Shown piece by piece: positions 1-41,796 of a DNA stretch of 41,796 nucleotides (the stretch's first letter is position 1; every line of letters begins with the position of its first letter). The DNA lies in assembly GCA_013239625.1 (NCBI GenBank), contig MU053792.1, forward strand, positions 780,941 through 822,736. The letters run 5' to 3'. Under the pieces are notes generated by a model. The model had not been told where the DNA came from, did no database searches, and worked only from the letters and a program-made list of their open reading frames with translations. The position numbers and the translations under genes were made by a program. Source of the stretch: Lama guanicoe. Its lineage: Eukaryota.

Positions 1-2377
1 TCAAAGCAAGAAGTCAATAGATAATATGTAACACTGAAAAACAGGCCAAGAAAATAGCAGTTTACGTATGATATTTGGAACTTACATATTTAGATATTTA
101 AGATCTTGTCAAAAACTGTCAGGAGTTTCAAATGCTTATTACCTCTGAGGAATAAAAACTGAGGTTAAAACGGAAACATCTTTTCCTTGCTATGTCTTCT
201 GGAACTAGTTGTCTTATTAAACAGGTTGCATGTATAATTTTTATTTATTTTAATTACAGGGTGTTTTTTGAGGTTAATTACTATTTATTTAGTTTTTATA
301 GGATTCAATGAGATCCATATTTGATTTTAAGTTTCTCTGATTCTGAAAAGTTGAAAGGGTTTTCATCCTACTCTGCATGAATGATTAGTTAGTCATAAAG
401 TAGCTCTCTATATATTCTATCCCACATTCTGATCATCTTTTTTTGTGTTGTTGTTCACATTTTTCTAGATTATTTGCTTACTTCCTTCATGTTTTGGATA
501 TGTCACAATCATCTTCTGTATAACTTCAGATAATCTTTACTGTCTGTTCCTTTTGACCGTTTTCAGTATTAATTTTATTTGATCTACGTCAATTTTTATG
601 TCATGGTCATTTCTTTTAATCCTGTCTTGTTCTGTTTAATAATAAATAGCTACTTTTATAGAATTTCTTTGAAATCTTAAATCTAGTTAAAGAGATATAT
701 CCTTTTCTAGAGTTTCACAGTGTTGTCCATTTTTTTGTGTGGGTGCTAAGAATATATTTCATGGATTTAATATTACTATTTGCTATTCATTCATTGCATG
801 AGTTCAATTTGTTGGTCTTTGTTGTGGGCTCAATCAATTTTGAAGGGCTACTTAAAAACTTACCCCCAGAGTCCTAGTTGAAATAGAAAATCCTATCCAA
901 GACCAGAGTGGGGAAAAATCAATAAAGGAGAGGAGTAGGGTTGGGGGGAGCAAATTTAATTATTTTTCCCGGATGGCCTAGGAGCTCGGAGTTCCTTCTC
1001 TCTGGATCCCAAGATTAGAAGGCAAACTGGGAAAAGATGCAAATAAAGATCCATTCCCACTGGAAAACCTTAGGATACCTACCCTCCCAGGATTTGCAAT
1101 AATCCCTGTCCTTTCCCATTGTTGTTGCATGATCAAAAATATTTTAATTATGTTAAAGAAACTCAGGAAAGGCAAAGTCTTTGCTCATGCTTGTAATTCA
1201 CTCCTTTCCCCAGAACTGATAAAACCAGTAAGCTGGTAGATCAACAAATCTGAACTAAGCTGATTGAGATTTTGGATCAAAAATATAGTCAAGTACATCT
1301 TCTTCCTAACTAACAAATAAATGCCAGTATCTATCCTGTCTCACAAGCAGTGAAACACAAATTTAATCTATATCCCCTGAAATTTAAAATAACAAAGTTA
1401 AAAGTCTAGTAACTAATGAAAAATAAAATATTAATAATAAATGGGGACCAAAAAGATCTGCAGCTAATTTATGATATAACAGCAAACGTAGAATTCCGTG
1501 AATTCCAAGGAACAACAGATAGCTCTACAAATTTATGAAATAAATTCGTCTCAGGGTTTCACCTGCCACCTGAAGACAAGAGTAAGCAGACTTTTTTACA
1601 TAAGATCCAATAAGAAAAAAAGCAACTGTTTGTTGGCTTCCTTCTTCAGAATTATTTTCGTAAGAGAGTGTAATATTTGCAATTGTGTCTAAGAATTGTA
1701 AAAATGTTTGATTACTGCTTGCTTTTTTCTAAGGCTACAATTTCTGAAGCTGTCTAGCATACGCTGCAACACTGACCGCAACGCTATAACTTTCAACAAA
1801 TTGTATGAAAGGTGAGATCTTACAGATTTGAGAAGATGTGGGAGAGAAATGAGTTATTTCGAAGTGATGAGCTGCGTTTTTCTATTAGAGTGCAATCACC
1901 CCTTCTATTTATAAAATTATCCATGCAGGGAGTCTTAAGTATTAAGAGGAGAGAGGAAGCCACCAACAGGATCAGTGGTTGAAAGAGCTGCAGGGGTTTT
2001 AGCAGCACCACTCAGAGAGTGGATGGTGATGGAACTGTATTAAAAACACGTTATGACTTTCAGACTTCCTCCAAGAGTCTTAGACTATAAAAGAGAGAGA
2101 AATTAATGTTGTTACAGCAACATATCTAGGAAGCAGCAGGGAGACCTTAATCCATCTCTTCAGTTCCTTTTTCTCTCACCTTACCTCCCACATTCTTTGG
2201 TGTGTCAAGTCCCAAATGTCACATCCCCAAAGACAGCCTCTGGTGGCGGCGACCTCTACATCCGAGCGTGGCAGTGAGCAAAGGGCTGCCTGGAATTGCT
2301 CAGTGTGGGAAGGAATTTTCGATGCCTACTTTATGAATAGGTATGCTTTATCGTTTTTAAAAAATGAAACTCAGATC

Positions 2378-2548
2378 CGGCTGCCTGAGAAAATACAGGA
2401 GCACCAAGTTAAATTTGAATTTCCGATAAACAATAAATACTTTTTGAAAAGGAAATTCCAAATGTTGTATGGAAAATAATAAAAAAATAATAATTTGATG
2501 TTTATCTGAAATTCAAAATTAGCTGAGCATCCAGTACTTTTACCTACT
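2378..2548. mobile_element. MER53-like palindromic hAT MITE
   Basis: Inverted arms AAAATACAGGA..CAAGTTAAATTTGAATTTCCGATAAACA and TGTTTATCTGAAATTCAAAATTAGCTGAGCATCCAGTACTTTT. Confidence 0.8.
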
Positions 2549-2994
2549 GCGTCAGGCATCTTAGATCACATTGCAAAGCTCGGCCACAACAAAGCAGATA
2601 AGGACATTTAGTGTTTGTACTCAGTCTCCTCATTAAGTGCTTCTGCTGAGCGAGAATTCAAAAAGATCAGCATCCTCAGGATACAGATTTGTTCCCTTCT
2701 GTTCCTACCACACTTCACGTCACCTCTCCCTCCCTCCCTTGTAAAAGAGGAACCCTTGGACTGTGATTTTAGAGTAACATGGTTTCCTTAGTACATTCAA
2801 AAGGGACCTGGACAGCTGGGAGAGTGTTGAGGAGGAGAAAGGGAAACACTAAAGTAAACCTTGGATATCTCATTATTTTTCCAAGGATTATCTGTTAGAA
2901 TCTATTCATTTATTGACAAATGCTTTGGAGTTTCTATTGTGAACTGGCATTCCTTTGTTCTCTCCATATTATTGCCCATTTGCTTTCTTTCCCT

Positions 2995-3440
2995 TTCCCA
3001 TGTTAACATAAAGGAATTCTTTCACTTTGGGCAGCATAACTTTATTTTCTTAACAGACGCCTTGAGATGTAGGTGCTCGGACTGGGAGGAACCACCATCC
3101 TCTGACTCTTCTGAGGCAGAGCCACTGCTCAAAGGCGTCTCTAGGTTTTCGAATTGGTGATCACCACATCTGACATCCTACCCAAACCTTTCCTTTTCAG
3201 TTTGTCCACATTTAGATTTGATCAGTTTTCTGGTCTAATAACAAGTCTGTCCCCAAGTGTCTACTTATCTGTTAGTGTGTGCCACCCACTCCAGTGGTTA
3301 TTTTTAAAATCCAGTATTTTTTTCCCAAACGTATCTACACAACTTAACTCAGTGTTTTCTTTTTCAAACACACATAAATACCTCACTGTCGTAATTAGGC
3401 ATTGCCTAGTTCCCATGTTAACATAAAGGAATTCTTTCAC
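2995..3440. repeat. Perfect 31-bp direct repeat pair
   Basis: TTCCCATGTTAACATAAAGGAATTCTTTCAC at 2995-3025 and 3410-3440. Confidence 0.9.
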
Positions 3441-4544
3441 ACTTATTTGATAAGCACTTACGGATGAACCAGGCTTCACATAAACGTTGTGAATGATTGG
3501 CCATGAAGAATTAGGTTAAATGTAATTTACTGGAACATTTAGAGACTCTTTTCCAGTCGTCTCATTCTCCGGACTGGAACACTGAGACCCAGGCAGACCC
3601 TAACTTGTCCTTTCCGCTGCCTGCTGCCATCTTCTCGTGTGATGCGAAGGACCATGCCGTGCCCGGACGTCACGCCACAGTTCGAATCCCGTCTCTCTCA
3701 CCTATTATCACTTTTGTCCTTTCAGGAAATTTATATAACCTTTATTAACAAGCTACTATTTCCTCTTTGAAATAGTGATGATAACGGCCTAGTTGGATTT
3801 TGAAGTAAATCAAATAAGAATGTGAATATCGAGTAACTAAGACCGAGTGGGGAACTCCATGTTCCTTACTTTCCTCTCCTTCTCCCTTAGAAGAACTCCT
3901 CACAGCTACAAAGTGTTAGAACCCAAATCACATCTCCGGGCTTCTGATTCTTACATTCTTTCCAAATGATTCTGCTCCTACGCCAAGAAGATTAGGGAAA
4001 AGTGCTTTGGTTCTTATTTAAAAGGTGATTACAAAGAAATTAAGAGTAACCAACTGGTTCCTTCATCGAGCTTAGGAAAGAAGGACCAAAGTGAGCCTGA
4101 AGTGTGAGACGGGCCACTTTTTATAAGGGAGGAAGGAAAAAGAATCACAAAACCACAAATGATCTATTCATAGTCCGATAATGGGTTAACAAGAGATCTT
4201 CGGTAAGGAGGGTTCCATCTGTCATACAGCTTGTTTCGTATACAGCTTGAAATATTTTCAGGAATTAAACGGTTGTAATAAAACTCATAGTAATGATAGT
4301 GAGTCGTCAAAGTGCCAAAAACAGTTCCGTAAAATAAAGAAAAATTCTGGAAGCAGCTGAAGTCAGAAACATTCCTGACTTATACTGCATAAACCACTCT
4401 AAGGAGATAAGCGATCAGTATTTCCCTGCTGGGGAAAAGCGGTGTGGAGATCTTATTACTTAGCTCTAATTCTAAACAGGATCTAGGAAAGTCCCAGACC
4501 AATAGGATGGCAGGTATATATGCTCTGGAGTCGGATAATAAGAC

Positions 4545-4665
4545 TTTGAATGTGGATTCTGACACTTGCTAACTACGCACCATTTGGCCACTTTACCTAA
4601 TCCCATCTACATACTCATTTCCTTATTGGTATAAACTAGGATTCTGATAGCATCCCGTTCATAGG
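4545..4665 (+). mobile_element. MIR fragment
   Basis: ATTCTGACACTTGCTAACT...CTCATTTCCTTATTGGTATAAACTAGG core-like sequence. Confidence 0.5.
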
Positions 4666-4689
4666 AGGCTGGGAACAACCTTCTCTTCA

Positions 4690-5085
4690 GAAAGTGCTGA
4701 GTGCCTAGTATGTGCCTGGCCCTGTGCTCAAAGGGCTGAGGACACATGAACAATAGAAGATACACGTTTACAGACCATATGAAGGAGACAAATAGGGGGG
4801 CACAAGAGCGAGTAAGGGGCGAGGGGTCGGGGATCTGCTTTAGGTAAGTGGTCTTAGAAAACTTCTTTTTCAGGTTGCATTTCAACTGAGACCTGAAGGA
4901 AAAGAGAGAACCAGCCCTGCAAAAAAAACAGACAACAACAACAACAAAAGAGGGCAAAACATAAAATAAGATGAAACAGCAGGTGCAAATGTGCTGACCT
5001 GAAAAAGAACTCAGTGTGCTGCAAAGTGAGCATGAGGACAAGGGGTGAGATCTGAGGTTAGAGAAAGAAAAAGCAAGTTCTTTCA
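4690..5085 (-). mobile_element. L2 3' fragment
   Basis: TGAGTGCCTAGTATGTGCCTGGCCCTGTGCT...TTTCAACTGAGACCTGAAGGA. Confidence 0.65.
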
Positions 5086-6399
5086 ACCCTTGTTAAGAAG
5101 GTCACGGTAAAAACTGTAAAATACAAATTTTTTTAATCTTTATATTTTGTAAAAGTATATGTGACGTTAATATTCCTACTGATTAAAATTATAGTGACAG
5201 AATAATTTTAAAAATTAAGTCAAATAAGGGTTACTTCAACACGAGTAGCGACGCTGGCGTTTGGATTTGGCCAAAGGACCCGTAAAGTCGTTTTTTCTTA
5301 AGTGAAAAGGTGAAAGTTCTTGCCTTGAGGGACAATCTTATGCTGAGCTTGCTAAGATAGATTCGTCCTCACCGTATGTCTGTGAAACGGTGACAGAGAG
5401 GAATTCATGCTAGACTTGGCTGTTGTACATCAGACTGCAAAAGCTGCAGCCACAGTATGTGATAAAAGCTTAAGATGGCAGAGGCATTAAATCTGTGTAA
5501 TACACTTGGAGAGAGACCATACTCACAGCTTTCTTAGTCTATTAAAAGTCGTCACTTACTGTGCCTAACTGACGATCTTATCGTAGGTACGTACAAGATA
5601 ACAGCCCAGTAAGTATAAGTACAAACAGGCTTCAGAACTGTACACTCTCTTGCATCCACCGGGGGACTTGGAAAAAAAACATTTTTAAAAAATGAGAGTT
5701 TCATTGTATGAGCGGAATGAGTCACTGAAGATTTTTAAATATAGGATGACTAGATCTGATTTATTCCGATTTATAGTTCAAAGAAATCATGTGGCTGCTG
5801 CACAGAAAATGAATTTTAGTGTTTGATACATATTTAGTGTCCAATAAATGTTAGTTAATTAATACATTATTATTACTTATTTAGCAACACCTCTGCCGAT
5901 CATGATTGCTGACATTACTCTAGTGTACAAGCACAGAATTAGTGACAGTGTTATGTGTGTGATGACCATTTAGAGAAATTAAAATGATATGATCTCTACC
6001 ATTAAGTAGGATACATTATTTTGTAGCAAATATTGCTTTCTGTGTAGCCTTGAGCAAATTAATCTCTCTGAAATTCAGTGTTTTGATTTGTAAAATGGTA
6101 CAAATAATACAGATAGTTGGGATTCAAATGAGAAAACATAAAATGCCTGATAGGAAAAGAGTAGGCAAATAACAAATGCTACTCATTATTATCATTTTAA
6201 GTGTATACACAAAGAGGAAAACAAAACTGGATACATTTTCAGCCTCAGGTCCTTAAGAACATATGCAATATATTCAGAAATCAATGCATAGCAATGTGTG
6301 TGACCATCTACAGTCATATATTCCATCCAGCTCTTCCTCTTGTTACTCCTGCTGTGGGGAACCTGCCAGTTCATGGAGAGTGTCTACCAAGGATGGGGT

Positions 6400-6760
6400 A
6401 GGTCTTGTTCCCCATCAACCCCAGAGGTGAGCATGTGACCTGGGGTTGGCCAAACTACAGTACCCTCTCCTTAGACATGTGATTGGTTCAGAGTTGGGCA
6501 TGTGACCCCAGCTTAGCAAGTCAGGGAGTTTTCTGCCACAGGAATAAGAAAAAACTTTTTGAATAGGTAAATAAGTGAAGTCTGGGTCTACCTTCAGTCC
6601 TTTTTGCTCATTGAGAAATAAGAGACATGATGACAGCAAACACGCTCTAAATTTAGCAATATCTAAAGCCAGCCTTTTCACTGAACCTCTCCAGTTATAT
6701 GAGTCAATACATCTCTCTTTTTACCTAAATCAGTGTCATGAATCAAAGATTCCTATGTAA
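6400..6760 (+). mobile_element. Old MaLR LTR fragment
   Basis: CATGTGACCTGGGGTTGGCCAA...GTGATTGGTTCAGAGTTGGGCATGTGACCC...CAGTTATATGAGTCAATACA. Confidence 0.6.
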
Positions 6761-7549
6761 TAGACCAAAGTAATTTAAGGTCATTTCTGGAAGTATGTTC
6801 ATCCATTTTGGATACAAATTTAGCGTTCTTCAAAGCGAATCCTTTACCAGTTTCGAAAGAGAGACGTAGAAACAATCAGCTAAAACAGGAAGTGTTGCTA
6901 CTGAGATTTTTTCACCTCACAGAACGATAAATGGGAATGTCCTTCCCTTTCCAGAGCTCTCCTGTTCCTCTCACATGACTACTGACCTCCCTCATATTCC
7001 ACGTCACCTCAATTCTGAGCTCTCTCTGGGTTCTTTTTGTTGCCCAGCCCATCTGCTATCAATGCTGCTCCAGTTGCTACTGCTGAAGGCTGAATGAGAG
7101 ACTTTTAGATTCACTGACAGATATATATTTAAGGGGTTCACGTGCGTGGAAGACACAAGAGTTCTTTTTTCTTACTTCCAAAACATCAGCAGAGTTGATA
7201 GAGTTTGGAAGTCATTTCTGCTATATCTAAATTTTTAATAAATATTTTAGGAAGCCAGGTAGCTTTAAGGAGCATATAATATTAATAGGAAAAAAGGTCA
7301 TACTTCTTTATGAAATTCCTCAGTTACTTTGAGGTTGATTAAGTTTACTAATGTGCCAAGATCTCTATCCATTTTTCTACATGTTTCAAGGAGTTAATTA
7401 CTTAAGATACAAATCCTTCTTATTGCCCAGTAGCCCACCTGTATGTCATACATACCACTCTGGGTGTGTGTGGGACACCATGATGTAGCATAGTGTTCCT
7501 ATGCCTGGAGTCTCTGCCCACCCATCCTAGGTGTGACTCCATTTATATT

Positions 7550-7800
7550 AAATGTTCTGAATAAGCAAATCTATAAAGACAAAAAGTAGATTAGTGGTTG
7601 GCTGGGGGCTGTGAAGAAGAGGTAATAGTAAGGGACCACTAATGTGCACAAGGTTTCTTCACCCTGAAAATGTTCTGGAATTAGATGTTAATGATAGTTG
7701 TACAGCATTCTGAAGATACCATTAAACTATGAAAACCTATTCAATTGTACACTTAAAAAGAATGAATATTATGGTATATAAATTACGTTTCGATTCTTTT
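7550..7800 (+). mobile_element. Ancient L1M 3' end fragment
   Basis: GCAAATCTATAAAGACAAAAAGTAGATTAGTGGTTG...AATGTTCTGGAATTAGAT...TTGTACACTTAAAA. Confidence 0.75.
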
Positions 7801-8714
7801 TTAAAAGATAGCATGTTTAAAAGGAACAACACAACTCCAGTGCTTGGTTAACCCAAATCTTGTGTGATAGCTATAGATTTTACTTTGAAAACGTTTATCA
7901 CATTCAAATCATGTTTAAGGATGGTGAAATAGAGTTAGCTACTACTCCTTTTGGAAATTTTTCACAATAACAAACAAGAAAATTAGAAACAACAATAAAA
8001 TCCATCATTTGTGAAACTAGAAAACAACAGAAACATTAAAACAAGACAAACCAATTACTTATATATTTTAAAATTTTCCTCAAAGCAGTATCAAGCAGAG
8101 TTGTGGTTGAAGACAATGTAGACATGACATCAAGGCCACAGACCTCAGAAAAACTGGAAAATTATGTGTCTTAAAGTGAGAGGCACAACCTGAGGTATAA
8201 AACTTAAGTTTCTTCTCTGTGACAATGACAGGTCGTAGTGGCAGGAATTCCCTGGACTCAGTTTTGTTCCAAGAAGTAGAGGAGATACTGCTAAGCAAGG
8301 GCTAACACAGATGCTCTGTATTTGCAGGGAGGCAAATATCCATAGCTGGCAGAGCTGGGGGTCTGGTAGAGAAGGCAGGGTTCACACTGCCAATAATCTA
8401 GCATCCGTCTCTCTCCACTGGATAAGGAGAAGTGGAAGTGAAACAAACCCTTAGCCAAAACCCAAGCTCTTAAGGAAAATTTCTGTTTCCCTAGAAAAGA
8501 GCGCCACCCATCCTCATCCAATATATACTGTCTACAAATAGGTACTTCAGGAGAAAATGACCTTCAAAAGTTAATAACTTAAAAAGGACACAGCCGGGGG
8601 AGGTGAGAAGGATGGAAATGAATGGTAAAAATTAATGGCAACAAAAGAATGTACACCAACAAATTGAATCCAGTGAAACTTATGGTAAACAGCTTTTCGG
8701 GAACATTTTAAAAT

Positions 8715-9120
8715 TTATTTTCCTTTCTTCCAGTTTTATTGAGATATAATTAACATATAGCACTGTGTCAGTTTAAAGTATGCAACATAATAATTTTTGC
8801 CTTACATACATCATGGAATGATTATCGCAATAAGTTTAATGAATATTCACCATCTCATACAGATACAAAATGAAAGAAAAAGAAAAAGCAAACTGTTTGA
8901 TGAGAACCTTCAGATTTATTATCTGAACAACTTTTATATATAGCATACATCAGTGTTGGTTATATTTATCATATTGTACATTACATCTCTAGTACTTATT
9001 TATCTTATAACTGGAAATGTGTAGTATATTTTGACTGCCTTCAGCCAATGCCCCCTCTCCCCATCCCCTGCCTCTGATAACCACAAACCTTAACTCTTTT
9101 TCTATTTGTTATTTGTTTGG
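8715..9120 (-). mobile_element. L1 3'UTR fragment
   Basis: TTCCAGTTTTATTGAGATATAATTAACATATAGCACTGTG...CCCTGCCTCTGATAACCACAAA. Confidence 0.8.
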
Positions 9121-9264
9121 TTGTTTGACAAACATTTTAATTTAATAATGCAAGCACTTGAATGAAGAAAGAACACAAAGCAGAGATACAGATGCTCAAG
9201 AGGAGAGCTAAGGAAAGTAATGGAAGGGGGAAAAAAGAAATAAAGATGAAATTAGAAAGGAGAA

Positions 9265-9466
9265 ATAGATAAACAAGATTATACTGTGTAGCACAGGGAA
9301 ATATATACAAGATCTTGTGATACCTCATAAGGAAAAAAAATGTGACAATGAATATAATGTATGTTCATGTATGGCTGAAAAATTGTGCTCTACACTAGAA
9401 TTTGACACAACATTGTAAAATGACTATTACTCAATAAAAAATGTAAAAAATAAAATAAAATAAAAT
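9265..9466 (+). mobile_element. Younger L1 3' end with A-rich tail
   Basis: TAGATAAACAAGATTATACTGTGTAGCACAGGGAAATATATACAA...CAACATTGTAAAATGACTAT...CAATAAAAAA(TAAAA)n. Confidence 0.8.
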
Positions 9467-10827
9467 CCCTCTTAACCAAAAATAAAAAAAGGAGAGAATT
9501 GGTATTGCTAAAAATATAGTATGGGTCATGAAAAGTGAGCAAGATAAAGTGGTTAGCAAAATAATTTAAAGACATTAAATAGCAACTTGAAGTTATGGAA
9601 GACAGGCTCCAGAAATCCACTGAATGCATAAAGAGCGTCCCAATAGTTGGTTAGGGAAAGATAATGTTTGGTTTGGAGCCTAATAAGTTAGAAGCGCCCG
9701 TGCCACCCTCCTGTGGAGATGTCCCACGGGGAGCTAGAAGCACAGGTCTGTTACCCAGGAGAGAGGGGAAGAATGCAACTTCACAGTTACTTACGTTGTT
9801 TTCACGTTCAGAGTGTCCCGGGTAACGTGCACAGCCATAACTTGTGTGTCTGGTTGATGACATTTCCACCCATTATAACCACTGATATTATACTACAAAC
9901 AAAGAGGTAATCTAAATCTTCCTTGCTTCTTGCTATGTTATTTTTCTCCAGATATTCAGTTAATAGTTTATTACACATAATAACAGTGGCAGAGATAGTT
10001 CAGATGGATAACATCCTTAGAATGGTCACAAACTTCCTCTGAGTGAAATTTCAGTCACCTTAAGCACAAAATGCCTGCTGAGAGCAATTTTGTAACAAAC
10101 GCAGCTTTCACATGCTGACCTCTTCCTTTCACGTGCACACAAGAGGGCATAATGGGAACCAAATGGCCAAAGGGCAGGCAGCAGGACAGAACATGCAGCC
10201 AAGAAGGGCTTGTGCTAATGGCCATAAATAAGTGACCTTTACTCTGTGATGCTGACATGCATTTAATACAGGTCTCTGAAAATTGCTACTAGTTTGATAC
10301 GGGATTTTAGAAGTCATATGATTCAAACCTAAACAGTTCCTCTGTTTTTAATCAAAATTTTATTATTGTATAACAAAATCAAGTTATGTGAATTGTTAGA
10401 TTTCGCGACCATCCATTTTAGACAAGGAAATTAGGACAATGGAAAAAAAAAATTTCCCTTCATCTTTCTAAGGCACATGGATTAAGGACCTAAAAGCAGC
10501 AATTTGAGTTTGGACACTGACAGTTTATTTTAGTGTATAATTTTTCCCTTGAGGCATGGTAAGACATTTTATGGTTTCAGGAAGAACTAGGGCAAATAAG
10601 GGTGGAAAAGTGGAAATAAATTTTTACTTATTTATCTACAAGCTTCTGTTAAGAGACACACAGGGCAGAATTTGAGAAACTATGGTCTAAAGTCATAATA
10701 TCTGGTTTGCATCCTGGCTCTCCCCCTATTTATGTGAACTCCTGTAAGGCAGTTAACGTCTCTGTCCCTTACTCTCCCCATTTGTTAAAATCAGAATAAT
10801 AATGGATCTATCTGAGAGACAATTACT

Positions 10828-11059
10828 TCTTTTTGTTTCTTTTTTTTATTGAACTAAAGTCATTTTACAATAATATGTTAATTTCTGGTATACAGCACAG
10901 TGATTCAGTTATATTATATTTTCTTTTTCATGTTCTTTTTCATTTTAGGCTATAACAAAGTATTGAATATATTTCCCTATGCTATACAGTTTGGGATTTG
11001 CAGGTACTAACTACTATATATAAAATAGATAAACAGTAAGGTCCTACTGTATAGCACAG
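10828..11059 (-). mobile_element. Short L1 3' end with 5' inversion, inserted in a MIR
   Basis: Minus-strand tail and 3'UTR at 10828-10990, then a plus-strand piece at 10991-11059 (ATAAAATAGATAAACAGTAAGGTCCTACTGTATAGCACAG). MIR-like sequence on both sides. Confidence 0.75.
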
Positions 11060-11204
11060 ATAATAATTTCTAATAATTCCCTCATAGCAGTGCTCAACAC
11101 GTAGCGTGCATTCAGTTTTGTATTTTATAACATGTCAGCATCATCACACACTATCATATGTAAAGCTCTCAACAATACAGTGAAATACGTAAACATTGCT
11201 ATGC

Positions 11205-11525
11205 CTCTAACTGGTCGAATTGTGTCCCCTTCAAAAAGACACACTGAAATCCCAACATCCAATACCTCAGAACCTTATTTGGATGCAGGGTTATTGCAAA
11301 TGCTTTTGGTTAAGATGAGGTTATACTGGAGCAGTATAATCAGACATGACTGGAGAGAAGACACGCACGTGACAGCAACGATGTGAAGCCAGAGGCACAG
11401 TGGGAAAATGTTATGTGACAACCAGAGCAGAGACTGAAGGTAAGCAGCTCCAAGCCAAGGACAGCAAAGACTGCAAGCAAACCGTCAGAAGCTAGGAAAA
11501 GGCAAAGGAAGACTCCCCTACAGTT
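11205..11525 (+). mobile_element. MaLR LTR fragment (MLT1B/C-like)
   Basis: GAATTGTGTCCCCTTCAAAA...GTTAAGATGAGGTTATACTGGAG...CAAGCCAAGGA...CAGAAGCTAGGAA. Confidence 0.75.
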
Positions 11526-13851
11526 CTGTAGAGGCTAGTGGTTAGATCTCTTTATCTCAAGTCTTCTTGGTATTTAGCCTACTTTACAAGGTTACAGTTC
11601 TTTGCCCTTCTCCCTGGAGATTGACTCAGAGACCAAGCATGATTATAGCTTTTGATTAAAGCAGAAACAGTAAGATCAATAGCTTTAGTCTTAACAGTGG
11701 GCCTGGAGCTGTGAGTAGCAACCGGTCACTCAGGTCAGTTGACCGTTTTAAGGGTAGGCATAAGAATGAGGCATCTGTTAGCCTAAGTGTGGCCATTTTA
11801 TTAATCCTCCTTCACTTTTTGTCTCATTACCAATTTGAATTCTTTTCTTTTTATTTCTTTTCCAAAATTTCTCCAAAAAAACTATGTTTAAAAAAACACT
11901 CTATACACATACACACACACAGACACCACATTAGGCCAAAGGCTGGTGGAAAACATGACTCACCGTGCTAAGCAGAGTCAGGCTGATCTCACTGTGACTC
12001 CGAAGTATCCACATTATGCAACAGAACTATTTCGTGCTGCAGATGAGCAAGTCTAAGCTTTGCTAGCCATGAAGCTTCCTAGAACTGGGGACATCCCCGT
12101 GCTGGGGAACAATTTGCATTACAAAGAGGCAGTAATACCAAAAGCTTAAGTGGAACTGAAAATACTCAGCTTTAAGTGAAGCCACCCCTTTGTAGACATA
12201 AAGTTATTTTAACTCTTGTAGCACATTTCATTCTTCAAGGTAGTAGGGCCTTGACAAATGATATAAATATGGCTTCGTGGCTGGTAGGCAGTAATAGCCA
12301 CGATAAAGTTTAAGTGGCAGCCAGAAAGATTTTGCTAAGCCCTGCCCCAAAGCAAAGCAGAAAGGTCTTTGAGAAAATGAATCTAAAGTTTATTGACCTT
12401 TCTGTTTTCTCTTGGGAGATTTTAGAGAACGATTTACAAATTTGGGAAATTAGACACTTAACTATAAGTGTTTATGTAAGTTGATGTCACCAACGAGATT
12501 TTAAACTCTTGGAAGGGAAACCTTTTTTAACCATTTTTGCTGATACATAACATTTAATATAATGTTGGCAAAATGGTAGGGTGTTTAGGAAATGCACTGA
12601 TTTTTTTTTCTACCCTGATTTTTATTTTACCATATTTGCTCACATTCTTATTCTACGTCCTTGTAAGCTTACTTAAATTTTGTTGAGTTTTGTTAATCAA
12701 GTAATTAATTAAACTATGATGAACTGGAATTTAATTAAACTTGTGATACATCCTAATTAAATATTTTCTTTACCTAATAATAGTAGAATGACAGGAAAAA
12801 GGGCATAATTATCTGACAAAAGATGATGGAGTTCATATGTCACAAAATTTTATAGTCAAATGGACTTTTATGGGAGCAGATAATATTTGGGAATTATTTT
12901 GCAGTGTCTGGATACAATATAAATGTTGACTAAATATATTTTGTTGGCCAGTCCTACTCTGCTACCTTTAATACAGTTGATGCTTCTGAACATTTCTACT
13001 TTCATAATGTTCTAAGTACTCTGTTCCATTCAGTATATATAGGCTATTTCCCAAAGTTTTCTGTTCTTTTCAAATGACAGTGGTGCTAGGCAATATATTA
13101 ACCCTCTCTCATTTTGGTCTCATTTCCAGTGCATATTTCCCCATTCATTTTGTTCAGGATTTCTCTCAGGATCTTCTCAGACGCATTGTGATGAAGCAGG
13201 GTTATCAATGCTTACAAAACTTCATTTGGCATCTCAGTGTTTGTTGGAAGAGTCGTGTATGTCTCCCAAAGGATTTGCCAGAGTTGGTTTTGACCTCTTA
13301 TACCACAGCTTTTGAATTACAAAAAGTCACTAATTACCAACCAGAGAGGTGAATTTCTTTTTCTTCTCTTGCCATAATAATACAATTTCTTCCAAGGACA
13401 GGAAAGTTCTGTGTTAGGTTCTGCTGGAAAAAAATTAAGGCACTAAGTCAGAAAATGAGAGGAGAGGTCAGAAAATGGAGGAGAGAGGACAAACAAGCAA
13501 ATTCAAAAAACCAAGGGTAAGAAGCTTGAAGAGTTTGTGTGTACGTGAGAAAGCAGGTGGTAGAAAAGTATTTTGCAAGGTTGAGTGGAAACAACTGCGA
13601 AAAATAGTAGAGATGGCATCCTCCCAAAATATTGTATCTATGGTTATTTTGCTTAAAACATAAAATGTTCTGAAACTTAATGTTACTTTTCAAGTCCTGG
13701 CATATTGTGCAAAGTATATAATACCAATGGATGTTGCAGTTGGAGCTAACAATGAAGTTTGAACCTTCAGATAACTATTAAGCCCGGTATGGTTTAAATC
13801 TGAAGGACATTTTTAAGGTAGGAATTCTTATTATTTTAAGTAGTGCGTAAA

Positions 13852-14241
13852 TTATGGGCTGAACTATATTGCCCCCAATTTCATATGTTGAAGCCCTAAC
13901 GCCTAAAGCCTCAATGTAACCATATTTGGAGATAAGGCCTTGAAAGACGTGATTAAGTTCAAATGATGCCACGAGAGTGGGCCCTCATCCAGTCTGACTG
14001 GTGTCCTTATAAGAGGAAATTTGGACACACAAAGAGATGCCAGGGTGCATGGGGAAAAGACCATATGAAGGCACAGAGAGAAGGCAGCCATCCGCCAGCC
14101 ACGGAAGGAGGCCTCAGAAGAAACCAACCCAGCAACATCTTGATCTTAGACTCGTAGCCTCCAGAAATGTGAAAAATAAATGTCTGTTGTTTAAGGAACC
14201 CAGTCTGGTATTTTATTATGGCAACCAAAGCAAACTAATAC
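13852..14241 (+). mobile_element. MaLR LTR (MLT1A-like)
   Basis: TATGGGCTGAA...CCCCCAATTTCATATGTTGAAGCCCTAAC...GACTGGTGTCCTTATAAGAGGA...CCTCCAGAAATGTGAAAAATAAATG...CAAACTAATACA. Confidence 0.85.
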
Positions 14242-14329
14242 AGTGTGCATATGGTTTTAAAGTCAAAAAAATTTATTCCCCTCAAAAAAAATTTTTGAAA
14301 TATACTCAGTTAAAATGTGTCAATCTCTG

Positions 14330-14905
14330 GTGTGTATATATTGCCCCAGTCATGCATATATACATACATATATTTATTTTAATGTTCTTTTTCATTAAAA
14401 GTTATTATAAGATATTGAATATAGTTCCCTCTACTATACAAAAGAAATTTGTTTTTTTAATCTATTTTTATACATAGTGGTTATCATTTGCAAACATCAA
14501 ACTCCCAAATTTATCCCTTCCCACTCCCTTTCCCCCAGTAACCATAAGATTGTTTTTGTAGATAAGTTCATTAGTGTCTTCTTTTTGTTTGATTCCACAC
14601 ATACGAGTGCTATCATATGGCATTTTTCTTTCTCTTTCTGGCTTCCTTCACTGAGAATGAGGATCTCTAGATCCATCCATGTTGCTGCAAAGGACATTAT
14701 TTTATTCTTTTTATGGCTGAATAGTATTCCATTGTATAAATATACCACAACTTCTTTATCCAGTGATCTGTTGATGGATATTTAGGTTGCTTCCATGTCT
14801 TGGCTATTGTAAATTGTGCTGCTATGAACATTGGGGTGCATGTATCTTTTTTAATTAGAATTCCCTCTGGATGTATGCCCAGCAGTGGGATTGCTGGATC
14901 ATGTG
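14330..14905 (-). mobile_element. 5'-truncated L1 (ORF2 C-terminus plus 3'UTR)
   Basis: Peptide KKNKIMSFAATWMDLEILILSE.SQKEKEK.HMIALV (14497-14748). Confidence 0.9.
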
Positions 14906-15279
14906 GTTAGTAGGAAAACCTTCTTTCCACATAGAATGAACAACAGTAATGCTTATTACAATAGGGAAGATCTGGGACTGAATACAACATTGGCAAGGAA
15001 ATATCCTGCCTGGAATAAAACTAACAATAACTAGGCACTATTTGGGCAGCTGTCTCTGATCTACTTCCTGTTACTCAGCAACCACCACCTCAGTTCCTTC
15101 TCATTTATAGATAATAAAGTGGAGGATAATTTACTGCTGCTTGATGATACAATTTAGTCAACATCTTTGTTACTAATTCTTACGGATTTTCTTTGAAGCC
15201 TGTCTATCAGCCTGTGAGACACTTAGCCTTCTGCTCTCAGAAAGCTGTGTCTCTCAGCACCCATCCTCATTGCCAAAAG

Positions 15280-15783
15280 TGTCAAGAATTGTTAAGTCTG
15301 AGATTTTACCCTATGTTTAAGCTAACTGGTTATCCTGCTACTGTTTTATGGATGCTGGAGGAAGACAAAACCCTCCTGGGTCACAGATGAAGGCCAGTGT
15401 GTTACTCACAGCAATCACAGTAGCTAGAGCATCACCATTTTTTGTCCATCCCCCAATCCCCAGTTTCCAGAAGATGAAACAAAGAGGATCAGCTGATACC
15501 TGCGTACACAGGGGACTGCATCTATGGAAAGGAACCCTGAGCTGAGGGATCCTGAGCCTTTATTCATGGGCAGTAAGCATGCCTAAGCCTACACTCCAGA
15601 AGGAGATGCTGTCTTTAAATCTTTTCCAAAACCTGTAAACAAAACTGCTATTTGCCCCAGGAGATGCTTTTCTATTTTCCAAGACTCTTTGCTATACAAG
15701 TATCTTTGAGAAGGTAATCTGGAGCAAAGGCAGTTCTCACAGGACATGTGTAAGTGTGAGAGGCTGTCAAGAATTTCCCAACA
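15280..15783 (-). mobile_element. Old ERV-type solo LTR (family not assigned)
   Basis: TGTC...CCCAACA termini, about 500 bp, resembling ancient eutherian MER-class LTRs. Confidence 0.55.
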
Positions 15784-15829
15784 GGTGTGAGATAAACACT
15801 TGTCTTCAGCTGCTCTCTTGCTCTGAGTA

Positions 15830-17040
15830 AATTATTTCAAAATTCATGCCTTTCATTTCTGGGACACTTAATTTTTTCTCTGGTAATTTGCTCTTCTCTG
15901 TCTTCTATGTTCTCCTTTCTAAAACTCTTAGTATCTAAGTGTACGATTTTCTGGATTTACCTTCTAACTTTATTATGTTTCCTCTCTTTTTCTCCTTTTC
16001 TTTTTGTTCTACTTTATGAGAGATTTTCTCAACTTTTTCTTCCAACCCAGTTATTAAATTTTAAATTTCTGCTGTCATTTTTTTAATTTCCAAATGTCAG
16101 TGTCTTCTTTTAAGTTTTTGAATGTTTATTTTCAAAAGCTTACTCCTTTTTATTTCATGGCTAAAATATTTTCTCTTAGTTCTCTGAGAATACTAATTAT
16201 AATGGTGGGTTTTTTGTTTTGTTTTCTGAGTCTTCTTCTGCTCCCTGCATTGCTGTGTTCCCTTTAAGTTCTTATTTTTTTAATCTCAGAATCTTTCCTG
16301 AAATATATGATAATCCTTGCCTGTTTAGCCTTATTTAGATTAAAATAACAACAACCAAAAAAAATTTTAAAAACCTGACTAGAAGCTGAAGCTTATCAAG
16401 TGGTTGGCCTCATCACGGAATGACTGGGCAAGAACCTCCCCAGCTCTTTCTTCCTGGGCTAGTCAATATCGTCAGGAGGAACCCTCCATCTCTTGCGTCT
16501 TGCAGGTAACCCTCGCTGCCAAAATTCTTGGAAATGAGCTGGAGGCAGGGACTGAGATTCTCCACCTTTTAATATATAGACTCTCGCTCTATTCAGTCCA
16601 GTCCCCTTACCCCCAGCTCTGCTGGTGTCCTCGCCAGGCAGTAAACTGTCTCCTGACAGAGCTGATGAGAGAATCTGGAAGCCTAACTCATTCTGTTTCT
16701 GTTATTTAGCCCTGTGGACTGTCCAGCCTTCGGAAATGACTGGCACCTCCCAGTCGTGAGACACTGGTGTTTTGCAGCATTATTTGTCTTGATCCTTGCT
16801 TCCCCCACTGTAGACACATAGCTTTCATCTGTCTCTGCTTGTCTAAATATGTCACCACTTGTCTGCTTCTCAGCTTTCAATATTTTGCTGACATCTCTAG
16901 TGTGCTCTTTTGTATCTTCTGTGATCTTCTGTGCTTCTGTGTTTTTACCTTAGATCTATCCCTTTGCAATGTCATTTGAGATGGATTTCAGAAGGAAGCA
17001 AAAATGTACATTTGTATTCAGTCTGCCATTTTTAACCAGA
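15830..17040 (-). mobile_element. Highly decayed ancient L1M 5'/ORF1 region
   Basis: Strong T-skew, CTACTTTATGAGAGATTTTCTCAACTTTTTCTTCCAACCC motif, ending CAGTCTGCCATTTTTAACCAGAA. Confidence 0.55.
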
Positions 17041-17386
17041 ACAATGATAGATTTTTTAACGAAGGGAAGGCCCTTGACGATACAGAGAAGCAAAATAAGA
17101 AAAGACTTACTTTCAATAGATGAAATTGGGGCTTCATATGTTAATTGAGCATCATTATTTGCAAAGCTCCAAAAATGCCAAAATAGAAGTTTTAAATTCA
17201 GCAATTGTTTTCAAATGACCTAATAGAATATCTGGACTTCCCACTTTAAAACATGAAATGAAAATGGTTTTCAAGTTTGGGTAATCCTAAAGTGTCTACT
17301 TGAAACCTGAACAGATTCCAAAAAGACGCTCGAACCAAGAATTCATACAATATTGCCATAGCAAATTGATATTTTCTTATATACAG

Positions 17387-18162
17387 GTGTTTAAAATGAT
17401 TAAAGAAGACAATTTACAAACTTTAATACTTCATGAAGCAGGCAGTCTCCATTTCCACATGTTCAGAGAACTTCAAAATGGGGCAGAAGGCAGGAAGATT
17501 TTATAGCATAAAGAATAAGTAATAAGAAAGAGAAAAACCAAAAATGACTAAAGCACAAGGGAATAAATATAGTGCCCAGAGTTGGCTTGGTGTTTGGAGA
17601 TTGGCTGACTGGATATTTTAGGTTTCTGGTTAAGTAGAGCATTTACAGGGACACAAAACTGTCAACTGAAAGAAAATGCACGACCTAAAAGTTGAGAATT
17701 ACGTTCTATTCAGTGGACTTGTTGAGAACTTAAGCCCAGGAGGCAGCCTTTCAGGTAGCTCGGAGGAAGTAAGGGAGGAGTCAGTATATATAGGAGTTTT
17801 TGCAACAAAAAACAGGTAATCAAAAGATTAACTCAGGAAAACCAGACATTTCAAGTGAATGAATTTAGTGCTTTTCTGTGTATGGGAAGATGCAAGAATA
17901 TGAGCTCACTAAAATCATTACTTTGAAAAGCACCTTAACCATCTAGGGCCAGTGTCTTGATTTTCTCCATCCTGAATCCCCTCAGGGTGCACCGTTGGGG
18001 GTAGCTGCAGTGGTTGCGGGCTAGATGGCCACAGCGTCCTTTGTTTACCGATGAGGCAGGCAGCATGTTTTTGTCCATAAAGGTCATGTAAGTTTCAGTT
18101 TGCTGACATGCCCCCACCACCGCGGGAGTGGCTTCATCCTGAGCCTTGAAATTTAATTCAAC
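17387..18162 (-). mobile_element. Older ERV LTR interrupted by the 17660-18079 LTR
   Basis: TGTTT...TTCAACA termini. Sequence on either side of the inner LTR reads continuously (GGGACACAAAA...GGTCATGTAAGTTTCAGTTTGCTGAC). Confidence 0.5.
17660..18079 (-). mobile_element. MER41-like ERV1 solo LTR nested in an older LTR
   Basis: Begins TGTCAACTGAAAGAAAATGCACGACCTAAAAGTTGAGAATTA. Clearly homologous to 19650-20121 and, reversed, to 18977-19364. Confidence 0.75.
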
Positions 18163-18976
18163 ACAAGATACCAATGCCAATGACATTGTATTTGCTAAAT
18201 TATACTGCTGATTGGTTACTATTAAGCAAAATATAAAGCATTTAGAAGAAAAAGTAGTAAACTGGAGAAATAACCCAACGTTAAATTTCTATTTCAGAAA
18301 AATGTCTCAGGTTAAAACAACTTCTGTGCAAATCAATCCCCTTCATTTCATGGATTTACTAAAATACTCTATTCTTTTATTTTATGGTCAAAGGATGATA
18401 GAGAAAAGAATGGCATTGCTAGCTATTGTGGGACCGCTGTCTTTCGTAAATGAAAACATAATGAGAGCTAAATAAACAAAAAGAATTGTTGAAATTCTCT
18501 TCCATTCATCAGTGTTACAGAGCTACAGAGGAGACAGAGCTATATGCAATTATTGCGATGATTTTTTGATTTTCATAACCAAAAGAACAGAACAGAAACT
18601 AATGGGGATACCAAAAGGAAAAGATATGCATTTATTGTCTCAGATTTTATTATGCTGCATAAATATTTTAAAATCAATCATTTCTATTTAAATCAATGAG
18701 TATTCACTGAATTTGCTTCCTTACATATACAAGGATTAATAATGCATCACAGATTATTCCAAACAGCTTGATGTGTTTCCAGTGTAAAGAATTTAGTATA
18801 CATATTAAAAGACAATGCAACAAATGTTTCTTATATGTAGTTCTTTGTTAAGATAACATTGGGGAAACAGGGCTACTTTTTCAGATAGAAGTTTTATTGC
18901 AGCACTATTTTCAGTCATTAAAAATAGGTCCACAAGATTCTATTTCTCCCCAACAATTGACATCACAAATGTGAAT

Positions 18977-19364
18977 TGTTAATGAAAAATACTGGAAGCC
19001 ATTTCAGTAAACAAAGAATGCTGAAGCCATCAAGTCATTTCAGCTTCTGGCCCTAGATAGCTAGATGTTTGTCAAAGGAATGATTTCAAGAAGCCCAAAC
19101 CTTTGTTCCTTCCCGTACATAGAAAAGCATTACATTCTTTAACCTGAGATGTCTGGTTTTCTTCAACAGTAATCTTTAACGTTCTGACTACCTGGTCTTT
19201 GCTGTAAAGCTCCTATATATCCTGGCTCCTCCCTCTTCGGAGCAGCCCCCCAGAGCCATCTAGGGGGCTCTCATCCCTGCTCGAAGGGGTTTGAGTCCTC
19301 AGAAATGTCCACCAAATAAAACATAACTCTCAACTTTCAGGCTGCTCATTTATTTCAGTCGACA
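18977..19364 (+). mobile_element. MER41-like ERV1 solo LTR
   Basis: TGTTA...CGACA termini with perfect 4-bp TSD GAAT (18973-18976 and 19365-19368). CCTATATAT TATA box near 19212 and AATAAA near 19316. Confidence 0.85.
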
Positions 19365-19649
19365 GAATCATACCAGATTATTTAATTTGTTTCTCACCCG
19401 AATCAGTGCTTCTGGGTGTTGTCAAGGGAAAATAAAATCTCCCAAGCTGTTTTGTTCTATATAAGGGGCATTGTACTCATGCTGAATCCAGAAGGATTTT
19501 TAAAAGTGGACAAATGGCCTAGCCAAGCATACATTTCTTGTGCACGAGAAACAGTTGGCACAGCAACCACCACCCATCCTATACCTGGTAAGTTCCCAGA
19601 TGATTCCTTATGTTGAAATGCAACTAAACACTGTTGCTACCGTAGGCAG

Positions 19650-20121
19650 TATAGACTGAAATAAATGCGCAGCTTAAAAGTTGAGAGTTATGTTTTATTT
19701 GGCCGACATTTCTGAGGACTCGAACCCTTGAAGTTGGGATGACAGCCTCTCAGATCGCTCTGAGGGACTGCTCCAAGGAGGTGGGGGAGGAGCCAGGATA
19801 TATAGGAGCTTTACAACAAAGACCAGGTAGTTGAAACTTAAAAGATTACTTGTTAGCTAAAGAAAACCAGGCGTCTCAAGTTAAAGAATTTAGTGTTTTT
19901 CCATGTATGGGAGGAAGCAAACGTCTGGGCTCTTTGAAATCATTCCTTTGACAAGCACCCAGCTATCAGGGCCAGTCTCCTGTCCTTTCCTATTCCGAGT
20001 CCCCTCAGGTGGCTGCAGAGGCCGGCCTCCTTGCTCGCCTGCATCCTGAGTTGGCTGATGACTTGATAACTACGGCATTCTTTGTTTACTGATATGCTCT
20101 GCAGGATTTTTCTCTTGCACA
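19650..20121 (-). mobile_element. MER41-like ERV1 solo LTR
   Basis: GACTGAAATAAATGCGCAGCTTAAAAGTTGAGAGTTATGTTTTATT is the reverse complement of the 3' end of the 18977-19364 LTR. Ends TTGCACA. No clean TSD. Confidence 0.8.
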
Positions 20122-20343
20122 GTCACAATTCAAGGTAAGGAGCGATATAAAGGAGCGACATAAACATGGCATTTTGCCAGGCAGCAGACTTTTCTAGAAG
20201 ATGAAAGACTGCTGAGACAAATCCCAATGTTTTCATTAAAAAGTTATAAGGCTTTCAGATTTTCAATTTTTTAAGTCATTTAAATTTATTTTTTCCTTTC
20301 AGTTTTATTCAGATATAATTGACATACATCACTCCATGGGTCA

Positions 20344-20477
20344 GGGGAGGTAATAAGGTTTTATTTATTTATTTATTTTTATAATTTTTTTTTTTAATGA
20401 AGGTACGGGGGATTGAACCCAGGACCTTGTGCATGCTAAGCACACGCTCTACCACTGAGCTCTACCTTCCTCCCTCC
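20344..20477 (-). mobile_element. tRNA-derived SINE, Vic-1-like (camelid)
   Basis: Minus strand GGTAGAGCTCAGTGGTAGAGCGTGTGCTTAGCATGCACAAGGTCCTGGGTTCAATCCCC (A and B boxes), then an A-rich (AAAT)n linker and ACCTTATTACCTCCCC tail. Confidence 0.85.
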
Positions 20478-22677
20478 TCAGATTTTCAGTATTTATGATC
20501 TGATTTTTCATACATGGTAGAACAACATTTTCAGATGGCTGCAGCAAAATTCTTGAGAAATGGTTTATCTGAAAACACCATTGTCCCGTATCTTTGGGGA
20601 CTGCCTCTTGCTCCATGCAGTGTCACAAGATGTGATTGTTTGACATAAGCTTGCTTATAGGTAGCTACGTAAAGTATTCCAAATGTTTAGGGGCAATTTT
20701 TCAGATTTACCTCAGAGAGTAGGCTGCTGACACTACAAATGAGAGACTGCTCCTCAATGGGGAGCAGAGACAGAGACCCCAGTACTTCCAGACCATCCTG
20801 CAGCAGGCAGATGAATCACAGAATCACCTAAAAACAATAGCTCTTTTATCATGTACTAGATCAAGTCATGTACACACACAGACCGATAATCTCTAATTCT
20901 CAGTAAATACCAGTAAATAATACTTTTACAGACGAGGATAGTGAAACACATTAAGGCTTCGTAACTCACGGAAAATGGTCCAGTTTGCAAGGTAGAGAGA
21001 GATTTAAACTGAGGGTATGTCTAAAATGAGGAATTGAAACATCTGGTTCCTTCTGAGCTGATGTCCTGGTCAATGCAAGAACAACAGTGCTACGCGGAGT
21101 CAAGAACTGTCCCCTAACATTTACCTTCTTACTCAGTGAATCTGCCACAAATTTAGAAGACTTCAGAGGATGGCTGCAGAACAATTTTAATATACCAGCC
21201 TCATCTGCCAGTGACAAATGTAGCAATGATCGCTGGCTTCTGGGAACAGTCTTTGCAATTGTTTTTGTGGAAAGTGATGGGACTGCCAGATAGTGTAAAC
21301 TGAAATGTGATCAGCTAGTCACAAAGAGTTGAGTCCTCATGACAGGGAGACCACTTACAGAGGGCCAGTTATAAGACACGTTCCCTACTTCATGTCAGCG
21401 TATGCTGAAGAGTGCTAACATCTGTTTGGGGAGATGTTCAAAGGAAGGGGAAATAGTTATCTGATCTGTTGGGACCGGTTCCACTTTCTTTAGATGATAA
21501 AAAAAAAATTGAAGGAAGAGAAGCAGATAGCTATTTTATCTATCTATATGTAAATGCAAACCTAAAGTTGTAGACTCAAAGAGAGATGAGAATAGGAAGG
21601 GCTGAGTTAAGGAAACGTGACTATGAGTGTAAACTGAAGCATGAGACAATACGCAGAATAAAATGAAAAATAATTAAAAAGAGACATACACAAAATATTT
21701 TAGTTGCTGTAAACTAAAACTAGCAGACTGTAGACCAGTTTAAAATCAGAAGAAATTAATGAATCTGACACTGAAAGACATTTTCAAAATACTTCTTTGA
21801 TTATTTCACTCCCTCCTCAAAAATCATTGCATAGTCTCTATTCCCTATTGAATAAAACCTAAACTCTTTAGCCTGACGTCCACCCCTGTCGCTCTTAACA
21901 ACTACTCCATTATATGTGTTGAGAAATTCAAAGGCAGATTTTCTAACTGGGCAGTAAAGTGACAGGTTTGTGTTTTAGGAGTATTCCTGACAGCAGAATG
22001 GAGTATTCATGGAAGTAAAGAGGAACTACAGACAGGGTAATGATTTAGGCCACGAGGGTAGCAGTTTCGTCTCAAAGATGAAGAGGATATAAGCTGAAAT
22101 GGTGAAAGCGGGCGTGGCACTTTCATTGGGCTTGAATTTTAAAATCCTGAAATGTGTCTAGGTTTTCTCAAATGCAGAATGTTTTGTCTCAAGTCCATTT
22201 AGACAAAATCTGGAGGATCTACGTGAGATAAGGACTGGAGGAGGGGGAGCAAACTCTCCCCTGCTGGTTCCTAGCTCCCACAGAGCTGATGATAGTTGTA
22301 GTCCCATGGATGTCGAGCTACATCCCAGCAGGTCTGCAGGTCTTACAGACGAGTGACCAGATGGTACTTCAGTCTTCACTTACTTCAGTTTTATTCATTT
22401 GCTTGAAGTTTTATCAACTCAATTGGGCATAAGTGTGACATATGAATAACCAGAAGCTTGGATTATGAGACTCGTTGAACACATTCTCCACCCAGGGCTG
22501 GGCTCCGTTCTCATCTCTGGGGCACTCTCCTCTTTTCTTTATTTATCCCATGGCCTTAACAGATGGTTTTACTGAATACTGTAGAGCTGTTTTGGAAACT
22601 ACTTCAACCAAAATTATACCTATCACTTTTAGCTAATGGTCTTTGCCTTTATCTCAGGCTCCATAAAGAGATGAATT

Positions 22678-22680
<3 letters not shown>

Positions 22681-22718
<38 letters not shown>
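22681..22718. repeat. (CA)n microsatellite
   Basis: About 19 perfect CA units. Confidence 0.97.
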
Positions 22719-22723
<5 letters not shown>

Positions 22724-23210
22724 ACTTATCCATCACTGGGTAATAAACCACCCCAAACTTAGTGACTTAAAAGAAGCACTTATTGTTCTCAACAACACTT
22801 TGTGGGGACTTGCTCAGCTTGGCAAGCCTTCTGTCCCTGGGCAATCCTGTGACAGTGGTTGGGGCTACAGTCATCTGCGGATGTGACTGGGCTAGAATGC
22901 CCAAGATGGCTAACTGACATGACTGCTAAGTTGATACTACCTGTCAGCTGGGATCTCAGCTGGGTCTGTTACCCAATGTGCCTCTTTGGGTATTTCTCAA
23001 ACTTGACAGCTAGGTGCTAAGAAGGAGCGTTTCAGAAAGACAAGCCCCAGTGTTCAAAGCACTGTGTTCAAGACTTGGGAAGTCTTTAGTCGCATCTTTT
23101 TTGGTGTCCCATTGGTATCCCATTGGCCAGGGCTACTCACAAGATCAGAACAGAATCATGGGAAGAGGAAATAAGCTGTACCTCTTAATGTGAGGAGCAG
23201 CTTGAGCGTC
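22716..23210 (-). mobile_element. Old MaLR LTR (MLT1F-J-like)
   Basis: TAATAAACCACCCCAAACTTAGTGACTTAAAA...CCAAGATGGCTAACTGACATG...CCCATTGGCCA. Confidence 0.7.
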
Positions 23211-25204
23211 TCACATCATCATCATCATCGTTATTACTATTATTATTATCATATAGGGAGAAGGAATTATTGAGTGTTATCTTTTGGTGCTCTCTACTAA
23301 ACATACACACATACACACACACACATATCTGTACACAGTATTAAAATGTATATGTTTAAATTAATACAAAAAGCCCTCCTGCTTTATCATTTCCACATAT
23401 AACCATCCAGACTCAGGATATTGTCCCTAACTTATCAGCTAAAGGTAAAGCCGTGATAAAGTGTCATGACTGTTTAAGTCAGAAACTGTGATAAATCAAG
23501 AATTGTCCACAATCTCCTCTCTATTGTAGAAAATCAAGGAATTATGACCACTGAGATAACAGGGCAAGTGGTAGAGGTGTTGGGAGGACTACCACGTTCA
23601 GTTTTGCTGGTTGTACACTGCACACAGAGACTACTGTATGAATGCCATGCATTAGAGTTGTGCAGAGCAAAACCAACCACCATTTCCTTGGTTCTAAAAT
23701 TGAGAGACTGAATAGACAGCAATGTAATTAACTGAGACAGAAAACTCAACAGAAGATTTAAGTGTAGTTAGGAAGACAATGAATCCCACACTGATCACTC
23801 TGGGTTTGAAGTGTGTATTCAACATCTGTTTCTGTGTGTAATGGATACTAGGAAGCGTTCATTGGAGCAGAGTAAGGCAGGGGAATAGATGAGATCATCA
23901 AAAAAAAAAAAAGATGTGGATAGGAGAGGAAGAGCCTGAAACAATAAGCCTGCAATGTACGAGAAAAAATGATGGGAGCCACTGAAGCATTCTGAGAAAG
24001 AGCAGTCAGAAGCCACTCACAACATGACATGTATCTGCCAGATTGTGAGAGATCAGTAAAAGCCAGTTTCTTAAGACAAATATAAAGATCTCTGCTTAAA
24101 ACAGGGGCAATTAACTTTCTATCACTGTCTTTACGCAAGCTCTCTGAGACAAGATGTTAATTCACAGTAAAGCTGCTGTGTTTTTCTGACTTTCTTCCTG
24201 CTGCAGAGTTGCAAAGATAGCCTCAAATAGTGATCTTTGCCTCGTGTAACGCTTTACAGTCAGAAAGCACGTTCACTTACTTTATCTAATTTCACCCTCG
24301 GAAGTACTTAGGGCAGATATCAGTATCTTCGTTTTACAGAGGAGCACACTGAAGCGGAGAGAAGAGATCCTTCCAAACTGGAGTTCTGTCCTCTGACTCC
24401 TAATCAGTTTGGTTTCCATTGAGTTGCTCTGTTACATTAAGAATCAAGTCCTTGCTTTTCATTATCCACGCAGATCCCTAGGTTTTCCAAATTGGGGATG
24501 TCCTGCCTTAGAGCTAACAGTTCTGCTGGGGAAGATTTGGCAGTAGCTGATCCGCTATGGTGGCTGATAAATGTCCTTCTGAATTTTTGTGGCTGTATAT
24601 TTCACTCCCTCTCTGTTCGTGGCATGAATTTCAGAATATATGTTACTTTTTCCACATGATGAAAAAAATTAATAAGTTATCACTGCCTCTAGGAATGCAC
24701 TTAAATAAAACTTACAACTAGAAAATTAAACATGCCTTTTTATTGACAGAAGCATCTCTCATTATCTTTTCAACCCCTAAATTTATGTATTTATAAGACA
24801 TATTCCTGATGGTTTAACAGTATTGTTTCTTTCAAATTCCCACATCTTTCAGCAACCCCCTTTATAGCATAATACTATTTCAGAACATTATTATGAGGGT
24901 GTCCACTTCTTTACCCCCTATTTCTAAGCAAAGTTTTCCTTTCTCATCACTAGCCCAACAAACATTTATTGAACTCTTGGCAGGTGTTAGGCACTATATA
25001 AGATTCTTGAGTTATAACATGGTTATTACCAAAAAATCAGTGGTGTCAATATTTGATGAACATTATTTCAACTATTCCTGGATGGATAGGTAGATAGATA
25101 AACAGATAGATAGTTAGAGATATACAGATATATCTCCATATCTCTACTCCATATCTCAAATCTCCATTTAATATCTAAATTATTCAACAATGATTATTAA
25201 CCTT

Positions 25205-25342
25205 GTATTTATTTTTTAAGTTTTTAATTTATGTATTAATTTTTTCATCAAAGTATAGTCAGTTACAATGTGTCCATCTCTGGTATAAAGCACAATGTCC
25301 CAGTCATACATACACATACATAGGTTTGTTTTCATATTCTTA
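25205..25342 (-). mobile_element. Tiny L1 3' end with TSD
   Basis: AAGTATAGTCAGTTACAATGTGTC...TTTTCATATTCTT, flanked by ATTATTAACCTT at 25193-25204 and 25343-25354. Confidence 0.75.
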
Positions 25343-25659
25343 ATTATTAACCTTATAAATTAATCTGAGATATTTATTGGAAGATATACATATATATGTA
25401 AAAGATAAAATGGAAATAATTTCACAAAGTTGACTTCAAGCAATAATGCAGTTTTATGTATATGATTAATAACTTTTCTATTTGAATTCATGAGAAGCTG
25501 AGGAAATAAGCATTGATGAACTTCAGATGAATTCCTTTATGACAAAAGACATTACTTCCCATGAAATTATTTCACTATTAAGAAAAAGACTGTGAACAGT
25601 ATTAAGAGGCTGGAGACATTATAACTGATTGTGTTTTTGTCTTACAGACGTGTTTTATC

Positions 25660-26801
25660 TTTTTAAATTTTTGAAGTGAAGTATCATTGATTTACAATAT
25701 TCTGTTCATTTCAGGTGTACAGCATGTGATTCACCTATTTTTTCTGATTATATTTCAATATAGGTTACAAGATGTTGACTAGAATTCTCTGTGCTATACA
25801 GTAAATCCTTGTTGCTTATCTATTTTGTGTGTAGTAGTTTATATCTTTGAATCCCATACTCCTAATTTGTCCCTCCTTTCCTCTCTCTTCAGTAGCTGTA
25901 AGTTTCATTTCTAAGTCTGTGAGTCTGTTTTAGTTTTATATATAGATTTGTTATATTATTTTTTAGATTCCAAACATGAGTGCTATCATATGGTATTTGT
26001 CTTTCTCTGTCTGATTCACTTCACTAAGCAGAATATTCCTAGATGCATCCATGTTGATGCAAATGACAATAATTTATTCTTTTTTATGTCTGACTAGTAG
26101 TCCATTGTATACATGTAACACCTTTGCTTAAGCCAGTCACTTGTTGGACATGTGGGCTGTCTCCACGTCTTGGCTATTGTAATAGTGCTGCTGTGAACAT
26201 TGGGGTGCATGTATCTCTTCAGGTTAGAGTTCTCATCTTTTCTGGGTACATACCCAAGAGTGGATTGCTGGATCGTATGTAGCTCTATTTTTAGTTTTTT
26301 GAGGAATCTTCATACTGTTTTCCACACTGGTGGCACCAATTTCCATTCCCACCAACAATGTAAGAGGGTTCTCTTTTCTCCACACCCTAACCAGCATTTA
26401 ATATTTGTAAACTTTTTAATGATGGCCATTCTGACCAGTGTAAGGTGATACCTTATTGTGGTTTTGACTTGCAAATAATTAGCAATATGTGCATTTCTCT
26501 AATAATTAGCAATTATGTGCATGTTTTCATGTGCCTGTTGGCCATCTGGATGTCTTCTTTGGAGAAATGTCTATTTAGGTATTCTGCCCATTTTTCAATT
26601 GAGTTTTTTTTGTGTGTGATATTGAGTTGTATGAACAATTTGTATAATTTTTTTTTGATATTAACCCCTTGTCAGTTGCATCATTTGCAAATATTTTCTC
26701 CTATTCCATAGGTTGTCTTATTTCATTTTGTTGATGGTTTCTTTTGCTGTGCAAAAGCTTTTAAGTTAGATTAGGTCCCATTTTGTTTTGGGGGGTTTTT
26801 T

Positions 26802-26841
<40 letters not shown>

Positions 26842-28546
26842 GAGATTGTTTTTAGGAAAAATTAGAGACTGATTTAAGAAAATATTGCTATGATTTATGT
26901 CACAGAATGTTTTGCCTATGTTCCCTTCTAGGAGTTTCATGGTTTCATGTCTTATACATAGACATTAAACCATTTTGAGATTATTTTTGTACACGGAGTG
27001 AGGTAGTGTTCTGATTTCATTAATTTCCATGTAGCTGTCCAGCCTTCCCAATATGCTTATTGAAATGACTATCTTTTCTCTATTGTATATTCTTGCCTCC
27101 TTCGTCATAAATTAATTGATCACAGGTGTGTAGGTTTATTTCTGGGCTCTCTGTTCTGTTCCATTGATCTATATGTCGTTTTTCTGCAATACCACACAGT
27201 TTTGATTACTGTAGTACATAGCTTGAGGCCTGGAAGGGTTATACCTCCAGCTTTGTTCTTTTTCCTCTGGGTTGATTTGGCAATTCCAGGTCTTCTGTGG
27301 TTCCAAATAAAATTTAGGACTATTTGGTCTAGTTCTGTGGAAAAGGTTATCGGTATTTGGATAGGAGTCACTTTAAATCTGTAGATTGCTTTGGTAGTGT
27401 GACCATTTTAACAGTACCAATTCTTTTCATCCACGAGCACAGGCTATCTTTCCATTTCTTTAAATAATCTTCAAATCCCTTTATCAATATTTCATAGTTT
27501 TCAGCATATAGATCTTTCACCTCCTTGGTAAAGTTTATGCTACGTATTATGCCTTGGTATTTCCTTTCTTCTTGACTTTGATTTCTGTTTGTTCTTCTTT
27601 CTCTAATTAATTTAGGTGGTGGTTTAGGTTGTTTATTTGGGGTTTTGTTTGTTTGTTTGTTTCTTGTGGAAGGCCTGTATCACTATGAACTTCCCTCTTT
27701 GAACTACTTTTGCTGCATCCCATAGATTTCATAAAGTTGTGTTTTTATTTTCATTTTTCTAGAGGTATTTTCGTATTTCTTCTTTGATTTCACGTTTGGT
27801 GCATTTGTTTTTTAGTAGCATGTTGTTTAGTCTCCATGTGTTTCTTCTTGTCCTATCTTTTTTCTTTTGTGGTTGATTCTAATTTCATGCTGCTGTGGTC
27901 AGAAAAGATATTTGAAATAACTTCTATGCTCTTAAATTTGTTGAAGCATGTTTTGCCACCTAGTATGTGGTTTATCCTAGGGAACATTCCATTTGTGCTC
28001 AAAAAGAATGTGTACTCTGGTGTCTTGTGATGTAGTGTCCTGTAGAAATCAATTGAGCCCAATTGGCCTATTGTGTCACTTAGGACCTCTGTTGCCTTTT
28101 ATTGATTTTTCTGTCTGGATCATCTGTCCAGTGATGTCAGCAGGGTGTTAAAGCCTCGTAGTATTATTGTATGATTGTCCATTACTTCCTTTATTAGTTA
28201 GTATTTGCTTTACATATTTCAGTGTAGCTATATTGGGTGCATACATATTACTGACTGTAATAATCCTTTTCTTGCATTGATTGCTTTGTCATTATGTTTT
28301 GTTTTGTTTTGTTTTGTTTTGTTTTGTTTTGTTTTGTTTGTGTTTCCTTATGGCCTTTGTTTTACAGTCTCATTTGTCTGATATGAGCCAAAATCTTTGC
28401 TATCTTGTCATTTCCATTTGCATAAAATATCATTTTCCATTCCCTCACTTTTAGTCTGTGGGTGTCTTTTGCCTTGAAGTGAATTTCTTGTATGCAACAT
28501 ATTGTAGGTTCTTGTTTTTTTTAATCCATCTGCCACTGTATTCTTT
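25660..28546 (-). mobile_element. Host LINE-1, 3' part (3'UTR plus decayed ORF2 with internal deletion)
   Basis: T-rich tail end and L1 3'UTR motifs. ORF2 peptides [22 protein letters not shown]...[11 protein letters not shown] (27120-27371) and IDFYRTLH...YTFFLS.NG.FPRINHILG (endonuclease domain, 27853-28062). Confidence 0.92.
28296..28340. repeat. (GTTTT)n microsatellite in the host L1
   Basis: About 8 pentamer units. Confidence 0.9.
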
Positions 28547-31500
28547 ATCTTTTTTTTTCTGTTTCATAAAGAACATTTTATTTTATTTTATTTTATTTTA
28601 CTTTATTGAACTATAATCAATGTACAATGTTGTGTTAATTTCTTGTTTACAAAATAGTGATTCATTTTTATTGATAGATATAGATATATAGATATGTATT
28701 CCATTTCATATTCTTTTTCATTACAGGTTACTGCAAAATATCTAATGTAGTTTCCTGTGTTACACAGTAGGACCTTGTTGTTTATCCATTTTATGTATAG
28801 TAGGTAATGTCTGCGAAACCCAAACTCCCAGTTTATCCTGCTCAACTCCTGTCCCCCTGGTAATTATAATGTTACTTTCTATGTCTGTGAGTCTGTCTCT
28901 ATTTTGTAAATAAAGTAATTTGTGTCCTTTTTGTAGGTTCCACATGTTAAGTGATATCCTATGGTATTTTTCTTTCTTTTTCTGGCTTACTTCACTTAAT
29001 ATAATGATTCCCAAGTTCACAAATGTTGTTGCAAATGACATTCTTTTTTAGCCTTTTTTAGCCTTTTTGTGGCTGAGTAGTATTCCTACGCATATGTATA
29101 CCACAACTTCTTTATCCAGTCATCTGTCATGGACGTTTAGATTGTTTCCATGTCTTGGGTATTGTAGATTGTGCTGCTATGAACATTGGGTGCAGGCGTC
29201 TTTTCGAATTAAAGTTTCCTCCAGATAAATGCCTAGGCATGGTATTGCTAGATCAAATTTTCCATATTTTCCAATTTTTAAGAATCTCCATACCGCTTTC
29301 TCTAATGGCTGCACCAAAATATGATCCCACTAACATTGTAGGAAGGTTCCGCTCTACAACCTCACTAGCATTTATCTTTTGTGAATTTTTTAATGATGGC
29401 TGTTCCGACTGATGTGGAGTGATACCTCATTATAGTTTTGATTGCATTTCTCTGATAATTAATGATATTGAGCATTTTTTTCATGTGCCTATTTGGGCAT
29501 TTGTATGTCTTCAATGAAGAAATGTTTGTTTAGTTCTTCTGCCCATTTTTGGATTGGGTTGTTTGGGTTTTTTTGGTTATTGAGTTGTATGAGCTGTTTG
29601 TACATTCTAGTAATTAACCCCTTGTCGGTTGCTTTGTTTGCAAGTACTTTCTCCCATTCCATAGGCGGTCTTTTCATTTTGTTTATGGTTTCCTTTGCTG
29701 TACAAAAGCTTAAAAGTTTAATTAGGTCACACTTGTTTATTTTTGCTTTTATTTCTGTTGTCTTGGTAGACTGTTCTAGGAGAACATCACTACGATTTGT
29801 ATCAGAGAATGTTTTGTCTATGTTCCCTTCTAGGAGGCTTATGGTGTCTTCTCTTATGCTTAAGTCTTTAAGTCATTTTGAGTTTATTTTTGGGTGTGGT
29901 GTGAGGGAGTACTCTAATTTCATTGATTTACATGTTGCTGACCAGCTTTCCCAGCACCACTTGTTGAAGAGACTGTCTTTTCTCCATTGTATATTCTTAT
30001 TTGTTGGAGATTAATTGACTGTGGATTTGTGGGCTTGTTTCTGGGCTCTCCATTCTGTTCCTTTGATCCATAAGTCTGTTTTTGTGCCAATAGCAGGCTG
30101 TTTTTATTACTATAGCTCTGTAGTATTGTCTGAAGTCTGAGGGGTTGTTTATTGCTCCAGCTTTGTTCTTTTTCTTCAGTATTGCTTTTCCAGTTTGGAG
30201 TCTTTTGTAATTCCACATAAATTTTAAGATTAGTCTAGTTCTGTGGAAAATGTCTTGGGTAATTTGATATAAATAGCATTAAATCTGTAGATTGCTTTGG
30301 GTAGTTTAGCCATTTTAACAGTATTAATTCTTCCAATCCAAAAGCATAGCATGTTGTTCCATTTCTTTAAATCATCTTCAGTTTCCTTAATCAAGATTTG
30401 GTGGTTCTCTGTGTTTAAGTCTTTCACTTCTTTGGTCAGGTTTATTCCTAATTATTTTATTTTTTAATGCAATTTTAAAAGAGATTGTTTCTTTACTTTC
30501 CTTTCCTGATATTTCATTACTACTGTAAATATATGCAACAAATTTCTCTCTGTTAATCTTCTATCCTGCTACCTTGCTGAATTTTGTTTATCAGTTCTAG
30601 TTTTTATGTGGAATCTTTAGGGCTTCCTATATATAGTATCGTGTCATCTGAATACAGGGAAATTTTTACCTTTTCTCTTCCAGTTTGGATGCCATTTATT
30701 TCTTGTCTGATTGTATGGCTAGGACTTCTAATACTATGTTGAATAGAGTTGTTGAGAGTGAGCATCCTTGTCTTGTTCCAGATTTTAATGGGAAGGATTT
30801 CAAGCTTTCAACTTTTCACCACTGAGTATTATGTTGGCTGTGGGTTTGTCATGAATAGCTTTTATTATATTGAGATATGTTCCCTCTATACCCACCTTGG
30901 TACGAGTTTTATAACAAATGGATATTGAATTTTATCAGATGATTTTTCTGCATCTATTGAAGCTATCATGAGATTTTTGTCCTTTCTCTTGTTGATGTGG
31001 TGTATCACATTGATTGATTTGCATATGTTGAACCTCCTGGTGTCCTTGGGATGAATCCAACTTAATTGTAGTGTATGATCTTTTTTATATGTTGTTTGAT
31101 TCTGTTTGCTAATATTTTGTTGAGAATGATTGCATCTATATTATGTTATATATTATAATAGATATTATATGTTATTATATCTAATTATTGGCCTGTAATT
31201 TTCTATTTTGGTACTCTGTTTGTCTGGTTTGGATATCAGGGTGATGATGGCCTCATAAAATGACTGTGGGAGTATTCCTTCCTCTTCAGTCTTTTGGAGG
31301 AGTTTGTAAAAGATTGGTGTAAATTCTTCTATGATTGGTAGAATTCCCCAGTGAAGTCATATGGTCCTGAACTTTTGTTTGCATGGAGTTTTATTATTAT
31401 CAATTCTATTTCACTTCCAGTGATTGGTTTGTTCAAATTATCTATATCTATTTCTCTTGACTCAGCTTTAGTGGGCTGAATATTTCTAGGCATTTCTCTA

Positions 31501-32982
31501 TTTCTTCTAGGTTGTCCGATTTGCCATATAATTATTTATAGTATTCTCTTATGTTTTGGTTTTTTTTTTTTGGTAGTATTGATTGTAATTTCTCCTCTTT
31601 CATTTCTTGTTTTGCTTTTTTGAGTCATCTCTCTTTTTCCTTGGTGAACCTGGCCAGTGGTTTCTCAATTTTGTTTATTCTTTAAAAAACCAGCTCTTGG
31701 TTTGATTGATTTTTTCTATTATTTTAATCTCCATCTTATTTATTCCCCCCCCCCCAATTTTTATTATTTCTTGCCTTCTACTGACTTTGGTTTTGTTTGT
31801 TCTTCATTTTCTAACTTTTTTTTTAGGTGGTAGGCTAGGTTGTTTACTTGAGATCTTTCTTGTCTTTTGAGGAAGGCCTGTATCACTGTGTAGTTTCCTC
31901 TTAGGACTGCTTTTGCTGCGTCCCGTTGGTTGTATAGTTGTGTTTTCATTGTCATTTGTCTCAAAATATTTTTTAATTTCTTCTTTGATTTCATCATCGA
32001 CACTTTGGTTTTCAGTAGCATGTCATATAGTCTCTATGCAATTTTTTTCTTTTTTTATTTCTCTTTCTGTGGTTGATGTCTAGTTTCATGGCATTGTGGT
32101 CAGAAAAAAATACTTGAAATTATTTCTATCCTCTTAAATTTGTTGAGGCTTGTTTTCTGTCTGAGTATGTAGTGTATCCTAAAGAATGTTCCATGTGCAC
32201 TTGAGAAGAATGTATATTCTTGTTTTGTTTTGTTTTTACTGTAATGTTCTGAAAATATCAACCAAGTCTAACTATTGTACTGTGTCATTTAGCATTTCCA
32301 TTGCCTCACTGCTTTTCTATCTGGAAGATCTCTCCTATGATGTTAGTGTAGTGTTAAAGTCTCCTACTATTATTGTTTTCCCATCAGTTTCCTCCTTTCT
32401 GTCTGGTAGTAATTGTTTTATATATTTAGGTATTCCTATATTGGCTGTATATATGTTAACATGTGTAAAATCCTATTGTATTGCTCTTTTGATTATATAG
32501 TGTCCTTTTTTATCTTTCTTTATAGATATCTTCATTTTAACTCTATTTTGTATGATGTGAATATTGCTACCCTCACTTTCTTGTCATTTCCATTTACATG
32601 AAGCATCTTTTTCCATTCTCTCTCTATCAATCTATGTGTGTCCTTTACCCCAAAATGGATTTTTGCAGACAGCACATTGTAGGTGCTTGTTTTATTATCC
32701 ACTCTGCCACTCTATGTCTTTTGATTGGAGCATTTATTCCACTGACATTTACAGTAACTATTGATAGTTGTGTGTTTATTATTTTAAACCTTGTTTTCCA
32801 GTTGGTTTTATATTTCTTCTTTGTTCCTTTTTTCTTCTTTCTGTTTTTCCTTCTGTGGCTTGATAATTTTTTTTGTATTAGCTTGATTTCTTTTCTTTTT
32901 GTTTTTTGTGTCTATTATATATTTTTGCTTACTCTGTATTTCAAGTATGTTAAGTCATTACTATATCTGTTTGCTTTAGACT

Positions 32983-33588
32983 TGTTAGGCAGTTAGATAG
33001 AAAAGAGCACCAGGCAGGGGGAGAGAAAGGGGAAAGGAGAAACCCAGAAAGTAAGAGTATGCCTGCACTCAGGATATGGGGCTCCAAAAGCTTTCTTTAA
33101 ATCAGGGCCAGCAAAGAAGCCAGCTAGGATCCAACGCTGCAGCCGTGCAATAGAGAGAAGGACCTGTCTTAACGTGACCCAATGCTCATTATAATGTAAT
33201 TAACATTACGGTTTGAGCCCCCTCCCGTGGGTTTCTCTGTGTGCTTCATGGGTAAGAACCTGCCCCAAAAGGGATGGGCGTGCCTGAGCACAAGGAACCT
33301 GAGCTGTCAGTCAGCCTGAGCATTCAAAGAACCTGAGCTATGGATCAATCAATCATGAAAACGCCCCTAAGTCAGGACATAAAAACAGGAAAACCAAAGG
33401 AGCAGCACCATTTTTCCTCCCTTGGATTGAGCTGCTCCCATTTCTTGGGAGTGTGCTATACTTTACTACCTTTTTACTTTACTAATAAAATCTTGTTTAT
33501 ATCACACTTTCTGTCCTTCATTACAAATTCTTTTTTTTTCGGGTGACTAAGAACCGAGGTAATTCTTACTTTCCTTTTCCTGGTAACG
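32983..33588 (+). mobile_element. ERV1-class solo LTR in the L1 inter-ORF spacer
   Basis: TGTTA...TAACG termini (CA mutated to CG). 4-bp TSD GACT at 32979-32982 and 33589-33592. CATAAAAA TATA-like box near 33378 and AATAAA near 33485. Confidence 0.88.
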
Positions 33589-35254
33589 GACTGGTCATCA
33601 GATAGGCTCAAACACATCCTAAAAAGAATGGAGAAAAAAATCCACATTTCCTTGCTCCCCTCTTGCACATTTTATGATTTTGATGTCCTCTATTACATGT
33701 TTATATTTATTCTTTTGCTGTTCAGTGTAGTTACCACATTTCCAATTGTGATTTTCTCTTTTCCATAAATTCCTGCTTCTTTTCTATTTAGAGAAGAACT
33801 TTCAATATTTCTTTTGGGATAAGTTTAATATTACTGTACTCTTTTAGTTTTTGCTTTTCCGAGAAAACCTTTCTCTCTCCTTCTATTCTAAATGATAGTC
33901 TTGTGAGTAGAGTATACTAATTTGCAGGGTTTTCTCTTTCTGGACTTTGAATATATCTTGCCACTCCCTTCTGGCCAGCAACACTTCTCTAGAGAAATCA
34001 GCTGAGAGGCTTACGGGGGTTCCCTTATAACTAACTCTTTGTTTTTCTCTTGATGTCTTTAGAATCTTCTTTTTAACTTTCACCACTTCAATTATAATAC
34101 GTCTAAATGTGGTCTGTTTGGGTTCATCTTGTGCTTCCTGTACTTTGGTATCTGTTTCCTTCTTTAGGTTTGGGGAGTTTGCAGTCATAATTACTTCAGA
34201 TACATTTTCCATGCCCTTTTCCCTTTCTTCTCCTTCTGGGACCCCTATTATGCATGGATTGGCACACTTTATATTGTCCCATAGTTCCCTTATATTGCTT
34301 TCATTTTTTTTTAATTTGTTTGTCTGCCTTCTGTTCTGATTGAGTGGTTTACAATAGTCTCTCTTCTAAATCACTTGTTTGTTCTTCTGCATTGGCCTAT
34401 TCATTGTCTTTCACTCAGCTTTTATCTCAGAAATTGATTTTTCTGATTTTAATCGGCCCCTCTCTTTAGTTTCCAGTTCCTTTTTACGGTCATCTGCATT
34501 TCTATCCATAGCCTCTCTTAATTCCTTCAGTGCTTTGACTATCTCCTTTTTGAACTCAAGTTCTGGTATACTGTGAAGTCTATATCATTATTTGCAGCAA
34601 AGGTGGTTGCTATGATGATGTCCCTCCCTTCCCTTTGTAAGAAAGTAAGTTAGCAATGGAGACTTATGGCCAAGCCACATCCTGTGGGGAGCATTGCACC
34701 CCTCCATTGTGTGCACCAACAGCAGAGTTTCCTATGGCGGCCCCAGGCTGTTTTGCATACACTCCCAGCTTCAGCCTGTACCACACTCCATCTCCTTCAG
34801 GCCCGCTCTGTGCAGTCAATTCCAGTCCTCTCCCTGGGTCTGTCCTCTGAAGCCTGAGCTCCAGCACACAGTCCTTGCACACACCACCCTGCTTGTCTCA
34901 GGCTAGGGACCACATGGCTCCCCTGAGCCTGTTTCTCTCCATTCTGTCTGCCTCAAAGCAGCCCCTGTGCTCGCCTCTGGGTCTCTGAAGTACCCCTTCC
35001 GTCCCCAGCACTGATCTCTCTGCTGAAGAGGGGGCTGCCAAAGATAAAGATGCTTTTCCTCTTTTACTGCTTCCTTTCCAGCAGGGCCTGATTTCCTTTT
35101 TCTTTTCCTTTTTTTTTCTCCTACCCAGATTCATGATTATTTTCCTTGTAGTTCCACTTATACAAGATGTGCTGTAAGTATTCTGGGTGAATTGTTCCAC
35201 ATGCAATCTACGTTTGCTGTGTTTGTGGGAGGGCGTAAGCTGTGTCCTTCTCTT

Positions 35255-35264
35255 CCGCCATCTT
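35255..35264 (-). promoter_or_regulatory. YY1 site at L1 5' terminus
   Basis: AAGATGGCGG on the minus strand, a few nt inside the element end. Confidence 0.7.
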
Positions 35265-35269
35265 GAAGC

Positions 35270-38131
35270 CCATGTGCTCTATGTCTTTTGATCGGAGCTT
35301 TCAGTCAATTGACATTTAAAGTAATTATTGATAGGTATGTAATTAGTGCCATTTTAATCCTTGCCTTCCAGTTGTTTTGTAATTCTTTGCTCATTTTTTC
35401 TTTATGTTTTTCCTTTTGTGGTTTGATAACCTTCTTTTGTAGTGTGCCTGAGTTTCTTTCCTTTTGGTTTTTGGGTATCTATTGTATGGTTTTGATTTTT
35501 GGTTACCATGGAGTTCAAGCATTTTCACCCATACTTGCTTTAAATTGATAGTCACTCAAGGTCAGACATATTCTAAGAGATTCACATTTTTTATACCTCC
35601 CTCCCTCACATATTTTGATTTTGATGTTTTATTTTATATTTTCTTGCTTATGCTTTTACTGTTTATTATAGTTATAATTGCTTTTGTATATTTTTAATGG
35701 TTTTAATCTATGTACTTGCTTATTAAGTGAGCTTCAATCCTTTTATATATTTGCCTTTCCCATTGTGATTTTCTCTTTCCTATAGGTTCTTGCTTATGAA
35801 AAGAGAAGACCCTTTATTTAGAGAAGACCCTTTAATACTACTTTTAGAGCAGGTGTTGTTTTCCTAAGTTCTTTTAGCATCTGCTTGTCTAAGAACATCT
35901 TTATATTTCCTATTCTAGCTGGTAATCTTGCTTGGTAGAGTAGTCTACTTCGCAGAAGTTTCTCTTTTGTAATTTTTAATATTTCATACCACCCTTTAGC
36001 CTGCAAAGTTTCTGCACAGAAATCAACCAATAGCTCTATGGGGGTTACCTTGTAAGTCTTTGCTTTTCCCTTGCTACCATTGGAATCCTTTTTAACTTTT
36101 GCCATTTTAATTATGATATGTCTTGGTGTGAGTCTGTTTGGGTTCATTTCATTCTGGACCCTCTGGGCTTCTTGTACCAGAATATCTATTTCTTTCTTTA
36201 GGTTTTGGAAGTTTTCAGCCATCATTTTTTCAGATACTTTTTCAATTTCCTTCTCTCTCTCTCTCTCTTCTTCTGGAATCCCTGTTATGTTTTTTCATTA
36301 ATGACACAAGGAGGGCTGGCTACAATTCATCAGGATTACTGAACACAAAGCTGCAAAAGTTGGTACCTTTTATATTAACTGATAGATCTCATTTGTTGCT
36401 TTTACTTTCCCTCATTTCTCTTTCTATCTGCTGTTCTCATTGGATGATTTCTATTATTTCATCTTCCTAAACCTTTATTCATTCTTCTCCTTCATTTAAT
36501 CACTGTCATTGCTTTTAGATTGGTTTTCATCGTGGTAATTGAATTATCTACTGTTGATTGGCTTACCTTTATGGTTTCTAGTTTCTTGTTACAAGTAATC
36601 TGTGTTTCTATCAGTAATTTTCTTAATTCACTTAGGATTTTTATTACCACTTTTTTTGAACTCTGGGTCTGGTAGATTGGTGAGCTCCATTTTATTATTT
36701 ATTCTTTCTGTGGATTTCTCATTATTTTAATCCTCTGCCTTTTCAATTTACTTAACTTTCTCTGGCTCTATGAATTTAGGAGAAGTCCTGAAGGGGTGCT
36801 TCTCTGTGGGTGTGCCCCGTGTAGACTCTGTGTCCAGCATCTTTGTTAAGAGGGCTTGTTTTGACATGGAGCCTACTACATCGTTTCTCAGGGTGTGCTG
36901 GCTGTTATCCCCTTAACAGGGTGTGTGGTTGGTGTTTGGGGATTTGAAGCCTGTGCAGGATGCGAGACTGGACTTCCTCTCTGCTCCATGGCTATCCCTG
37001 TTCCGTCAGATGTGCAGTTTACTTCCTGGTGGTTGGAGTAGAACTTCTGAGGGGTGGATCCTCTCAGGTTCAGTTGCCCTTGAGTTTGTGTCCTGCCCCA
37101 AAGGAGGTGATTGATGAAGCAAGTGAGGCTGTACGGTCACAGATGACCCACATGCCTTCTGTGCAGGTGCATGCAGTTCTGCTCTGGAGCACTCAAAGTC
37201 ACGTCCCTTCCTGCGCAGTGCTCGTCTGAGATCCAGCACAAGGCTGTGGTATGGAGTAGGCTGGGGCAGGGTGTTGGGCTGTTGTGGCTGCAGGAATTGA
37301 GGTGGTTGCACTGCCTGCTAAGATTTGGGCTGCCTCTGGGCCAATTTGGTCCCAGGACTTGTCTGCCCCAAATCTAGTGCTAAATGTTGGTGTGGACTAG
37401 GACTAGGTGGAGCTGGGGTGCTCTTTCTGGGTGGGGAACTGCTTGTACTCCTGAGCGTCTGATAGTGACCACTGCCACAGTCCCAGACCATGCCATAGGC
37501 CCGCAGGGCTGACCTCTCCCAGGGCCTGTCTGCCCGAGATTCAGTGCTTAGCCCCATCCATGCTCTTGTGGCTCACCCCACATGCTGACAGTGGCCACTG
37601 CAGCTCCACTCAGATCACACCCCAGGCTCCTCAGTCTGTCTCTGTGTAGCTAGACGGAGTTCTGCCCAGATCTCACGCCAGGCTGTGGTGTGGAGTGAGC
37701 AGAGCTGGGGTGTTTGTCCCTTTGAATTGGGACATGCAGGAAGGTGGTAGCTGCCAGTGCAAGGCTCTCTCTGTCTCAAGAGTAGAGTCTAGCTTCATCA
37801 GCCCTTCTGTCTATGCCAGCAGATTTCCCAGCAGGCAAAGGGGGCTTATCCCTTCCTCGCACGACCCTGGGACTGGGGTGCTCAGGCTGTGGCTTGGCCT
37901 TCTCCCTCCCCAGGTCCGCCTGTGCAGACCTTCTCTTCTTACAAAGCCTTCCAAGTGGTACAGGTCCCAATCTGATGCCTTTTTCTTCCATCCTACTTGG
38001 TCATGTGTAGAACTCTATTGCAGGCTGGTTTTATAGGGTTTCTTCTGCCAGATTCTAGTGAGTTTCTGTGAGAATTATTGCACATCTAGATGTATTTTTA
38101 ATGTGTTTGTAGGGAGAGGTGATCCCCTTCC
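35270..38131 (-). mobile_element. Host LINE-1, 5' part (ORF2 start, spacer, ORF1, ~1.3 kb 5'UTR)
   Basis: ORF1 peptide MAENFQNLKKEIDILVQEAQRVQNEMNPNRLTPRHIIIKMAKV...LKGLL (35818-36225). GC-richer 5'UTR at about 36800-38130, whose end resembles 35175-35245. The terminal YY1-containing bases are missing. Confidence 0.88.
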
Positions 38132-38273
38132 TTGTTCTTGTTTTTTGTTTTTTGTTTTTTTAATAAAGGCCTTTTAATAAAGGCCTTGTGGGAGTCCAGT
38201 TTCCGGAGCCACCTCCGTGCCAGAGTTCCGCGTGTAAGGCAGTTTGGACATCCCTGCACCGCATTCTGCTCAG

Positions 38274-38818
38274 GAGAAGCCGACCCCTCCCGCGTCGCCC
38301 CGGCCCCACAATGCCAGCCCGACAGTGCGCCTCCTGCAACAAGGCGCGCGCCGCCCTCCGCCGCCCGCGCTCCGGCCAGGCGCTGTGCGGCACCTGCTTC
38401 TGCGCCGCCTTCGAGGCCGAGGTGCTGCACACAGTGGTCGCGGGCCGCCTGCTGCCGCCCGGCGCCGTGGTGGCCGTGGGCGCCTCGGGCGGCAAGGACT
38501 CCACGGTACTGGCGCACGTGCCGCGCGAGCTGGCCCCGCGCCTGGGCATCTCGCTGCGCCTCGTGGCCGTGGACGAGGGCATCGGCGGCTACCGGGACGC
38601 GGCGCTGGCGGCCGTGCGGCGCCAGGCGGCGCGCTGGGAGCTCCCGCTCACCGTCGTGGCCTACGCAGACCTCTTCGGGGGCTGGACGATGGACGCCGTG
38701 GCCCGCAGCACAGCCGGCTCCGGCCGCAGCCGCTCCTGCTGCACCTTCTGCGGGGTGCTGCGGCGCCGGGCGCTGGAAGAAGGGGCGCGCCTCGTGGGAG
38801 CCACGCACGTCGTGACTG
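38274..38818 (+). other. CTU1: CTU1 first coding exon equivalent (508 coding nt plus short leader), CpG-island-like
   Basis: Preceded by pyrimidine-rich CATTCTGCTCAG (AG at 38272-38273) and followed by the GTGAGC donor. Very high GC and CpG density compared with the AT-rich window. Confidence 0.75.
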
Positions 38819-39260
38819 GTGAGCGCAGGCGCCGTAGCAGCAGGAGCGTATGGGAAGGAACGGGCGCATGCGCGGGCGAGGGGCCAGCACTTCAAGGGAG
38901 CTGGGCGCATGCCCAATACGTGGTAAAGGAGACCAGGTATGTCTCAACCGGAGAGAATCAGTAAGGAGAAGGGAATATGCACGTCCACTGAAGGTTCATG
39001 GGCATAGTATCTGCGTATCCCTAGGATGGGCATGGCAAGCTTTTGAGTCACTGCCATCATCTTGGTACACACATGCCAGCAGGGCGCTGGCCAGCCGCGC
39101 GCTCTGCCAGGCCTGCGCCCTCCTGGACGGCCTGAACCGCGGCCGGCCCCGCCTGGCCATCGGCAAGGGCCGCCGGGGGCTGGACGAGGACGGGCCGCCG
39201 CGGGAGGCGGAGCCGGAGGCGTCCGGACCCCCGGCCTCCGAGCCGGTCCCCGCCTTCTAG
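38311..39260 (+). pseudogene. CTU1: CTU1 (cytoplasmic tRNA 2-thiolation protein 1, Ncs6/ATPBD3) copy with a retained intron fragment and an internal deletion
   Basis: ATG at 38311 gives [38 protein letters not shown]...[17 protein letters not shown]...[28 protein letters not shown]. This has two N-terminal CxxC motifs, the PP-loop SGGKDS and CCTFC. Similarity stops at G|GTGAGC (38818|38819). It resumes in another frame at 39084 with [35 protein letters not shown]...VPAF* (stop 39258-39260), the CTU1 C-terminus. The HNADD... middle part is absent. HVPRE replaces the usual HVLR (L to P). Gene identity is near-certain; pseudogene status is inferred. Confidence 0.88.
38819..39082 (+). other. Retained 5' part of a CTU1 intron
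   Basis: Starts with canonical donor GTGAGC exactly where protein similarity ends. The read-through frame stops at TAA 38962-38964. Contains GCGCATGCGC (NRF1-type palindrome) near 38864 and a second strong donor CAG|GTATGT at 38936|38937. Confidence 0.7.
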
Positions 39261-39408
39261 AGACGCCGGTTCTCCGCGGGGATCCGACGCCTGGGAGCGC
39301 GGGGCCGCCTGCAGATGACGCTGTGGATAAACCTGAGTTACTTTGGCCTCGGGCTTCGGTGCGAGGTGGGGAGGGGGACGGCAACTGCTACCTGTGACCC
39401 TGCAGAAA

Positions 39409-39480
39409 CTGGGGCGCTGGACTCCTGGGGCGGGGGAGGCGCCTGGGGGCCGGGACTCCTGAGTCTCAGAGAGGAGAGGA
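39409..39480 (+). repeat. MSR1-like minisatellite units
   Basis: Two degenerate GGACTCCTG(G/A)G...GAGG...CTGGGGGC units resembling the MSR1 repeat typical of the KLK/CTU1 region of human 19q13. Confidence 0.45.
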
Positions 39481-39800
39481 CTGAACAACTTCCCACTCCT
39501 GAGCGAGTGGGAGTTAGGGGGCTGCTTGCCTGCACGGCTGTGGGGTTCTGGGCATGCTCGGATAGTCCTAACCCTTCTTGAGCGCCTACTGTGTGCCTGA
39601 TGCTTCATGTTTGCCAGCAGTGAGATAATCAAACCACTTAACTTGGACACACGTCAGTTACAGTAATCATGATGCTTCTCTGTGAGCACCCCGCATACTG
39701 CAGGCGCTGGTTAGTCCTTAACTCCCCCGCCCCACCACCTGTATCTCTGTTTGATGGTTCGGGAGCAGCAGGGGTGGGCTTCCCAGACCTCCGATTCTGG

Positions 39801-40462
39801 AGGTCAAAGACTTAACCTCTCTGATCTTCATTTCCTCCTCCTTCCTGATATATTTTATTTAAAAGGTACTGAGTGGCTGTGTTACCAGGGGACATAGTGC
39901 CCTCACGTTTTCTCCTACCTAACTCCAACTATCTTCCAGTTTTGTTTCTTATGTTACTATTTTTACATCATCAACATTTATTACATTAATTTTGCTTTTC
40001 TGTAGACGTAATTCCTGGCTGCTAAGTCTCAGCTGTTTAATAGAATCGGTGCTCATCAGCAGTCACTTTACTGTGCCTTTCTATTCCAAAACACTTTATT
40101 TTAATTCATATGTTGATTAGTTGAAAGGTCAAAGACTTAACCTCTCTGATCTTCATTTCCTCCTCCTTCCTGATATATTTTATTTAAAAGGTACTGAGTG
40201 GCTCTGTGTTACCAAAGACAGGGGACATAGTGCCGTCACATTTTCTCCTACCTAACTCCAACTATGTTCCAGAAGTTGCTATCTTTATGCTTTATGCAAA
40301 TACTACACACATACACACATGCATGCTCCATTCTCCATATCTCAGTCCATCTTTTTGTAATATCTAAATTAATTTTAATAGAATCGGTGCTCATCAGCAA
40401 TCACTTTACTGTGCCTTTCTATTCCAAAACACTTTATTTTAATTCATATGTTGATTAGTTGA
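39801..40462. repeat. Interleaved short duplications (segments A, B, C)
   Basis: A: 39801-39939 matches 40126-40272. B: 40036-40124 matches 40374-40462. C: 40267-40371 matches 40616-40720 and 41005-41109. Confidence 0.93.
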
Positions 40463-40614
40463 TTGTCAATACAGCCAACGTAAAGGATAGTTAAGATAAA
40501 GTGTGTTGATTGTCCTGGCTTTGGAAATACAGGATATTATGACATGCCAGTAGGAACAGCTAACAGTATATCATAGTTAGGAAAAATGAGAGGAGGGACA
40601 GAAGAGCAGATACT

Positions 40615-41390
40615 CTTCCAGAAGTTGCTATCTTTATGCTTTATGCATATACTACACACATACACACATGCATGCTCCATTCTCCATATCTCAGTCCATC
40701 TTTTTGTAGTATCTAAATTATCCAAGATAATAATTATTAACATCATAAATTAATTTGTACAAATATAATGGAAGCTCAGTGGAAAAGTATTTAAGGACAG
40801 ATGAGGATTTGGAGCTCAAATTATCCCTCACGTGCTGCTCATACACGTGGCCCTGTGCATTACAACGTTCTGACTATTTCATGTTAAAATCAGCACAGAC
40901 ATTATATGTGAGCACAGCACCACTAAACACAAAATGACAGGGTAGCAGGCCGCTGCACTGTGACCCCACTAATGAGGTGTATTTGGGGAGAGCTATGCTA
41001 GTACTTCCAGAAGTTGCTATCTTTATGCTTTATGCATATACTACACACATACACACATGCATGCTCCATTCTCCATATCTCAGTCCATCTTTTTGTAGTA
41101 TCTAAATTATCCAAGATAATAATTATTAACATCATAAATTAATTTGTACAAATATAATGGAAGCTCAGTGGAAAAGTATTTAAGGACAGATGAGGATTTG
41201 GAGCTCAAATTATCCCTCACATGCTGCTCTTACACGTGGCCCTGTGCATTACAACGGTCTGACTATTTCATGTTAAAATCAGCACAGACATTATGTGAGC
41301 ACAGCACCACTAAACACAAAATGACAGCGTAGCAGGCCACTGCACTGTGACCCCACTAATGAGGTGTATTTGGGGAGAGCTATGCTAGTA
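40615..41390. repeat. Tandem duplication, 2 x ~388 bp
   Basis: 40615-41003 versus 41004-41390, with about 5 substitutions and one 2-bp indel. The duplicated ORFs MYKYNGSSVEK at 40755 and 41144 reflect this. Confidence 0.95.
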
Positions 41391-41796
41391 TTCTCTGTGC
41401 GAGGCCTGCTAGCATTTTTAAGGATAAGAAGACAGGAAAGGTTTTAAGTGAATCAAAGATGTTATGGAAAATATGGTTTCTACCTAGAAACATGCGGTGA
41501 AATGTAGAGTTATTTGAAGAAATTTTCAAATGTAAATATTCCTATCTTGCTACATAAAGACATTTTTTAGCTATTGTGCTGTGTGACATGAGCAGGTAAG
41601 TTTAGTTCCTTGTGGGTTCAAGCAGGCATCCAGGCCTTGAGCATCCCTGCAACAAGCTGACATACTGACAAAGACAAAATCTGAGTGTTTAAATGTCAGC
41701 CTGCTGCAAATGGTCTTCAATACATTTTAACACCACCCTAGGAAATGCAGTTAGTTATATAGTATATTTGATTCAAGGGTTTCTGATTTATATATA

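Follow-up and report, generated by a model that had tools for sequence, protein, structure and literature searches.

What kind of CTU1 copy lies between positions 38179 and 39800 of this DNA, and by what route did it come to stand in L1-rich surroundings? The window, by which we mean the whole 41,796 nt stretch of Lama guanicoe contig MU053792.1 that was analysed, had been described in a first-pass annotation as holding a part of the CTU1 locus that had been moved there unspliced. In our view, the interpretation most consistent with the data, to which we give a probability of roughly 0.6 with all three of its possible routes of integration counted, is that the copy is a young and dead semi-processed retrocopy of CTU1, derived from a partly spliced pre-mRNA and integrated in an atypical way.

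The left part of the copy bears most directly on its origin. About 95 nt from the 3′ part of the noncoding CTU1 exon 1 (38179–38273, plus strand) abut exon 2 (38274–38818, plus strand; ATG at 38311) exactly at 38273/38274, and intron 1 is absent. The same exon 1 reading occurs in spliced models from whale, goat, buffalo, horse and dingo. It also aligns with positions 737–818 of L043, a pig-like metagenome contig that carries the CTU1 promoter region; the last ten bases of the exon in that contig equal window 38264–38273 and are followed by a donor (GTGAGT) and by more than 850 nt without counterpart in the window. The score of this alignment was reached by none of 1000 shuffles under strict and by one of 1000 under lenient conditions. 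As the DNA alignment drifts about 30 nt beyond the donor, in GC-rich sequence, it does not by itself fix the junction, and the exact position of the exon boundary therefore rests on protein models. Two horse isoforms, one spliced (P0220) and one of an intron-end type (P0024), have precisely 13 residues before the methionine in common, and their counterpart in the window begins at 38272, spanning the exon junction. N-terminal extensions are present in 28 of 315 proteins; sorted by motifs that we defined, ten are of the exon 1 type seen in the window, 11 of the intron-end type and seven of neither. The alpaca model P0124 is of the intron-end type, which indicates that the alpaca or camelid parent locus retains intron 1. 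The excision of intron 1 exactly at its splice sites argues that the copy arose via RNA. The CAG that the first-pass annotation had taken for an acceptor-like site upstream of the first coding exon (38271–38273) is thus the 3′ end of exon 1 at a completed splice junction, and an RNA intermediate, not the transfer of unspliced locus DNA, is indicated.

Exon 2 differs from that of alpaca by P4R and L71P. The PP-loop Pfam domain PF01171 is matched at residues 54–119, and the CTU1 sequences present in the copy comprise the N-terminal zinc finger, the SGGKDS PP-loop, a CxxC motif and the C-terminal zinc ribbon. At 38819 a GTGAGC donor leads into approximately 256 nt of the 5′ part of intron 2, which have been kept (38819–39074, plus strand). 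When this intron is read through, all 39 of 39 residues are identical to alpaca, and the orthologous intron read-through translations track the window up to about 39073; the frame itself ends after 217 amino acids at a stop inside the intron (38962–38964). An alternative 5′ splice site, GTATGT, lies 118 nt into intron 2 at 38937, and both alpaca RefSeq models use this donor, which places their last exon out of frame.

The sequence then jumps into the last exon. Seven nucleotides at the internal junction (39075–39081, plus strand), either filler or camelid-specific intron sequence, match neither the deduced alpaca exon 3 codons nor two orthologous intron translations. The 6-mer at 39075–39080 does recur 15 nt downstream, but a recurrence of this kind is seen at 38 of 631 exon positions, so we make no claim of templated filler. 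The end of exon 3 (39082–39260, plus strand), which resumes at the second base of codon 291 and lies 263 nt from the donor at 38819, supplies the 58 final codons with the zinc ribbon (PF16503) and the stop TAG at 39258–39260; its three differences from alpaca are all synonymous and, few as they are, weakly hint at a difference between species. Residues 171–291 of cattle CTU1 (P0166), that is 121 codons, have no counterpart in the window. The first coding exon, its GTGAGC donor, the intron remnant of about 260 nt, the last 58 codons and the loss of the catalytic middle had all been recognized in the first-pass annotation, and the coordinates given here bear it out. The parent codons at the exon 3 breakpoint, deduced from two reading frames, provide neither the AG of a sense acceptor nor the AC of an antisense GT donor, so canonical splicing does not account for the jump. 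It could stem from a switch of template by the reverse transcriptase, from end joining that deleted sequence later on, or from a misjoin in the assembly. Searches for proteins that span the junction were negative (none of 17 matches covers more than 43% of that ORF, none of 21 candidates scored and exact look-ups found nothing), such searches being weak negatives where the DNA is noncoding.

Beyond the stop codon the copy continues on the plus strand from 39261 to about 39800. As stated in the first-pass annotation, this side carries no plus-strand poly(A): between 39261 and the end of the window that strand lacks AATAAA and ATTAAA as well as any run of six A. The GATAAA at 39326, also noted previously, occupies the position of AATAAA in other mammals (VDK in the window against VNK in three read-through models, from horse, langur and rabbit, that were chosen for that motif). 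Two antisense ORFs extend the homology to about 39601 and 39627, and the copy thus reaches at least 300 nt beyond the conserved position of the poly(A) signal. Composition, the drop in CpG and the point at which the first flank repeat begins lead us to infer a right end at 39800. A patchwork of short local duplications of 1.6 kb adjoins this end (39801–41390, not assigned to a strand). It runs A X B A′ C B′ Y C′ D C″ D′, with pieces 94–99% alike, and includes a 389 bp tandem pair at 98%. Six bases are shared at one of its switch points and 0–2 bases are unassigned at the others; with C counted once, the substitutions amount to five transitions, three of them at CpG, and six transversions. Template switching may have produced the patchwork, or it may be an artefact of assembly. 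A search of Rfam with 38440–41796 returned no matches.

At its left end the copy meets an old L1. The 38 kb upstream are AT-rich with decayed minus-strand L1s, and 11 stop-free frames of at least 120 amino acids occur in 1–38100, of which six were compared with Pfam (two matched L1 ORF1 and four matched nothing). The decayed ORF1 of the L1 immediately to the left lies at 35824–36294 on the minus strand (PF02994 and PF17490), and the probable 5′ end of that element (38058–38140, minus strand), which directly adjoins the CTU1 copy, can be aligned to the terminal part of another nested element (about 35174–35255); we take the motif there to be an L1 5′ end. Nested minus-strand L1 fragments extend over approximately 25600–38140, with two ORF1 remnants (33889–34365 and 35824–36294) and a run of 45 T at 26796–26840. 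A GC-richer segment inside L1 at about 32990–33590, with AATAAA near its right end, is presumably an LTR-like insertion, and SINE-like repeats in the upstream 38 kb look camelid to us. The ratio of observed to expected CpG is about 0.8 at 3400–4000 and 5000–5600, which is unusual beside the rest of the AT-rich upstream DNA.

Between the L1 and the copy there is a T-rich tract (38135–38160, no strand assigned), one of seven such tracts in the window, followed by a perfect 14 bp tandem duplication over the left junction (38158–38185, likewise without strand) that contains AATAAA twice on the plus strand and ATTAAA twice on the minus strand. The junction, a T run followed by AA, looks like an L1 endonuclease site; read on the minus strand, it presents ATTAAA 11 nt ahead of an A-rich run. 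The tract is either an older target site or the A tail of a minus-strand insertion, as discussed below. A target-site duplication was sought between 38095–38185 and 39300–41796: no 12-mer with at most one mismatch and no 14–18-mer with at most two is common to both, and exact and mismatch repeat searches yielded only T-rich 8–10-mers. The exon 1 stretch at 38179–38273, the T-rich tract, the 14 bp duplication and the patchwork at 39801–41390 had all been overlooked in the first-pass annotation.

The closest named proteins to the copy are those of alpaca. Its two RefSeq models XP_072824695.1 and XP_072824696.1, labelled 'uncharacterized', contain exon 2, the 39 intron residues and the entire last exon in a shifted frame, and carry P and L at residues 4 and 71, against R and P in the window. 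At the alpaca CTU1 locus the last exon is complete, CTU1 is uninterrupted and the intron starts as in the window, which upholds the earlier claim that the present copy is displaced, nonfunctional and distinct from a classic processed pseudogene. The refutation proposed with that claim supposes this to be the only CTU1 locus and the deletion to be a misjoin. Applied to the entire copy it is very unlikely; a misjoin inside the copy is possible. Horses, toothed whales, bear and goat are among the several mammals in which 'CTU1' and 'CTU1-like' are annotated as two copies, so the exact donor locus of the window copy is not fixed. One goat model (P0167) has Ig-like exons fused to CTU1, and the gene sits beside KLK and SIGLEC genes as described in the available text of PMC4689925. 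In a metagenome scan, L043 was the only mammal-like locus among 80, and camelid parent DNA was absent. In L043 itself, at 1675–2022, CTU1 intron 1 gives way to exon 2 around codon 56 and the ATG is lost; either a pig paralogue carries a deletion here, or the contig, whose coverage is low, contains a misjoin. A sequencing-run search with 37900–40120 found part of the stretch in 23 of 24 rows and half or more of it in eight (best 0.81), all eight of DNA type, from four organism codes and three studies; about 0.25 of the query words come from the flanks and about 0.70 are CTU1-derived, and the shares therefore speak for the existence of the pieces and not for their being joined, so we do not use them as support.

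The copy has changed little. Exon 2 and the read-through differ from alpaca in two of 209 residues, where exon 2 offers 362 amino-acid-changing sites, and none of the 98 possible residue-changing CpG transitions is seen; over a CpG-rich block of about 1.3 kb the observed/expected CpG ratio is 0.8–1.0. Methylated CpG mutates at a rate that we used in reasoning about age. The few changes and the intact CpGs suggest a young age, a lack of methylation or the two together.

How would such a copy have formed? The template would have been a CTU1 pre-mRNA from which intron 1 was already out and the last intron was still in. Reverse transcription, for which L1 ORF2p is the presumed enzyme, would have placed it in the T-rich site where the old L1 ends. 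The remainder of intron 2 and the greater part of exon 3 would have gone not by splicing but in a jump between templates or through end joining at some later time. A nascent, unpolyadenylated RNA would fit as template, since the last intron is retained and the poly(A) signal is read through. It is conceivable, and we advance it tentatively, that the copy was integrated as a patch over a break, with switches of template, a route that would jointly account for the tail-less 3′ end, the 14 bp duplication and the right-hand patchwork; the L1-endonuclease-like left junction does not favour such an endonuclease-independent route. In its most specific form, which we regard as somewhat unlikely, a single repair event in the camelid germline would have closed a chromosome break with a CTU1 pre-mRNA that was nascent and never polyadenylated, with its first intron spliced, its last intron unspliced and its poly(A) site read through, synthesis switching template repeatedly and so yielding the 14 bp duplication, the internal jump with its filler and the 1.6 kb patchwork. 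If true, the locus would preserve in fixed form an RNA-templated repair of a break, coupled to complex template switching, that also planted an undecayed CpG island. A normal insertion whose 3′ end was lost later is a doubtful route. Tails were found in 96% and duplications in 70% of 23 human polymorphic processed pseudogenes, as far as the available text of PMC12016303 reports, so a genuinely tail-less copy is unusual; the intron retention, the internal deletion and both ends of the copy are known from one assembly.

The remaining route within our preferred reading is a twin-primed, 5′-inverted insertion in minus orientation, with the T-rich tract as its poly(A) tail, some 17–24 nt beside the tract as the noninverted cDNA and the 1.6 kb as the inverted cDNA. 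The ATTAAA 11 nt before the A-rich run on the minus strand fits this, inverted somatic pseudogenes may skip many exons between their two parts (PMC3996531, in the part available) and three of the 23 human cases are inverted (PMC12016303, likewise). We nevertheless think it rather unlikely: the search for a target-site duplication (38095–38185 against 39300–41796) was negative, the noninverted part of germline L1 insertions has a median of 571 bp according to the accessible part of PMC12016303, comparable T-rich tracts occur seven times in the window and the supposed 3′ piece is a repeat of the 5′ end of the copy itself and thus suggestive of slippage. An antisense transcript, copied or carried along as an orphan transduction with the deletion as an antisense intron, would explain why the left end, read on the minus strand, has the same A-rich run and ATTAAA. 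A sense exon 1/exon 2 junction is impossible in antisense RNA, however, and the exon 3 breakpoint has no minus-strand GT donor, so we rejected this origin as next to impossible, refuted by the sense splice junction.

A different kind of explanation, and the main rival, is that an ordinary, fully processed CTU1 pseudogene was misassembled with its near-identical parent, which would have lent the start of intron 2 and the downstream DNA; on this view the odd middle, the absent tail and the duplications on the right would be artefactual. We judge this unlikely but worth weighing. The 263 nt of intron stand in for 363 nt missing from a very GC-rich exon, a similar span; both amino-acid changes fall near the left end, whereas alpaca and the window do not differ in the intron read-through; no more than about 2 kb separate the patchwork from the window end, and its substitutions are five transitions to six transversions; and L043 has a similar jump within CTU1. 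On the other hand, misassembly requires two gap-free chimeric joins without long overlap in a window that contains no N, and three of the five transitions among the duplicated pieces are at CpG, as with real mutations. A duplication at the DNA level of an unspliced CTU1 piece, with later deletions, would be consistent with the presence of an intron piece and downstream DNA, the absence of tail and duplication and the two annotated copies in several mammals. It is highly improbable, as intron 1 is gone exactly from donor to acceptor, and the intron 1 and promoter of L043 found just short, chance-level matches in the surroundings of the copy (best scores 28 and 20). What probability remains goes to combinations beyond these readings.

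Returning to the preferred reading of a semi-processed retrocopy, the precise removal of an intron at its splice sites (38273/38274) and the keeping of leftover intron in the assembled sequence (38819–39074, matching alpaca and other mammalian intron read-throughs) are two defining traits of that kind of pseudogene. Such pseudogenes also have a separate intact parent in their own genome; for this copy the parent may be a locus like that of alpaca, whose models show a complete last exon. A classic processed pseudogene lacks most or all introns and has a 3′ poly(A) tail as well as a duplicated target site 5–20 nt long; here one intron is absent and the other partly kept, these presumably being the only two that CTU1 has, and neither tail nor duplication is found. 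The latter absence is what characterizes endonuclease-independent insertions (NCLI and class 2 TSIP), although the left T-rich tract is ambiguous in this respect. Insertions of that type also lie at sites that diverge from TTTT/A, and the left junction here reads as a T run followed by AA. A functional thiolase needs the whole catalytic domain in a single frame; PF01171 spans residues 54–237 in cattle, and since residues 171–291 are absent and the domain is incomplete, the copy, as judged from its sequence, cannot encode an active thiolase. It shares zinc-finger, PP-loop, CxxC and zinc-ribbon sequences with the CTU1/Ncs6 tRNA U34 thiolases (alpaca, cattle P0166 and the archaeal 6scy and 5mko), but unlike them lacks residues 171–291, has a read-through that stops after 217 amino acids and carries proline in place of L71.

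Semi-processed copies described in the available parts of the literature include that of TMF1 in CYBB and mouse preproinsulin I (PMC4151081) and ovine RPSAP8 and RPSAP9, the kind being called 'very rarely reported' (PMC2850357). Like these, the CTU1 copy appears RNA-derived, with the upstream intron spliced out and downstream intron sequence kept; unlike them, it resumes in the last exon via a non-splice jump and has no tail or duplication. Tail-less and duplication-less insertions are documented, in the text available, as NCLI (PMC1920257), as class 2 templated sequence insertions (PMC5110952) and in PMC4859970, and they resemble the copy in lacking both features, in having extra nucleotides at junctions and in the possible use of spliced cDNA as template. 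As far as those texts go, they differ in being defined against a reconstructed empty site, whereas the CTU1 copy is known from its filled site alone, and NCLI inserts are L1 sequence, in contrast to this copy with its endonuclease-site-like left junction. With 5′-inverted processed pseudogenes, as portrayed in the available text of PMC3996531 and PMC12016303, it has in common a tail-like tract opposite to the gene body, but not an identifiable noninverted mRNA piece or a target-site duplication.

Among the records listed in literature searches on CTU1 pseudogenes and camelid retrocopies, none dealt with this locus. Taken on its sequence features, the RNA-derived and nonfunctional copy appears to be a further member of a known but seldom reported kind of pseudogene, and a protein function is unlikely. 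It brings a CpG-rich block into L1-rich DNA, and retrotransposed CpG islands can affect flanking methylation according to the accessible part of PMC4509998. Being near-identical to its parent, the copy may mislead camelid annotation and read mapping. If reads bear out the junctions together with an empty site without duplication, it would be a clean natural case of the capture of nascent pre-mRNA at a DNA break.
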